A stretch of DNA of 63,038 bases, counting the filler, from Licmophora abbreviata (lineage: Eukaryota), in the NCBI GenBank assembly GCA_900291995.1. It is 11 parts of 11 records of this genome, joined end to end, with 100 filler letters (N's around TTAATTAATTAA, not from the genome) between each part and the next. Parts side by side here need not be neighbours in the genome. Positions count along the whole stretch, not along the records: positions 39,393 to 48,721 come from OLMU01000143.1; positions 48,822 to 51,476 come from OLMU01000144.1; 9 more parts are not named here. One strand, written 5' to 3'. The notes under the pieces are model-generated. The model did no database searches. It had not been told where the DNA came from and saw only the letters and a list, made by a program, of their open reading frames with translations. This document shows, one piece after another, positions 1 through 63,038 of this stretch (within the stretch, counting starts at the first letter, position 1; each line of letters begins with the position of its first letter). The position numbers were made by a program, and so were the translations under genes.

Positions 1-375
1 CACTTTCCACTCCATTGGTAAGTAGATTGAGGTCTCTGAACCCTAGAGACATGGAGGTACCTACCGCCGGGCTGAAAGAATGTGACTTTGCGTCCACAAT
101 CCTTCGCCCTTCATTTCTACCCGAAAGATCTACGGCGGCAGCCATCCGTTGAGTTCAACCAAGCTGAGAAATGATATCGGAGGCAGTGACCCATCGGTGA
201 TCATGGCCAAGAGAGCCGTGGTATGTCCGAGAGAAGCTAAAGGGATCGCTCGCAAGCATGCTTTGTGCTCGAGACTGACGGCGAGATTCCACTTTTTCTT
301 TGAGTCGCGTCGTACAATCGCGATGCATTCTAACATTGCGCCCTGCTTGATTGTGCGTCGACAGCTTCATTGAAT

Positions 376-1980
376 ATGGTCAGCAACGGCGCATCAAACG
401 GAGGAGCCCCTCCTATCTTGGTCTTGTACAAGGTGACGAATTCGGACTCGGATCCCGAAGGAAGCAACTTCAACGCGTTTCAAATGCCACGGGTCAATGG
501 ACTCACTCTTGCCGCGGTGAAGCAGTAAGTTTTAACAAAAGCTATGCCCCTTGAACAGTTTCTGCGACCCTTCTGCATTAACTTGTTTCTAACGCATTTA
601 TTCTTTTTTGTCAATGGTGCAGTCACTGCACAGCTCTTCGGAGCCTCAGTCATATGGGCGCAGATGGATTTCATTGGCGAGTCTGCGTCGACGAAAAACC
701 TGTGCCTGGCGCTGCTTCCAAGTCAGGATCGTTTCACTTGGTGGGATATTCAGGACGAGAATGCCCGACTGCCTCTGAAGGAAACAAGTACCGGGGAGAT
801 CCAGCGAATGTTCACGCCATCCAAACATTCTCATGCTTCGGATGGTGACCACGCGAGTGCCACCAAAGCTGCCAAAGGTGCCTTCAAGAGTTTGGGAAAG
901 GCGATCTCGGGCGCGGTGGACGGACACCACCATGGGGATGATCATGGCCATCGTGTCAGTGTTATTGCCTTTAAGCTTTTGGATCTTGTGCGCATGCACG
1001 AAGACTTTAGTCACAAACATGGAGGCACATCGGCGGGGCATGCTCCACCGGCACCAGTCCGTGCTCCCCGCGTGGCGCCCCGGCCTCGTCCTGGATCGGC
1101 TGCATCACCGGCTCCTCGCGCCCCTCGTCCTCCTACGCGTACCGCCGCACCTGCTCAAGCTCGCTCTCAATCTCAGCCTCATCAGCAAGCAGTCCGACAG
1201 AGTGCCCCGCCGCGTACCGGTACCACACCGCAGCGCCGTCCTGCGCAAAAGCAGGAGGCGTCGCTGATGGACTTTGGAACTCCGGATGCTCCTGCTGGAA
1301 GGAAGTTTGGACACTCGGAGTCAATGCCAGCGTCCTTTGCAAACGAGTCGCGTGCGGAGCGTCTGAAGCGGGAATACGCCAAGAATCAGCACAAGCAGAA
1401 GCGTGTTTGGGATGACGTCGATCAGAGATGGGTCGTTGTCGAGGACAATGGCTCAGGTGTGAAGGGTGGCGGCACGTCTGCCCCACCCACGAGCACTACT
1501 TCTACCAAGTCAAAGACAGTTGGCATCTCGCTGGATGAGTCGAACGCCATTGGCAAGTCAGAAAACGTTGCTACGGCTGTGAAGAAACGCGTCGACGACA
1601 TGAAGGAGTCGCAGAGGAAGGCACTTTCGGAAATGCGCGAACGAGAGTCGAAGAAGAAACAGGATGAGGGCGCAGAAGACGCAGTTCGTAAGCAATTGGA
1701 GCCAAAGATCAAGGCGTGGAGCGAAGAACATGGAAAGAAGAAGCAGCTTCGTGCCCTGTTGGCAAACCTGCACACGATTCTCTGGCCGGAGGCGAAGTGG
1801 AAGCCAGTCAGCATCGGAGACATCTTGGACGACAGCAAGCTCAAACGCTGCTACCACAAGGCCTCTCGTGTTGTCCACCCCGACAAGACGCACCAGTTGA
1901 GCCCAGAGAATCGTTTCCTGGCGAAGAGAATTTTCGACGCCTTGGCACAAGCCAAGTCCGAGTTTGACGAGCAATCCTAA
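376..1980 (+). CDS. Auxilin-like C-terminal J-domain protein with N-terminal DIX-like domain (exons ~376-524, 623-1980; +1 frameshift at ~732-734)
   Basis: C-terminus has the auxilin signature: IKAWSEEHGKKKQLRALLANLHTILW...WKPVSIGDILD...KRCYHKASRVVHPDK. GTAAGT donor at 525 and CAG acceptor at 622 join an upstream exon (FNAFQMP..LTLAAVK) to GFHWRV...FTWWDIQDENARLP. Confidence 0.85.
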
Positions 1981-2661
1981 CTACTTTGATACTCTTCGAA
2001 TTTCGGGAGTGACCTGCGGCAGCCGTGAACAGATAGACTGCCACCAGGAGAGATGATTACGCCGGCATAAGCTTACACCTTGCTCTTAAGCTCCGACGAA
2101 CGTAGATATAAACCTGGTGCGAGACACCTACGAGTGGTAGTAATGCTTCTCTACATGACTCTGCATAATTGTGCTCGGTGCTCGTAACACAGATAGCGCG
2201 CCAAACTGTCAACCTCATCATCATCGAAAGCGGCGAACGCGAGCACTCCATCGGCGTCGACAGGACGAGCATTGCAGGTTCAAGTGGTCACCTTTGTCGA
2301 TTCCTCCCTCGAACTTCTACTCAGTCAGTGATGCTCTAGGAGTGGCCGGTGCAGGTCTTTCGCTACATATCAACGGGGCGGATGGGGCCTGGAGACGATG
2401 CCGACGAGGTCACCTATGTCATACTTGTAGGCTACTCCTGGTCCTAGCTATGACATAAAGGAGGCACCGGTACAGATGCAAGCTAGGAGCCAACAGGGCA
2501 AGTCGATGCGATCGCGCGCCTCGCACGGCGGGAAAGCCATGAGAAGATCTTTTTTAACAGAAGATTCAAGACGTCATATCGATGTCTTTGCATCAGCGCA
2601 CTTCCTTGCTGTTGCTTCCACAACCTTCATCCTGTTGCCCATCAGTACACTCGAGAGCTGT

Positions 2662-4489
2662 ATGAGAAAGACGCTACTGTCTCCTCCACCGGCGTCGATC
2701 TTGTTGCATGCCTTACTGTCTGTCTCGCCCACAAGTAGCGGCGCTTCTTTTGCACATCAATTCCACACGGGATCTTCCAAACAGGTTCGTCTCAACATGG
2801 TTGAAAGTGCAAAACGTAAGTCCCTATGGATTGCCGACAATGAAGATCAGGCTAAGGAAGCTCGTAAGTTAGACGTTTGGCCTCTCGACGAGCACAACGC
2901 CGTCTTGCTCAACGAAGTACACCCTCGAGACTTCGACATGTCGGATGAACCTCATCCAGTCTACGATCTCATCGCCATTGGTGCTGGCGCTGGTGGTCTT
3001 GTATCTTCGAAGCAGGTAATTAAAGCGTTCTGTGGCATGTGTATGCGTATAGAGATTGTCGACACTTCTTATCCAAAGTTTTGCTCGTCTATATCTCATA
3101 ATTTAGGCTGCACGTCGCGGTGCTAAGAGTGCCTTGATCAGTGAACACTTGGCTGGCGGTGACTGCTTGAATGTCGGTTGTGTGCCGAGCAAGGCCCTGA
3201 TTCGTTCGGCACGGGCATTTAACGAGGTCAAGCGAGCCGCCGATTTCGGCGTCGTGTTACCCGATGGAGCTGCCCCGAAATTAGATTTTGGTGCCGTCAT
3301 GCGCCGTCTCCGCGAGCGTCGTTCCAAGATTGCTCCCGCGGATGGTCACAAAGGAACAAGGGGTGCTGGAGCGCACGTCTATCAGGGTCGTGGTGTCTTT
3401 ACCGGACCAAATACTCTTGAAGTGAATGGAAAGAGTTTGACCTTTCGAAAGGCCGTCATTTCGACGGGCGGACGCCCTGGAGTTCCAAACATTTCTGGAC
3501 TTGAGGATGCTCCCTACACGACGAATGAAGTGCTCTTCAATCTTGCAGTGCTTCCTCCGCGCATGGTTATTCTAGGCTCGGGTGTCATTGCGCTAGAAAT
3601 GGCCCAGGTCTTTGCTTCTTTCGGCTCGGACGTTACTGTGATTCAGCGCAAGAGTCGTCTCTTCGAGTCCAAGGGAGGAGACATCGAAGCGGCCGAGCTG
3701 TTGCAATCCACTTTGGAAGAAGACGGCGTGACGTTTCTGTCGAATGCATCAACCAAGGAAGTCGTTACCATACGCGAACGAGACGAATCGTTGGACTCGC
3801 TTCCGCTCATGAAGCTCATTGTAGGTGTGAGAGATGGGGCCGATGTCGAACTCGAATGTGAATGCCTGCTTGTAGCCACAGGACGCGTCCCCAACGTGGA
3901 AAGCATGGCACTGGAAGCAGCCGGGGTAGAATACGAGGTCGGAAAAGGGATCACAGTAAACGATTTGTCTCAGTCGGTAAGCAACCCAGACGTGTACGCT
4001 GTTGGTGACTGCGTGGCGGGAGTGCCTCGTCTCACTCACTACTCAGGAGAAAACGCCAAGGTTGTGGTGCAGAATGCGCTCTTCAACGACAGCTGGAAAC
4101 TGAGCAGCTTGGTCGTTCCTGCCGTCATGTACACGGAGCCCGAGTACGCGACTGTAGGCCTCTCGGGGGAGGGTCAAGCCGAAAAGGCCGGCGTCAAGGT
4201 TGACGTCTACCGTGCGGGATTGGAACACAACGACCGTGCGATCCTCGAGAATGACAATCGCGGTTTTTGCAAGATTCTTTGCAAAGAGGGCACGGACGAG
4301 ATTGTTGGTGCCACTATAGTGGCTGCACGGGCTGGTGAAATGGTGAATGAAATCTCACTTGCGATGAAGGCTGGCATTGGCTTGAAAGTAATTGGTAGGA
4401 ACATCCACTCGTATCCTACGACCGGCGAAGCTGTCATGGGATGTGGACTGCAGGCCATCAACAAGGAATGGGAACTGTTTACGGAATGA
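2662..4489 (+). CDS. Class I pyridine nucleotide-disulfide oxidoreductase, 'mercuric reductase-like' family, probable plastid presequence (intron ~3016-3107)
   Basis: YDLIAIGAGAGG FAD motif, GGDCLNVGCVPSK redox disulfide, GSGVIALE NAD(P)H motif, YAVGDC, HSYPTTGE. Hydrophobic N-terminus ends in GASF. Confidence 0.85.
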
Positions 4490-4562
4490 TCTGCTGCCTC
4501 TAGTGTTGCTGACAGCATCTTCATTTGTGGTTCGGTGAGCATGATGTGAATCTAGAATATGG

Positions 4563-7410
4563 TTATTTTCGTCGTCGCTTTGATTGTGAATGAATGGGTC
4601 TGCCACTGTTGTCATCACCTGTGGACGATGAGCCAGAGCCTCCACTGTGTTGAGAGAAGTGGAAGCGGCCATAGTGATCCATTTCCACCCTTCCTGGCGT
4701 AGCTTGCTGGTGGCGCTCGCGAGGGTGCTCCATCTGATGCCATTCAGCGGCGACGCCGTTTTGCTGCCCCACGAATTCCCGCGCCTTCCGTCGTTGGTCG
4801 GGTGTCATACGATTCTCCATTCCGTAGAGAGACAAGATTTGGTACTGAAAGCAGAGAAATTCGAGATCAGACTGCAAGGAGAAGTCCATTGTCATTGGAT
4901 CACAGTACATGATGTTATGAACGTCAGGGACGTTGCCATCGAATCCGCCATAAGCGAAGGCCGTGCACTCCATAATGCGAAGTACAGCAACGGCATCCTC
5001 CAATTGAACAACGTTGCGGTACAATAGTCGAGCATGAGCTTGAGAAAGTCTAATCATCGACTCCAGGAAGCGAACCGTGACGGGAATGGTAGAGCTCTCG
5101 GCCATACGAACGCGTTCGTAGTGACGCTCTAAAAGAGTCGCCGCGTCGTCGCTCATGGCCGGACTGAAGCGATCTTTGACTAACGCAATGTAGGCACGCA
5201 GTTTTTCCATGCTCCATGGTGTCGTCTCGAGTGGGCTTCCATCCTCCGTCGTGTCGAGCCCAGCTCCCTAAAGAACACATTCGGTCAGACGGTAATGAGA
5301 ATAGCTTGCCAACATCATATGTAAAGAGCTGTGAAAGATTCAACCTGAATTGGCTTACCTGGATAGCTCGATTCAGAAGGTACGTCGTGATGTTTGCATC
5401 GCGTTCTGCGTCCGACGAGTCGACAAGCTTGAAAATAATGTCGAATCGCGAAAGAAGAGGGGTTCCCAGACCAGTGTTGCGAGAAAGGCTGGCATGATTG
5501 TCGTACAGACAGTCACGGGGGTTCATGACTGCAATAATGGTGGCACGGCAGTTCAGCTTGCAGACGATTCCAGCTTTTGCGATCGAAAGTGTCTGCTGCT
5601 CCATGGCTTCGTGGATGGTCGTTCGATCTTGCTCTTGTATGCACCCGAACTCGTCGATACAGCAGACTCCCTTGTCCGCAAGGACGAGAGCACCAGCCTC
5701 CAAAACGAACTCTTTGCCACTGCCCTCCCGAACGGCAGCGCAAGTTAGACCTGCCGAGGTTGTACCGACCCCGGTCGTCAGAACAGAGCGAGGACAAAGC
5801 GTTGCAGCAAAACGTAGAAACTGAGACTTGCCCGTTCCTGGGTCTGTATTTCAAAAGAGGTAAGCAGCGTCGATATAGCAAGGCATTCGAGTACTAAACA
5901 ACGTGACAACTCACCTCCGACGAGCAGCAGGTGCGACTGGTCCCGGCGACGTGTCTGGACCGTCGCTTGTCGATGAGTTTTGCGCAGTTGTGACAGTCCT
6001 CGTGCACCCTCGTAGTTGCAAGTCGACTTGTTATCTACACATCTATTGTTCGCAATGTGGAACGGGACGGGCTCGTCATCGTCGCTATCGTTTCCATCCG
6101 ATGCGGCATGGGATGCTTCGCTTGGTCGTCGTGTGGCTGTATTGTTGGGGTCCTCATTCTCTTGGTGCTGCTGATAGGAGTCGGACGACACACCACCAAT
6201 CAGCGTTATCAGCAATGCCAGCTTGATCATAGACATGCCATACAGCTTGGGACATACAGCCTTGCAAATAAAGTCTCGCGCGGCAATGGGATTCTCCAGA
6301 TGGTGGGGGTCGTTCCAGTAGTCATCAAATTCCAGTCGAAGCTTGTCCATGTCGCCCAGTGCGGTTGTATCCCCACTCTCCCACCCCGAAGCCCCTTTTT
6401 CTTGCAAAACACGAATCGAATGAGCCTTAAGCGCCATTCCAACATTGCAGTCAACTTCTGGAATGCACGCCTGATGCCACTGCGCGAGGAGCGATCCTAC
6501 CAACACAATTTCGTCGCCCGGTTGACATTTCTCGACAAGATCGTGCTGCAGCTTGATGAGTAGCGATCGAGGTATATGACCTACTCCAATGCGAGATGCC
6601 GCTTCTTGAATTTTGATTTCCTGATAGTCCGTATGTACCGAAGCGATATGTTTCAACTTGTTACCTCGACATCGTTCGCTCCCCGACTTGAAAAGAGGAC
6701 ACGAGTCGGGCTTGGCCAGGGCGTTGTGGCGTTGCTCAAGGTCTGCGTACTCGACAAAGGTTTGACCACAGCCATTCTTTCCGGTGCACTCGTAGGTTCG
6801 GGCACTTTCTTACATTTGCACCGGCGAAGCACGTACTACTGTCCCCGACAATTGAACAATCTTACCGACATCACTGGCATCGACCGACGCCAGGGAGGTA
6901 ATACAGCAGGTCGGGGCCAAGTGTACCAGTCGCGCATGCACTCGCGTCATGGGCTGACCACCTTCTCCCTTGTCGCCCTTGACAGTGAGAGAAGCTTCGG
7001 AACGCACGTGGCTTCCTGGTTGCAGTTCCGATCGAATTGTTTGTTGCGCCAGGACAATTGCGTTTTCNNNNNNNNNNNNNNNNNNNNNNNNNNNNNNNNN
7101 NNNNNNNNNNNTTAATTAATTAANNNNNNNNNNNNNNNNNNNNNNNNNNNNNNNNNNNNNNNNNNNNATCGGCGTGCAGCAAGTCGAACATGTTGATTTC
7201 GAGCGGGTAGTCCCGTGTAGTGGAGCTCTGTGCTGCCAACAGGGTCTGCAGGGAGGCCCGGCATGTGTCAGTTCGCAAGAGGTGTCGTAGAAATCGCTGC
7301 TCGACTTCCGTCGGGGGACCAAGGTCCTTGTAGGACGCTCGTTGCAACCGCTCTGCGGACCAGTTGTGTAGGTCTAGTGCAGAATCCGCTTCGTCTAGAT
7401 TCGGTTCCAT
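4563..7410 (-). CDS. MCM9: MCM8/9-family DNA helicase, most like MCM9 (multi-exon, spans assembly gap, in-frame TAA at 6810-6812)
   Basis: [23 protein letters not shown] Walker A split by an intron, [74 protein letters not shown]. Confidence 0.88.
7068..7167. other. Artificial assembly linker (N-TTAATTAATTAA-N, 100 nt). Same at 18324-18423, 21661-21760, 29146-29245, 34927-35026, 39293-39392, 48722-48821, 51477-51576, 55444-55543, 60899-60998
   Basis: Identical 100-nt blocks with stop codons in all six frames. Genes continue across several of them. Confidence 0.97.
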
Positions 7411-7685
7411 CCTATAACCAGGATAGTTGAGCGCCGCAGTGGTACTGATGGCATCGACAAAGAGGACCCCACTCCACCACCATTGCCATGCTGCAGACCG
7501 CAGCAAACGCAAAAACGACGGCGCGCCAAATTCTTACACATATGTGTAACTCCGGGTTCTCTGTGATGGAGGATGACAATGATGGCGACGTGATGAGGGT
7601 GGGACGACCATGAAGACCGTAACAAAACATCAGCACCGTATCATAGCACTTCTCCCTCTCTCGCCCCCGCTCCTCCAATGCGCCC

Positions 7686-8261
7686 ATGTTGGCGCCTCAA
7701 AAGATCCTTTGGAGCACTCCCGACGAAGCAGTGCACGTATTGGCTCGCTGGATCGACTTGCAGACGAACGATTGTGTCTGCGACATTGGCTGTGGCGATG
7801 GACGAGTGCTGCTACAGTGGGCCACAGCCCTTTCATCGAAGCAACCGTCACTCTCAGTGACCTTTATTGGAATCGAAATCGACTTGGAACGATCAGAGCT
7901 TGCTCGAGCGAGAGTGAAAGAAGCGTATGAGCATGGAATCGTCTCTCCCAACATTCGCATCCACATCCACTGCGCTAATGCTCTCGACGCCACACACTTG
8001 TACCGAAATGCAAACGTATTCTTTCTCTACTTGATCCCAAGAGGTCTGCGACGCATACAACCTTTGCTCAAAGAGCTACTCAGTACGGACAATCAACATG
8101 AAGAGGACTGTTCACTGCTGCGAATCGTCACCTACATGTCGCCTCTTCCCAATGAGTCGCATGTCGCAAAGGAGTTGTGCCGTGTGCCTCATCAGCCCGG
8201 CGCGGCATGGCCATTGTACCTGTACCATATGAAACCTGTAGTAGAGACAATCACTTTTTAG
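7686..8261 (+). CDS. Class I SAM-dependent methyltransferase (FAM173/ATPSCKMT-like small lysine methyltransferase type)
   Basis: VCDIGCGDGRVLL motif I, FIGIEID, ANALD, ANVFFLYL.P.GL, RIVTY. Confidence 0.75.
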   Translation: MLAPQKILWSTPDEAVHVLARWIDLQTNDCVCDIGCGDGRVLLQWATALSSKQPSLSVTFIGIEIDLERSELARARVKEAYEHGIVSPNIRIHIHCANALDATHLYRNANVFFLYLIPRGLRRIQPLLKELLSTDNQHEEDCSLLRIVTYMSPLPNESHVAKELCRVPHQPGAAWPLYLYHMKPVVETITF

Positions 8262-8317
8262 TGCTACTCATCTCTCTTTCTCGCTAGTAGCTATTATCTC
8301 ACGCTGATTGCTGTGGG

Positions 8318-9499
8318 TTACTTCCGAACAAAGACGTCCGCTTGGTCATTGATCTGGATACCTGTCAAGAAGCCCGCAGAGCTCATCTCGGAGTTGCCCA
8401 CAGTCCGAGCCCATTGGCGAACCAATCTCTCCACTTCGAGATCCGACAGTGGATACTCGCTGCTGTCGGCTTGTCGATATTTCGCATAGAAGCGTCGAAA
8501 CGCCGCCACCACTTCACTCCGATGACAGTTCCCACCCGGTTTGAGACGCTGCTCGGCAAATCCGGCAAATTCCGAAGCCAGCTGCGATTCCCGATCAAAC
8601 TCTTCGCGTGTCGGCCCCTTTTCTCCAGATGCTATGCGTCCCAGCTCAAGCGCACCACCTCCAATGAGAGACACACCGGCCAGCTGCAATGCCACGTTCG
8701 CATCGCCCTCCGCGAGCACCAAGATCAATCGATCCGTTACAATGCCCAAGCATAGAAAGATTAAGCCCAACACAACAAAGAAAGAAATAGGTGGCGAGGC
8801 GAAGAGGCCATCGTTTCGGTCCTTCAGCCACTGTTCGTCTTCGGCATTGTAAAGTACATTGGCCAGTGGCGTCACTATCGGGTTTGATCGAGACCCGGTC
8901 AGAAACCACAGAGCACCACCCCACACCAAACTCGACACTATGTCTTTAGGGCCACGGAACAAAGTTGTGGATCCGACATAGTCCATGGACAAAGAGCTGT
9001 CGCGCTTCTTCTTTGCGATCTTGGCTTCGCGCAAGGCCGTCAAGTCCCGAGACACGTCACCGTCTTCAAAGTCCAAATCGTCGGGGAAGGTCTTTTCAAA
9101 AGCATTGGCGAGATCCAGATGAGGCGACAACGCTGACACGCCTAATATCGCGACGCTCGACGACAGAATCTTCCCCAAAGCCAACCGTCGACTTGACGAC
9201 GATGTGCTTGTCCCCGATTGGATCGAGCTGCGGTCGCCGTCGACGTCATCTTTCGATAAACCACGCAGCGATAGCAAAGGCCTGGAAGGGTGACACCTGC
9301 TAGGTTGCAAGTGGGAGACAGGCAGGTTCGTACTGCTCTGTCGAATCACCCCACTTCCAACAGAGAGAGCCTCGACGCTGCACGTAGCAACAACACAGAT
9401 CACACTCAACACGGACGAGGCGCCGACACGTATCCTGCTGGCGTTGGCCGTCAATTTCTCTCCGCAACGCATCTTTCGTTTCGTTTTCCCTTTGCTCAT
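8318..9499 (-). CDS. Uncharacterised plastid (probably thylakoid) membrane protein
   Basis: 393-aa ORF with a hydrophobic signal, Ser/Arg-rich transit region, SRR + hydrophobic + ANA motif, then about 3 hydrophobic segments. True start uncertain. Confidence 0.65.
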   Translation of the reverse strand: MSKGKTKRKMRCGEKLTANASRIRVGASSVLSVICVVATCSVEALSVGSGVIRQSSTNLPVSHLQPSRCHPSRPLLSLRGLSKDDVDGDRSSIQSGTSTSSSSRRLALGKILSSSVAILGVSALSPHLDLANAFEKTFPDDLDFEDGDVSRDLTALREAKIAKKKRDSSLSMDYVGSTTLFRGPKDIVSSLVWGGALWFLTGSRSNPIVTPLANVLYNAEDEQWLKDRNDGLFASPPISFFVVLGLIFLCLGIVTDRLILVLAEGDANVALQLAGVSLIGGGALELGRIASGEKGPTREEFDRESQLASEFAGFAEQRLKPGGNCHRSEVVAAFRRFYAKYRQADSSEYPLSDLEVERLVRQWARTVGNSEMSSAGFLTGIQINDQADVFVRK

Positions 9500-9841
9500 G
9501 GCCTGTAAGCGTGACTGCAGCTTTCGATTTAGCTAGACATAGGACACTATGTCGTCATGGAGAAATGCTGTGCTGTCGTTGGCGTGTTGTGCGAGCAGCA
9601 TCGATGTCGAGTCAGTCATCGTCGCAAGCTTTTCTCACAAGAGAAAACAGCGCGCGCTATTTCGGAACAAAACCCGGAGAAAAAATTGGCTTCCGAGAGC
9701 TACGGCTGTATATTGGGAACACACGATTATGGATTATACGTGCCGCCGACGACAACATAAGTTTCAAGCTGTCGTTTGGTCTGCATTCACTTTACTCTTT
9801 ACAAGCGTAACGCCAGATAGTCAATCTCAAAGGATCCAAAG

Positions 9842-10633
9842 TTATTGCTTCTTTCCTTCCTTCTTCTCGTGATCTAGCTGAGCGTTGACCAGAACCGAAA
9901 ATTTGCTCATGATGGGGTATCCAACCAGGGATATCAATACATACCATAAGACAGTGTTCCTCCGCCCCAATTTCAACGTCTTCCGACAATGGTACAGTGA
10001 ATAGATCGCCTCTGCGGTGTGCGCGACAACCGTAAAATACCAAGCTGCGTAAATCCAAATGGTGAACGTCGGCGCCGATCCAAACAGACTTTCAATCACA
10101 TCGTGCAACCGTTTGGCCCCTTGGAGCTTGGAAATAAGTGTTGCATTATCGAACGCATATGTGCAGTAGCCCAAAAGAGCGCAGGTCACCAAAATAATGA
10201 CGGCCAAGGGTTCCGTGAGCAGCCAAGATACACGAGGCGAAAGAACCTTGTGATGAACCTCAATCAGTCTTGGTCTACGATGCCGAATGAAAGAAACACA
10301 GGTGAGATGGTATATGAGAATGGCAGAGAAATCAAACGTACACTTGGTCATTCACTGCCATACCTCACTTCGCTAACCGATTGCAGTGGCGGCTTGAACG
10401 GCACAGTCGACTGCTTCATTTCACAGATATCCCCGCGGCACGTAACAAATGACAGCGTGCACCCCGACAATCTCACTTGCTGTCAATTTCACATTGCTAA
10501 TCTTAGCATTCCGGTATTTTCCAGAAAGTGAAGAAAGCACCATGCCCATGACACAGGCGGCATGATCCTCGTTCATGTGCTTGCAGATGCGCCGCGACGA
10601 CTCCGCGGTGATTTCCTGCGCGTCGGCATTCAT
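9842..10633 (-). CDS. DUF2470-domain protein fused to a TMEM254/DUF4499-like membrane domain (2 exons; frameshift at ~10477)
   Basis: SRRICKHMNEDH (DUF2470 signature) ... VPFKPPLQSVSEVR|PRLIEVHH, then TM helices with VAHTAEAIY...W....LVGYP. Confidence 0.7.
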
Positions 10634-11156
10634 GGCAATTTTCGACTCCAATCCACGACTCCGACCTCTGCCGTATTCCGATGGAATGTGATAGCTGAAA
10701 GGGTATCGTACCTGTACACAAGCACACACCGGAAAGCAAGCTCGATAGCTAAGCTGTCTTGGCGAGGCTCATCACAACAATGTCATTGAGCACGCGCGGC
10801 TCTCTATGCCGATGAATGAGGGCGACGCACGACTGATGATGTATGTGTGACCTCACACGCGTGATAGTGAGCCAAGATCCAAATATAGATGCTAAACCTC
10901 CATATCGTAATACATTAATGACACTCCAACTGACGAGTCGTAGAAAAGTCAATAACAATTTTGAACATAAAGAGCCTCATGGCTGGAGTTGCATAAGTTC
11001 CTCGAAGCTCTTTTTTGAAAGAGCTTTGCCTCTGTCGTGGTTCATCATCACGTTTCACTCGCGACCGCCATATCTCAGGCGTTGGCCCGTTGTAGACTGG
11101 CTGCGTTTGCTTTCAGCCCTAGTCTTCAAGCTATTCAACAGCGCTCCTTTATCACC

Positions 11157-12185
11157 ATGAGCGTAATTCCAGTCGAATCGCTGCCCGTGAAGTTGACGAT
11201 CGATTCGTTCCTTCCCTTTTCGAATAGTCATTCGTCGACGAAGAGCGACCCCGAGAAGACACGGCGCACTGAAATGACTGAAAGTGGATTTTCCAAAGTG
11301 ATTGGGCCCCGCGAATCTCCACCTTCGTGCTCTTGCTGCAAACGAAGAGCCAGTCTATCAGAATCTCGGGAGACGCTGGACGAGCCACGTCTATGTTGCC
11401 GTCGGAGTATGCCCAGCATGTTTGATTCGGAGGAGGAAGACGACGAGGACGATATCTTGCCAGGTGTCTTGAGCAAGGGCACTGTGTATCACCCCAAGAA
11501 AATCATCGCTGAAGGGTGGGTTTACAAGAAAGGTTCTGGAATGGACTGGATGGGTAGTCGTGGTTGGAAGGCTCGTTGGGCTCGGTTGCTGGTAAGTTTG
11601 ATTTGGTGTTGTGTGTTCCCCCGAAAGTTTTGAACTATAGACCGGTGCTAATTCGACTCTTTCCCTTGTCCCTATATGGTTTAGATGGCACGGGTCGACG
11701 GCTACGATGTGGAAGTGCCTCTGTTGTCCATGTACTGGTATTCTGCAGGTACAACAACCCCATCGACGGTCATTGTCCTAGACTCAACGGTCGTTATGCC
11801 CCGTGAAAAAGAAGACAAGTCTCTCTGGAATGCCTATCGCTTTGATGTAGTGCATGCCCGACGAACGGCAAGCGGTGACGACGTCACTCGTACCTTCTCG
11901 GCTCCCCAAAAAGGTCGGGATGCATGGGTATATGCCATCAGTAAGGCCTTGTTCAGCTACGAAAAGGAAAAGGCTGCCGCCAAGAAGGCCCAGAGGGCCC
12001 TTTCCGACGCAGCTCGGCCCACAAGTCCGATTCACAGTTCCATGTGGAATGAAGACCGCTTCAAGGTGAGTATGACATCGATCGATCGTCCGACTTCCCC
12101 GGTTGCCAGTCCTCGCTTGAGTCGCAAAGTCCCTCGACCAGTGCCGCGTTCGCCGACGAGACGAACGTCGTCGTCGTCACTCTGA
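11157..12185 (+). CDS. PH-domain protein (exons ~11157-11591, 11685-12185)
   Basis: IAEGWVYKKGSG...GWKARWARL beta1-beta2 motif and RTFSAP..GRDAWVYAISKAL C-terminal helix. GTAAGT donor at 11592. Confidence 0.8.
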
Positions 12186-12408
12186 GCGTCAGCCGGCACA
12201 CGCAAATCGCACGGTGGAAACGAACAAGGGGTCTCGTCTTTCACCCTACTAGTACACTTCTCGCCTGCGCAAGACAGCTCCGGTCGGTTCCGACTCGTAA
12301 ATATTTCACGCGACGCTGTTACAGGTCCTTCGAGTTAATTGTGATCATGGGAGTATCATAAACTCAATAGAAGAAAGTAGAATCTTGCATGATCTTACGA
12401 CGCTACTA

Positions 12409-13204
12409 TCATTCCGTTTCATTCAAAATCAGCGAGACAGTTGCTTCTCCTGCCCATTTCTTGTGAGGTATTGTTCGACTTCGAATCATGCGGCTGCCGA
12501 ACCAGTCGCGGTACATGATTGTGTTCTCGCCGCTTCGAATGACTCGCGCGATTTTGTTGTCTTTGGCATTTTCGTTTCCAGAACACAATGGCAGTGTATG
12601 AACAGTCAGCATTCCATAAAGATTTCCAAATACAATGTCTGTCAACAAGCGATCCCCAACCATGCAAATCTGCGATGGATCCTCCACGGAACCGCCAAAG
12701 TGCGCCATCATTTCATCCAAGCCTCCTGGCTTTTTCTCCGTGTGTCTAATGACCGATATCCCCATTGATTCTTCAATTCGAATAGCATCTTCATAGTTCG
12801 GATCATCCTTGGTTCCAGCCGAGTTGCTTAGTATTGCCACCTGATCTCTTCCAAAGGCGTCAAGTGCTGATTGCAGTCCGCGCGAAGCGTCGGCGTGAGT
12901 CTGGAGTTCATAGGGGGCCGTCAGCGTATTGTCCTTGTCGAAGACTACCGCGCGTATTCCACAGTGGTCCCGAAGAGCAGTGTAATTTATTTCTGCGGGA
13001 GATGGAAGCAGGTGGCAAGGACAAAAGGTTTGGAGAAGAGAGCAGGGTTGGTATTACATGCGGAGGCAGCCGTTCAGAACAAGCGAATCACAAACTCGTC
13101 GTACCTGACACGTTCGCTACGAAAACATGAGGTGACATTAAATAAGGCCTTCTCAGCACAGCCCCCAGTGTCAATATCGCCTTGGTGTTGAGGGACTGCA
13201 CCAT
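12409..13204 (-). CDS. Phosphatidylglycerophosphate phosphatase, GEP4/YqeG HAD family (intron ~12993-13104)
   Basis: AVVFDKDNTLTAPY HAD motif I, ILSNSAG, RH..KKPG, MVGDRLLTDIVFGN. Confidence 0.88.
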
Positions 13205-13533
13205 GGCGACGACATTCAGAAGAAAGAAGGCAGCGGCGTTGTCACTATGAGCGGTGCCGCGCTCTCCGTCCATAACAGCATCAGTCCGTGCGTCACTCTC
13301 CATGTCTCAATTTGGTTTTAGAATTTTTCTCTTTTTCTTTCTTTGCTTCTTGACTCTTGACACTTCAAGATCTGCGCGATGACACCACATCACATCCACA
13401 TCACATCTCACACAGAATGGCGCCTCCCAAAATCAGAATAGCGTCGGATCTCTGCGCTTTTCATTGTGAATCGACCTGAGCGTATCCCAGGAGAGACCCA
13501 TGTATGACAATAGAGTCATAGGATTCCAGAAAT

Positions 13534-16218
13534 ATGACAAAGAAAGAGTACGGATACGCCACACGAGCTGCCGAACTCCTTCATGTGTGTCGCGACCGGA
13601 TCCACGATACGAGGCGGCACAATAGGAGGCATAGCGCCTTGCACGACATGGAGCATGCGCTCTCTCAGACAGAGCAACTGATGCATGCACACATCCTTCG
13701 GTTGATTGATCTGGAGCGAGAAAAGATTGAGTATCTTGGTGGAATAAGTAATAGTAGCGCGCAAAGTCGGTCAGAACAGATTCCAGATACACTAAGGGAG
13801 AGTATGGAGATCTTACAGTCCGTGCTGGACATCAAACGACGGAAGCAAGCCCAGTGTTTTGCAGAAGAAAACACGGCCCAACGAAGTTCGCAAACTCTAG
13901 TGCGGCAGAGAGGTCAGGGTAAAAAGATGCTGCTGACAAAGATGCGTTACCAGAGCAACAGTGGTCCGTCGTCGGTCCCGAGCTTGTCATTGTCGTCGAC
14001 TCGAGAGGACAAGGAGAATGTTGCAACCGCTAACTTCACATCAGAATCTCAAGTTTCCAGCTATTGCATGAAGTCCAGTGTTCCGTTTTATCCTACTCGA
14101 AGTGCCTGTGATACACTACTCTTCCGCCTGATTACAATGCTTGAGCTATGTGTCGTCCGGCTCGGCGATGCACATCTCGTCCTAACGGGTCGCCGCCCTG
14201 CCGATGATAAAGTGCCTACTGACTCCTCCATGTGTGTTTCTCTTGCTGTAACTACTGCTGCGTGTGTGGGTGCCGGCTCGATGTGGCTGTCCAGACACGA
14301 ACGCCCGCCAAAAGCGGACCTTGCAGCGCTTCTTCTCTTGTCAGGGCGGGCCGCCGCGGTACTTGTCGCAAGCTCGCTGGTGAGTCGAAAGTGGAGCAAC
14401 ATGTGGATGACGGCCAAAATTGTCAATAGCACAAAGTCGATTGAGGAATGGCAGCACGAGTGGCTACTGGTGCAGTCGCCGGAGTCAGCCGCGAACTCAA
14501 CTTCTGGACCATTCTTCTCGAGAGCCGATGGTGGCGACGAGTGCGCCGAACACTCTCGATCGATGCTACTCATCGAGCGCGCACTTGGTGAGAGTCCAAA
14601 GGTATGTCATGGCGTGAACACAAAATGTCGTTGTTTGAACTGGTTGTTTGAACTGCATACCACCAGGATTCGCTTACCTTTCGCCGACAATGCCATCTGA
14701 AGTCTTCGTTCTGGCACTCCGAAGGAGAGATTCGGTTCCTCTTCTTGAGGCGAGCCATGGACCTTCTGTATGCGTCAATTGGAACCGCTGTCGAAGTCAC
14801 CAACACAACCAAGGCATCGATGAACGAACCAGGCTCCTTTTGGAAGCTTCCTCTGGCGGCCGCAGCTGCAGCCTCGTACTACTCGGTCGCTGGTCCGCAT
14901 AGAAGAGCATCCCAGGCTGTCGACTCGAGGGCATCAGATGTGATACAGTACGCATGGGGTATGGTTTCTTTGCCAAGCGTCAAGAAACTCTCATTGAAGG
15001 CAACACAAATGCTCAAGGGGGCTGCCCTTGCGGAGCGAATCGTTATCGCAGGTGTGCCATGTTTCATCCTTTCTCGCGATCCTTTTCCAGGTAAGAACTG
15101 CGGGGCTCCTCTCAGATGTCTGACTTGGTTTGCCTTGCCTAATCTTTCCGTCCTATTTCAACGAAGATCTTGCCGCTGCAGTCCGAAGATCGCAACGAAA
15201 AGAGCAGCGTCAAACCATGAAGCGTCTTTCCACAATCTACGAAAAGGACGGAACGAATACTTCCGCAAGTGGGTCTTCGTTCGCCTCAGCTGGATCGCTA
15301 CAACACCAGGACGGGAATTTTAGCAAGAAAGACGTCATCTTTCACCTTACTGGTGGTGGTTTCTTTGCTCATACGATTGCCAGTGACCTACCGTACCTTC
15401 TGGACTGGAGTAAGACGACAGGGGCGGTCGTAATTTGTCCAGAGTATGCGCTGCTACCGGACCATCCGTTCCCTGCCGCTTTGAAGGAGATTACTTCCGT
15501 TTACCATTCCATCATGTCAGGGGAGTCGTCTACCGAGCTCGGCTTTGCCGTGAACCGGATAGTCGTGACGGGAGAGTCAGCGGGAGGTAATCTCGCAGCC
15601 GCTCTATGTGTTAAGCTTGTCAAGGAGAATCTGGTGGATGTCGACCGGCTTCTCAACACGCCCGACGACGAACGGCAATCTCCGTCGGAGGAAGGTCCAA
15701 ACAGTAGTGCATGTGAACTGGTCGAGACTGACTCTGAAGAGCCTCAGCACGAGAGAGCCTCGTCTCTTTCGCTCGTGTGTCTCCCCGACGCGTTGATGCT
15801 GTCCTGCCCAGCATTGAATCTATCTCTCGAGTTGACTCCGTCTCGTGTCCGAGGACACAAAGATCCAGTGTTGCCTTCGGGACTCATCGCCGTCATCTCA
15901 AACACCTACGTTCCGGCCTATCTATGTGCTGACAAGAAGAATCCGCTGGCGTCTCCGTTCTACGCGCCGGACGACATCCTCCATCTGTTTCCACCGACGC
16001 TGCTATTTGCAAGCTCCGACGACCCGCTGCTCGACGATTCTGTTGTGTTCAATAGACGACTTCGTGGACTCGGGGTCGAGTCCGATCTACGAGCGGCGCA
16101 CAACATGCCCCACGCCTATTGGGGGCTGGGGACCGCTGGCTTTCCTGAAGCCACACAGGTGCAGCAAGAGTGTGAAGAGTATCTGGTGCAACAGTTTAGA
16201 AAACGATTAGATCCATAG
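13534..16218 (+). CDS. Hormone-sensitive-lipase-family alpha/beta hydrolase with long N-terminal extension (3 exons)
   Basis: IFHLTGGGF oxyanion motif, EYALLPDHPFPAAL, VTGESAGGNL nucleophile, DPLLDDS, HNMPHAY. Introns ~14602-14702 and ~15091-15167. Confidence 0.85.
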
Positions 16219-16240
16219 CCGAACTTTAGTAGCGTTAACG

Positions 16241-16828
16241 TCATCGGAACGCTCGCTGCTGTACCTGCTCTCTGGGTACCATGTGTAAGGTGGGACTCAA
16301 CTTTCGATAGGCAGGATCCCACGGTGCAGGCTGCTCCCACTTGCCGCTCTCTGGGTTCTTCCACGCCTCCACCAGCGCGTTTCCATGGTGGCGCGGCCGT
16401 AAGCTTGGCTTGTCGTCATCGCCGAGTGCCATTTTGAGAGCCATTATAGTGAAAACTCCCATAGAAACTCCCATAATGATATTTCGTGGCTGATAGAATC
16501 CCTGCATAAAGCCATGAAACCCCGCAGCCGTCTCGGTCGCAGCACGACGTGCGTGTGGCGATGCCGCGCCATGTGGATGTGGACCTCCTCCATGATTTCG
16601 CATATGTCCCCATCGTTTATTTTCATCCAGCTGTAAATCATAGAGCCTTCGCTCCTTGCTATTCGACAAGACTCGATGTGCTTCGGATATCAGCTTGAAT
16701 CGCTCGGCGTTGGCGGCTCCCTGCGCCACGTCGGGGTGGGTCTCGAGACTAAGCTTGCGAAAGGCAGTCTTGATTTCCTTGTGCTCGGCGGACCGTGGTA
16801 CTCCCAGAGTTTCATAGTGTGAGCTCAT
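16241..16828 (-). CDS. DnaJ (J-domain) protein with one C-terminal TM helix
   Basis: SHYETLGV...EIKTAFRKLSLETHPDV...FKLISEAHRVLSN..RRLYD. Confidence 0.9.
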   Translation of the reverse strand: MSSHYETLGVPRSAEHKEIKTAFRKLSLETHPDVAQGAANAERFKLISEAHRVLSNSKERRLYDLQLDENKRWGHMRNHGGGPHPHGAASPHARRAATETAAGFHGFMQGFYQPRNIIMGVSMGVFTIMALKMALGDDDKPSLRPRHHGNALVEAWKNPESGKWEQPAPWDPAYRKLSPTLHMVPREQVQQRAFR

Positions 16829-17214
16829 GGCGAGCAGGGGTATTTTGAAACAGTCAAATTAGTCACTGAAAATCAGGAGCGCTGTCCTCGGCTCCACATG
16901 TTCACTGCGTCGCCATGGTCGCGCCAACGCATCGCGGCGAGATTTGAGGCGATGTGGGGAGAGATGACTGTGTGTGTTGGGCCTGTTTGATATTCATTGA
17001 TTTACTATGGGAATGACGTCACATGTCCTTTTCCGGACAGCAAACCTCGCGCCGTCTCTCTGTGATGCTGACCATGACGAGGAGAAAGCTAGCCGCATTC
17101 TTGACGCCGCAATGGGTTTTGTATTGAACTGGAGTGTCCCATAGAGACCCTATGTCTTTTGAGTGGGACAGCTATTTTCAGTGTTTGGTCGATACGAAAT
17201 CAAGATTTTTGACA

Positions 17215-18321
17215 ATGACGCCACGGATGCAGAGCTTCTTTTTGGCGCCCTCGACCAGTCGTTGCTTTGCCAGTCGGATTTGTCGTCGGCACAGCAGCAC
17301 TGCTTCTCAAAGTCTTAATCTCAGCAGTGACATGTCGGAAAGAGCTGCGGTTACTCATGTTCACAGCTCTCTGCCATCTGGACTGTTGGACTACACACGC
17401 GGGTGGGCATGGCAACAGGCAGTTCTGAGTCGACGATTGGAACTACGACGGAAGGCCGAATCACTGAACCTTGTGACCAACACGGACTGTGTACTATTAT
17501 TGGAACACTCACCGGTATACACATTGGGCAGGGGTGCGGATGAGGAGCACCTTTTATTCTTGCGAGACGACGTGAGCGGCACGCGAGATCGACTCTCTCG
17601 TAAGAATCGCGGTAAGGATTCGGCTCGGCTGTCGGTGGACCGTCACATGAATAGCAGTCTTTTCCACCGACCAATCGTAGAAGCTGTCGATATTTTGGCA
17701 GGTGAGTTCAAATTCTGGTACGACTGATCAACTGTGTATTTGAATGCTATCGTTGCTCATCTTTACTCACAACGTGATCATCACGCCACGCTAGACGCCG
17801 CCGTTCCTGTTATCGCCCCGAATGGTGTCCCCATCTATCGAGTGGAACGTGGCGGTGAAGTGACCTTTCATGGCCCTGGGCAGCTGGTAGTATATCCTCT
17901 TTTGGACTTGCGGAGGCAGCCTTACAGGCAAGATTTGCGTTGGTACTTGCGTACGGTGGAACAAGTCATCATGGAGGTGTTGCGATACTACGATATTGAA
18001 TCGTGTCGAGACGAAGACAATACTGGAGTGTGGGTGGGCGACAACAAGGTGGCAGCTGTAGGAGTCTCGTCGTCACGTTGGATTACGACCCATGGCTTTG
18101 CGTTGAATGTGAACCCTGACCTCCGGTACTTCGATACGGACTGCATCCTGCCGTGTGGTATCGAGGGCAAGGGAGTGACGAGTATGATGGATATACTGAA
18201 GGCCCGTGGTTCGGTATACATACCAGATATTCATGAAGTCGCAGAAGTTACTATAAAGACAATGGAGGACGTGTTCGGTGTGCCGCTGCGGCAGTCCGAA
18301 GACGACTTTATACTAAGCTAG
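17215..18321 (+). CDS. lipB: Lipoyl(octanoyl) transferase LipB, probably mitochondrial (intron ~17702-17794)
   Basis: LLLEHSPVYTLGR, VERGGEVTFHGPGQLVVYP, KVAAVGV, WITTHGFALNV, ILPCGI. Confidence 0.92.
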
Positions 18322-18423
18322 ACNNNNNNNNNNNNNNNNNNNNNNNNNNNNNNNNNNNNNNNNNNNNTTAATTAATTAANNNNNNNNNNNNNNNNNNNNN
18401 NNNNNNNNNNNNNNNNNNNNNNN

Positions 18424-19142
18424 GTCCTTTTGCCACTCGCCGTCGAGTTTCTCGGCGGTATCCTTCCACTGTAGCAGGTCAGCTTTCTGATTCTCAAGGC
18501 TCGCAATCTCTTCCATCTTGTGATTGAGACTGTCTCCAAGCATTCGGGAGAACTCCAAGTCGCCAAGCTGAGCTTGACCCGGTAACAGTTGTCCAGACCA
18601 AAGAATGCGCACTCGGCCATCGGCTAACTTCTCACGAATAGAGAGCTTGACTTTGGAAGATGCCGATGGCCGTTGTCGTTCGCGAGGAGTTCACAGCTCA
18701 CCATGATTGAATTGTCAGCGTTGTCGGCGTCGCTATCATTGAGAAGATACGAAGCCAGAAGGTCGACTTTGTAGGCGTCCCCGCCTCTGTCGATTTTATT
18801 GGACGAAAGACGCGCATGCTGTTCTTGGGTGCTCGTAGCTTCCCATGGAACATTGGTATCGTTGGGGTCGACGCGCGTTGTGAATGTGAGCATGCCATTC
18901 GTCACTTGGACTTGGAGAAGGTAGTGATCAGGGCGCGCGGTCTCGCCGTCGTCACTGATGCCTTGATCTACAGAGCGATACGCGGCAACGACACCAGGAG
19001 ATGCAACTGTGTAGCTGGTTTTGCGATGCAGGATCTGCAGTTGTCGAGTCCCCAGACATTGCGGTGGTGGTGGGGTCGGGGCGGACGACGACGACAAGAT
19101 CGTTGTTGACGTGACTTCGGCACTATTTTCATCGTCGTTCAT
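18424..19142 (-). CDS. Possible XRCC4-like head + coiled-coil protein, 3'-truncated at gap (frameshift at ~18652)
   Basis: Beta-rich N-terminal part (LLQVQVTNGMLTF) continues, after a 1-nt correction, into KVKLSIREKLADGRVRILWSG and a coiled coil. The family call is an architectural impression only. Confidence 0.4.
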
Positions 19143-19609
19143 CTTTTCAATATTCGACACAGTCAGAAAATGTAGGCGTTTCTATGCATACATAGCGTAT
19201 GCGCATCGACGCAGCAGTCTTGAAGTATAATGGCACCACAATGTGATGGGGACGGCGAGGCAGGGATCTCTCGATGACGACCAACGCCAGACAGAGCGAG
19301 CTTCTTGAGCGTTCTCCTCTCTTCAGTTTGTTATGGATCAGTGTCGAGAAGGGAATGGCCGTGCTGTGCTTCGATCACCATGCATCATCGTGCTGAGGTC
19401 TGAGGTCATCTTACACCCAGAGCAAATCCCATCTTGAGTTTAGGACACGACATTTCCCAGCGTCCTTTGACTATGAAACATTCACTTTTTCTAGCATGCT
19501 AGTCTTTTAGCGACGGGGGAGTTCACATTGAAATCTATCGCGCGTCGCGGACACACTCGACGTTCGACACACAACGATCTCCGTGATCGTGTGTCTAGGC
19601 TCTGCCGCC

Positions 19610-19864
19610 ATGAAGGACGCAGCGACTGACGAAAGTGGCGAGCTAAACACGCTTCAGGAGGAGTGCAAGGCGATGGCTCAAATGCTGCAAGCGTTGGAAC
19701 ATGAAGAATTGGTACTGCAGAAGCAAAATGAGATTCTAGCTCGAGAGGCACTCTTGGCTGGCTTCCAACCGGCTGTGATGGAACCGCCGGCTCCCAAGAG
19801 AAGACGCGTTGTTCCCAAAAAGAAGGAAACTACACCGCTAAAGACCCCGTCACAGAAATCCTAA
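19610..19864 (+). CDS. Small coiled-coil protein with basic NLS-like tail
   Basis: Heptad-like ELNTLQEECKAMAQMLQALEHEELVLQKQNEIL and PKRRRVVPKKK. GCCGCCATG start context. Confidence 0.6.
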   Translation: MKDAATDESGELNTLQEECKAMAQMLQALEHEELVLQKQNEILAREALLAGFQPAVMEPPAPKRRRVVPKKKETTPLKTPSQKS

Positions 19865-20133
19865 ACTGAGCAGGGGTGGTGACTGTGATTAGAGCTTTCT
19901 TGTTTATCAAAATTGCAGCTCGAACAGACCAAGACAGGAGGACATAGCACACGCGGCAGGCGGAAGGAGGAACGTCCGCCCCTTACCCTGCCACAGGCGC
20001 CGAATTTCAATTTGCCGATGCGAATGTCCAAATTGGCTATTATCCCATACTACTATGGAAATACAGGGTTTACTATTCATTCTGTTCTTACTAAGAATAA
20101 GATCCTGGTGCTTACTAGAATACCTCTCGTACA

Positions 20134-21410
20134 CTACAATACTCGTTCTTTGCTCGGACCGTCGTCTACGAAACCTTCCTTGAGTTTGTAGCGCCCATCA
20201 GCAAGACGGACAAGTCTTCCGCAAGGATCAGTCCCATAATCTCCAACAATCGAGCAAAATCGGGCATGATTTGTAACCACCACATCGAGCGACTCGACAA
20301 AGTATTCACATATCCATTGCGACATCTCGTACCCGTACGGCATAATGATCTTACGCAAGCCGTCATACTGAGCGTCGCAAATGTCGATCTTATTCACAAT
20401 TGTGTCGTTTGATCTCTGGCGTCCATGAGAAGTCACATTTGTCCCATGAGGAATCGTGCGACCTGGATACTTCAACAGACGCGCCAGTGTTTCCCACACA
20501 TCTTCTTCGTTCAATTCTGTTTGTTCGTACAGGAAGATTGTGTTGCGAACTTGTTGTTTCCTGATGCGGATACCTCCATCTCTGTCGTCGGGAGCCAACA
20601 AGGCACGTTCCGTCGTATTCAGCGGTGTTTTCCCCAGTTTAGCCAAAGTCACATGGAACCTAGCTCGTGCCACACAGAATAATTGATTGTTGCCACAGCC
20701 CCATTGATTGCAATTTGTAACGCAAGGCTCCGCCCGATCATAAGGTGAGGTTCTCTGATATTCTGTCGGATGGTTCGCCGCTTGCATATTCCAAAAGGAT
20801 TGAAACCACAACACAGGATGTCGAATTCCGAGGATGACTTTCGTTCGCGGCAAGTGATTGGAAAATGCCGGCAGGTCGTAGACCGAGGCTGGACACTTGG
20901 TCCCACGAAAGAGTTTGGTGTCGTTCCTTCCTTGTGCGTCTGGGTACTGTCTCGGCCAGAGCTTGTAGGCATACCATATGGTTTGTTGGATTTGGGTACA
21001 AACATCGCTAATGGGCATCGGAGCAATGTTTCCGAGATTCGCCTCCATCGTAGTGGTCCCGCACTTTGGGAAGCCGACGATGGAAAAGTCCAAAATGGCT
21101 CCGTCGGCGTCCGCATCCTTACGCACTTTGGCGTGCTTGGTACCATGACTTTCAAACCAAGAGTCAAACCGTTCCCCTCGATGGGCCATGTATTCCATCA
21201 GCAGACCGTCATTGTTGTTTTGTATCCGTGTGGCATTTACTTCCTCCTCGCTGCTGCTAGTATTCGTAGTGTTGCTGTGGGTATATCGTTATCGAGCGTC
21301 GCAATGTTTTGAACAAAGGACGAAAGATCCTCCGAAAAGTAGTGGAACAGGATGGCGCCGCAGAGCAACATGTACAGCAGGCAGGTCCGTGGATGCTGAT
21401 GAAACGCCAT
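20134..21410 (-). CDS. Membrane-anchored (Golgi-type) sulfotransferase-family protein (frameshift at ~21280)
   Basis: DFSIVGFPKCGTT 5'-PSB loop and KVILGIRHPVLWFQSFWN 3'-PB motif. The N-terminal TM lies in the adjacent frame. Confidence 0.8.
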
Positions 21411-21986
21411 CCTAGATCTCTGTGTCCCTTCTTCCAGTGCCTTCGTTTCATACAAGACGGTTTAGGTTGTTACCAAGGAAGGGAGTCGTGCGATGTAAGT
21501 CCACGACAGTAAGCATCGCTTTAACGACACCACACATCCCAATGCAATTCAGCAGTGAACCCCAAATCACGACGCAATGACCCATGGCGCAACGCCAATC
21601 GACGTCATTCTCGCCATTTTTTCTGGTCGCGCGGAAACAAACACACTTCGACGACGGACANNNNNNNNNNNNNNNNNNNNNNNNNNNNNNNNNNNNNNNN
21701 NNNNTTAATTAATTAANNNNNNNNNNNNNNNNNNNNNNNNNNNNNNNNNNNNNNNNNNNNAGGCACAGGCTCCTATCCTCATCACGCGTCGTCGTCTTAC
21801 ACACAATCACAAAGGAACTTCATCTCTATTTGTGCGCCGCTCTACCGTTGTAGCTATGATAGGATGGGAACCTTGCCAAATCTTCGTCCTTTGATATTAC
21901 CTATAAGAAGAAGCCACAATAATAAGTAGCCCAAAAACAAACGATCCGACTCTACACTATCATCACTCCTATAGTCTAGCTACCCT

Positions 21987-22760
21987 TCAGAAGGGACCGA
22001 CCATCAGTTCCGAATAGCCACTGATCCATGGGATCTGATTCGGCTTCTTCCCTCGCAGGTTCGAGTAGATGCTGTAGACTACCATCGACATGTACATGTA
22101 GTAGATGAAGTTGGCACTCGGTTCGGCAATCGCTCGCGGTAGCGGATCCTCCTCGAACGCACTCGCTATGAGTTCCGGAAAGACAAGCGCGACGTCAATG
22201 AGCGCAGCCTGCTGGGCATTGAAACGAACGCCTCGACTCATGTCGGAACCACGCGTCCCCAGAGTCAGCGCCAAAAATAACAAGAGGCCGAGGAACGGAA
22301 CTGCATGGTAGATGTTCAGCAGTGGACCAAGCAATATGTCATCCAGGTATCCCAGAGGTGGGATTCGTTGGTAGATAAAGTAGCCAAACTGATCACCATC
22401 TAGAAGAGGCAATATGTACGGAAAACATGCCTTGATGCGATCGGGTCCCTCGAGTTCGTCTTCGCCGCTCCACATTTCTAGCGCTGATGATGATGCTGAT
22501 GATGCTGATGCTGCTGGCGGTGACTTATTGAATCCCATCAGTTGAAACGACCGCGAGGGCAAATAGGGTTCACGATGAACCCTTCCATGAAGTTGCTGAG
22601 ACTTCCAACCAGCGATGACTCCTCGCCCTGTCGATACTGCGGCCGGGCCCCTCCCATGGATCGGCTGCAAGGCAGCCCCGCCATGAGGACAGGCAAGCAA
22701 TGCAAGGCACGCAAACAAAGCAAATTTCCGTGTCATCATTCGAAACAATTTATGCATCAC
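21987..22760 (-). CDS. Tic20/Ycf60-family plastid import protein
   Basis: DRIKACFPYILPLLDG, SRGVRFNAQQAALIDV, GKKPNQIPWIS. Signal peptide plus transit-like N-terminus. Confidence 0.85.
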   Translation of the reverse strand: MMHKLFRMMTRKFALFACLALLACPHGGAALQPIHGRGPAAVSTGRGVIAGWKSQQLHGRVHREPYLPSRSFQLMGFNKSPPAASASSASSSALEMWSGEDELEGPDRIKACFPYILPLLDGDQFGYFIYQRIPPLGYLDDILLGPLLNIYHAVPFLGLLLFLALTLGTRGSDMSRGVRFNAQQAALIDVALVFPELIASAFEEDPLPRAIAEPSANFIYYMYMSMVVYSIYSNLRGKKPNQIPWISGYSELMVGPF

Positions 22761-23136
22761 GAGGCTATAGATTCTATGAGACTAAAACACGTTGATCGCA
22801 TACAACAAAGACACGGCAGAGCGCTTGCGGCGGTCGCTTGTGCAGCTCTCTCTTCTTCGTCGTCAGTGCAATAGAATGCGATGGCTCTCGTCCGGCGCCA
22901 TCGCCGCCGATCTTAAGGTCTTTCGCCGCGCGCGGGTTGCGCGGTTGTGAGTGAGTCAGTCTCTGCATGCCTATGTATAGAATACCACAGGGTACCCCAA
23001 CTTTTCTTCGCCAGCCCTTTGGCGCCGTTGGCAAGTTGCGCTAGGCTCTGTTAAGTGCTAAGATGATGTATCCAAATCGGTGCAAATGAAAAAGTGTAAC
23101 GACTGTTGCGTCTGCTTACGCTTACAATATCATAGC

Positions 23137-24890
23137 TTATCGTCCCTTGAAAAGTGACTCGACATCTCCGACTGTCGTTCCGACCGTCAAGAAGAGCAGA
23201 AAGAGGATCGCGATACTTGTTACCCCTTCCTGAACGCGCTGGTCCACTTTACGTCCAGACACAGCCTCTGCTAGTACAAACACGAGTTGCCCCCCGTCTA
23301 GGGCGGGTATCGGCAAGGAGTTCACCACGGCGAGGTTGACGCTGAGAGCGGCAGCGAAGGTCAACACTGCCGTCAGGTCGGACGTTGATACAACCTCCGA
23401 GCCCTGGCGTATGAGGCCGATCGGACCAGAGACGGACTGACTGGCAGACCCGCCACCGCCCTTTGTCAACGAGCCAAAGAATGCAAGCAGACCATTCGCC
23501 GTTTCGGCGGTTAGTTCAGACACACCACGAGCAGCCAATCTGGTCGCTTCCACAACGGAGTCGGAGCGAATCAATGTGGTTCGAACAAAGTTGGGCCGAA
23601 GCATGGCACCAATACTCTGAGGTCCCGTATTGCCAAATTCATCAACAACACTCTTCGGTGTGACTGACAGAGCGACGGGACTCTTGGACTTATCGCGGAG
23701 GACTGATAAATCAATAGACTCTCCCTCTTGTGTACCACGAATCTCATCAATAAAATCCGAAATCGCTCGCTGCGCCACAGCAGCGTTGGGCGAATCTGTT
23801 AGCGTCAATGGGGAGCCTGTTTTAAAAAGTATAGAGAGCAATGAATCGTAAGCGGTCTGTGCACGACAACGAAATCAACTCCTGTGTGATGATGATCATG
23901 TTCCTCACCATTCACGCCGACAATGACATCTCCAGGCCTGAGGATTCCTTTGGACGCCGCATCAGCTCGAGGAATGGACGTGACTACAGCACCTTGTCCA
24001 AAGACCGGTTGCGGAAGGCCACTACCGTTGTGGATCTCTCCAAAGAAGATCGAAAACGCCAACAAGATATTGAATGCGACTCCACCGCTCAGTACCATCG
24101 CACGCTGTGGCCATGGCCGGTTCTGCAACAAGTCGGGATCGTCGTAGTACTCGATTTCAAATGTCGACGCGGTTTCTTGCTCTTGTTTGTTTGACTTGAA
24201 AACTCTTCTCCACCACGGTTTGCTCTGTTCTTCCAGTTCCTTTCGCTGTTGCTCAACTTCACGGCGCTTCCGTTCGTAGCCGCCCAGTGTGAGGACATTC
24301 ATGAGTCCCGATAAAAGCGTGCCCTCTCCATCGCTCTGCCTCGCTTGTTGCTGCTGCTGAGCCTGTCGTTCCATCGCCGCTTCCTGCAGCTCATAAACCT
24401 GGCTTGCATTGTAATTTTCCGGAAACATGACGTACCCCCCGAGTGGCACAGCCCTCAGACTAAAGTCATCTCCAAAGGCCCGAAATCCAAGAAGCTTGGG
24501 TCCGACGCCTACACTAAATTCTTGTACCTTGATTCCCAAGCTGCGCGCTGCAGTATAATGGCCTGCCTCATGAATCAAGACAACAGTGGCAAGGACGGCC
24601 AGTGATCCAAGAGGCGAGCCGACGGCAGACAAGAGCGGATTCGTGATGGCCGTCAGGGACGTGGAGATGGATCGTGTGGTGGTGCATCTGGACTCCTTGA
24701 CAGGGGTGAACTTTGATAGAAGGTTTGACTTTGATGCGACATGTTGGTACTGTCTCGTCGTCGTAGTCGTCGTGAAGCTGGACGGAAGTGATGGCTGAAA
24801 AGCGACCGACGGTGCGACACAGTACTGATTCAGAAACAGAGCAATGAGGGCAATGCCCGGCGTCACTGTTCTTGCCTGGAATCCGATCAT
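23137..24890 (-). CDS. Plastid RseP/AraSP-type M50 site-2 metalloprotease with PDZ domain (intron 23817-23908)
   Basis: IHEAGHY, EFSVGVGP, LRAVPLGGYV, VLSGGVAFN, SGPIG, NSLPIPALDGG. SVAF bipartite presequence. Confidence 0.92.
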
Positions 24891-25245
24891 TGTCCTTTCC
24901 GATTCACTCCTTTGGTCGTTCTTATAGTAGAGTCTCGTTGTAGGCTATCCAACATTGACAGTGGAGGAACACCGTCCTCATTGGGCATCATTATGTGACG
25001 ACGACGAGATGAGATGACACAGCAACGCAGAAAAAGCGCGCGGAGAAATATGTAGTCGCGCGACGAGATGAGATTGTTTCAACTGATGCCGTCGCGGCGA
25101 CCATGCCGATGCTGCAACAATGTTGCCTGTTCGCTCGACGGTCGATTGCTTTTGCAGCGTCCTTTCACCTCTCAGAGTCGTCAGTCTAAGTCCCCTACAT
25201 AGCCGATCACCGTGAGAGTAGTCCGAAGTACGTCGTACTTCTAAA

Positions 25246-26489
25246 ATGATGAACATGACATTATTGGCGCTGCGGCGCACCTCTCCATTGGCAGCTGCAG
25301 CGGCAGCATCCTCTCTCTGGGCGTCGATTGAAATTTCTTCTTGCGAGGACGATGCGTCTCTCATGCGACGACCTAAGCTTCTCTTTCTGGGCTCCGGATC
25401 CTCTACTGGCTGCCCTAGGCCGGTCTGTGCCATGCTCTTTCAGAAGCACCAGCATCCATCCAACGATGATCTTCGTGAACAGTTGCTGGAGTTCTGTAGC
25501 ACCAGCAACGTTGCCATTCAGGGCGATCCAAAGAAAAACAAAGACTATCGTAACAATCCTTCTCTACTTATTTCGCACTATGAGTCTGGGGAATGCAAGA
25601 ATATAGTTATTGATGCTGGAAAGACCTTTCGGGAAACAGCGCTCCGATGGATGCCCCACCATGGCATCGAACGTCTTGATGCCATCATTTTGACTCACCA
25701 TCACATGGTATGTGCGCCAGTCTTGAACCCATGGTTTCCGTTCGCCAAGGGTGGCTTATTTGATGAACTCCTACTCACGCCACTGGCTTCTTTTTCATAC
25801 AGGACGCCGTCGGTGGCCTCGACGACGTGCGAGGGTTTCAGCACATTGTCAGTACACGGCGTTTCATGACGGGAAAGGGAGTCGCGCCGCCTCCTGAAAG
25901 GATACCGCTGCCCCTCTTTCTATCACAGGAATGTCTCGATCAAGTATCTGGTCAATTCCCATGGCTTTTTCCCAAGCAGGCAAAGCCTGCTGCTGTCAGC
26001 ACTGACGACGACAAAAAGCCAAAGGTGAAGCGAGATGTGGCGGCGTTAGACGTGAATGTCCTGGAAAACTATCGACCTTTCAATGTGTACGGCCTCGAAA
26101 TAACGCCTCTTCCTGTTCTGCATGGTGTGGACTTGGAAAGTCTGGGGTTCTCCTTTTCCGTCACTGGCTCAGATGGAACCAAGAAGAACGTCGTGTATAT
26201 CTCTGATATTTCCCACATGATTCCGGAGACGCTCGAGTACATCCGGTCCAAATTACCGGAAACGGACATTTTCATTGTTGATACACTCTTGGAGACACGA
26301 ATGCATCCGGTCCACTTCAATTTGCGGCAGGCCATAGCCCTATCGAAAGAAATTGGTGCGAGACAGACGTACTTGATCGGCATGAGTTGTGATGCCTTTC
26401 CGCCGCACGACGAAATGAATGCACGCTTAGCGAACGAGATGGATCACAATGTCATCTTTGCTCATGATGGGCTAGTTCTTTACCTCTAA
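25246..26489 (+). CDS. PhnP-like metallo-beta-lactamase-fold hydrolase (intron ~25708-25802)
   Basis: FLGSGSSTGCP, YRNNPSLL, IDAGKTFRE, LTHHHM|DAVGGLDD, PVLHG, YISD, FAHDGL. Confidence 0.88.
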
Positions 26490-26540
26490 AACTAGAGTTT
26501 TAGAAAGATAGTCTCGCCGGTCCGCGCTCCATTCGATAAC

Positions 26541-27365
26541 TTACTTCGAACCAGGTGGGCTCTCTCGTTTTTGTTCCGCTTGTCTAAATTCACGGAACTT
26601 GGCAGTTGCACCACGTTGAAAGGACTGGATGGCAAACTGTGCCACCGTCTCATTGATGGTATCGGACGCTGCCTTCAATACCGGCTCGGGCAAAATTCGC
26701 ATGGGTGGCGGCAGCAGTCCACTCGAAGCGAATGAAATCTTGCCCGTCACTCCCGTACCCTGCGCCGTCGGTCGCAACTCACCAACGACTTCAATAGAAA
26801 TTCCGAGCGACTCTGCAGATACACCCAAGCCAGGCAACAATTGAATGTTTGGATCGAAACTAGTCGACTGCAACAAAAAGACCGGCTTGTCGTCGTCTTG
26901 CACTTCCGTCCACATTTTTACGTCGACACTGGGCTTGAGAGTGATCGTGACAAACTGCAGCGTCATAATTTGCAGTCGAAAGATGGAGTCGCCCAATTCT
27001 TGAATCAGCTTTTCATCCCAAATGCTCAGAGCGACGCGTCGTTCGTCCGACAGCCAGCGCTGGATGGTTTCGGGGTTGGGTGTGCTGTCGAGCTGAGTCA
27101 CAAGATTCGCCGTGGATCCGAATTCGACAGTTCCGCGCATGCGATCCAAGGAAAAGTAAGGTCCACTTCGATCCAAGAGCGTACTTCTTCGCCGTTGTTG
27201 CTGGGGCGTCAACTTGGGGAGCGCTGACGATGATTTGGTAGAGAAGAGTGCCGAAGAAGCCGCAGGTCGGCGCTGTCCGAACGCAAGTTTCTTCGTGGAA
27301 AAGGAAAGACACTGTCCCATGAGCAGGCTCCAAAGGCACAAGCTCACAAACCTAATTGACTTCAT
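26541..27365 (-). CDS. Plastid-targeted DUF1997-like protein
   Basis: Signal peptide + CLSF. FRLQIMTLQFVTITLKPSVDV and LPPPMRILPEPVL resemble DUF1997. Confidence 0.55.
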   Translation of the reverse strand: MKSIRFVSLCLWSLLMGQCLSFSTKKLAFGQRRPAASSALFSTKSSSALPKLTPQQQRRRSTLLDRSGPYFSLDRMRGTVEFGSTANLVTQLDSTPNPETIQRWLSDERRVALSIWDEKLIQELGDSIFRLQIMTLQFVTITLKPSVDVKMWTEVQDDDKPVFLLQSTSFDPNIQLLPGLGVSAESLGISIEVVGELRPTAQGTGVTGKISFASSGLLPPPMRILPEPVLKAASDTINETVAQFAIQSFQRGATAKFREFRQAEQKRESPPGSK

Positions 27366-27739
27366 GGTCGATTATCAATGTACAGAAACCTGATAAGCTG
27401 TTGGAAGCAGCGGCAACGCGCTGATGATGAAAATGAATGATGGTCGCGCTGTAAACTTAAACGTTTGGGGTGATGACGATGACGCGATGTTCGAATGTGA
27501 TAGAGAAAAGAGAAAATGCAAGTTGATTTCGGCAAAACCTTCCTCATTTTTTTCAGATTCCTAAGATCCGTTGACATTATTGCTGGTCGTCTTCATCACT
27601 CATGACTGACTTCAAGGTCGTCTTCAGTCACGAGTGGCGCGCCGCCACACGCCACACAGAATAGCAAAAGATCATCACGATATCGCGATCAGATCTCGTT
27701 GTCGCAACACTCTGATAATATTGGAGCTGTGAACGCAAC

Positions 27740-29036
27740 ATGAAGTCTTCTATCCTGCTGTATCTCGGAATCGTTTTAGTGGCGCTGTTGGCTGTACTTC
27801 TGGGATATCCACAGCCCAAATTGGATTTTGAGCGCGATATTTTGCCCCTGGCGAAAGCACGCATGGGGATCGCGACGACCGCAAGCACGGCGACTCCTCT
27901 GGACGGTCTTGTGGTGGTGATTACGGGCGCGACGGCTGGGATAGGGAAAAGCATGACACATGCGCTTATCAGTATGGGTGCTACAGTAGTGGCGATTGGT
28001 AGATCGAAAGAAAAGCTTGACGCCCTCAAGCACAGCGTCAATCAAGATGCGGGAAGGCTGATTCCTGTAGTGGCCGAACTGAGTGACTTGGAGTCCGTTT
28101 CCAGAGCTTCTGATGCCATTCAGGAACAGTTTCACCACATAGATGTCCTGATCAACAATGCAGGCATGCATTATGCCTGGTCGACCTTTCATCATCCTCT
28201 CACGCCACAGGGCTACGATCTCTCGTTCGGCGGTGAGTACTACTATACTCGTACGCTATACTCGAAGAGATTTGCATGTCTGTTTCGCGCTTTTGACTCT
28301 GATTGATTCTCACTCTGACAATTTGTTTGAACATTTAGTGAATTACCTTTCACACTTTCTCTTGACGGAGCGAATGGTCCCGCTCCTGCGAAATTCGGGA
28401 CGCCCTTCCATCGTCCAGGTGTCGTCTTCGTTTCATTTGGCCGTTGACGGGTCCGACCTGCTGCCCCAGAAGGATGGAAGTGGCCCGATTGCCAGTCAAA
28501 AGGGAGCGACGAAACTAAGGCTATGGCGAGACCAACGTGCCTATTCCAACGCGAAACTAGCGCAGGTGCTACACATGCGGTCGCTGCAGCGAGAGTATAC
28601 CGACATTCATTCTGTCAGCGTCTGCCCGGGATGGGTCGGGACAAACATTGCGGGGGGATCCCATCGTCTGGTCTATCACATCTTATCCAGCCTGGCCTTT
28701 CCAGTCGATGGGTTTGGTCTGAATTCCTTGCTGCATGCCGTATTACGCACTGAGTACGATGATGACGAAGAGCACGGCAAAGGAGATTTCCTCTACAATT
28801 CACGATTTGTGGCCCTCGCGTTTTCCAAATGTCCAAAGTGGATGCTCAGTCCTCGCATGTACGAACTGGGTATTCGGGACGCGGTCATGTTTGCATTGGC
28901 TTCCGTCATGCTGGTAGCGCAGAAGTTCACGCCGGAGGTGCATGCTTACGCGTCATCACCGGAGAGTTACAGCGTCGAGCTGCAGGATGAGCTCTTCGCA
29001 TGGAGTCGAAGCGCGGTGGCCGGGTTTCACTCGTAG
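27740..29036 (+). CDS. Short-chain dehydrogenase/reductase (retinol dehydrogenase/WWOX-like) with N-terminal anchor (intron ~28233-28338)
   Basis: VITGATAGIG, LINNAG, VNYLSHFLLT, VSS, YSNAK (YxxxK), CPGWVGT. Confidence 0.9.
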
Positions 29037-29265
29037 AAACGACTTAGGCGTTGGCGACAAACATATAGAATATCACTTCAATACTAGCGACTAATAAGTT
29101 GTGTAATAGGAAAGACAGTCTCGCACGTCAGTAGCAAACCCCAACNNNNNNNNNNNNNNNNNNNNNNNNNNNNNNNNNNNNNNNNNNNNTTAATTAATTA
29201 ANNNNNNNNNNNNNNNNNNNNNNNNNNNNNNNNNNNNNNNNNNNNTTTCACAATGGATGACAGGG

Positions 29266-31656
29266 TCACTGTACTAGCATCGCAGCCACATCATTCGAAA
29301 GCAGTCTTGCGAAGAAGAATACGTCCGTCCAGTACTCATGCATCTGGAAGATATCACTCTTCTTTACCAGAATGCTTTGTTTGATTTTGGGAACGTCACT
29401 GACTGCCGTATGAACGTAGACCTCAGCGTCGCGATCCAGATGACCCGCTGTCTCAATCTCGAAGCTAGTGCACCATTTGATGGGGATCGACTTGTATTCA
29501 ACCTTCTTCCCTCGCAAACCTTGGACGTCGATTATCATCACACGGTGTGTAGTGTATACGTACATGTCTCGTCCTTGCCGATAGGCTCGTTCAACTCTCT
29601 CGTCGCTCAACAGGATAGCTGGCTCATTGTGTAGCTGGCTATCAACCACCGCTGCGTCTTCTTCCTCTGAGTTATCCGTAAGCCACGAAAGGAAGCTTCC
29701 TAGTCCGGCTGAATTCGTAGTTTCAATGGGCGACGCAGTGCTGCTAAAGTATCGGGCGGCATCTTCTTCGCTGCCTATCACAATGGCAGACAAGAACTTC
29801 TGGATGGCGATAATGTCCGCTTTGCCTTTGCGAAAGTCCATGGCAAACTTCTTAAGATCCCAGAGGTTTCGTGTGTAGATATCAACCTCAGAGTCCCGGT
29901 CCCAGCCTCCAGCTGACTCGGCTGAAAAGCCTCGAACGCTTGCGTACGGGATGCTGGTGTACGCAATCTTCTTTCCTGACCAGCCTTGAACGTCCATTTC
30001 TGTGCAAGTACGCGAGGCGCAAAAGTCAGTGTATTAGCTTGGATTTTCTACAATGTCAGACCTTCGCATTCCACTTACCCAAGATTCGCATGTTTGTAAA
30101 GAGCGTGATATCGCGACCAGATTTGAATGCCATGACAATATTCTCATTATCTAGAAGGATTGGGTTCGTAGTGTGGAGCTCCTGATTGAGTTCGGCCGGA
30201 TCAATCGCCCGCTGGTCATCGCCAATCTTTGACAAAAACTTCTCGAATCCTCGCTCTTCGGGCGACGTCATGATTGCATTCGGCGATATCTGAACGCTCG
30301 GCGTCCCCTGAAGGAGTCTCAGCGAGAGGTATTTCTTCAGGACCATAATGTCCACCAGATTCTTGTTGAAATCTAACTCCAGAGCTGACATTCCGGGCGT
30401 ATCAGGGTCATCTCCCTGGCCAGGGTCGAACATCATGTCTGTCCACAACATGACTTCCGCATCTGTATCCATGTGCTTTCCGGCAGTCTTGACTCCAAAC
30501 CCGACGATCCGTTTCCAGGGGACACTTGTATACTCGATCTTCGCGCCTTTCCAGCCCTTTGGATCAATGTCGATCAGTCGCTTCGTTGTAAAAAGTGTTA
30601 AGTCACGCCGCCCTTTGAAGGCAAACTCGACGTGCTCGCTGCTTTGAAGAATAGGAATTTCAGAGTGATAATAGCGATCCATCTCCACTGCATCTAGAGG
30701 ACGCTGGTTGTCACGGAACCACCAACTTGTCTTGGGATCCATGTGGCCCTGACGACGATCAACGTCGGGAGCGGCCGACTTGTCTTCGCCCAAAATGCGA
30801 TTGGATAGGTACTTCTGGATCGCGATGACATTAGCCCTGCTCCTCCGAAAGTCTTGGCCAATTTTGCTCTTGAGAGGGATATTTGTGTAGATAGTCATTT
30901 CGGTGTCACGGTCCAAGTAAAACCAGCCGTTTCGACAGCGAATCCGCTGATGCTCCTCCACGTGAGAGAGAAGAATTCTACCTTTTTCCCCGTAAGACCT
31001 TTGACATCGATGATAAGCATCCGCTTGTTGGTGAAGACGGTGGAGTCGCGTCCAGCCTTGAATGCCATCTCGACTTTTTCGTCTTGGAGCAAGATAGGAT
31101 TCTCATTCTTGAGCCTCGATTCCACTTCGCTGGGTAGCAGCTGCTTCGCGTTGTCACCGAACCAGTCAATAAGATTACCGAGTTTACTCTGTTTGTTGGT
31201 CAGAGGGGGTGGAGTGCCTTCAACAAAGTCTTCAGTTCCAAGCTCATGAGCCCAGTCGACTTTGGAGTTCAAAAATTGTTGAACAGCAAAGATGTCGACT
31301 TGGCCTTTGGCGAAATCTATCGACAGTGTCGTGAATCCAGCGGCCCAAACGTGGAGCTCCACATCTCCGTCGATGAACTGTCCCGCCGTCTCCACCGAGA
31401 ATGCCTTGATTGACTTGTACGGAACGCTCAAGTAGTTGCGTCTCTTGCTACCGATGCCCTTTCCATCCTTGATGAGGATTCTGTGGGAGGTCAAATACGA
31501 CTTGTCCCGGCCAACGCCGCCTCGGCCCTTGAACGCCAGCTCGATTTGTTCCTTGGGATGCAGCAGGAGAGGATACTTTTCCCTGACCTTCGCTTCTTCC
31601 TCGGCTGCGTTAACTTGGAAGGCGTTGTCGCCCAGGAAAGATCCAAACACTGACAT
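29266..31656 (-). CDS. Protein of five tandem bacterial-type PH (bPH_1/PF08000-like) domains (intron 30000-30078; frameshift at ~30920)
   Basis: Five repeats of LL..E.(I/V)..AFK..RD...FT..R(I/L)..D..G..GKK..Y.SIP...I..F.VETAG..D.D.E...DF.....I..Q.(F/Y)L. Confidence 0.85.
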
Positions 31657-31939
31657 GGCAGGTGTTATTGCTCGTAGTTCTCTTTGTGCAGCAAGGGGCA
31701 AAGCTTCAATATGTTTGCTGTCGTTGTGGGTCGTGGCCTTCGCGTCGTCAGTCACAAGCGTGTTGATGTTTGCTGAGAGTGTCGCGACCCCTTCGACCAG
31801 GAATACATTATTTTCATGTGCTCCTGCCTTCGACTGAGTCGAGTCTAGTTCGTCCTTTTGGACTGCATCATAACTTTTTGGAACACAGCTCAATTGAGAG
31901 CACCCATCCCGTTGCAACCGTTGCTTGGCAGCAAAGAGA

Positions 31940-33434
31940 ATGAGCTCTTCAGAGTCAGATTCGGGCGATGAGAATGAGGAAGTTGAGGAAGTTCTGGAGG
32001 ACGAGCTGTACGATCACGATTGGCAAGACGAGAATCCTTCCGTGTTCTCGAGGCTTGCCATCTTCGGAGACTCTCCATGGTCCCTCTTGACGTCTTTCTC
32101 GATGATGTTCATCGCCATTGCCATCGTGTACGTCTTGGATGAGTCTCCGTTGCAAGAACAGGCGTCTTTTCCTCCCCTAGGCCCGCTTCCAAAGATCGAT
32201 CCTCCTCACATTTTCACTCTCAGTGTCCAAGTCGACGACGAAGCCACGCCATCGACGGAAATACGAAGGGCCTACGACAGGGACGGGGTTGTCTGTGTAC
32301 GAGGTCTCTTATCAGAAGACCAGCTACAACGACTGGACACTGCCTCGTCTATTTTGATTCAGGAACAACAAGAGCAAGACTCGCGGCGCCCACTCAAACG
32401 AACTGGCACTCAGTTCCACACGGTGCGACAAGGAACAGTCTTCCGAGCACATGATTCAGTGCGAGACCAGGATACTCCAGTGGCTGCTACCTTTCAAGAG
32501 ATTGCCTTACATTCGGCCGTTCCCCACTTTGCAGCTGCTCTCCTGCAGCTTCCAAGCGATGCTTCCAACAGCAACATGCGTTTGATGCGGTAAGGAATGG
32601 AAGGCGCTCTCAATTCGCCGTATAGCGTGTGTGCGAAGCGTCTTCATCTCTCACGACCTTCACCCCGTCTTGTTACATACCAGCGACATTTTCCTCGCCA
32701 AAGACGAAGAGCAGTATGTTTGTGGATGGCATGTAGACGATACCGGTTTCTGGCCTGCTACAGCAGAAGCATCTGGCGTGAACGCCTGGATAGCCATTGA
32801 CGACATGCCTCGTCGACGAGGCGGAGGCTTTGCTCTGGCAGTCGGATCGCATGTGGCACCATGGCATGACGAAGCTCATCATGTGACAGGATCAACCATG
32901 ACATTCCCGAAGGATGGATTTCGTGACGCAGCTGATATGGCAGCCAATCGAACGGGCTCTGGAACTTGCAATATCAGAACGGCGGCTCCTCACATACACA
33001 AGCGAATGGAGCAAACGAAACGGATCTACAATGTCAAACGTGGCGACGTGATCTTTCACACGCGCTGGCTCTTTCACCGGACAGTTCCCTTTGATAGAAA
33101 CGCAAGATCCAATGACACGAATGATGAAATTTATCGACGCTATTCGGTGCGATACGGTCCAGGTTCGTCTCGTATCCCTCCTGGATACGGACTCGAGCCG
33201 AGCGTACTATGGAACGAACAGAATGCCGGAAGAACGGCCGATGAGGTGGCCTTGCAAGATGGACCGTGGTATCCGCAATGTTGGCCGAGCACAGATGAGA
33301 AGGAGCTCGAACAGATTGGGGTTCTAATCGACGAGAGACTTCCTGTCGCCGAAGAGAGGCGGAAGGAAAGACGGCACGACATTCAAAAATATCTGGACAA
33401 AGTCGGAAAGGGAAGGCACAAGAGCCAGCACTAA
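31940..33434 (+). CDS. PhyH-family 2OG/Fe(II) dioxygenase with N-terminal TM (intron ~32590-32683)
   Basis: AYDRDGVVCVRGLLS, GWHVDD (HxD), VNAWIAIDD, GSH, GDVIFHTRWLFHRT, RRYSVRY. Confidence 0.85.
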
Positions 33435-33489
33435 TATGGTCGATCGATCGTATTGGAACATCTTCTACACGTCCGAAAGTAAACGAACA

Positions 33490-36400
33490 CTACGAGACGC
33501 CAAGGCGAGACAGTGCATTGTCGCAAAATTCTTCGATCCCTGCATTGTTGCAGATCGATCGAACGTTGGCGATTCGCCGCCCATCCCGGAGCCTTGCTGC
33601 TTCACCAACTGCTTTCTTCCACATACGAGCCTCGCAAAATAGATCGTATCGCTCTTCCGGAATCGCAACTCTTTCAATGTAGCGCAAAATTTCTGGCGAG
33701 CTTTGGTCGCCCTTAATGGCAGCACGGGCGAAAGGCTTGAATCCGATAGGAGGTTTCGTTTTGGAGTCGGCCAGTGCTCGTAGATTCGCCCATTGGTCAC
33801 TCTCTGCGAACGCTTTCACTTTGACATGCCAAAACCGACGCTCCGGGACCCGAAACTTCTTGGCAAGCTTCTCGGCGTCGTTTAACAATCTATGTGTTTC
33901 GCGCTTGTTCCTCGCAGCATAGTGGATCACCGAAACTATTAGCGCCGTCACGGACGAAGCATCGGGAACGACCTCGGGCGTTCCATATTTTGATCGTAGG
34001 ACCTCTTGAGAGTCAAGTAACGCGATATAGTCGTCGGTACACTGTTTATGAAACGCCGTTTCTTTTCCAAGTCCAAGGACACGCGAAGATTCCTACTCGC
34101 GTACAGAAGAGAAAAAGCGATGAGTTCGCGTCTTCCGCACGATAAACATACGTATGTGAGTGGTCACAATGAGGTAACCACAGCTCTCCCTTACCTTCAA
34201 CATGCCCATCCCCTCTCGCTCATCGGGGTTGCTCATGCCTCGTTTTGCCATCACGGCTCCGGCATCAACGAAACGATTTGCCCGCAGAAGCAAGTTCATG
34301 ACATGCTTTACCTCCGGCATGGCTCCATAGTATCGCTGCAGAGTGTTGACACTTTCAGGAGTGAACTTTGTTACGACAGTTCCCAGAAACGATGCCTGTC
34401 CTGACGACATGTCCTTCGCTGAAGACATGCATGCTTTCTCACATTCCATAAGAGAATAGAAAATGAATTCCGCATCTCTGTGATGGGAGCAGTGAATCAG
34501 ATTAGGGGTCATCCCGGGTGTACCAAACGCATGCACCTCACCAAACTTCTACCTTCTCTTACCTAGCATTCGTTGCCACCGCCGAAGCGTCCGCAAAGGA
34601 CTGTGCACTAATCAACGCCGGCACCTTATCGGCGACACTTGTCTCGAGCATAAGCAGCAAATTCGCCACTCCTGGTCTTCCAGCGCGAATCGCAGCAAGC
34701 GCCACTGTGGCATATGCGCCGCTGTTCACATTATACGCTTTGCTGCCCGGATCCGTCGTTCGAATATCATCCTGGTCGGCTTCTTCGTTAATTGTACGAA
34801 TCGCCGCTTCCGCCACTTCGGCATCTGAGGAGTTCCCGGGGTAGCTGGCTACAAGAGCCGCGGCCTTGGAAGCTCGAGCAAAGAGCTGAACTGACCTCGG
34901 AAGTTCGAGATACATACAAATGGAAGNNNNNNNNNNNNNNNNNNNNNNNNNNNNNNNNNNNNNNNNNNNNTTAATTAATTAANNNNNNNNNNNNNNNNNN
35001 NNNNNNNNNNNNNNNNNNNNNNNNNNCCCGAGCTGCCTCGTCGGAAGCAGCAGACCCAGAGTCAAAGGCGTCTGACGCATCCAAAAGCATGGCGGCTGGC
35101 TCAATCGAGCCAATGCGCAGGAGCAACGCAGTCGAGGGTGGCACCCGTTGCAGAAGCTCCACAGATGCGTCGCTTATGACACGGCAACAGTCTATTTCCG
35201 GAATAAGGTAGAGATTCTCAACGTCCTCGTAGGGAAACCGCAACCAGTCGCCGTATGGGCCAACCATAAGGACGCCTAGGTTTTTCCAATGAAGGACGAC
35301 ACTGCAGAAGCGCAAGCAAATTCATGTGAGCCAGTTGATGTAGACCGTACTGCGAGACACACAAGCTGATCGATTCATCCACCCTCCGCCTCACCTGTCT
35401 TCTCCGCACCACTTCATGTCAAGAGGAGGCGCCGACGATCCCTCCGAAGTGTCAAAGTCGAGAACTTTCGTTTCAAATGATGTCGAGATCACGGTCAGGA
35501 TAGACGACTGCGTAAAACATGCAAGAAAACGACCATTCGGAGCAAATGTCATGGCCACAATTGGGGAGGAGATACGCTCACGACATTCAACGTCAACCAT
35601 CTCAGTTGTGACGGTGTTGACAACCACAACTGAATTATCGGAAGTGGACAAGAAGACGTCCGGATGCCGAGACGTAGTGTGAACACGAGGTAGAACCGCA
35701 ATGGACGCGTAGCTGAAGTTATGATTGCTACAATACGCGAGAAGAAAAAAGAGGTCAGATCGGAAATGACTTGCGATAAGGACGCAGTACTCGCTGCGTG
35801 CTTACCTTGCATATCCTGCTGTAGACAGCGGAGTGACTATGGCAAAGTGCGAGGGCGACGATTCGCCTTGCTGCATGCCACCAGCAACAATATCGCCCCC
35901 CGTAAAGTTCGATGAGGTCGGAAAGATCTGGCGTGATGCCAAATGACAACCATCAATGTATGCAAGATCGTCGTGATCATCCAAGAGCTCCGCGATGGCA
36001 GCTTGCATGTTTGCTCCCAGCACCGCCACGCCGCCGTCGTACACAGTCGCCTGCAGTAGTTCCGTCCCCGACCCCTCGCTACTAGGCATGATGTGAAACG
36101 GAGGAAGAACGGGAGTTCCATCCACGGCATACGTGAGACAAAGAGAGTCGCGCATGACGAGCAAAAGTGCCATACGATCCGTGAAGCCCATTGTCATGAC
36201 GTCGGACGCAGAGTACATGCGCGAAAGTTCTCTCGGAGGAAACGTTATATTAGATAAGGATCGCCCTGCATTTGTCATGATTCGTATTTCCGTCGTCGTC
36301 ATGGACGTATTTGACAGAGTGCCAACAACGGGGAGCGTCATGGCCGCAATCGGTCCCCCATGCGGACAACCGACGACTCTGGTCACCGTCGTATTAGCCA

Positions 36401-36764
36401 GAAGCTCTCGTACATCGCGAATACTCAAGAGCTGCGACTGACTTTGACTGTAGGACGCCGGAAAAGCCGCGAGTCCATGGTTGAAAGAGTCGCCATCGTC
36501 TTCGGAGTCCTTGGCAAGACGCTTCCATCGTACGCTCGAATATACGGGGACTCGTCGGTAAGGCAAGTCGCCGAGGAACTTCCACGTCGACTCCTCTGGC
36601 ACATCTGCTCCACCGGTACTCGGAGACGGGTCATCGAGCGCATCTTGATTCACCCGATGCGATTCCCCATCGGAGGAGTCGGTGTCGAAAGGATTCGTGG
36701 AGACATTTAAGGGATCGCCAGCGCCGTGGTCTGGATCCTCGAATGGGTTGGTGCCAGGCGCCAT
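33490..36764 (-). CDS. VPS16: Vacuolar protein sorting 16 (HOPS/CORVET subunit), multi-exon, spans gap
   Basis: GGPIAA, MKWCGED, LIPEIDCCRVIS, AEKLAKKFRVPERRFWHVKVKAFA..QW..L..A..K.PPIGFKPFA. Confidence 0.92.
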
Positions 36765-37059
36765 GAAGAACAATTACTCGATGTTGCCACGGCTGTCGTG
36801 AGGCCTGATGTGGATCTTTCAAATCAGTGCGTCGCTCGCAAGCATGTAGCACCGTACGGTGTTAAAAAGAAGAACCGGAAAGGCGGAATGAAGATCGCAC
36901 CGATACCATATGATACCTTTGTTGTGGGCTTTTTGATGCTGTGTGCGCTGTGACGATGTGAAGCCGCGCCATTGGGATGTGACTACATCGACTCACTCAA
37001 CAAGGGCATTGTTCATTTGCTTAGACTTGCAGGGCAGTATTCGCAGGTCTGTTCATCGG

Positions 37060-37359
37060 TAACCCACCAAGCACCGTCGCCGCACTTGGGAAGAGGATCC
37101 AATACTCGCATTTGCCCTGTTCTTCAACCCACCAACCGTTTCCGCAATCAGGTGGAGGTGCGAGACGTTTTGATATTTGCTTATCGACCACAAATGCAGG
37201 CAGGAAGACACGGAGGACGATGTCGACAGCAAGGGAGGCACGATTTGCTTTGATTTCGAGTCCCCTGCCAAGGCGGTCCTGTCGTTGGGACTGATGAACA
37301 TCAAGCTCGACGGTGCGTGTCGCGGACTCGATGACAGTTTACAAAGCCAGTCGACGTGA
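37060..37359 (+). pseudogene. Possible degenerate fragment of a diatom secreted-protein repeat domain
   Basis: DDVDSKGGTICFDFESPAKAVLSLGLMNI resembles a DDN..GG.I.F.F motif I recall from diatom proteins. Upstream frames are broken. Confidence 0.25.
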
Positions 37360-37837
37360 GCCGGTTGTACGTCCCATCAAAAAAGTCTCCGCTAGTGACC
37401 GGAAGTTAGAGTTCCGCTCGATACAGAATCACTCCATGCTTCGCTTTCGACCCAAATCACCTTCGAATGTGTTTGTTCAGTGTTCACAAGCAAGCAGGAA
37501 GACAGAAGAGTTGCCATCAGCTACTATCGCCCAGCCTATCAAATCAGCCCCAGACGAAGAGGTGCTCAGGGACTGCATGGTGACCGTCCAGAGGGGATCT
37601 AGAGATACCGGTATACATTCGTCGACGTTGAACATGTGGCTGACCGCGCTGTGATCGCAATGATACAAAAGGATCAACAGCGCGAGACGAGTCTTGCTCG
37701 CGTTTCATCTCGACAGTCCCGAGCTCAGTCGTGTGATAGCGTGGGTTAGGGTTGGTATGCAATAACGTCGGCAATACTCAAACCGGTACAGTCGAATGCA
37801 TAACATTCGTCATGTTGACGATCTTCTAGCTTAATAG

Positions 37838-39103
37838 CTATGCAGCGTCTGTATTAATTGTCACCATCTGGTCGCAGATCCATTGAGCGTCATCGCGTGA
37901 GCCACCAATAAATCCGGAAAAGCGAGTTCGGAGCCACGGCATTCCACAGTAGAATAGTCCATCCACTGTGTTCGATACACCATCCGTGTGAGCAGGAACA
38001 CCGTGGTCATTAAGTCCAATGTCGCATTTGATATAATCAAAGCCTCCCTGGACTCCAGCCGCCCAAATAACGGTGGAGATTCCGTTCTTGACAAGGTCAA
38101 GTTCGCGAACAGCCAACATCTCATCGATGCCATCATAGGGGGTATCAGTCGCTGGGTCATCCTCAGCTTCGGGCGCTTGCATACCGCTTTTCTCAATGAC
38201 ACCGTCAATTATCTCTTTGATTTTGACGTTGAAGCCGTCTGCGAGCGCAATGTTGTCACCAAGCTGATCCCCGATCGTTAGTACGCCGTTGGTATCTATA
38301 CCCTCCAGTCGACCGAGCAGCTTCACTCCGCTCCGCGCTAGCTTGTGATGCGAAACAGAGTGGCCACCCTTTACGCCAGTAGCAAGAATAACCGGCTCAT
38401 ATCGCATGTCTTCGTCTTCCAAATCTTCGACGCGCTGCTTCATCATGCCCAACTTGTCGACCCACGTGAGAATGTCTTGTCCACGGTAGCGCCTTGGAGC
38501 TCTCTTGACAGCACTGGTGCATAGAAAAGTGGGACGACCAGCGTCGGTCAAGTCTTCAGCGATCTGCACCCCAGACTGTCCGCCGCCCACCACCAAGACG
38601 GCGCCCCTCTCCAACTCTGCCGGGTTGCGATACTCTGATGAGTGCAGTTGATTGACGGACTGAGGTAGTTTCGATGCGAGAAGCTTGGGAAACTTGGGTT
38701 TGTTCTGAATCCCCGAACAAACGACCAAGCTCGGAGATTCCCACATAGATCCATCAACAGCTTGTACCTGAAAGAGTGTACCATCCTTTCGGACTGACGT
38801 GATTTCAGTGTTCTCGCGAATCGGGAGGTCGTATCGACAAGCGAATGCTTCAAACTGGTTCAAGAGCTGGTCCGTGGAGAGGAAATCTTCTCCTGTGGGA
38901 GACTCTTCCGCGAGACCGCCAATTGTTTCTTGAGTATTGAGTCGAAACGAATCCCAGCGCTGGGTTCTCCATGTGTCGCCGATTTGACCTTTTTCCAGTA
39001 CCACATGGTCGATACCAGCCTTCTGGAGACACCGCGACACGTTCAAGCCGGCTTGGCCTGCTCCGACCACAACCGCACTTACTGCCGTCGGGGGCATCTT
39101 CAT
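37838..39103 (-). CDS. Intronless bacterial-type flavin-containing monooxygenase (CzcO/TrkA-like NAD(P)/FAD oxidoreductase)
   Basis: VVGAGQAG, WRTQRWDSFRLNT, QLHSSEYRNP, VGGGQSGVQIAEDL, PRRYRGQDI, VIWAAG, GLFYCGMPWL. Confidence 0.9.
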   Translation of the reverse strand: MKMPPTAVSAVVVGAGQAGLNVSRCLQKAGIDHVVLEKGQIGDTWRTQRWDSFRLNTQETIGGLAEESPTGEDFLSTDQLLNQFEAFACRYDLPIRENTEITSVRKDGTLFQVQAVDGSMWESPSLVVCSGIQNKPKFPKLLASKLPQSVNQLHSSEYRNPAELERGAVLVVGGGQSGVQIAEDLTDAGRPTFLCTSAVKRAPRRYRGQDILTWVDKLGMMKQRVEDLEDEDMRYEPVILATGVKGGHSVSHHKLARSGVKLLGRLEGIDTNGVLTIGDQLGDNIALADGFNVKIKEIIDGVIEKSGMQAPEAEDDPATDTPYDGIDEMLAVRELDLVKNGISTVIWAAGVQGGFDYIKCDIGLNDHGVPAHTDGVSNTVDGLFYCGMPWLRTRFSGFIGGSRDDAQWICDQMVTINTDAA

Positions 39104-39591
39104 CTTGATCGATGCACAGCGTATTGTATCATAGACTGTGGGCGATACACTCAGAGTTCTCGCGATATATCCTTCTTGGCGGCGCGACCACCTTGAACCT
39201 GTTCAAATGCAATGGATTTTCTTGAGTGGATCCTGCTTTGAAGTTTGTAGAATCCTACGCGTAGATAATACCAACAAAATTGGATTTGAGTTNNNNNNNN
39301 NNNNNNNNNNNNNNNNNNNNNNNNNNNNNNNNNNNNTTAATTAATTAANNNNNNNNNNNNNNNNNNNNNNNNNNNNNNNNNNNNNNNNNNNNTATCATCG
39401 GGTAGACCCAAGAGACGGTACTTGCACCTGTTCTAGTAGGAAGTGAGGAGTGACCCTATACTTCCTGATTCTTCTGCTTAATAGATTCGGAACTCGCCAA
39501 GGCGAACAACGTGCTCCGGCCGAGGAACGCGTCTTGTAAGGGATTTCGTCGGAGACTTTGTTGCTGTGCGTATTAGACTATCAGGCTCACG

Positions 39592-42500
39592 ATGTCAGAA
39601 GAGAAACCTAACGCGGTTGAGCAGTATTCTGCGAACGAGGAAGTCGGCTATCTTTTCTTGCCGAATTGTTCCGTCAGGGTGCTTGACCACGATGACGACT
39701 GGAGTATTCCCAAAGGAAAGTGGACGAATGTCGAATTTCCCTCTCGATGTGATCTGAACACAGCATCAGACGAAAAGCGAGCCGCGGGCCCTCCAGGAAT
39801 GTGCAGTCGCTGCGATCTCGTTCTTACTGCAGATCTGTCGCAAGAGACGAATCGGTCTGGACTCAAGCTTCGGATCGCCGAGGCACCATACTTTGACGGG
39901 ACGCTCTCGGATAGATGTTTTGATCATGAAATGTGCTCGATGCAATGTCGGCGAGAAAGCGATCGCTCTGATGCAGCGCTCTTGGTGGGACTTGCTTTTT
40001 CATGCCAGTCGCACGAGCATATTTCCATTCAGAGCATCCAAGTCATGTGCAAAGAACCCGCCATCGACGAAGCCAAATGTAAAGTTGCACCGCTTAAAAC
40101 CTCTGGCTTGGGTGATCGAATAGAGTCATCACAACCAGAAGCACCCATATTGGCCTCTTTGGTAATAACATTCGCCATGCCTCAGCTCACTGCGGGCGAT
40201 GCGGGTGCTGCACATCGTAGGTCCATCACTAAAGTTGTTGCAAAGGGAGGCTCGCGGAAACGCTCAGTTCCGAGGGTGCTACCTTCTTGTACCCAACTAC
40301 TCCTTTCGGTGCTACGAAGCGACTGGAGCTTCTTAGAGCATGAAATGGAGAGGCTCGAGGGTAACTTCACGGCCGAGCCCGAGATGATCAATCAGCTTGA
40401 ATACGATGGAACATTGGTGAAGGCGCTTTGTCATTTCTTTCCACCAAAGCTCAATCTCGAAGAGGTTCGTCATCGTCGGATGAACAAATGTTGGCGAGCA
40501 ACTATTGTGAAGTGAACTCACCACCCCGCTGTCTGTTCTCGTTTTCGCAGCTCTACCATCGTATCAGAAGCGCATCCAAGACATCTCTGCACCCCCTGAA
40601 GGATCATGTTGACTGCCCACTGCGCATCATCCCCGAAGACATGCTTACGGATTGCGTCGCACCATTTCTCAGGGCTCGAAGTTTAGATGCGCTTCGCTGC
40701 TCTTGTACTTATCTCCATCGCGTCCTTAGGACGATTGTGCCCGGGATGAAGCTGCGTCTTTACGAACACCAAGTGCGTTCGCTTGAATGGATGAGGAAAC
40801 GAGAGACTCACGAGTATACAGAGCAGGAGATCTTGCGATCGAGGGCGACTGACAGTATCAGCTTTGGCGGAGATCTACATCGCGCAGTGACTGGAGGGGC
40901 GACAGCGTGTCTCAGACCTCGGGCGTCTGCTGACGGGGTAGTGTTCCGCGTGAACCAGCATGACGGTCGAGAATGTAGCTACGGGAATAGCAGCAGCGGC
41001 ATCGATTTTGCTCTCTCACGACGCGTCGCGCGAGGTGGGCTCTTATGCGATGACCCAGGTCTAGGGAAAACGATCACTGTTCTGTCGCTGATCCTCCAAA
41101 CACACGGGTTGGGCACAACGAGAGCGTCCGTCTCTTCTGAACCGACCATTTCTCCTGAGATTAAAAAGAAACGAAATCTCAACAAGATCTTTGAAGCATA
41201 TTGGAGAGAGCACGTACCTTATCCGTACAAGCGACAACTTTTGATCAAGTTACTCCAAGGAGTTCGCAAGGCCGATCCATCATCTTACTTCTTTGATCGT
41301 GATGTCGACCCCGTACTCTTTCGCTGCCCGGACTATTATGAAGTAATCAAATGCCCGATGTCTTTTCAACGAATCACTGACACGATCAACAAAGAAGATG
41401 TCTATATGACTGACTTCGAACGCTTCCGCGTTGACATGGAGCTCTGCTTTCGGTGAGAACGCTATTTGGCTCGACGTGCTACTTACAACACATGCTCTTC
41501 TAACTGCAATCTGCTTACACTTTCTCCCATGATCTAGAAACGCAATGGTGTACAATCAGCCGGGAAATATTGTCTACGAGGCTGCTGCGCGGTTGAAGGT
41601 AGTATTCGATAGTGCTGTGAACTCGTTCACAGAGGAGCAGGTTCAGTCGGCTATGAAGAGTTTCTCTAGCTCCACGTCCAAGCCAAATAGTTCGGTCGCT
41701 GCCATAATCGAAACGACAAGAGAAGGCGAGCTCAGAGACTCGTTGACACCGTCTGCGGGTACCCTTCTCGTGGTGCCAAAGACGCTCTTAAATCATTGGG
41801 AGGTACGCTTGTTTCTACATGGTGTAGCATGATATCGTTCCTTCACCACCCACAATGATATCACGGTGTGTTTGTTTATCCTCTGGTACTTCTTAAGGAT
41901 CAAATTGCACTGCATTTGGATCCAGCATTTTGCACACAAAAAGTGCCCGTTGTGTTTCCATACACAGAGAGGCTTGCGAAGAATAGAGCTGACTTGAGCC
42001 ACATGTTCCAGAAGTTCACGGTTGCGAAGACACACTGTCCTCTGGTATTTATCGATAAGGCAGGCATCCAGCCCCTTCCCCCCTCCGATTTTCTGGCCTT
42101 GTTTCACGTTGTCATTACCACGAACCATCGTTTCTCACACGAATGGAGAAGAGGCAGTTTCGAGGATGAGTTGAAGCAGAGCGGCGCTGATGATGGTGCT
42201 GCAGGCATTTCCGACGAAGCTCGGATATCCCAATATCGCTCTGCAACTGCGTGTCCTCTCCTGCGCGTCGAGTGGCTACGATTGATCGTCGACGAAGGCC
42301 GTAAGTTCAATGTTGCACGTGACTGCTTACATGCGGTTTGGCTGACCACGTTGAACTGACTCCGTTGTTCGGTTGTGTCTCTCCGACATAGATTCGATGG
42401 GAAGGGGGTCGCTTAACAGCTCCATTCTCTTTGCTTCGTGGATCTCAGCCCAGCGTCGATGGGCGATGACCGGAACGCCCACACCACAGACAGTCTCCCA

Positions 42501-44277
42501 TTCGGGATTAAAGAACGTGTTAGGTCTTCTGCAGTTCATACAGCACGACTTTTTCTCGAGACGTCTTGACGGCGTCACCATATGGCAAAATAGTGTGAGT
42601 CGATGCTGGAGCGATGGCGATTTGGCTGCCTTCTTCCGCTTGCAGTCACTACTGTCCTTGCTGATGGTACGGCATACCAAGTTGGATATCAAGGAGCTGC
42701 CCCCACCGATATTTACGAAGACTTTTCTTTCACTGAGCAAGGAGGAAAGCATTGCTTACAATAACTTGGCTACTGGCATACGTTCAAACATTTTGTTGAC
42801 GTCTATGAAAGGGAAAACATCTGGTCATCAGGACTCCCTTCTCAATCCGACCCAAGGCAGACACGCAAAAGAGGCCTTCCGCAATATTCGCTTGGCCTGC
42901 TGCGGTGGCACTCGCGTAATTCCTTCACTCCAGGACCGGTTCTGGGCAGAGACGATCGACATGCTTCAAGAGTTCGGTGTTGAAACCTACAAGATTCGGG
43001 TTGTTGAGAATTATCTGCATCGTGCAGTTACCGAGCAACTCTCGGGGTGCATGCGCTGTGGACTACAGCTGAGTACACTTATCATTGTGCCTTGTGGCGA
43101 TCTTATATGCTCGGAGTGCATGGACAGCTCGACAAGAGCTTGTCCCATTTGCCAAAAGCCGTTTATTGTCGATCAAATTCAGCGTCTCCAGCCAGGGTTT
43201 GTTCACGAGTGGGTTCACAGCCTCGAAGAAAAGGAGCAGCGGAAATACGACTTGCATTTGCAGGAGCAAAATCGTCTCCGTGTGGCAGGGAGAAACGAGG
43301 AAGAAAGTAGCGAAGATGATGCCGAGTCGCAAGTAATCATGGCCGGTGTCGACCGTGCTGGACATGTTCCCTTACAACCAGCTAGGCTGCACAGGAGAAC
43401 GCGCCTTTGGGGAGATGGACACGTTTGTCAGTACGACCCAGCGTCAACAGAAGGGAATTGCATCCTTTGTTTGAACTCGCACATGACCAAGGTCGGTTGC
43501 GCATTTGACGAAAAAACAATGAGGTGTACCGTTTGCTACAAGACGGCGGAAGACTGTCCACAATCGGAAACGAAGTTCCGCTATCTGACAGAGAAGCTTG
43601 TGGGGCTGCGTGCGGAGCGAGCCAAGAATTTCGCCTTTGATCAGGGCGACAGGCCGCTTAAAGCGATTGTCTTCTCTCAATATCGGAGAGTGTTGAACCT
43701 CGTTGGCGATCGCTTGAACCGCCGCTTCGGAGTGGCCTGTATCGCTGAATTCTTCGGTTCTTCTCGCCAGGAAGAGTTGTCGAAATTCACGCAGGATACG
43801 CGTTGCTTCTGTATGCTTCTTACCAAGGATGGGGCAGAGGGGCTCGACCTTAGCTTTGTAACGCATATATTCTTCGTTGAAGAAGTGTGGGACAGGTCGC
43901 TCGAGAACCAGGCAATTGCTCGTGCATGGAGATTGGGATCAAAAGGAAGAGTCGAAGTAGAAACCTTGGTCGCTCGTGACGGCATTGAAGAAACTCTGGC
44001 AGAGCTCGCAATGGGAAAACAGAAAGTCCTAGAGGACGATGCGGACATATCGATTCCATCATCCCTGTCGAAACCGTCGAAGAATAGGCAGGAACGCGCC
44101 AAGCTGGTGTACGTGCTCAAGAGCATTCGCCCCCTCAAAGGTCGTTGGTTTATTGGAAATGCTTCACGAATGGCAAAGAGAACCAGAAACCGAGACGACG
44201 TAACGCTGTCGCTACAGAACGGGGACGAGGGTACTGAGCGTAGACCGAAGGCGTCCCGTGTCCGCTTTCAGATATAG
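39592..44277 (+). CDS. F-box + SNF2 ATPase + inserted bromodomain + RING + helicase-C protein (5 exons)
   Basis: F-box-like IIPEDMLTDCVAPFL..SL..LRCSC, LYEHQ, GGLLCDDPGLGKT, TLLVVP, WLRLIVDEG|H, RWAMTGTP, C..C...PCGDLIC.EC...CPIC, KAIVFSQY, GAEGLDL, QAIARAWRLG. Confidence 0.9.
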
Positions 44278-44359
44278 AGCTGGTCAATCCACTGTCGGAT
44301 ATACAAACATGTAATCACGTACACGCATAAAAAATAGACACAGGAGATTGCTTTGATTT

Positions 44360-46049
44360 TTAATATTCTACAATAGAGCTCAAGGTCGTCTCGTTGAGAT
44401 CGTCCCAGTCCATTTTTCTTATTTTGCCAACCAGGCGCGACATTCGTTCCATGGCGATTTCTAACACCTCAGGAGATACCCAAGCGTAACAGATACGAAA
44501 CATGCCTGGTGTGCGCTCCCGTTGACTCTCGCCAGGCGTCAACACAATACGAGCATGGTTCACCATGAGATCGCTCAGTCTGGCCTCTCCTTCAAAACTC
44601 TTGGCAGGGAGGAGCGACGAAAAGTCCACGTAGATGAAGATTCCCGCCTCTGCTGGTATAAAGGGGATGACCATTTCTTCCAGTTTAGAGACACAAACAT
44701 TGTAGCCCGTCCTCAATCGGGTTCTGGCGGTATCCAAGAAAGCATCAACCCACGGGTCGTCTGTAAGCATCTCAGCGACTGCCATCTGAATCGGGTTGCT
44801 AACACCACTAAAGATACTCAGATTTCCGAGCGCCTCCAGGAACTCTTGGTTCTGCGAATAAATCAAACCAACTCGGAAGCCACTGGCACCGAAATCCTTC
44901 GACAAGGCCCACAGCATGTGGACGTCATTGCCGAGATCGTTTTCAAGGACACGGACAACCGACTTGAAGCCGTGGTCTTGCTGCTGTTGGTATGGCAAAG
45001 GGGTTGTGAGCGCGAAGCGAGAGGTTTGAGATGAGACTAAGAGCAGAGAGAAGCTCTATCTCTCAAAAGACATACCTGGTGGGTTGAAAGAGCATAGATC
45101 TCGTCGACAACTGTGTGCAAGCTGCGCTTGCGAGCCCATCGGACTGCTCCTTCAATTACTCCGGGTCGATAGATAGTACCAAGAGGATTGTTGGGATTAC
45201 ACAGTAAGAGAAATTTGACTTTGAATCCTTGCTGCAAATTGAGCCGACGAACAAAGGAACGTGAGCTCTACTATGCGCACACGCTTTCAGCCGCTGAACG
45301 CCTTATGACACCCTTACCGAGGAGGCCTGAAGATAGGCCATATCTAGCTCGTTCTCAGTGGGCCCCATCGCTGCATTTGCCATATAGCAAGGAAACGGTT
45401 TGATGCCTGCCATGACGTTCATATCATTTTCAAAGGCAGCGTAGTATGGAGCAGGAATAATACATGCTTCCCTTTCTTCTCCAAGAATAAAAAAGAGATA
45501 GTTCAACAGAGCTGCGCACCCAGACCCGATCGCCACATTTTCCATCTTGACATGCTGCAGTGCTTGCTGGGGAGTAATCGAAAGAGCTTCAGGAAACAGA
45601 AAGTGTCTTGCGAGAAAATAGGCCGCCGCCTGTCTTGCCATAGGCAAGCCAAGAAACGAGTTATACCCATAGACTGTCGGATCAGAGAAGGCAGCCGATG
45701 CTGTTTCAGGGTCAGTCAATCGTTCCGCGATGAGATCAGTCACGAGCTTATTTTCGGCAACGCAAAGAGCAATGTGCCCTCCTGGATTTTCCCGAGGATG
45801 ACAAGGATCTTGTAGACACTTGAAGAAGCTCGAAATGTAAGGAATAGGAGGAGACAAGGCTGCGACGCCACGTGTACCAATGGCCAAGTGATCACCGTCG
45901 CGTTGGATATGACTTCTTCGCCCCTCCGGGTTTGCTCTGGCACCCAACAACGCGTCTTTTCTCTTCTGACGCCGTCGGAACCATGAAGCAGTGACAATGA
46001 ACAATGCAGCCGCCACGCTGGGGGAGAAAACGTCCTGATCGTCGGACAT
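44360..46049 (-). CDS. ACC-synthase-like PLP-dependent class I/II aminotransferase (3 exons)
   Basis: IALCVAENKL, PAPYYAAF, LCNPNNPLG, VVDEIYALS, WALSKDFGASGFRVG (PLP lysine), PGMFRICYA. Confidence 0.88.
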
Positions 46050-46477
46050 GGTGGACACAGGATGAACGACGCGTCGCGATCTTTGATTTTGGAACACGAA
46101 TTTTTAATTTTTCATACCTATCCCAAGAAACACTTTGCTTTCATAAGGATTTGCACACTGTACAAATATACGTAATTTCTTTCGTATAATTCCAATTTGG
46201 AATCGTAAGGATAATGGGCGCGCAATACTTATACGGAACTGAAGAAAATATAGGGTACCCGCCGGAGATACGATCCTTTTTCTTCTCCTGTGACGCGCTG
46301 TGATGAGAACTCTGTAATCAACATCCCGCCGCCGTCTCCCGACGCCGTCTCTGCGTCTCTGCTGATGGTCTCTGGGCAGACCTTTCGATCCGTCAGCTTA
46401 GTTTCGGGCATGCCATGAGAGCAAAGTGAACATTGGCATCGACTTCTGGAAGTAGGTTTTTCGAGGAGCTGGATAAT

Positions 46478-49400
46478 ATGTCTGGAAGACTTTCGAACCT
46501 GATTTCAACAAGATTGAATTTGACCCCTCAGGAAGACAATATAACTTCCAGCGTCGCTTCGCGGCGTCATTCTGTAGGACCTGATGATGAGGAGGAAAGC
46601 AGAGAGGAAATCCCGGCGTCTAACGGCGCACAGTGGGGTGGTCAAGGCAAAATCATGGTGAGAATAGAGATGTACTATTACCTTTTCCATTTCCCAACTA
46701 CTTCCTGAATCTCAATTGGCGTGACCAACTCCCTACTGTGTCGAACCACCCGGGAAAGGCTCTCCCACGAACCAAAGCAGGGAGCACGAAAGAATTGCTA
46801 AGGATGGATCGCTTTAAGACGCGCCTCAGACGTGGGTCGACACTAGCGCAACAGGTCACAATCCCTTACAGGCGAGGACGTAGACACGACGCTCTTTTGT
46901 CTCGGCAGGTCCAGTCGACCCACTCCTACGCAAAATTGATGCTGAACACCTTTGTCGTTTACTTTATAGCGGTGACAATGTCTACCCTTGTTCTCCAGGT
47001 GTTTAACATTTATCAGGATAAGGTCACGGACGAGCAATGTATTATCGGCTATGAGTATGAATCGACGTTCAGTAAGTCATATCGACGACCATGTGATCTC
47101 CCCACTTCATCATCGCGTCTGCGCTAAGCACCTGCCCACAACACGTCACGCAGATATACACAACTTTAGTATAGTCTTCGAGCTATCATGGACAACATTC
47201 TCTACCGTCGTAAGTCATTTTCCTTGACCTCAGTACTTTGTCTGTGTTGTCGTTGCGGATGCCGACTTGTCTGACATATCTACGCCTTGTGTTGCAGGGC
47301 TACGGAGCGACAGCGCTCACGCCCGCGGTGAGTCACTAAACTACTCTTTGTATATTCCGGTGATTGGCTTTAGCAATGTGGCCTCTGACAGTGCCATGCC
47401 CGTTTGCTTGCTTCAGTCGGCGTGCAGGGCATTGAGAACTCTCCTTTGTATCCAAGCATTCTTAGGAGTCATATATGCAGGCTTTTGTGCTGCAATCCTG
47501 TTTTCGAAGATATCGAGACTCCTCTCATACGCCCAGGTGACCTTTGCAAGTTCAATTTGCCTTCCGTTTGGTGAGAATGTGCCATCCTTGGGACCTATGA
47601 AGGGCGAGATCGTGAGTTCAAGACTGGTGTCGGGACATGAGCTCGATCATCCTTTCGTACACTGACGGTGTGTTTTAATTCCAGGGCGATTCGGCAATGG
47701 GCAACAAAACCTCGACCCCAGAGAAAGCCCACTTCCCGATTCTTCAGATGCGGGTCGTCAATGATGTATGTTTCAGTGATACGCTGCAGTGGATTGCGGC
47801 AGAAAGTATTTGGAACACTCACGACGATCGGACACACCTTTCCGTTTAACCGCAGAGGTCTCGTTTGGGAGGGAATATCATCAATGCTAGGATGAATTGC
47901 GTCGCTGTTAAAGTGACAGGCGCTCATTCTGGTGACGAAAGCGAAATTGAGGATAATCTCGTTCGTGTTGAAGGTGTCGGCGAATCAGAAGTGAAACCAT
48001 CGCAGAAGGAAAGAATCTACGAAGAGGTCGTCGTGGCTCCTGACACATATCCGTTCTTTGATCAAGGTGTCTGGTACTTTCACCATGTCCTAGACGCGCA
48101 GTCACCGCTTCTTGCTGATTCTGTTCGCGAGCGTATTGCAAGGGACAATGCATGGCCGACCGACCTCAACCAGCATGATAGCATTCGCGCGTGCCTTTCC
48201 GACGAAGTTGAAGAAATCGTGAGTTCGTTTTGCCAACGGGTATGGCATGATGCACGTTGCGTCAATTCTTACAAAACAGGGGAACCCACTGCCATAATCA
48301 TCTGATTTCGAATTCTCACAGGCAGTTTCCATTCAAGGCACATCGGACTTGACGGCAGACGAGGTGTACAGAACACAGGCTTACGTTCTGGATGATATTT
48401 TTGTTGGATGGAAGTTTGTCAACTTGAATTTTATACCCGATAATGGAGAGAAGCATCCCTCGGAGGCTCAGGATGATTTATCTTTGGTCAATGACATTGT
48501 AGAACAAGAGGGAGGTGGGAGTGAACCGATCGACTTGTCGACTCAAAACAGCCGTGGACGGGGACACTACTTTCGCCGTTCTGCCGAATTGTCAGAGCCT
48601 ATGAGTTTTCGTTTGCGCCGATGGCGGAGTGTCAGCACAAGAGTGCGGGGTTGGTTATGCTGTAGGATTACACGCGAGAAAATGCGACAATATCGAATTT
48701 CCATGCGGACGGACAGGATTTNNNNNNNNNNNNNNNNNNNNNNNNNNNNNNNNNNNNNNNNNNNNTTAATTAATTAANNNNNNNNNNNNNNNNNNNNNNN
48801 NNNNNNNNNNNNNNNNNNNNNTGCGACAATATCGAATTTCCATGCGGACGGACAGGATTTCGTTCAGAGTTGAATCTGGCTTCAGTCGCATCGAAGCCAT
48901 TGTTGTTCGGTGGACACTCTGGCATCACAGAACAACATTCCTCCGCTCAATCCTTGGGTCTCTCGCTCTGTACCTCGTTTTCACTTTGTTATTTGGTCTT
49001 TTCGTTGTTTCGGTCTCAAGGATAACTGAACTTGCAAGCGGGGTCGTGTGCGTTCCAAGTTGGGTGGACACAAGGGACGCCATCTCTCAGTTTTATATCG
49101 CATATGAGGTCTCCTGGACAACTTTCAGTACCGTCGTAAGTAGGTCTTGCCAGTACAAATGGGGTGTTAAGTCTCCACATTCGCTCAATTCAACTCTGTC
49201 ACGGTGCATGTAGGGGTGAGTCGTATCACACCAGAGGGCTGCATTGCATCGAGGTCGAATGCACTCATTGCGCAGTCTTTTGTTTTGCAACAGCTACGGA
49301 GTGGTTAGCCCAAGTATTGAGGAGGAGTGCGGCGGCCTGACATTCCTTCTTGCAGTTGAGGCTTTCGTAGGGGTATTATACACTGGTTTCTGTGGTGCAA

Positions 49401-50499
49401 TTATTTACGCCAAGCTAATGCGCGTACAGCGAAACGCCGACGTTACATTCTCAAGAGCTGTTTGTCTGCAGTACGGCATGGGGCTGAATTGTGCGAGGCT
49501 CAGAACGTTGCAAACAACACATGTAAGTTCTCCTTACTCTCCCAAGCATGCCAAAACGCCCAATGTGTTACAGCCCGACCAACTTCCGGTTCTTTTCCCC
49601 AACTGACAGAAAACTTCATCTCAGACACAGCACCAAGATATAACGTTCCCAGTTGTTGAGATGAGGGTAGTCCACAATGTAAGGCTATCATCCACCGCAC
49701 CATTGAATCTTTTTCCCTCGTTCTAACCCCTTGTCCGTTCTAGGAGTTAAACACAAGAGGGATCTACATCGATGACGCATCCATTAGCTGTGTGCTGACA
49801 AGCTTCCGCTACGTAAAGCGGGACGCACAGAAACGAACGCCGAGCGGAGCCAAGTCCCGGGATGAACTGCAGTATGAAGGAAGCGTTCTAGAAGCCGTTC
49901 GAACGGTCCAGAACCTGCAAGTGACTCCGGATAAGATGCGCCCATACTTTGCGCAAGGGCCATGGTCGTTCTTCCATGTCCTTGATGGCGATTCGCCGCT
50001 GCTCACATCAGACACGCGGAAGCGAATTCAAGAATGCGGCATTTGGCCGTCGGATATCGACAGCCCTGACGACATCCGGGCGACTTTATCACCCCATGTG
50101 CGGGAGTTGGTGCGTGTTCCCCTCATTTCTTGCACGAGCTGTTTATTTCGTCGACTGACAAGCTTACAGGTCGTTATGTTTAAAGGTACCTCGAACCTGA
50201 AGGCTGGTGTTGTCTTCAAGATCCATGTGTATAAGCCCGAGGTAAGTTTCGTATTGCTATACCCGTCATTCTCTGTTGCTTGCTGTTCAGTCCAAAAACT
50301 AAAACGCTGTTGCCGTTCCGAAAAAAATTAGGATCTATGTATAGGATGGAGATTCGCAGAGCTTTCGTGGAAGCCAAAGAAGAAAGGAGAATTTGCGGAC
50401 GATCGGCAGTCGAAAGGGATTGGAGGGGGTATCAAGTATGATTTATCTCTTGTCCATGACGTGGTTCCACAAAAGGGAGGGAATCACGAACCACTGTGA
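46478..50499 (+). CDS. Tandem two-unit inward-rectifier (Kir-like) K+ channel, many exons, spans a zero-length gap
   Basis: Two copies of M1 - Cys - SWTTFSTV|GYG - Cys - M2 - VTF - FP...MRVV - W.F.HVLD..SPLL - GTS - D...GW.F - DLSLV.D.V.Q.GG..EP. The 5' exon structure is uncertain. Confidence 0.8.
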
Positions 50500-50576
50500 T
50501 GGCGACGTAGTAATGGTACACGATGGGAGCGTTAGCATTAGCTAGACTAGCAGAGTAATTGGTTCTTTTAAAAAAT

Positions 50577-52036
50577 CTACTGTGGCATCGCCAGCCCGTT
50601 GATAGATACCAACGTGATGTCGTATTGCAATGTCGCGTCCGGGGGTATTCCTCTACGCGGAACGCCTTTCGAGCCATACGCCAAGACAGGTGGAATGATC
50701 AAGCGCCGTCGCTCCCCCTGAAGAAACACCCAGAAGCGTGAGAGATATCCAGTCGAACATCACAAGCTTGCAACACACTCTCTGGACACGAGCGTAGACA
50801 CACTCACCACACACATTCCTTCGACTCCCGCGTCCCATCCGGGGGGAAACTGCCCGAAGGGCTGTTTTCCGAGTACAAAGAACAAGGAGACGTCGTTGCC
50901 CCGGCCAGGAATGCCTTGTCCATTGATCTTGATGGCCGACCCGTCAAAAACTGCACCCGTCTCAACGATCGTCCCCAGATATGATATTTCAAGCAAGTCG
51001 TCCGTTGTCGCACCGCGATTGCACATCTTGGGAGGAAGCAGCTGAGAAACGGTCAATTTCTGGTCGACCTGAGCAGATACAGCCCGGCCGGCCTTGACTG
51101 AGCCGTCGGCGTTTCGTTGTGTTGTGTCACCAGCAGGAGCGACCTGCGTCGTAACTTCTCCCGTCGATGACAAATCAGAAAGTCGTTCTTGAAAGACAGA
51201 AGGATCGCGAAAGCGCAGATCAATGGATCCTCCCTCTGGGGTGGACTTGACGGCTTGCAGAACTAGGATACCAACTCCCTCAGGATTGGTACGCTCGGCG
51301 CTCTTACCGTTGACGCTCACAACGACCCAGCCTTTCTGAATTCCTAATTTGGAAGCAGCCGAGCCCGGTGCGACAGACTTGACAAAGACACGAATGTTTG
51401 TTCGAAAGTCGACTTGCCCAAGCTCGATGCCAAGTCCTCCTCGGGATAGTTCAGACTTGGGTATCGATACCGTGAGNNNNNNNNNNNNNNNNNNNNNNNN
51501 NNNNNNNNNNNNNNNNNNNNTTAATTAATTAANNNNNNNNNNNNNNNNNNNNNNNNNNNNNNNNNNNNNNNNNNNNCAGACTTGGGTATCGATACCGTGA
51601 GCTCATCTGAAGCCGCAGTCTGTGACTGTGGAAGTGTCTTCCCTGTAGGCGATATCGACGTTGATGACGGAGAGTGAAGTCCTCGATAGGCAGAGTCTAC
51701 TGCAGTATTGGCGAAAGAGTCCGTTTCGTCCGTCACTGCGGCATGGGCAGCGGACACCTTCGCCAATCCAAAAAATGAGCCCACCCCTGAGAACCAGGCT
51801 CGCCTGTCATACAAGGAAACATCATTTACTCGACTCAAATCGTCTTCCGAATCGGTAACTTCAAGCGCGTTTTGATGTAACCTCCTGCGTAAAAAACATT
51901 GATCATGCGCAGAACGACGACACGCACCATCATGCTGACGCGTTCCTATTCCAGTAAACGCCTTGCAACCGATCAATCTCCCCACAGCTATCGAAAAGAC
52001 AATGAGACATAGAAATCCAGATGACCATGGCATCAT
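50577..52036 (-). CDS. Thylakoid-lumen-type PDZ + FKBP peptidyl-prolyl isomerase (spans zero-length gap; intron ~50718-50808)
   Basis: Signal + CKAF, RR..AHA motif, GLGIELG...VFVKSVAPGSAA...VSVNG (PDZ), ISYLG...VFD...FVLG...GWD.GVEGMCV|GERRRLIIPPVLAYG..G.....IPPDATLQYDI. Confidence 0.88.
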
Positions 52037-52423
52037 AATTTAGAAATTTTCAAAGTCTCTGCGCTCCGGTATGATCATTGATGTGACACCTGATGACAGC
52101 TGGCCCCGACGACAGAGATCTTTGTGACCATCGCCATCATCATCGTCTCGTCTCTCGTCGTCGTCATCTGTTTTGTCGCTCGTCTTCGACTCACTCGACT
52201 CAACTGAAACTGACTCGAGTCACGATTCTTTCATTCCCGTCTAAATCTAACCGTCGCCCGGCACGCTCGATGTTAATCGGAGGTCGGTAGCGGCGATGCG
52301 ACCATGCTATAATTGCGGACCTACAGCCATCAGCCATTGTAATCATTACGACGGAGCTTTTCTCACTGTTGTTCGCCCTGTAATCGGAGAGAAAAGAAGT
52401 CATAGAGGTAAACTGCTTGCGCA

Positions 52424-54012
52424 ATGAGAGTGAGTCATCTTGCGAGACTCTTGCTGATTCTCGGTATGCAAGTGACCCTCCGGCATGCGTTCAGTATCAC
52501 GACTTTTCGTCGGCATGCACTTCAAACGAATCTCCTTCGATACATGACCCAGAGCATAGATTCAGTGGATTCGGTCTCGGGACAGCAGGATATCTTTGAC
52601 GGAGACGGCGAGACCACATCATCGTCGTTACGACGACACGCCAACAAGAAGAAAGCGTCACCACAGCCCCCTCCTCCGTTGCCACATCCATCGGAGTTTC
52701 CTGATTGGGCATACGAGCCTCGTTCTTTCTTCAAATTTGAGATATTGCACGAGTCAACCAAGAGCGGTGCACGAGTTGGAAGAATACACACCCCACATGG
52801 GACAATCGATACACCCGGATTTGTCGCCGTGGCAACGAACGCAGCCCTGAAGGCGGTAGACTTTCGAGAGGCGGATGAAGCGGGGCAGCAACTTATATTT
52901 GCCAATACGTATCATCTACTCCTGCAACCTGGGTCTGAGTTAATCCGCGATGCTGGGGGGATTCATAACTTTACAGGTAGACAGAAGCCTTTCATCACCG
53001 ACTCAGGCGGCTTTCAAGTTTTCTCATTGGCGTATGGGAGTGTTCACGAGGAACTGAGTTCTGGGGGAGAACTGAAACGAGCCAAAGCTGGAAGCAAGAG
53101 CACATGGAGACAAGATGTAATGGGAAAAGACGCTGTCAAAGTTTCAGAAGACGGTGCAACGTTTCGCTCCTATCGGGATGGCGCTCGGTTTCTGCTAACG
53201 CCTGAAACAACAGTGCAGGCCCAGAAGGATATCGGTGCCGACATTATCATACCGCTGGATGAACTTCCTCCCTATCACGTGGATCGTCAAGTGCTGTCGG
53301 ATTCTGTCGATCGGTATGTTATTTACACTGTGCTATATTGCCGTATGCATCTGCCTGCACGCGAATACACCGTTTGCTTACATTGTGTGGTGCGCCCTCT
53401 CGATCTCATCTGTTCAGCACGCATCGATGGGAAGCTCGTAGCTTGAAAGAACATCTCAAGAGCGTACAGAATCAAGCCATGTTTGCCGTCATTCATGGTG
53501 GTATTGACGTGGAATTTCGGACGAGAAGTATTGACTATCTGACGTCGTTGCCGTTTGATGGATACGCGATTGGTGGCTCTCTGGGGAATGGGCGCCAGGA
53601 ACTGAAAGAACTGCTGGCCTGGATGATGCCACTCTTCGACCAGGGAGGCCGAAAGGGGAAGCCGAGACATCTCTTGGGCATCGCCGACGAGGAAAGCATT
53701 CGAAACGCCGTGATGCGTGGGATCGATACTCTAGATTCATGCTATCCGACGCGATTGGGTCGACACGGGACTTTGTTGACTCGCAGCGGAACGTTGAAAA
53801 TTAAGAGTGGGAAATACGCCCGATCGTTTGGAGAAAAGATCGATGAACAGTGCACGTGTTCGACTTGTCGGCACTACGATCGCGCTTACTTGCGACACTT
53901 GTTCAAGGCCAACGAGCCCGTCGCTATTTCCCTCGCCACACTGCACAACATTCACTACATGAGTGACCTGATGGCCGAGATTCGACAGGGTATTCTAAAT
54001 GATGAAATATAG
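52424..54012 (+). CDS. tgt: Queuine tRNA-ribosyltransferase, chlamydial-type, with presequence (intron ~53314-53417)
   Basis: ARVGRIHTPHGTIDTP, ANTYHL, TDSGGFQVFSL, ADIIIPLDE, IHGG, IGGSLG, PRHLLG, CTCSTC...HN zinc site. Confidence 0.93.
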
Positions 54013-54033
54013 ACGTGCCGTTGGTACCAGCAA

Positions 54034-55122
54034 TCATGTCCACGATTCTACTTTAAGCGAGGCTAGCGTACAGGTCTCGAAGCCAGCTGCTTGCACTGCA
54101 GAAACAAGCGATCGTCCGAGTTCCTCCGCCTCCTCTAGAGACGATGCCCACGCTCTTATACGAGCCCTACCGCCGTTCTCCTCCAACCATGACTTGGCAT
54201 CGGAGATCCGATCGGGTGCACACTGGCGAAGCGAAGAGTCAATTTTGTTGACGCAGGCTACACACCCCATGGATGGCACTGTCAGTTCGATTGAAATGAC
54301 TTGCATGGCGCTGTCTTTAATCCCCGAGCTAAAGTCCTCTCCTTTGTGTACTCGTAGCCTTCTTCTCGTTAGTGCATTCCACAAGTGTAACAACTCCGGC
54401 AGCAGTGCTAAGGTCCACCGCAACAGCGTATATCGAGCCCATACCACTCTGCTCGACAAAGAAACCGATGCCATCGTCACATAGGCCAACACCGCAAGAA
54501 AATAGGGCCGCAGCGGACCGAGCCGCTTGTTGAATCCAGCGCAGCCGCTGGCCCCTACGAGCATGTTGATGACAAGCTGTAAGGCACAACAAGCGCTGGA
54601 CAGTAGCGGAAGCAACAGACTTTGAATGAACGTCGACAGCGGCGCTACCCACGGCGACTTGAAAAGGCGCATGTCATTCAATGATTGGAATTTTCCCACC
54701 ATTCTCGTATTAAAGGATCGACTGGCAAGTATCAACATTGTCAGGGCAAGTACGCTCCGTGCGGTCTTCGCTAGGATCCCGGGCGACCAAATCAAGTAGT
54801 AGGACAGAACATCCTTCGCGCTTGTTTCTACGTCGCAGTTGCCGGTGTCAGCGTGATCACTGTTACTTCCTTCGCTCACGACTGAAAAGAGCACATGATC
54901 TCGTTCTATATTCCATTCACTTTCCTTCGAAGCAGCCACCCGCCTTTGCGACAGAAGAGGGGCTGACTTTTGAATGTGGCGGTGTCGATGTCGAAGTCTT
55001 CTGTTCTCTTCGCATCGCAATCTCGTTGAATCTCGGATCGAAATATCGAATGCGTCTGTTCCAAATATGTCGGAGCCGACAGCAGCCCACAGCAAAACCT
55101 TTACACACGCATCTCTCCTCAT
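54034..55122 (-). CDS. MerT-like membrane segment fused to a C-terminal HMA metal-binding domain, with presequence
   Basis: LLSSACCALQL...GCAGFNKRLGPLRPYFL and LTVPSMGCVACVNKIDSSL...VQAAGF. N-terminal signal ends TDAF. Confidence 0.7.
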   Translation of the reverse strand: MRRDACVKVLLWAAVGSDIFGTDAFDISIRDSTRLRCEENRRLRHRHRHIQKSAPLLSQRRVAASKESEWNIERDHVLFSVVSEGSNSDHADTGNCDVETSAKDVLSYYLIWSPGILAKTARSVLALTMLILASRSFNTRMVGKFQSLNDMRLFKSPWVAPLSTFIQSLLLPLLSSACCALQLVINMLVGASGCAGFNKRLGPLRPYFLAVLAYVTMASVSLSSRVVWARYTLLRWTLALLPELLHLWNALTRRRLRVHKGEDFSSGIKDSAMQVISIELTVPSMGCVACVNKIDSSLRQCAPDRISDAKSWLEENGGRARIRAWASSLEEAEELGRSLVSAVQAAGFETCTLASLKVESWT

Positions 55123-55775
55123 CTCCTCATCATTGTCGTTGTCGCCACATTCACATCATTAACGCGAATTCGACTCACTCGACTGCTAGTCTGTCCCTCA
55201 CCAAACTTTCAGTCTTGCGCCTCCACGTGGCGAAACGAAACATATCAAAATGGAAAGTACCAAAATTAATATCAAAACAAATCGATTTATTTAAAAAATA
55301 AAAATCAATTCCAAACAAGCAAAAGTGCTACTTTTTACTACTTTTCCAAAACGTGCCTCATGCTAGTGGTTTTCGGATGGCCAGAAGTTTGAGAGCTCGC
55401 ATAGCTCGTGACTCGGCGAGCACTTCTTTTTCGGTCTCGATGANNNNNNNNNNNNNNNNNNNNNNNNNNNNNNNNNNNNNNNNNNNNTTAATTAATTAAN
55501 NNNNNNNNNNNNNNNNNNNNNNNNNNNNNNNNNNNNNNNNNNNGATGATGACGGGGAGAGTGTTCTGGCGTCCTAGCCTCTCGTTTGGCTTGTTTATATG
55601 TCTTGATTTATCATTGATATTAGCCGAAGGGTCCCGGTCCGTAGCGCCTGTCAGATCTCAGACAGCGATCGAGTACAGGACGAACAAGCATTCAGTCGGT
55701 TTGGTAGAGGGGTGTTCCGGTGGCATTCAGGTTGTCAGTGTTGCCAAGGATGACAACTTTACAGCGCATCGAGAT

Positions 55776-56692
55776 ATGCTGAAAGGAACAAATAAGAAGC
55801 TGGTTTCTCACATCAAGGCTACTATATTGACTGTATCACTTTTCGGAATATTGATTCGGAACTATCTGTGCGTGACATCGGATCGTCGAGGTTGGGGACT
55901 AGCTCTGTTTGTGGGAATCCTGTATCTTCTCGAATCCTTCTTTAGCAGCACCCGTCGGTATCTCTCCAATGTCATGGAACCCAAGGAAGTTCTCGACTTG
56001 ATTGAATCTATGCAGAAAAGCGCGCCAACGGTTCGATGGGACGTCGAGTGCTATCATTACAATGACGACCGCTTTTCCTCACGACGACGCCATGAGCCGT
56101 CCACAAAGGTGGTCACGCATCGGGCACACCGAAATTTCTGGTTTCAACAGTAAGGGGACGTGCAGCGGAAAGGAATGCGTTTGCATGCAAAACCTTTACT
56201 CTCAGAGCGCCGCTCACTTGTGAAACGTTTCAGATGGAGGGATGTGACTCGCACGGACAAGTTACGGGAGTTTCTTGAATACGATCCGGAGAGAAGAGAG
56301 CCCTATGTCAAGATATCTTTGCTCAAGATGGTGCAATTCGTGGACAAAATATACTATCAGCACTATCTGGCCCAACAGGCCGGTTTTGTTGTGCAACATG
56401 GCAATCGGGATTTTTACAACGACTCATCGACAACAATTGAAGGTAGGTGCAGGTTGAGTACGGGGTCCTGATTCTTTGAAAGTACTCATCTTGGATTCCT
56501 ACGCGCTGTACAGTTGCAGGTTATGTCCCGAAATTGCTCGCCGTCCGGACTGTTCTCGGAGTATTAGGTCCGATGCAGCTCTCATTTTTCTGGTTCTTCA
56601 CTCTGCTTGGCATGACGGTACCCTATCGAATTTGGTTTTCTCTGCATTGCGATGAAATGGAAGTTGTTCTGACGAAAGAAGTAACTGCATAG
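55776..56692 (+). CDS. TMEM151-family membrane protein (3 exons; start uncertain)
   Basis: LYLLESFFSSTRRYL, APTVRWDVECYHY, KVVTHRA..F, WRDVT, final exon FWFFTLLGMTVPYRIWF. Confidence 0.6.
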
Positions 56693-57082
56693 ATCGCAAG
56701 AATTATATTGGTTATAGCCCGGGCATTGATGCCGTACCAGTAATGTATTTTTAAGAGACTTACAGCTTTTTTGCAAAGCCGCCCGGGACTGCCGATATCG
56801 TTCGTCCGTCGAGCGCTGGACAGAAATTGGAGAATACAACATCACACATCACGCGATCGCGACGCGACGCGACGCATTATTAGTCTGCCTGGTACTCTCC
56901 ATTTCATCCGCGACGACGATGAAAAGCAGTAAACAAGTGGAGCCCATGTGACTGTCTGTGGTTTGATAAGGAGAGACGAACACTGTGCGAAAAAGTAGCG
57001 AAGAAAAGGAAAGACCAAATTCAGAAGTTGTAGTTTGGCGCGCTGAACTCGGTATTGTATTATCTTCCAGGTCTTAGCTGCA

Positions 57083-60000
57083 ATGCAGGCCCCCGCCAGC
57101 TCGACTTCGTCAGAGTCAACAACGCCGCCTTCGACGAGATCGATGAACTCAGTGGGCACAACAACGTCGGTGGGATCATCGTCATCGACTTCCTCGCCGA
57201 GGATATCTGATCGGAAAGATTCACCTGCCGAGCCAGTTTTGTCGGTCGCCAAAACACTTGCACGGCTTCAATCCATCCCGACGAATCGCTCTTGTGCAGA
57301 CTGCCGTTTGCCATTGGTTGACTTGTCACAGACGTTTGTCTCCTTCTCACCGCATCCTGGAAGTGCTAGACACGATGAAACTGGCGAAAACTGTCCAACC
57401 CTTGGCTCATTCCAGTTCAATCATGAGGCGTTTGCGCCAACGCCATCTCTCCGTCGGGCTCAACACGAGCATACTGTGGATCCAGCAATTCTTGTGACAG
57501 AACAGCTTGGCGGTCACGGTGTTTTTATATGCTCACAATGTGCGCAGGCGCATAAGTCAATGGCACCAAGAATAACGCTGGTGCGATCAGTCAAGAATCC
57601 ATCTTCTTGGGAGCCCGAGGACGTTCAGTTCCTTGCTGGTGCGGGAGGAAATGCACGATCCTGGGCAGTCTTAGAAGGATTCATGCCAGAATCCTGGCAG
57701 AAACGTCGTCCAAGTCATACCAGTACAGTGGCACAACGTCAGGTATTTGCGCGAGCCAAGTACGACGCGCTCGCATTCGTATTGCCTCCAGGAGGGCCCT
57801 TGGCGCCACGGGCATGGAGAAACATTGTGACGGGAAGACCAGCGCTTGGTCGGTGGCGAACGGAGGATCTGATGAGCTTCCAGCGAACAGCGTTGAGTGA
57901 CGGGCGCTCCAACAGTCTACGCAATCTTGCCAGCACTGGCGAAGAAGCTGCGCCAGAGCGCTTAGTAGATTTCTTCTGTGTCATTAGTCACACCGGAATG
58001 CTCGAACGAGGCCAGGCGAATTGCGATCTGTCTGAAATATCTTCGCCGGAGGAATTGCGCTTAGAGACGGCAGTGATTGATTGCTATCCTGCGGTGGACG
58101 AGTACAGCGACATGGAATACCCCGAGCACGTTTCGAAATTCGTCTTTCCAGAAGGATGCAGCCCTTCAGAACAGCAGAAGAGCCCGTCTCTTTTCACTTT
58201 TGTTCTCACATCGTCCAACGGCCAGCGCCTATATGGCGCCGCTCTCAATGTATTTGACGAAACTATTGACACTGAGACATTCCGCAGTATCTTGAAAGAC
58301 TCGGGCTACGAGATGAAACTCCCGTGGTGGCTCGAGGACTCGGCTCCGCGTGAACACCAGAAAGATAAGAAGGCACCATCCGACGTCATGTTCATGCCAA
58401 AGTGTCTCGTAGTTTTGTCGCACTATCCCTTTTTTGACCTTTGGCGACGATTTCTTCGACAAATCTATCGAATCACGTTGGTGGAAGCACCGCTGCCGAT
58501 TGAGAGATACGTGGCGAACTTTGTAAGTGAAGTACCTCTTCCACCACAGGGGAGAATCGAGGTGCGATTTGCCTTCACAAACGACGAAATGTGGACGGTG
58601 AGACGTCCCCCTGTCAACAAGTTGCCAATGGTCAACTTCTCTTATCGCCCTTTGTTTGCCTCGTTGAGTGTTGGCAACGTCATGGTAGCGATGGGCGCTC
58701 TAATGGAAGAAACGAGGGTGGTCTTGTTATCTAAACACTACTCACTCATGACACCAGTCGCAGAGGCACTTTTGAGTCTCCTGTTTCCCTTCGAATGGCA
58801 GGGTATGTACATTCCTATCATGCCATATTCCATGCTGGATATCCTGGATGCCCCTGTCCCGTACCTTGTCGGCCTAAATTCTCGCTATCTTGCCAACGTC
58901 AAACCGAAATATCGGCCGAGAGACGTCGTCTATGTGGATCTTGACAGGGACACGATTCACTTGGGGTTCAACGAAGATGGAGATGAAATCCTCCCACCAA
59001 ACCTTCCTGAACGAGAGGCCGCCAAACTTAGCGCAAAGCTTCAAGAAAGTGGTGGCGTTGTGTACCTCGTACCAGACAACGGTGTCAAAGGAAGAATTAT
59101 GGTTGGCGATGGGAAGCTCCTTGTCAACTCAAGACGCCCTTCATACGCGCAAATGACTCACGAGGACGCTTCGAATAAGGTATCGCTGAGGTCTAGCACG
59201 CTCGCAAAGACAGAGAATGCTTTTCTCAGCAACAAACCAATCAAAGGTTTCTTCTCCGAACAGGGGCAACTGGCCGAACGCGACGTTCGGGGTGCGAACA
59301 AAAGTCCAGAGAAAACTAGAGCAAGGGCTCTATTCCAGCTAGGTCGCAAAAGTTCGAGAGCTGAGTCCAACGATGATTCTTCCCATTCTCCTGCTCACGC
59401 CAATCTCCTAGATATCTACGGGTCGAACGGGTTCTCAGCTCATGAGATTCGGAACGCTTTCCTTCGCTTTTTTACGACGATCTTCAATCAGTACGAACGA
59501 TACCTTTCTAGCACTTCGGACACAGATCTTTTTTTGAGGGAAGAGTTCCTTGCAAGTGTGACCGGATCGACGTCGACGAACTTCCTGTCGAGAATAACGA
59601 GCACACAGATGTTCCAAGCTTTTCTGGAGGAAAGGAAGCGTAACCCGAACGACCCCGAACTTCTTTTCTTTGATGAGTCGATTACCGCAAAGAACAACAG
59701 ATCACGAAGGACAACCCTTACAACTGGAGGGAAGAGAGAGACCCCGTTTCTAGACGACAACTCCGGAAGGGTGAGGAATTCGCTTGCGTGTACCATGTCG
59801 AAGTAGGTGACTGTTTCGCCTGCTAATCGTCGTCCTTTCTTCACAGGTCACCGAAACGTTCACACCGCCGCCTCCATCCAACTGGGGCTTGCCTGATGAT
59901 GGGAACGGATACCAATACAGCAGCTTCCCGAAACTTGACCAAACGATGTTCGGCAAAGTTCGACCGGCCAAACAGTGGCCTCAGAAGGTTGTCATTCATC

Positions 60001-60898
60001 GAAGAACTCGGGCAAGAGCTTCGGTTATGAAAAATCAGCAAGAATTTGTAGCGAAAGCTTTGAGAATGTCGTCTGCTGCTGTGCCGACAATTCTTACAAA
60101 AGAAGAAAAAGGACCATCTAAGAAGGACTTCGAATGGGCAATATGCTCAGTGTCAGTACCAAAGCGCGAAGGCAAGTTACCGCTTTCACGGCACCGCGGG
60201 TCTTCCCCGCATGTGGACGACGAATCGCCGGCCTTCTTCCGGGTGCTAGCTGCACGACGGAAGCAGAGCATTATGCTTGATATCGTAGTGAAGCTGCAAG
60301 CGCACTGGCGACGATTCCTTAAGAAAAAGACACATTTTGAACAGGGGCAGCTGGTCATTCTGTGCCAGGAGAAGAGCTCGCTACAGCCTGGTTCACCGCT
60401 AAAGGGCGACGGTACATATGCAGTGAACGCGAGCGCTGTCGCGATTCAGCGAGAGGATCGAAGCTATCTCGCCCGGAAGGAACAGCTTGCGCAGCGTGAG
60501 GCTGCTGTGTCCCTCCAGCGCCTGGTCCGGGGGGCGCAGACCAGACAGCGCACCTCTAGGTTGAACGCGATAGTGATTCTCCAACGCGTAACAAGGGGCG
60601 CGCAGGCGAGGAACTTGACGGCAAGACTGCGCGCTATTTTGCGGCTTCAGCGTGTCGCAAGGGGGGTGCAAGCGAGAAAACGAGTAACAGAATTGAAAGC
60701 AACAATACTTATGCAGCGATGGTCGAGGGGGGAGAAAGTTCGCAGTTACGTGGCCAATCTGCGACACGCGACTACCCTGGCCCAGTCAATCGTTCGAGGG
60801 CGCAAGGCTAGGTTCGCCTTCGCTTTAGTAACAAACTGCATTTGCCTGGCTCAGGCGCGTGTGAGAGGTGTAGCAACGAGAAAGCGAGTGTCAGGCAT
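57083..60898 (+). CDS. ArfGAP-like + uDENN/cDENN/dDENN + multiple IQ motifs, 3'-truncated at gap (intron ~59771-59847)
   Basis: NRSCADC...GVFICSQC..AH...GGN, FARAKYD, FVFPEG, FVLT..NG.RLYG, PKCLVVLSHYPFF, PFEWQGMYIP, DAPVPYLVGL, TQMFQAFLEER, repeated LQR..RG...R. Confidence 0.88.
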
Positions 60899-61060
60899 NN
60901 NNNNNNNNNNNNNNNNNNNNNNNNNNNNNNNNNNNNNNNNNNTTAATTAATTAANNNNNNNNNNNNNNNNNNNNNNNNNNNNNNNNNNNNNNNNNNNNGG
61001 AAACAATTGCAAGAGAAAGCGTTGTGTGTGTGTTGGAAGTGGTTGCCAGCCATTTGCGAA

Positions 61061-61951
61061 TTATTGATCCGTATAACTGTCGTCGGCTTCGTCGTCAAAG
61101 TCATCAGTCTCTAAGCCGAGTCTACGTTCTTCCGCACGAATCTCGCTATCAAACTTCCAACCCTTCAGCGCGTATCCTCTCGTCAGAATGTCTCTAGCAT
61201 GAGTTGCGAAGCGTTCAAGTCGGTCTGTGTCAAACCTCTCTGCGAATGGATCGTCGAACTTGTACTCCTTCATTATCCATTTGCGCTGGTGTTCGCCATT
61301 GCGTATAGAGTGAAGATACCGATCCACCTGCGCCTCGCGCCACAGTTCACCATGCGAAAAGCAATCCGATTCCTGTTCAAAGTTCTCCCTAGCATAGGCA
61401 TGATAATATTCGGAGCGAGAGAAAAGCTCATCGTCGCGATCCACAGGAGGCGTCATGGAAAACATGTCAGCGCCGCTCCCGCCCTCGAGTGCCTTGAGTT
61501 GTTGCTCCTCGCGTTGCCGAAAGTCACGCTCGTCATGCTCGTTCCCGGGAAGAATCACTTTGGTGCATCGAATGCAAGTTCGATAGAGTGATCGAGTCGC
61601 GGCTCCTGCTTCCCGGAGAAGTTCCATCTGCTCGTTCAGAAGGAGAGCCAGTTCGAGTTGGTCTTGCTTTGCTTTCTCGGCAGCGAGTTTGTTTGCATGA
61701 GGATGCTCTGTTTTTACCTTCTCTTGGTCAGTTTCAGTACTCAGAGACTTAAGGCCCTCTTCTAGACTAGCGCGTCTGTCAGCCAGTGTCGTTCTGCCGG
61801 AGCGCTGATCGCTCGAGGGTGAGGCGGTGGTGCCACCGCGACACCGACGGGCGCCACCATTCGAAAGATGACATCCAAATGTTGACCACTTTCCATTCCA
61901 CCGGACTAACTTGTGTTCAACAATAATACGCGACACTCCTCTTCTGCTCAT
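61061..61951 (-). CDS. Uncharacterised protein, possibly mitochondrial with an LYR-like segment
   Basis: 296-aa ORF with an Arg-rich, acid-poor N-terminus and TRSLYRTCIR. Confidence 0.55.
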   Translation of the reverse strand: MSRRGVSRIIVEHKLVRWNGKWSTFGCHLSNGGARRCRGGTTASPSSDQRSGRTTLADRRASLEEGLKSLSTETDQEKVKTEHPHANKLAAEKAKQDQLELALLLNEQMELLREAGAATRSLYRTCIRCTKVILPGNEHDERDFRQREEQQLKALEGGSGADMFSMTPPVDRDDELFSRSEYYHAYARENFEQESDCFSHGELWREAQVDRYLHSIRNGEHQRKWIMKEYKFDDPFAERFDTDRLERFATHARDILTRGYALKGWKFDSEIRAEERRLGLETDDFDDEADDSYTDQ

Positions 61952-62256
61952 GTTTCAACGATATCAGATGACTGGAACGGCACACTAAGAGAGTACGCAC
62001 ATCATCATGAGAGAGTGAAGAGAGAGTTGTCGCTCTAAAGTACCCGGAGATTGGTCTCGTATTTGAAGCGCCGACGACGATTATGATTGGCTCCTTGGAT
62101 CTCACCCAAAGGACCTCGTTTCTTTTATTACTCATATCAAAATTCACCTTAACTGCTAAACAATCATTACAATATAGTACGCCGATGGAGACAGCAGAAC
62201 AGCATACCATTTCACATTGCTACGAAGCCCTTGCTCTCCTCGTCCATCTCTCAAAC

Positions 62257-63038
62257 ATGCGCACCCCACTTCCTCGTCTATATCTGGGAACGATGACGTT
62301 CGGCTGGACAGCCCAGACGTCTTCCGTCGTTGACGAATCTGTGGCACTCGAAATGGTCAATCTGTTTGTCGAACACAACGAAGCTGCCGACGTTGCGACC
62401 CATCACATCGACACAGCTCGGATCTATGCGGGTGGAAAGACAGAGCCCATTGTTGGTCACGTACTAAAGAAATGCATGAATCCCGCGAAAGGTGGCAGTA
62501 TCTTGGTTGGCACCAAGGCACACCCCTCCGTCGAGCACGGCCTGTCGTCGACGGGGATTCGAGCTCAGATTAAGGACTCTCTGGAGGCAATGCACATCCG
62601 CTCACTCGCCGAGTACTACCTTCATCAACCAGATACAGAGAACTCGCTGCTAGAGAGCTTGCAGTGTGCGCACGAGCTCGTTTCAGAAGGCCTTGTATCG
62701 ACGGTTGGGATGAGCAACTACCACGTGAGCGAGATGGAGAGAGCCTTTCGGCTTTGCGATGAATACAACCTGACGCCGCCTAGCGTTTACCAAGGGCTTT
62801 ACAATCCTCTAAATCGAGCAGTGGAGGACGAGCTGCTGCCACTGCTAAAGAAGAACAATTGCTCCTTTATTGCATACAATCCTCTGGCGGCCGGGTTGTT
62901 GGCGGGCAAGCACATTAAGCTGGACGATGTCAAAGAAGGTCGCTTCAAGGACAATCCCAATTATCTTCCTAGATTCTACACCGATGCAAATTTTCAAGCC
63001 ATTGAAAGAATTCGGTCCGCCTGTGACGAAGCGGGGGT
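62257..63038 (+). CDS. Aldo/keto reductase (aflatoxin aldehyde reductase AKR7-like), runs off window end
   Basis: Manual translation gives LYLGTMTFG, IDTARIYAGGKTE, TKAHP, YYLHQPD, VGMSNY, PSVYQGLYNPLNRAVEDELLP, AYNPLAAGLLAGKH. Confidence 0.9.
   Translation, partial: MRTPLPRLYLGTMTFGWTAQTSSVVDESVALEMVNLFVEHNEAADVATHHIDTARIYAGGKTEPIVGHVLKKCMNPAKGGSILVGTKAHPSVEHGLSSTGIRAQIKDSLEAMHIRSLAEYYLHQPDTENSLLESLQCAHELVSEGLVSTVGMSNYHVSEMERAFRLCDEYNLTPPSVYQGLYNPLNRAVEDELLPLLKKNNCSFIAYNPLAAGLLAGKHIKLDDVKEGRFKDNPNYLPRFYTDANFQAIERIRSACDEAG

Follow-up and report, generated by a model that had tools for sequence, protein, structure and literature searches.

The window analysed here, a stretch of 63,038 nucleotides from the Licmophora abbreviata assembly GCA_900291995.1, is a series of joined contigs separated by ten linkers, each made of N44, a 12-base all-frame stop linker and a second N44. 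One of these contigs, OLMU01000141.1 (29246..34926, 5.7 kb), which is bounded by the artificial linker at 29146..29245, carries on its minus strand a gene for a protein of five bacterial-type PH (bPH) domains. The gene runs from 31656 to 29266, and its ends are exactly those given in an earlier, sequence-only reading of this DNA. The start codon is the ATG at 31656-31654 (minus strand), the first in-frame ATG of a frame that is open back to 32013, and the stop codon is the TGA at 29268-29266 on the same strand. Between them lie three minus-strand open frames in series (30895..32013, 30056..31102 and 29266..30033). The link between the first and the second is a frame break of one base, near 30922/30923 in a short run of G and T (site 30919..30925), where the contigs of two other sequencing runs have one more base. 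The second and the third are linked by a candidate spliceosomal-type intron of 79 nt (30078..30000, minus strand), which has GT..AG ends, is in phase 1, lies in the fourth repeat and shows a branch-point-like CTAAT/CTGAC upstream of its acceptor. Exon 1 (30079..31656, minus strand) holds the frame break and is supported by Pfam matches and a gapless alignment to a 757-aa relative, P0004; exon 2 (29266..29999, minus strand) ends with the TGA, 21 nt short of the contig boundary. Once the frame is restored and the intron removed, the conceptual product has 770 aa (~86 kDa) and is 62% identical to P0004 over 758 columns with 3 gap columns. This alignment is free of gaps at both the frame break and the splice junction, and removal of the intron likewise gives a gapless alignment to relatives.

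In Pfam, the three pieces of the product match bPH_1 (PF08000) together with its overlapping sister model bPH_3, and nothing else. The bPH_1 scores are 160, 99 and 130.4 bits (E-values 3e-47, 2.4e-28 and 4.6e-38), so that in the profile check that had been proposed for PF08000 all three pieces stand above the curated cut-off of 27.7. Six matched stretches become five domains once they are joined across the frame break and the intron, and P0004 scores 411 bits against PF08000 in 5 stretches. On the minus strand, the domains are repeat 1 (R1; 31189..31656, 156 aa), repeat 2 (R2; 30734..31188, 152 aa across the frame break), repeat 3 (R3; 30254..30733, 160 aa, with a longer beta6-beta7 insert), repeat 4 (R4; 29713..30253, 154 aa after splicing, containing the intron) and repeat 5 (R5; 29269..29712, 148 aa), all of them bPH_1 and each supported by Pfam, by the repeat alignment and by the site residues discussed below. 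Seven repeat pieces align in register, the pieces being 15–41% identical to repeat 1. The sequence-only reading had described exactly five diverged repeats and no other domain, which the Pfam matches bear out, and the motifs it cited (RD, KR, D..G..GKK and ETAG..D.D.E) are found in 5/5 repeats. PADLOC and NCBIfam searches gave no match, and the PHROG match is to phrog_7115, a family of unknown function. Among relatives, candidate NERD and VPS13_C domains were rejected as weak rows that overlap the PH domains themselves.

The closest solved structures form rings. In the PDB, a profile made from the window repeats finds 3DCX and 3HSA (E ~1e-28, five chains per entry) and gives a weak match to the PHb2 structure 3B77 (E 8.6e-5). 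3DCX and 3HSA are PHb1 proteins of Shewanella (PF08000/DUF1696 group 1), which share with the window repeats the family, the strand order and the acidic residues. According to Xu et al. 2010 (PMC2817789), PHb1 proteins of ~125 aa form dome-shaped C5 rings; together with the five chains per PDB entry, this agrees with the single-domain C5 background that the sequence-only reading had given. In the ring described in that paper, beta4 of one subunit and beta5 of the next build eight-stranded blades, and the conserved surface residues all lie at a mostly acidic site between two adjacent subunits, a composite of D42, D55, Q57 and K63 from one subunit and E80, D86, D88 and E90 from the other (PMC2817789). 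PHb2 proteins (3B77, Bacillaceae group 2) have the same PH-like core and the composite inter-subunit site, but carry an extra C-terminal helical hairpin and form a C12 ring (PMC2817789); the window repeats are without the hairpin and resemble group 1. The functional hints that the paper offers for PF08000 are induction by envelope stress and sub-membrane fractions in Bacillus (PMC2817789). The number of domains per chain here, five, equals the number of subunits per PHb1 ring. PHb1 proteins, on the other hand, are single domains of ~125 aa in a non-covalent, symmetric C5 assembly with equivalent sites, whereas here five diverged copies are fused in a chain of ~770 aa with five non-equivalent sites, encoded by a eukaryotic gene with an intron. 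As a fused product is not a homo-oligomer, we regard it as a variant of PHb1 and not as a member of the homo-oligomeric form.

The number of repeats was counted across the family. In a set of 71 relatives of 490-2000 aa collected by a word-index search, an HMM built on the window's repeats counts five repeats in 56 proteins, four in 11 and three in 4, with no protein above five. Of 1.84 billion representatives searched exhaustively with HMMER, 1811 match at E<=0.001 (213 at E<=1e-30), and the best 150 of the 1811 show a maximum of five matched stretches. In the pooled set of 214 proteins, 98 have five repeats, 21 four, 41 three, 53 two and 1 one; a search for six-repeat relatives found none even with loose settings. 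Free variation in repeat number, which had been named beforehand as the observation that would count against the ring, is thus not seen (0/214 above five, 98/214 at five). The order of the repeats is equally regular. Position-specific HMMs trained on 33 full-length proteins give the order 1-2-3-4-5 in 32 of 34 held-out full-length proteins, the other two reading 12342 and 42421. Shorter proteins are mostly contiguous parts of this order: the four-repeat proteins (n=21) comprise 10 of the type 2345, 6 of the type 1234 and 5 others; the three-repeat proteins 14 of 345, 9 of 123, 6 of 234 and 12 others; and the two-repeat proteins 23 of 45, 16 of 12, 6 of 23, 4 of 34 and 4 others. The 19 shorter proteins inspected (four-repeat and some three-repeat ones) either begin part-way through a repeat (or in the tail of repeat 1) or break off within a strand, and three shorter proteins submitted to BLAST match an internal part of five-repeat relatives; those checked look like truncated gene models. 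A "4.5-repeat" class of nine proteins, considered as a case of variable repeat number, was rejected as a gene-calling artefact, and in the genomic DNA of one such locus, L080, repeat 5 is complete and split by two GT..AG introns. At the level of sequence comparison, these data show a five-domain order that does not change across the family and is older than the family's spread.

The history of the repeats was followed in a tree that combines 7 bacterial proteins with 125 repeats, those of the window and of 24 relatives. This tree groups the repeats by position, with 11 label changes against a minimum of 5 and a shuffled mean of 83.3, and the window repeats fall in starred clades of their own position, printed for 4/5. 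The bacterial rows lie on one side of a branch with a support of 99* in the repeat tree and of 78/80 in a second, more careful tree, in which R1, R3 and R4 of the main family form starred clades and R5 has a support of 94/85. Since the repeats group by position, one five-fold duplication is older than the sampled family. A protein outside this pattern is P0131, a singleton of 765 aa on one contig of 2456 nt, whose five repeats form a clade of their own in the careful tree (100/99*). AU tests reject the placement of its repeats 1, 3 and 4 with the matching classes (p 0.0013, 4.9e-5 and 5.1e-5), for groups chosen once the tree was in view. The repeats of P0131 are 38-47% identical to one another, as low as in the main family. 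Either five was reached a second time in P0131, or an old array was homogenised and kept five.

Conservation at the junctions between repeats was assessed at the residues R41/D42, R50, D55, K63, E80/T81, D86, D88 and E90, numbered as in Xu et al. 2010 (PMC2817789). In the window, the site residues are kept in 5/5 repeats except for K57 in place of Q57 (R1-R3), R63 (R1), K80 (R3) and S81 (R4). Over 67 relatives, conservation ranges among the repeats from 85 to 96% for D42, 67 to 93% for D55, 76 to 96% for D86, 78 to 94% for D88 and 72 to 94% for E90, and certain changes are conserved by position: K57/R63 in R1, K57 together with R80 in R3, and S81 in R4. The acidic composite site appears to be retained at all five junctions and to have diverged by position. 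Conservation of these junction sites while the rest of the protein drifts, combined with their divergence by position, would argue for the binding of partners there and gives a clue to the surface that matters. A relaxed, "orphan" half-site was looked for in R1 and R5 of the 67 relatives and was not found.

An AlphaFold2 model was made of P0004 with 67 aligned full-length relatives. It has a mean pLDDT of 83.3 and a pTM of 0.85 over 757 residues, and its confidence falls below 50 in linkers only (residues 150-164, 462-464 and 613-632). The order of strands and helices is identical in 5/5 repeats, that of a PH-like fold with alpha0/beta0, then a sandwich of seven strands and finally a helix at the C-terminus, and single domains of the model superpose on 3dcx_A with a TM of 0.88 and an rmsd of 2.2 A (Foldseek), at 33-36% identity per domain; the model thus shows every domain to have the predicted PHb1 fold. 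By the definition of the score, a pTM this high means that the ordered residues are almost all positioned to within a few angstroms relative to each other, and it suggests a rigid body of five domains; the value speaks to rigidity, not to shape. An arrangement of beads on a string, the second outcome set beforehand as counting against the ring, is not borne out by the P0004 model. Contact between the two ends of the chain was addressed by docking repeat 1 of P0004 (residues 1-135) with repeat 5 (622-757), which gave 0.50 (runs 0.54, 0.48 and 0.50), with a contact agreement of at least 94% and a partner pLDDT of at least 78, where the best of 3 controls gave 0.00. Of 157 solved complexes, 116 reach the mark used for docking, against 2 of 215 mismatched pairs, and scores of 0.60 or less comprise 18 of the 157 solved complexes plus both mismatches that passed; the R1+R5 result is rated as weak support, and the pass may stem from the model's memory of solved PHb1 pentamers. 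Covariation between beta4 and beta5 of different repeats, sought in 96 proteins, shows no excess for neighbours, for closure or for any register, a null that is uninformative because the bacterial interface, according to the 2010 study, consists mainly of main-chain hydrogen bonds (PMC2817789).

The main alternative to a closed chain accepts the five domains as real and conserved, and holds that the chain stays open, as an arc or lock-washer, or assembles with other chains into larger rings or stacks, five being a spacer number. The same fold builds the C12 ring of PHb2 (PMC2817789), so that the PF08000 fold has no fixed ring size; the weak docking of R1 with R5 and the missing covariation signal for closure fit such a chain too. 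Several observations, on the other hand, make this alternative unlikely. First of all, the number is strictly five, none of the 214 relatives exceeding it. Second, five was reached or kept separately in P0131. Third, 3DCX and 3HSA, the nearest relatives with a solved structure, likewise have five subunits. Fourth, the pTM of the P0004 model implies a confident mutual placement of the five domains. Finally, in a chain that stayed open, R1 and R5 would each have a half-site with no partner, and both half-sites are conserved in both repeats, which gives indirect support to closure. We therefore favour a single chain that closes into a pseudo-C5 ring, and consider such closure quite probable. Of the single-chain pseudo-C5 ring put forward in the sequence-only reading, the fixed number of five, the rigid body predicted for P0004 and the conserved junction sites have stood; closure itself we infer, with R1+R5 docking weak and covariation null.

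In the closed single-chain ring, the five domains would be arranged as the subunits are in the homopentamer of bacterial PHb1 proteins. Beta4 of each repeat would pair with beta5 of its neighbour to give five blades of eight strands, each helix alpha1 would be connected to alpha0 of the following repeat by a flexible linker of 20-30 residues, and repeat 5 would touch repeat 1, so that a single chain closes as a pseudo-C5 dome. The window product has a net charge of -13 and the family a median of -14, and the dome may serve as a docking platform or cap, asymmetric and negatively charged, that binds basic segments of a single partner protein or of several at the five non-equivalent sites. We put this role forward tentatively, as an idea with a smaller chance of being right than of being wrong. 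Likewise short of an even chance is the proposal that five fused PHb domains represent a selected closure number reached at least twice, in the main algal family and in the lineage of P0131, giving a natural single-chain pseudo-C5 PH ring whose five acidic sites are specialised for different partners in an asymmetric hub. If true, such a hub would be without counterpart among known PH-domain proteins.

The frame break bears on whether the window copy is intact. Contigs from four public runs, derived from other samples than the source of this assembly, were compared with the stretch, and an extra base behind 30922 restores the frame in near-identical contigs of 2 runs from 2 studies, X1 and X5 (a single contig each, at depths of 2.3 and 2.98, respectively), at least 99% alike over the part covered; X5, guessed to be RNA, covers 30531-30979 only, that is, outside the intron. 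Since the break is absent from these near-identical contigs of two other studies, it is probably an assembly error. A second difference is an extra base behind 29324 in one X1 contig (depth 2), which alters the last ~15 residues, and both readings of the C-terminus, with and without this base, resemble relatives. One could take these differences as true mutations, the frame break and perhaps the second indel near 29324 marking the window copy as a dead gene of a family that is functional elsewhere: the break does stand in the assembled sequence, and the intact form is known from other samples, at depths of 2-3. Such a gene would, however, have kept 770 codons open apart from one break, at 62% identity to a relative and with 3 gap columns, and every site residue intact, while the extra base in contigs at least 99% alike from two studies supplies the missing position. 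The stretch is, moreover, a string of short contigs, typical of the remainder of a low-quality assembly, and the adjoining PhyH-like gene has a frame break too. We thus regard a dead gene as rather improbable.

By its intron and its surroundings, the five-bPH gene belongs to the nuclear genome of a diatom-like alga. Eukaryotic residence, which the sequence-only reading had based on a spliceosomal intron, is upheld: removal of the 79-nt GT..AG intron restores the frame, the same contig carries a Vps16_C region (E 2.2e-24), and two introns are present in the relative L080. Contamination with bacterial DNA, or a bacterial insert of recent date, might be suggested by the overwhelmingly prokaryotic distribution of PF08000 (7999 proteins, 67-224 aa long, at E<=1e-8) and by Xu et al. 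2010 (PMC2817789), who name bacteria, phages and archaea only, but an intron that splits the reading frame, the two introns in repeat 5 of L080, Vps16 on the same contig, named relatives in the diatoms Seminavis robusta, Nitzschia and Cylindrotheca and in the transcriptome of the dinoflagellate Gymnodinium smaydae, and best bacterial matches that are single-domain and just 36-46% identical make it highly implausible. An acquisition from bacteria is consistent with the distribution and the trees, for an outgroup of Bacteroidota only, as the protein search and a genome scan gave Bacteroidota-like proteins almost exclusively. The explanation as a whole, a nuclear gene of a diatom-like alga that encodes five PHb1-type domains in one closed pseudo-C5 chain, appears to us likely, by about the same measure as closure or slightly less.

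The PF08000 family and its ring were already known. The fused five-domain eukaryotic form is annotated automatically in databases and is undescribed in the literature searched: a full-text search on DUF1696/PF08000 found no eukaryotic or multi-repeat form, no description of five-fold pseudo-symmetry built from a PH-like domain was found in the same literature, and the words "tandem", "repeats" and "diatom" are absent from Xu et al. 2010 (PMC2817789). Rings with C5 symmetry are rare, and PF08000 proteins are without an assigned function. A natural chain that contains the whole ring would be a clean case of the passage from an oligomer to a tandem-repeat protein with the subunit number preserved. 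The beta clamp has three domains in each of 2 chains, PCNA has two domains in each of 3 chains, and beta-propellers likewise trade subunits against domains. Sliding clamps and beta-propellers thus make the same move, in which a ring unit is duplicated and fused, fewer chains are needed and the repeats can specialise; their folds, on the other hand, are unrelated to the PH-like domain. The gene also adds a bacterial-type domain family to the genes common to bacteria, diatoms and some other algae. For further work, one chain of ~86 kDa with asymmetric sites, in organisms for which genetic tools exist, would be an easier target for structure and interaction studies, and such studies could reveal the role of the bacterial PH rings.

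The ends of the proteins bear on where the product is located. In 70 of 95 five-repeat proteins, and likewise in the window product, the first repeat starts 10 aa or less from the Met, which leaves no room for a targeting peptide; the ~770-aa product is therefore probably cytosolic. N-myristoylation was considered, as 30 of the 95 proteins start with MG, and was rejected: bacterial homologues start with MG too, and by the usual motif rule residue 6 is mostly unsuitable. Relatives with N- or C-terminal extensions have no other Pfam domain in these extensions. As a separate observation on the N-termini, about ten divergent relatives carry a hydrophobic, signal-peptide-like leader.

The repeats of P0131, a 765-aa singleton from outside the window with five PH repeats, have one another as their closest relatives (clade support 100/99*), and their position-wise orthology with the repeats of the main five-repeat family is rejected by AU tests; in P0131 the five-fold array thus either arose separately, as a second one, or has been homogenised. 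Apparent departures from five repeats occur in public protein sets, where nine models carry 4.5 repeats and end at the first of two introns in the fifth repeat. In L080, the genomic locus of one such relative, these GT..AG introns lie at 4594-4669 and 4811-4916. The 4.5-repeat class is a gene-calling artefact and not a true half-repeat form. A divergent set of five-repeat relatives (P0090, P0091, P0093, P0094, P0099, P0104, P0105, P0107, P0132 and P0176) carries an N-terminal extension of 44-218 aa, which opens with a hydrophobic, signal-peptide-like stretch and hints that some paralogues may be routed to the secretory pathway or a plastid.

At the C-terminal end of the five-bPH product, a single metagenome contig from run X1, at depth 2, carries one additional base at window position 29324, which would alter the last ~15 residues and place the stop ~20 nt further upstream; the C-termini of relatives are resembled by both readings, with and without this base.

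Reading of the sequence shows that the window was chained from 11 short contigs by artificial linkers, each made up of N44, a 12-base linker with stops in all frames and a further N44 (7068-7167, 18324-18423, 21661-21760, 29146-29245, 34927-35026, 39293-39392, 48722-48821, 51477-51576, 55444-55543 and 60899-60998). Genes separated by a linker are not genomic neighbours. On the contig preceding that of the five-bPH gene, an open frame at 28152-29036 (+) has a weak short-chain dehydrogenase match, at 23.7 bits below the cut-off of 26.6. On the same contig as the five-bPH gene, a divergently oriented neighbour (31898-33434, +) lies ~290 bp upstream of where the five-bPH gene starts, with a PhyH (phytanoyl-CoA dioxygenase) match in its second open frame (E 8e-9); its two open frames overlap at 32586-32593, so either a small intron or a further frame break is present. 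This contig also holds a Vps16 C-terminal region at 33493-34092 (-; E 2.2e-24), which perhaps extends on to 34924; Pfam gives no hit for the open frames that lie beyond it (34096-34548 and 34562-34924).

Follow-up and report, generated by a model that had tools for sequence, protein, structure and literature searches.

This study identified, in the diatom Licmophora abbreviata, an in-frame DNA fusion of two Kir-like units, both of which are intact and conserved and carry Kir-type homology; every relative examined has one unit per chain. The predicted gene is probably a real fusion that places both units in one chain. The explanation that we favour, with reasonable though not full confidence, is a diatom nuclear gene formed by head-to-tail fusion of two paralogues, old and diverged, from a diatom-wide Kir/KirBac-like K+ channel family. 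The window, namely the whole stretch of DNA that was analysed, is 63,038 nucleotides long, and the gene model was obtained by merging a 39-nt overlap between two contigs and taking out 13 introns, all GT-AG and 60–103 nt long. The result is a single open frame of 2784 nt (927 codons plus stop) in 15 exons, with exons 8 and 9 merged at the contig joint. The features are as follows.

46478..46657, + strand: putative and uncertain first exon of 60 codons, opening with the first ATG; requires the weak-acceptor intron 46658-46758
46759..48531, + strand: unit 1, exons 2-8 (part), to ...GGGSEPI, no stop codon (gene model; family profile h111-476)
46927-47013, + strand: M1 of unit 1 (gene model)
47162-47306, + strand: pore helix and TVGYG of unit 1, with an intron between TV and GYG (gene model)
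47429-47521, + strand: M2 of unit 1 (gene model)
48532..48570, + strand: inter-unit linker DLSTQNSRGRGHY, 13 codons, in frame, no stop (gene model; BLASTP to relatives)
48571..48721, + strand: left-contig part of unit 2, its N-terminal cytoplasmic region, FRRSAELSEPMSFRLRRW ... RQYRISMRTDRI (BLASTP to P0040 and P0063)
48722..48860, no strand: assembly artefact, spacer N44-TTAATTAATTAA-N44 (48722-48821) followed by the repeat of the 39-nt overlap (48822-48860) (exact repeat)
48861..50499, + strand: remainder of unit 2, to ...GGNHEPL and stop TGA 50497-50499 (gene model; family profile h74-469)
48932-49015, + strand: M1 of unit 2 (gene model)
49091-49135, + strand: pore helix and TV of unit 2 (gene model)
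49214..49215, + strand: inferred 2-nt micro-exon GG, restoring the frame and TVGYG (two flanking 78-nt introns with consensus sites GTAAGT...TAG and GTGAGT...CAG)
49337-49426, + strand: M2 of unit 2 (gene model)
48861-49135, 49214-49215, 49294-49522, 49625-49678, 49744-50109, 50170-50241 and 50332-50499, + strand: exons on the right contig (gene model)

Two Kir-like units and their homology

Each unit contains M1, a pore helix of the form ...SWTTFSTV-GYG, M2 and a C-terminal domain, with one Cys ahead of the pore helix and another past the filter; an extracellular Cys pair flanking the pore loop is a hallmark of eukaryotic Kir channels. In both units the C-terminal domain ends in DLSLV(N/H)D(I/V)V.Q.GG..EP(I/L), and M2 of unit 1 is separated from M1 of unit 2 by a cytoplasmic domain of about 250 residues. 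The units are about 40% identical (40% between their largest cytoplasmic exons, and 44% over 52 residues with E 4e-17 between their M2 exons), and no match between their M1 exons was returned by BLASTP. A family profile built from 20 diatom homologues made two passes along the locus on the same strand, and each unit retained 51 of the 56 columns that are strongly conserved in the family, among them the filter and the two Cys. The latter (C202 and C245 in P0040 numbering) were found in 18/18 and 20/20 relatives, respectively, as well as in both window units. The claim of two full Kir-like units made in a preliminary description of this DNA is thus borne out, as is its observation that the end of unit 1 resembles the stop-terminated end of unit 2 and yet has no stop: GGGSEPI at 48531 is read through, whereas GGNHEPL is followed by TGA.

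By remote homology, the profile places the window units in the Kir/KirBac superfamily. Searched against the PDB, it matched KirBac3.1 with an E-value of 6.8e-14, and the Kir/KirBac matches ranged from 6.8e-14 to 1e-7. Among the 66 matches at E <= 1, of which 60 were listed, the best 56 of those listed were Kir or KirBac chains, and no K2P chain was among the 60. Through its transmembrane part, the profile aligns with KirBac3.1 residues 80-150, and the two-transmembrane pore with T-x-G-Y-G is present in both units (in unit 2 given the inferred micro-exon). A second stretch falls on KirBac3.1 residues 188-293, and the profile also has matches among isolated cytoplasmic-domain chains of Kir3. Positions 274-476 of the profile are matched by both window units, which is family-level evidence for the cytoplasmic domain. 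KirBac3.1, KirBac1.1, Kir2.2, Kir3.2, Kir4.1, Kir6.2 and Kir7.1 have a layout in common with the family, namely an interfacial helix, M1, pore helix, filter, M2 and a beta-rich cytoplasmic domain. For the AF2 model of the homologue P0040 (pLDDT 69.5), the Foldseek matches listed were KirBac3.1 and Kir chains only (E ~1e-15 to 1e-12), with alignments covering 377-478 columns of whole Kir chains at 12-19% identity.

A Pfam scan for two IRK/IRK_C hits per chain had been suggested. Ten window exons, searched singly rather than as a spliced chain, matched no family at E <= 1; the homologue-built profile passed twice along the locus. In the 20 homologues themselves, IRK_C (PF17655) reached E <= 0.01 in nine and the gathering cut-off in two (22.9 and 23.0 against 22.5), and IRK (PF01007) was listed in two, both under the cut-off. 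On these comparisons, the family is diatom-wide, very divergent and mostly missed by Pfam.

The fusion point and the contig joint

After ...GGGSEPI, 13 codons follow with no stop, and then the homology to the N-terminal cytoplasmic region of single-unit relatives begins (…QYRIPPR…). With just 13 codons between the homology blocks, there is no space for a stop, UTRs or a promoter. The Arg-rich linker into unit 2 that was described earlier is correct as an in-frame read-through, but most of it belongs to unit 2, as the conserved cytoplasmic region at its N-terminus, and the true linker is limited to the 13 codons. By BLASTP, 48571-48721 is homologous to residues ~81-135 of the single-unit relatives P0040 and P0063, and the whole region after unit 1 can be aligned colinearly with these two proteins, from the N-terminal region through M1 and all that follows, with the alignment crossing the contig junction. 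The lone gap near the junction in this alignment lies within the 39-nt overlap and not at the joint.

The fusion point is located wholly within the left contig and is independent of the gap. Two marine-metagenome contigs of 151 nt, one from run X1 (48464-48614) and one from run X4 (48424-48574), showed no differences or indels over the fusion point, although both runs are possibly the source data of the window itself. A contig of X3, from a separate study, also lies over 48551-48721, and X2 gave no contig matching the left-contig part. Run contigs were compared with the left-contig part only, and large parts of it were without cover. Two contigs, from X3 and X4, extend beyond 48721, where the compared stretch ends.

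The window holds ten spacers of the form N44-TTAATTAATTAA-N44 and is therefore made up of 11 contigs. One of these concatenation spacers accounts for the stop-rich 'gap' at 48722-48821. Positions 48683-48721 equal 48822-48860 exactly over 39 nt, and this 39-mer has just these two copies within the window. Translation showed that RQYRISMRTDRI is encoded at both contig ends, in the frames of the flanking exons. The merged exon 8/9 (48322-48721 plus 48861-49135, 675 nt) has no in-frame stop and contains no GTRAG donor; the other two frames hold five and nine stops. Therefore, the earlier reading of the intervening gap as spurious, and of the merged overlap as keeping the frame, can be accepted on both counts. 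The contig joint is supported by the 39-nt overlap together with the protein colinearity.

It is very improbable that the two contigs are not neighbours, or that sequence is missing between them, with the 39-mer lying in a conserved motif (QYRI...) shared with another paralogue and the left gene continuing elsewhere. The contig break does fall exactly within the conserved N-terminal motif of the family, as this would have it. However, an exact match stands at the ends of consecutive contigs, and an end overlap of any kind occurs at just two of the ten junctions (39 nt at the 48722-48821 spacer and 25 nt at 51477-51576). The 39-mer is absent elsewhere in the window, and an exact 39-mer is unlikely to be shared by paralogues that are ~40% identical in protein. 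Moreover, the left contig alone already joins unit 1, in frame, to the N-terminal region of another unit.

Relatives, origin and predicted assembly

The single-unit diatom Kir-like proteins of the same family include the P0040 cluster (with Fragilaria crotonensis KAI2504751.1), the P0011 cluster (with Grammatophora oceanica UniRef100_A0A7S1Y8I6) and P0145, a 'hypothetical protein' of the Conticribra weissflogii KAI7461187.1 type. Their identity to each window unit is 34-40% over a stretch that takes in the N-terminal QYRIPP region, M1, the pore ...LSWTTFSTVGYG, the Cys pair, M2 and the cytoplasmic domain, which ends in ...DIVPQ.GGG.EPL. Unlike the window gene, these proteins have one unit per chain and a disordered N-terminal extension of ~80-95 residues, and their stop lies ~1-60 residues past EPL, whereas window unit 1 has none.

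A search of other diatoms for tandem orthologues had been suggested, and none appeared among the relatives examined. None of 150 related representative proteins was a two-unit chain. When the metagenomes were scanned using the family alignment A2, 80 related loci were found, none in fused form: 79 held one unit and one (L079) two separate genes. A scan with the two-unit alignment A1 gave 588 pattern matches and no confirmed one, and a word-based protein search with exons 8 and 13 as queries, which is weak evidence, found no longer fused relatives. The fusion is thus a singleton, with no evolutionary conservation vouching for its function. In a quick tree, unit 2 grouped with P0040, P0011 and P0006 (SH-aLRT 92); an arrangement of the two units as sisters was not rejected by the AU test (p 0.217). 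Their terminal branches measured 1.78 and 1.48, the median being 0.79, and relaxed constraint could account for such long branches.

These observations bear on the use of the fusion. The DNA fusion may be real and yet not serve as a two-pore channel, with unit 2 expressed for the most part from a promoter inside the gene and from an in-frame ATG (Met 500, 527 or 534 of the model), or with the read-through frame being a recent, neutral or decaying deletion product. Such ATGs are present in the N-terminal region of unit 2, and the singleton status and the long terminal branches of both units would suit this account. We nevertheless regard it as unlikely: 51 of the 56 conserved columns are retained in each unit, Met 500 of the model corresponds to an internal conserved residue and not to a start in P0040 and P0063, and, as unit 1 has no stop, unit 2 must be read by any mRNA that contains unit 1.

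The favoured head-to-tail fusion of paralogues has a plausible precursor state in the marine metagenome. Contig L079 carries two family genes on the same strand, each with the TV/GYG intron as in the window units; unlike these, they are separate, ~2.3 kb apart, and each has its own stop after ...GGG.EPL.... Most likely, the fusion would have arisen from such a tandem gene pair when the stop codon of the upstream gene and the DNA between the genes were lost, along with the downstream gene's N-terminal extension, which is poorly conserved. The predicted product would have ~850-930 residues: an N-terminal region would precede M1, pore 1, M2 and cytoplasmic domain 1, and after the 13-residue linker the parts of unit 2 would follow in the same order.

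Kir channels are tetramers of one-pore subunits, whereas the window gene has two pores per chain, with two pore modules and two cytoplasmic domains in one frame. The pore of a K+ channel is made by four one-pore subunits (Kir, Kv, KcsA) or by two two-pore subunits (K2P, TPK, TOK). As four pore loops are required, two such chains would assemble into a pseudo-tetramer, with units 1 and 2 in alternation around both the pore and the cytoplasmic ring; this would be a K2P-like stoichiometry built from Kir-type modules. The two pore loops per chain are a feature in common with K2P, TPK and TOK1, in which two chains likewise make one pore, but in K2P channels the pore modules are not followed by Kir-type cytoplasmic domains, and the window gene would be a fusion of Kir-type modules independent of K2P. 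Engineered Kir concatemers (tandem dimers and tetramers), in which the C-terminus is linked to the next N-terminus, fix subunit stoichiometry and form working channels, and a natural Kir-Kir architecture is therefore physically plausible. Concatemers are laboratory constructs, whereas the window holds a natural gene with two diverged units.

From the sequence we infer that one transcript and one protein are made, that the micro-exon is used, that the chains dimerise with alternating units, and that the channel selects for K+ and may rectify. The fullest form of the proposal is a natural two-pore Kir of two non-identical modules, each with its own cytoplasmic gating domain, that would dimerise in fixed 1-2-1-2 order and would represent a tandem-pore origin independent of K2P, beside a likely precursor (L079); we consider the case for it to be evenly balanced. 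If true, such a gene would show that tandem-pore chains can arise anew from neighbouring paralogues, and its cytoplasmic gating ring would be two-fold and not four-fold symmetric by construction. It would also be the natural equivalent of the concatemers constructed in physiological laboratories, and would hint that single-unit paralogues in other diatoms form heteromers.

In the available part of PMC13715775, K2P/TPK/TOK1 is the only class of natural tandem K+ channels discussed, and its origin is called unknown. No natural tandem Kir was found in full-text searches of openly accessible papers (with passages of PMC2234077, PMC13715775 and PMC12749960). Within that literature and among the relatives examined, where no tandem form occurred, the earlier statement that the architecture has no known description holds.

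Splicing at the gene start and at the second pore

The preliminary description had the gene begin at 46478. The frame to the stop at 50497-50499 holds, but a start at that position depends on the weak-acceptor intron 46658-46758, and the ATG at 46804 is an alternative start. An X3 contig (46589-46843) runs unspliced through this putative intron, and the run is RNA only by a guess at its kind; no conclusion on expression or splicing was therefore drawn from X3.

The pore of unit 2 had also been read as SWTTFSTV-GYG. Its filter stands only with the 2-nt exon, which is unusual; that is, unit 2 would read TVGYG only if the micro-exon GG is used. The in-frame alternative donor at 49144 (GTCTTG) gives TVVSSYG. 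If this donor were used and the 2-nt exon skipped, the single chain would have a non-canonical second pore, and the channel would combine two canonical with two degenerate filter strands and have altered selectivity. Such splicing keeps the frame and requires no micro-exon; we still judge it improbable, as the GTCTTG site contrasts with the 13 model donors, which all read GT followed by A or G, with G at position 5 in 12 of them. In addition, the GG lies between TAG and GTGAGT, exactly at the conserved TV|GYG intron site of the family; by our own reading, 19 of the 80 metagenome loci break at profile position 173/174, and G233 and G235 are invariant in 20/20 relatives.

No report of a diatom micro-exon was found in the full-text searches of openly accessible papers. 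An origin of the micro-exon from a duplicated intron was rejected because the two 78-nt introns are not alike (alignment score 0 against -4.7 ± 3.5 for shuffles). Phase-0 introns, read by eye from the exon ends, stand at equal protein positions in both units, namely STV|GYG, VND|RSR against VHN|ELN, and EEI|AVS against REL|VVM.

Two units in one reading frame

The locus at 46478–50499 (+) joins two intact Kir-type units in frame at the genomic level. The gene model, built from stop-to-stop frames and the sequence with a 39-nt contig overlap merged, has 15 exons separated by GT-AG introns of 60–103 nt, and comprises 2784 nt, that is, 927 codons plus the stop. Each unit carries M1, pore, M2, and cytoplasmic domain, in agreement with the preliminary description.

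Features of the gene model
46927–47013, +, M1 of unit 1
47162–47306, +, pore helix and TVGYG of unit 1
47429–47521, +, M2 of unit 1
48531, +, end of the unit 1 cytoplasmic domain, ...DLSLVNDIVEQEGGGSEPI
48932–49015, +, M1 of unit 2
49091–49300, +, pore of unit 2
49337–49426, +, M2 of unit 2
50497–50499, +, stop TGA after the end of the unit 2 cytoplasmic domain, DLSLVHDVVPQKGGNHEPL

Exon 1 is uncertain, as is the intron after it: the acceptor is weak, and a contig of the public run X3, the kind of which was only guessed, spans 46589–46843 unspliced. Translation could instead begin at the ATG at 46804. The claim that unit 1 lacks a stop and reads on into unit 2 was confirmed, since the merged frame is open through two diverged units and the boundary exon (merged, 675 nt) has no in-frame stop, against 5 and 9 in the other two frames. 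No GTRAG donor was found within this exon. An assembly repeat as the source of the two units was ruled out, as their large cytoplasmic exons are only 40% identical and their M2 exons 44% (E 4e-17); the M1 exons gave no match to each other by BLASTP. By sequence, the units appear to be old duplicates.

The apparent gap proved spurious, as had been claimed: 48722–48821 is one of ten N44-TTAATTAATTAA-N44 spacers (a six-frame stop linker; e.g., 7068–7167, 48722–48821, and 51477–51576) that divide the 63,038-base window into eleven contigs, and 48683–48721 equals 48822–48860 over an exact 39 nt, with no further copy on either strand of the window. Contig ends overlap at only two of the ten junctions, the other being 51477–51576 (25 nt), into which a minus-strand ORF, 50760–51524, runs. 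Contigs of X3 and of the metagenome run X4 extend past 48721 by 78 nt and 102 nt, respectively; the left-to-right joint rests on the 39-nt overlap and gap-free protein colinearity. A wrong joint is very improbable, and even in that case the left contig by itself has unit 1 running into the N-terminal region of another unit.

From model residue ~490 on, the chain aligns in a single colinear stretch with two single-unit relatives, P0040 (E 3e-79) and P0063 (E 8e-65). The proposed Arg-rich linker (FRRSAELSEPMSFRLRRW...RQYRISMRTDRISF...) does read on into unit 2; by this alignment, it is mostly the N-terminal homology of unit 2 rather than a linker, corresponding to a conserved cytoplasmic region (...PM.(L/S)RERLW...QYRIPP(R/K).EI.F...) that lies 80–135 residues from the relatives' own start. 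These relatives end 1 to ~60 residues past GGG.EP(L/I), and only 13 codons (48532–48570) separate this motif in unit 1 from the N-terminal homology of unit 2; a stop codon, UTRs, and promoter would not fit between them. As the whole arrangement lies inside the left contig, the fusion point is independent of gap closure.

Contigs of public runs in letter-for-letter agreement with the window
48464–48614, X1 (metagenome), 151 nt
48424–48574, X4 (metagenome), 151 nt
48551–48721, X3 (another study)

No indels or differing letters were found over 48424–48721 in these contigs, although the metagenome runs covering the fusion point may include source data of the window assembly. The fused gene is thus far seen at one locus of a draft assembly, at the DNA level. 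It is unlikely, in our estimation, that the fused frame exists while unit 2 is made separately, or that the fusion arose recently and is neutral.

Family assignment and the second pore

A first profile, built from the large cytoplasmic exon of each unit and searched among 1.84 billion representative proteins, matched 234 at E <= 1e-3 (best E 1e-21; 150 listed), and the named cluster members were diatom proteins (Grammatophora oceanica, Fragilaria crotonensis, and Conticribra weissflogii). The proposed Pfam IRK/IRK_C scan gave no match on the window's single exons; instead, the HMM of A2, an alignment of 20 diatom homologues, passes twice along the locus (h111–476 and h74–469). Across these homologues, Pfam listed Ion_trans_2 in 12, IRK_C in 9 (cut-off reached in 2), IRK in 2 (both under cut-off), and no family in 5. 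Against solved structures, the A2 profile best matched KirBac3.1 (E 6.8e-14, pore module and cytoplasmic domain as separate stretches), followed by Kir2.2, Kir4.1, Kir7.1, GIRK2, KirBac1.1, and Kir6.x; the top 56 of the 60 matches listed were Kir or KirBac, and none of the 60 was K2P. The AlphaFold2 model of P0040 (mean pLDDT 69.5) has an interfacial helix, M1, pore helix, M2, and then a beta-rich domain, and its listed Foldseek matches were all KirBac3.1 or Kir chains (E 1e-15 to 5e-12). These profile and model matches therefore indicate a very divergent Kir/KirBac-type family.

In each unit, 51 of the 56 strongly conserved columns are retained, among them the glycines of the filter and the cysteines on either side of the pore; neither unit looks like a pseudogene. 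The family motif before M1, QYRIPP(R/K).E (P0040, P0063, P0011, and P0005), reads QYRISMRTDRI in unit 2 (48685–48720) and occurs only in a diverged form (QQVTIPYRRGRR) in unit 1.

Of the two TVGYG pores described, the first stands as read, and the second stands only if a putative 2-nt exon, GG (49214–49215), is used; on either side of it lies a 78-nt intron with consensus sites. Splicing from another in-frame donor, at 49144 (GTCTTG), would yield TVVSSYG, but this donor is unlike the 13 of the model; a non-canonical pore 2 with the micro-exon unused, a variant of the fused-channel reading, is accordingly given little probability. The two introns (49136–49293) are unrelated, and the GG coincides exactly with the site of the conserved TV|GYG intron of the family; the pattern looks like the gain of a further intron 2 nt downstream of the original. 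By our own reading of the scan, the profile match breaks at position 173/174, between the filter TV and GYG, in 19 of 80 metagenome loci with relatives, which suggests that a phase-0 intron inside the filter codons is old and widely shared.

Loci with a break at profile position 173/174
L008, L028, L041, L052, L053, L055, L056, L059, L063
L065–L068, L071, L076, L077, L079, L080

Occurrence, origin, and proposed assembly

The tandem orthologues sought elsewhere were not found in fused form among 150 listed proteins and 80 metagenome loci. None of the 150 proteins listed of 234 matches had a second pore pass, a second cytoplasmic-domain pass, or a second T[VIL]G[YF]G motif (one motif in 43; the remainder are fragments), and a word-based protein search, which is weak evidence, gave no longer fused relatives. 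Single units were encoded at 79 of the 80 loci, many of them short. The exception, L079 on a marine metagenome contig, has two separate genes on one strand, 2.3 kb apart.

Tandem family genes of L079
552–1755, with TV|GYG intron and own stop
4046–5222, with TV|GYG intron and own stop

A quick maximum-likelihood tree of the two units and 35 near-full-length relatives placed both units in the same 7-row clade (support 96), on long branches of 1.78 and 1.48 versus a median of 0.79. Unit 2 grouped with P0040, P0011, and P0006 (support 92), and the AU test did not reject the units as sisters (p 0.217). The fusion likely arose from an L079-like gene pair, for which L079 is a plausible precursor-like state, by loss of the first gene's stop, the intervening spacer, and the disordered N-terminal extension of the second gene; in P0040, this extension (residues 1–88) has pLDDT < 50.

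One mRNA would encode one chain of about 850–930 residues, and two chains would supply four pore loops; units linked in a chain would sit next to each other, so that the order round the pore and cytoplasmic ring would be 1-2-1-2. In K2P channels, two chains likewise supply four pore loops, an arrangement that the fused channel may share by analogy. Laboratory Kir concatemers also place linked units adjacent, as would the natural fused gene. No natural tandem Kir was found in the full-text literature covered, which leaves out subscription journals and unseen supplements. In the accessible part of PMC13715775 (2026 PNAS), K2P is treated as the class of tandem K+ channels, and the layout's origin is called unknown; no tandem Kir is mentioned in the accessible parts of PMC2234077 and PMC12749960.

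Other genes in the window

A pyridine-nucleotide disulfide oxidoreductase gene lies at 3107–4489, and its best named relatives are diatoms (Attheya, Cylindrotheca, Nitzschia, Seminavis, and several MMETSP diatoms) at 66–77% identity, none above 77%. These matches point to a diatom that has no nearly identical entry in the collection searched. Three long adjoining ORFs at 29266–32013 (-) contain repeated ...AFK.GRD...FT..R...ID..G..G.K.EY.S.P...I..F.VETAG... modules. The channel gene has a head-to-head neighbour, an aminotransferase-like gene at 44360–46103 (-); the ~370 nt between the end of this neighbour's upstream ORF and the ATG at 46478 would form a divergent promoter region common to both.

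Follow-up and report, generated by a model that had tools for sequence, protein, structure and literature searches.

How does the second pore of a predicted tandem K+ channel from the diatom Licmophora abbreviata obtain the first glycine of its selectivity filter, when the two clear exons on either side of that codon cannot be joined in frame? We consider this question for a window (i.e., the whole 63,038-base stretch of DNA that was analysed, assembled from parts of 11 records) in which the missing part of the codon would be supplied by two bases, GG, at 49214-49215. We posit that these two bases form an exon of their own, lying between two introns and encoding the first Gly of the unit-2 filter, and we regard this reading as probable.

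The predicted gene and its family

The whole predicted gene spans 46804..50499 on the + strand, as do all of the features described below, and comprises two Kir-like units (~424 and ~428 aa) in one reading frame. The exon models translate without a stop across the predicted gene, which has 12 introns with the 2-nt exon included. A contig ending at 48721 carries unit 1, and another, starting at 48822, carries unit 2; over 39 nt, the ends of these contigs overlap exactly and in frame, and the exon 48822..49135 is the continuation, over this contig junction, of an exon that begins at 48322. From the open frame, we infer that the fused gene would be made as a single chain. The fused two-unit architecture was seen in none of the best 150 family representatives and in none of the 80 metagenome loci examined.

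Judged by its sequence, the gene encodes a K+ channel of the Kir/KirBac-like type and belongs to a diatom-specific family, one that is known from diatoms only among the sources that are named. A read-through query from the window found this family at an E value of 6.4e-26, and the family profile A1 matches 45 PDB sequences, all 45 of which are Kir. Compared with the family profile, KirBac3.1 gives an E value of 2.3e-15, with alignment over a membrane part (residues 45-150) and a C-terminal part (residues 188-298, aligned at 31.4 bits), and Kir2.2 gives an E value of 6.7e-12 over the membrane region. The window alone matches Pfam IRK at an E value of 5, and none of eight single window exons has a Pfam match at E 0.01 or better. 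Searched singly, the exon 49294..49522 gives weak matches to the Kir2.2 TM2 region in the correct register (five of five PDB matches are Kir2.2, E 0.17-1.1), and the five weak PDB matches of the C-terminal window exon include no Kir. Among 16 family representatives, Pfam IRK is above its cut-off in one and Pfam IRK_C is below its cut-off in all (best score, 22.4 vs a cut-off of 22.5).

The predicted exon and its two introns

The unit-2 exon at 48822..49135, which carries the QYRI motif of the N terminus along with TM1 and the pore helix (..EVSWTTFSTV), closes in phase 0 with ACC GTC (49130-49135), followed by GTAAGT from 49136. Further downstream are TAG (49211-49213), GG (49214-49215), and GTGAGT (49216-49221), and CAG at 49291-49293 precedes an exon at 49294..49522 that begins C TAC GGA (CTACGGA from 49294) and encodes (G)YGVVSPSIEEEC as well as TM2 and the beginning of the putative cytoplasmic domain. 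The positions on which the original prediction was built (49135, 49136, 49212-49216, and 49294) all match the sequence, and its account of the reading frame holds as well. That is, joining 49135 straight to 49294 gives TVLRSG-stop, with the stop arriving after four codons; including GG gives TVGYGVVSP (TVGYGVVSPSIEEEC), with the G-Y-G filter restored and the frame open to 49522.

The 158-nt gap divides into Intron A (GTAAGT...TAG, 49136..49213, 78 nt, phase 0 between Val and Gly) and Intron B (GTGAGT...CAG, 49216..49293, 78 nt, phase 2 within the Gly codon). Between them is the predicted 2-nt exon, GG; these would be the first two bases of GGC, which encodes the first G of the G-Y-G filter. 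The other ten introns of the gene measure 60-103 nt; the candidate exon has canonical AG and GT bounds, each in a complete intron whose length is within the gene's norm. GG alone restores both the frame and a Gly that is invariant in the family, and we take these features as support for a 2-nt exon.

How easily could such an arrangement arise by chance? We shuffled the interior of the 158-nt interval 200,000 times, allowing no sub-intron shorter than 50 nt, and obtained AG-NN-GT in 22.1%, AG-GG-GT in 1.67%, and AG-GG-GTRAGT in 0.0135% of the shuffles. The decamer AGGGGTRAGT occurs a single time on both strands of the window, at the predicted exon; 0.15 occurrences are expected per shuffled window, and 15 of 100 shuffled windows contained at least one match. 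As a coincidence, the arrangement AG-GG-GTGAGT is statistically unlikely. The looser pattern YAG-N(1-6)-GTRAGT has just four occurrences in the window, both strands counted, which is too few to judge a habit of the genome.

The strength of the individual splice sites was scored with a PWM built from just ten introns, all of the same gene. The Intron A donor (11.1) is in the top 0.11% of the 3,656 GT sites in the window, and the Intron B donor at 49216 (7.4; leave-one-out range, 4.2-10.0) is in the top 1.3%. The Intron B acceptor (4.6) is in the top 8.6% of AG sites, with a CTCAT motif 26 nt upstream. The Intron A acceptor (TAG) is weak: its score of 2.5 places it in the top 20% of 3,846 AG sites in the window and lies between the leave-one-out limits of -0.8 and 7.6, and it has neither a pyrimidine tract nor, 8-45 nt upstream, a YTNAY branch motif. 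YTNAY is also absent in one of the ten other introns (50242-50331), and the intron 47072-47153 has only TTCAT, at 44 nt. Folding of the RNA over 49126-49303 is no better than that of shuffles (z, -0.13; 88 of 200 shuffles at least as stable).

We propose a mechanism in which two separate 78-nt introns would be removed and GG would be kept as an internal exon, such that GG and the C at 49294 would together spell GGC for the first glycine of T-V-G-Y-G in unit 2. A 2-nt exon could not be occupied by an acceptor complex and a donor complex at once; because 2 nt is too small for both complexes, the introns would be removed sequentially, in a form of recursive-like splicing. Usable sites would remain in either order: removal of Intron A first would yield ..GTC GG/GTGAGT, and removal of Intron B first would yield ..TGTAG/GGCTAC.

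Competing splicing models

Can a different pattern of splicing account for the same stretch of DNA? We enumerated 198 in-frame, stop-free GT/GC-AG models, of which 71 have a single intron and 127 have an internal exon of 1-12 nt. The 2-nt exon model has the top summed splice-site PWM score (25.5 vs 20.4 for the runner-up) and also the top family-HMM score (365.9 bits, against 370.7 bits for unit 1), although the latter gain arises because GYG is restored by construction and thus speaks to the fit of the product, not to how the RNA is cut. Nine short contig pieces from four sequencing runs, none of which is recorded as RNA, look like DNA or are unspliced and contain no splice joints, and none of these pieces lies over 49120-49277; a contig in a run guessed to be RNA is unspliced across the introns 49523-49624 and 49679-49743. 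The microexon put forward in the original prediction is thus the best of 198 models, is unlikely to be a product of chance, and fits an intron position that looks ancestral (see below), and it stays a prediction.

One alternative is that the microexon is real but optional, in which case its regulated skipping would be an off switch for the second pore or, via nonsense-mediated decay, for the whole tandem channel. The original prediction had already raised a switch of the second pore by skipping. GTAAGT at 49136 and CAG at 49293, with the CTCAT branch motif between them, make a complete 158-nt intron in their own right; because this outer GTAAGT...CAG pair is complete, skipping of the predicted exon could be frequent, and the weak Intron A acceptor would make it easier still. 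The skipped product would end TV-LRSG-stop. However, this frameshift would destroy nothing of unit 1, such that the logic of the switch is unclear, and in plants most coding microexons are retained in over half of the transcripts (PMC8831610). We consider regulated skipping unlikely. A broader scenario, in which a fused “two-pore Kir” later gained an intron that created the 2-nt exon, and regulated inclusion now sets whether a working dimer-of-dimers or a truncated or degraded product is made, strikes us as decidedly improbable.

A further alternative makes the outer pair of sites the only one in use: a single 158-nt intron (49136-49293) without a microexon, two bases having been lost through the assembly or through a real and recent deletion that put unit 2, or the fused gene as a whole, out of action. 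The sites at 49136 and 49293, together with CTCAT, would suffice for such an intron, and relatives carry what would be its ancestral state, ..AG/GGC TAY GG. In addition, the window consists of low-depth metagenome contigs (depths, 1-3.4), and 49120-49277 is present in the assembly sequence alone, without independent contig cover. On the other hand, AG-GG-GTGAGT in mid-intron would have to be a coincidence of the kind met in 0.0135% of shuffles, at the sole such decamer in the window, and 158 nt is 55 nt above the longest of the other ten introns. The original prediction had named a deletion in the assembly as grounds for its own rejection; that prospect is weakened by one contig (49278-49479) that reads CAG/CTACGG, i.e., the acceptor without GG, with the caveat that this contig may share its sample with the window. 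A recent loss of unit 2 also fits poorly with the rest of that unit, in which all other exons are open and 27 of the 30 residues conserved in the family are retained (12 of 14 invariant columns and 15 of 16 near-invariant ones). By its sequence, unit 2 is not decaying, having kept these conserved columns despite an identity of 33% to unit 1. A single intron with two bases lost seems to us distinctly unlikely.

The original prediction overlooked one in-frame donor, GTCTTG at 49144. Its use (extending the exon by 8 nt to 49143 and joining it to CAG at 49293) is highly improbable: the model is GT-AG, in frame, and without a stop, and it has the best family-HMM score among the single-intron models (351.4 bits), but 63% of the window's GT dinucleotides match or beat the donor's PWM score of -3.0, the splice-site scores sum to 1.5 vs 25.5 for the 2-nt exon model, a perfect GTAAGT competes 8 nt upstream, and the resulting TVVSSYG pore loop loses the first Gly (invariant in 32 of 32 sequences) and has an insertion before [YF]G that is seen in none of the 108 family members whose pore motif is intact. 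Such a product would have a non-canonical unit-2 pore loop and would probably be non-selective or non-conducting; in cDNA, it would be recognized by ..GTCGTAAGTAG-CTACGG...

Intron positions in relatives and a proposed origin of the predicted 2-nt exon

If the 2-nt exon is the correct reading, how did two introns come to lie so close together? The family consensus is LSWTTFSTVGYG, and the first filter Gly (G218 in P0001 numbering) is invariant in the 32 sequences of alignment A1. The pore-helix motif SWxTxxT is present in 113 of the best 150 family representatives; 108 of these carriers go on with x-G-[YF]-G, and the remaining 5 run into a retained intron that begins exactly after TV. Among 80 related metagenome loci, TV-GYG is contiguous in 78, and the other two have a 93-nt intron of the form TV/GT..TAG/GGC TAT GGT. 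The paralogous region of unit 1 (47210..47416) consists of an 88-nt intron at TV/G (TV/GTAAGT at 47209/47210), a 30-nt exon (47298-47327) that encodes GYGATALTPA and is followed by GTGAGT at 47328, and an 89-nt intron, in agreement with what the original prediction had reported for unit 1. Unit 1 thus shares a TV/GYG intron position with five family proteins and two metagenome loci, and the position of Intron A looks ancestral in the family.

Intron B presents a different picture. An intron at its position was found in 0 of the 80 related loci, and the 2-nt exon itself was found in 0 of these 80, which are distant paralogues or homologues only. The closest relatives found are ~45-61% identical, and no nearer orthologue was found. 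The exon A query had no match among longer proteins in the protein databases, the exon B query gave no candidate among database proteins of similar length, and the product of the predicted gene, spliced or unspliced, was not found in the protein databases searched. An exon B search of metagenome DNA matched 384 pattern stretches, with no relative among them. Intron B is probably a lineage-specific gain. It looks to have been gained later, 2 nt downstream of the old Intron A and inside the Gly codon, and GG would have been isolated in this way. The anatomy of the sequence, its improbability by chance, the fit of the intron sizes, the conservation within the family, and the old intron position are shown by the analysis; the use of the exon, the order of splicing, and this history of intron gain are all things that we infer.

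Several sources considered for Intron B, tandem duplication and an introner among them, are not supported. With regard to tandem duplication, the similarity of Introns A and B was reached in 41 of 1,000 shuffles, a score inflated by the GT..AGT and AG ends that the two introns share. Local alignments of 49214-49293 with Intron A, with the exons on either side, and with the region in unit 1 all scored at or below the shuffle means. As for an introner-type origin, 12 of 12 introns lack a further copy in the window, where only chance matches of 11-21 nt occur.

If confirmed by RNA, the GG exon would be the first sub-codon exon described in a diatom, as judged from the literature searched, in which no paper on diatom microexons or on 2-nt exons was found. 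It would also be a clear case of a microexon born from intron gain beside an older intron. There is a practical side to this question: gene callers will frameshift or truncate this diatom channel, and the 5 of the best 150 representatives noted above are public diatom channel models that already run through the TV/GYG intron. For channel biology, the interest lies in the location of the predicted exon in the second unit of an apparent fused tandem Kir-type channel.

Relation to known systems

Recursive splice sites, or “ratchet points,” occur in long introns of Drosophila and vertebrates, where an acceptor is followed almost immediately by a donor (AG/GTRAGT-like). Classic ratchet points lie in introns of tens of kilobases, and either nothing is known to be kept there or a recursive exon is removed again. 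The diatom locus is similar in the adjacency of acceptor and donor and in an interval that would be removed in two steps; in contrast, it must keep 2 nt, and both of its introns are just 78 nt. Nor is it a zero-length recursive site, given that GG separates AG from GT and is needed for the frame.

The plant genes APC11 and VPS55 have validated 1-nt exons with conserved GTRAGT donors; the report on them (PMC8831610; Yu et al. 2022, Nat Commun 13:820) describes validation by RNA-seq and RT-PCR and conservation across land plants, and it proposes sequential removal of the flanking introns, the exon being too small for joint recognition. The diatom case is alike in having a sub-codon internal exon between two canonical introns, which is critical for the frame, missed by annotation, and followed by a strong GTRAGT. 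It differs in that its exon is 2 nt long and predicted from sequence, and none of the 80 sampled relative loci share it.

At the level of the protein, the predicted product has the features of Kir and KirBac channels (KirBac3.1, Kir2.2, Kir3.2, and Kir6.2), that is, two TM helices, a pore helix, T-x-G-Y-G, and a putative Kir-type cytoplasmic domain, but the diatom family is very divergent, and two units are here predicted to be fused in one polypeptide. The papers searched contained no electrophysiology, on inward rectification or K+ selectivity, for any member of this diatom family. Fusion of this kind invites comparison with the tandem two-pore K+ channels, i.e., K2P channels and yeast TOK1 (mentioned in PMC2234077). 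Like the predicted diatom gene, K2P channels and TOK1 have two pore units per polypeptide, such that two chains, not four, would build the channel. Their units are not Kir-type and have no Kir cytoplasmic domain, whereas each unit of the diatom gene would be a complete Kir-like subunit with a cytoplasmic domain of its own.

The channel gene and its surroundings

The gene at 46804-50499 (+) carries, in a single open frame with 12 short introns, two units of ~424 and ~428 aa that share 33% identity. When unit 2 served as a read-through query (with X in place of the two intron stops), it retrieved 383 proteins at E <= 1e-3, with a top match at 45% identity (E 6.4e-26), and A1, a profile built from 32 of them, matched 45 sequences in the PDB, all 45 of them Kir channels. 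The best of these, KirBac3.1 (E 2.3e-15), was matched across its membrane and cytoplasmic parts. Given that A1 matches Kir channels alone in the PDB, the family is, by profile comparison, a branch of the Kir/KirBac superfamily that is divergent and carried by diatoms. Pfam recognizes it poorly: eight window exons gave no family hit at E <= 0.01, IRK reached E 5 on the window read-through, and among 16 representatives one passed the cut-off for IRK and none that for IRK_C.

Two pore motifs in one protein were found in none of the best 150 family representatives, nor did any of 80 related loci contain a second pore motif. The Kir-type tandem “two-pore” subunit predicted from the open frame may be a new architecture, and this fusion is the less expected feature of the locus. 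Unit 2 terminates at ..GGNHEPL-stop, in the same place as family proteins such as P0009. Unit 1 runs past ..GGGSEPI for ~25 codons directly into an apparent former unit-2 start, MSFRLRRW.., which is similar to the unit-1 start MDRFKTRLRR; the fusion junction region lies at 48500-48900 (+).

The window chains 11 contigs with N44-TTAATTAATTAA-N44 linkers (starting at 7068, 18324, 21661, 29146, 34927, 39293, 48722, 51477, 55444 and 60899). Contig ends match at only two of the ten junctions, by 39 nt (48722-48821) and 25 nt (51477-51576), and thus the contigs bearing unit 1, unit 2 and the genes that follow are genuine neighbors; the remaining eight lack matching ends and imply no adjacency in the genome. 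The neighboring open reading frames are ordinary eukaryotic genes: an SNF2/RING helicase (40401-44274, +), a class I/II aminotransferase (44363-46103, -), a PDZ-FKBP protein (50763-51476, -), a queuine tRNA-ribosyltransferase (52412-53443, +) and an ArfGAP-DENN protein (57047-59803, +). The top named relatives of the queuine tRNA-ribosyltransferase are exclusively diatom (among them Entomoneis, Fragilaria, Bacillariaceae MAGs, Nitzschia, Cylindrotheca, Thalassiosira and Skeletonema), and the channel's named relatives are diatoms too (Fragilaria crotonensis, Grammatophora, Odontella, Entomoneis and Pseudo-nitzschia). The source organism is a diatom.

The unit-2 filter junction

The unit-2 exon ends ..TTC AGT ACC GTC at 49135, followed by GTAAGT; TAG-GG-GTGAGT occupies 49211-49221, and a CAG ending at 49293 precedes the next coding block, which begins CTACGGA at 49294. 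Spliced straight from 49135 to 49294, the product would read TV-LRSG-stop; with GG inserted between them it would read TVGYGVVSPSIEEEC.., with the frame open up to 49522. The original prediction placed a 2-nt exon at 49214-49215, between intron A (49136-49213) and intron B (49216-49293), completing the GYG filter. Its coordinates and sequence at this junction were all reproduced, as was its account of a 30-nt exon after the TV boundary of unit 1; there, TV is followed by an 88-nt intron, a 30-nt exon encoding GYGATALTPA (47298-47327, +) and an 89-nt intron. Short selectivity-filter exons therefore have two occurrences in this gene, in unit 1 and, as predicted, in unit 2. Downstream, tandem acceptors CAG ACA CAG at 49622-49630 (+), spaced by 6 nt, leave the frame unchanged; choice of the second would remove TQ from the unit-2 linker ahead of ..HQDITFPVVEMRVV.

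Counting both strands, the window has a single AGGGGTRAGT, at this very site (0.15 expected). When the intron interior was shuffled 200,000 times, 0.0135% of the shuffles gave AG-GG-GTRAGT with a sub-intron of at least 50 nt on either side, 1.67% gave the looser AG-GG-GT and 22.1% an AG-NN-GT of any kind. With the motif in place, the 158-nt interval becomes two introns of 78 nt each, compared with 60-103 nt for the ten remaining introns. Only three other YAG-N(1-6)-GTRAGT arrangements are present in the window, at 42591 (+), 55185 (-) and 25785 (-).

GT/GC-AG models that kept the frame and avoided stops numbered 198, of which 71 had one intron and 127 an internal exon of 1-12 nt. Among them, the microexon ranked first by summed splice-site matrix score (25.5; runner-up, 20.4), the matrix being built from only ten introns, all of this one gene, and first by the family HMM (365.9 bits; unit 1, 370.7), a gain that arises by construction through GYG restoration. 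Its donor at 49216 scores 7.4 (top 1.3% of window GT sites). Intron A has a poor acceptor (TAG, 2.5, top 20% of AG sites), with no YTNAY motif 8-45 nt upstream; among the ten other introns, YTNAY is absent from 50242-50331, and in 47072-47153 the sole match is TTCAT at 44 nt. Four sequencing runs, none on record as RNA, yielded nine short pieces with no joints, all outside 49120-49277, and in the run guessed to be RNA a contig passes unspliced through two introns; the case for the 2-nt exon thus rests on five indirect lines. These are the improbability of the motif in shuffles, the lengths of the two introns, the first rank among models, the family's filter with its old intron position, and the constraint on unit 2. 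The prediction's weaknesses are the intron A acceptor, the competent outer splice pair and the lack of any relative that shares it. The 2-nt exon GG is the best-supported reading of the junction and is probable.

Could two bases instead have been lost at the acceptor, by assembly error or in a recent pseudogene? The outer GTAAGT, CTCAT and CAG suffice as one competent 158-nt intron, and skipping of the predicted exon may therefore occur, which on the original prediction's hypothesis would turn off the second pore. However, a contig from run X1 (record 2, 49278-49479), possibly from the same source sample, is identical to the window at the acceptor and lacks the extra GG, which speaks against the assembly deletion that the original prediction had itself raised, and the mid-interval motif would seldom arise by chance. 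Unit 2 is also under constraint: the rest of its exons are all open, and it retains 12/14 invariant and 15/16 near-invariant family columns (unit 1, 14/14 and 11/16). Its frame is intact despite divergence to 33% identity, which argues that a working junction is needed. We regard such a loss as unlikely. The donor GTCTTG at 49144, an option overlooked in the original prediction, keeps the frame when joined to 49294 (TVVSSYG) but is hardly credible against the microexon, with a donor score of -3.0, a summed score of 1.5 versus 25.5 and 351.4 versus 365.9 bits.

Proposed intron history and order of removal

The pore-helix motif SWxTxxT is present in 113 of the best 150 representatives, and x-G-[YF]-G comes next in 108 of these. 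The other five (P0009, P0049, P0077, P0112 and P0141) continue V-V/S.., a translated GTN with the intron retained right after TV, and four of them return in frame at ..Q/K-GYG 25-33 residues later. As public predictions, these five carry 25-33 spurious pore-loop residues or a truncation. In DNA, the TV intron is visible at 2/80 related metagenome loci (TV/GTGAGT..93 nt..TAG/GGC TAT GGT), the other 78 being contiguous. Taken together, the proteins and loci indicate that TV/GYG, common to unit 1 and intron A, is an old intron position in the family. Intron B of unit 2 interrupts that old start, GG-CTACGG, just after its GG. No relative has intron B or the microexon: both are absent from all 80 loci, the homologues compared being at most 61% identical. 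Intron B resembles neither intron A, the flanking exons nor unit 1, has no copies elsewhere in the window and is accompanied by no unusual RNA structure around the junction; no particular origin for it is supported.

Because 2 nt are too few for exon definition, we posit that introns A and B would each be recognized by intron definition and excised one after the other, with a usable splice site regenerated whichever goes first. The literature searched contained nothing on diatom microexons or on 2-nt exons. Exons below codon length are already established in plants (PMC8831610), so the predicted exon adds no new kind and is probably a further case of that class. Plant APC11 and VPS55 have validated 1-nt exons with conserved GTRAGT donors, and one flanking intron is detained and spliced later; sequential removal of the flanking introns, as we propose here, is proposed there too (PMC8831610).
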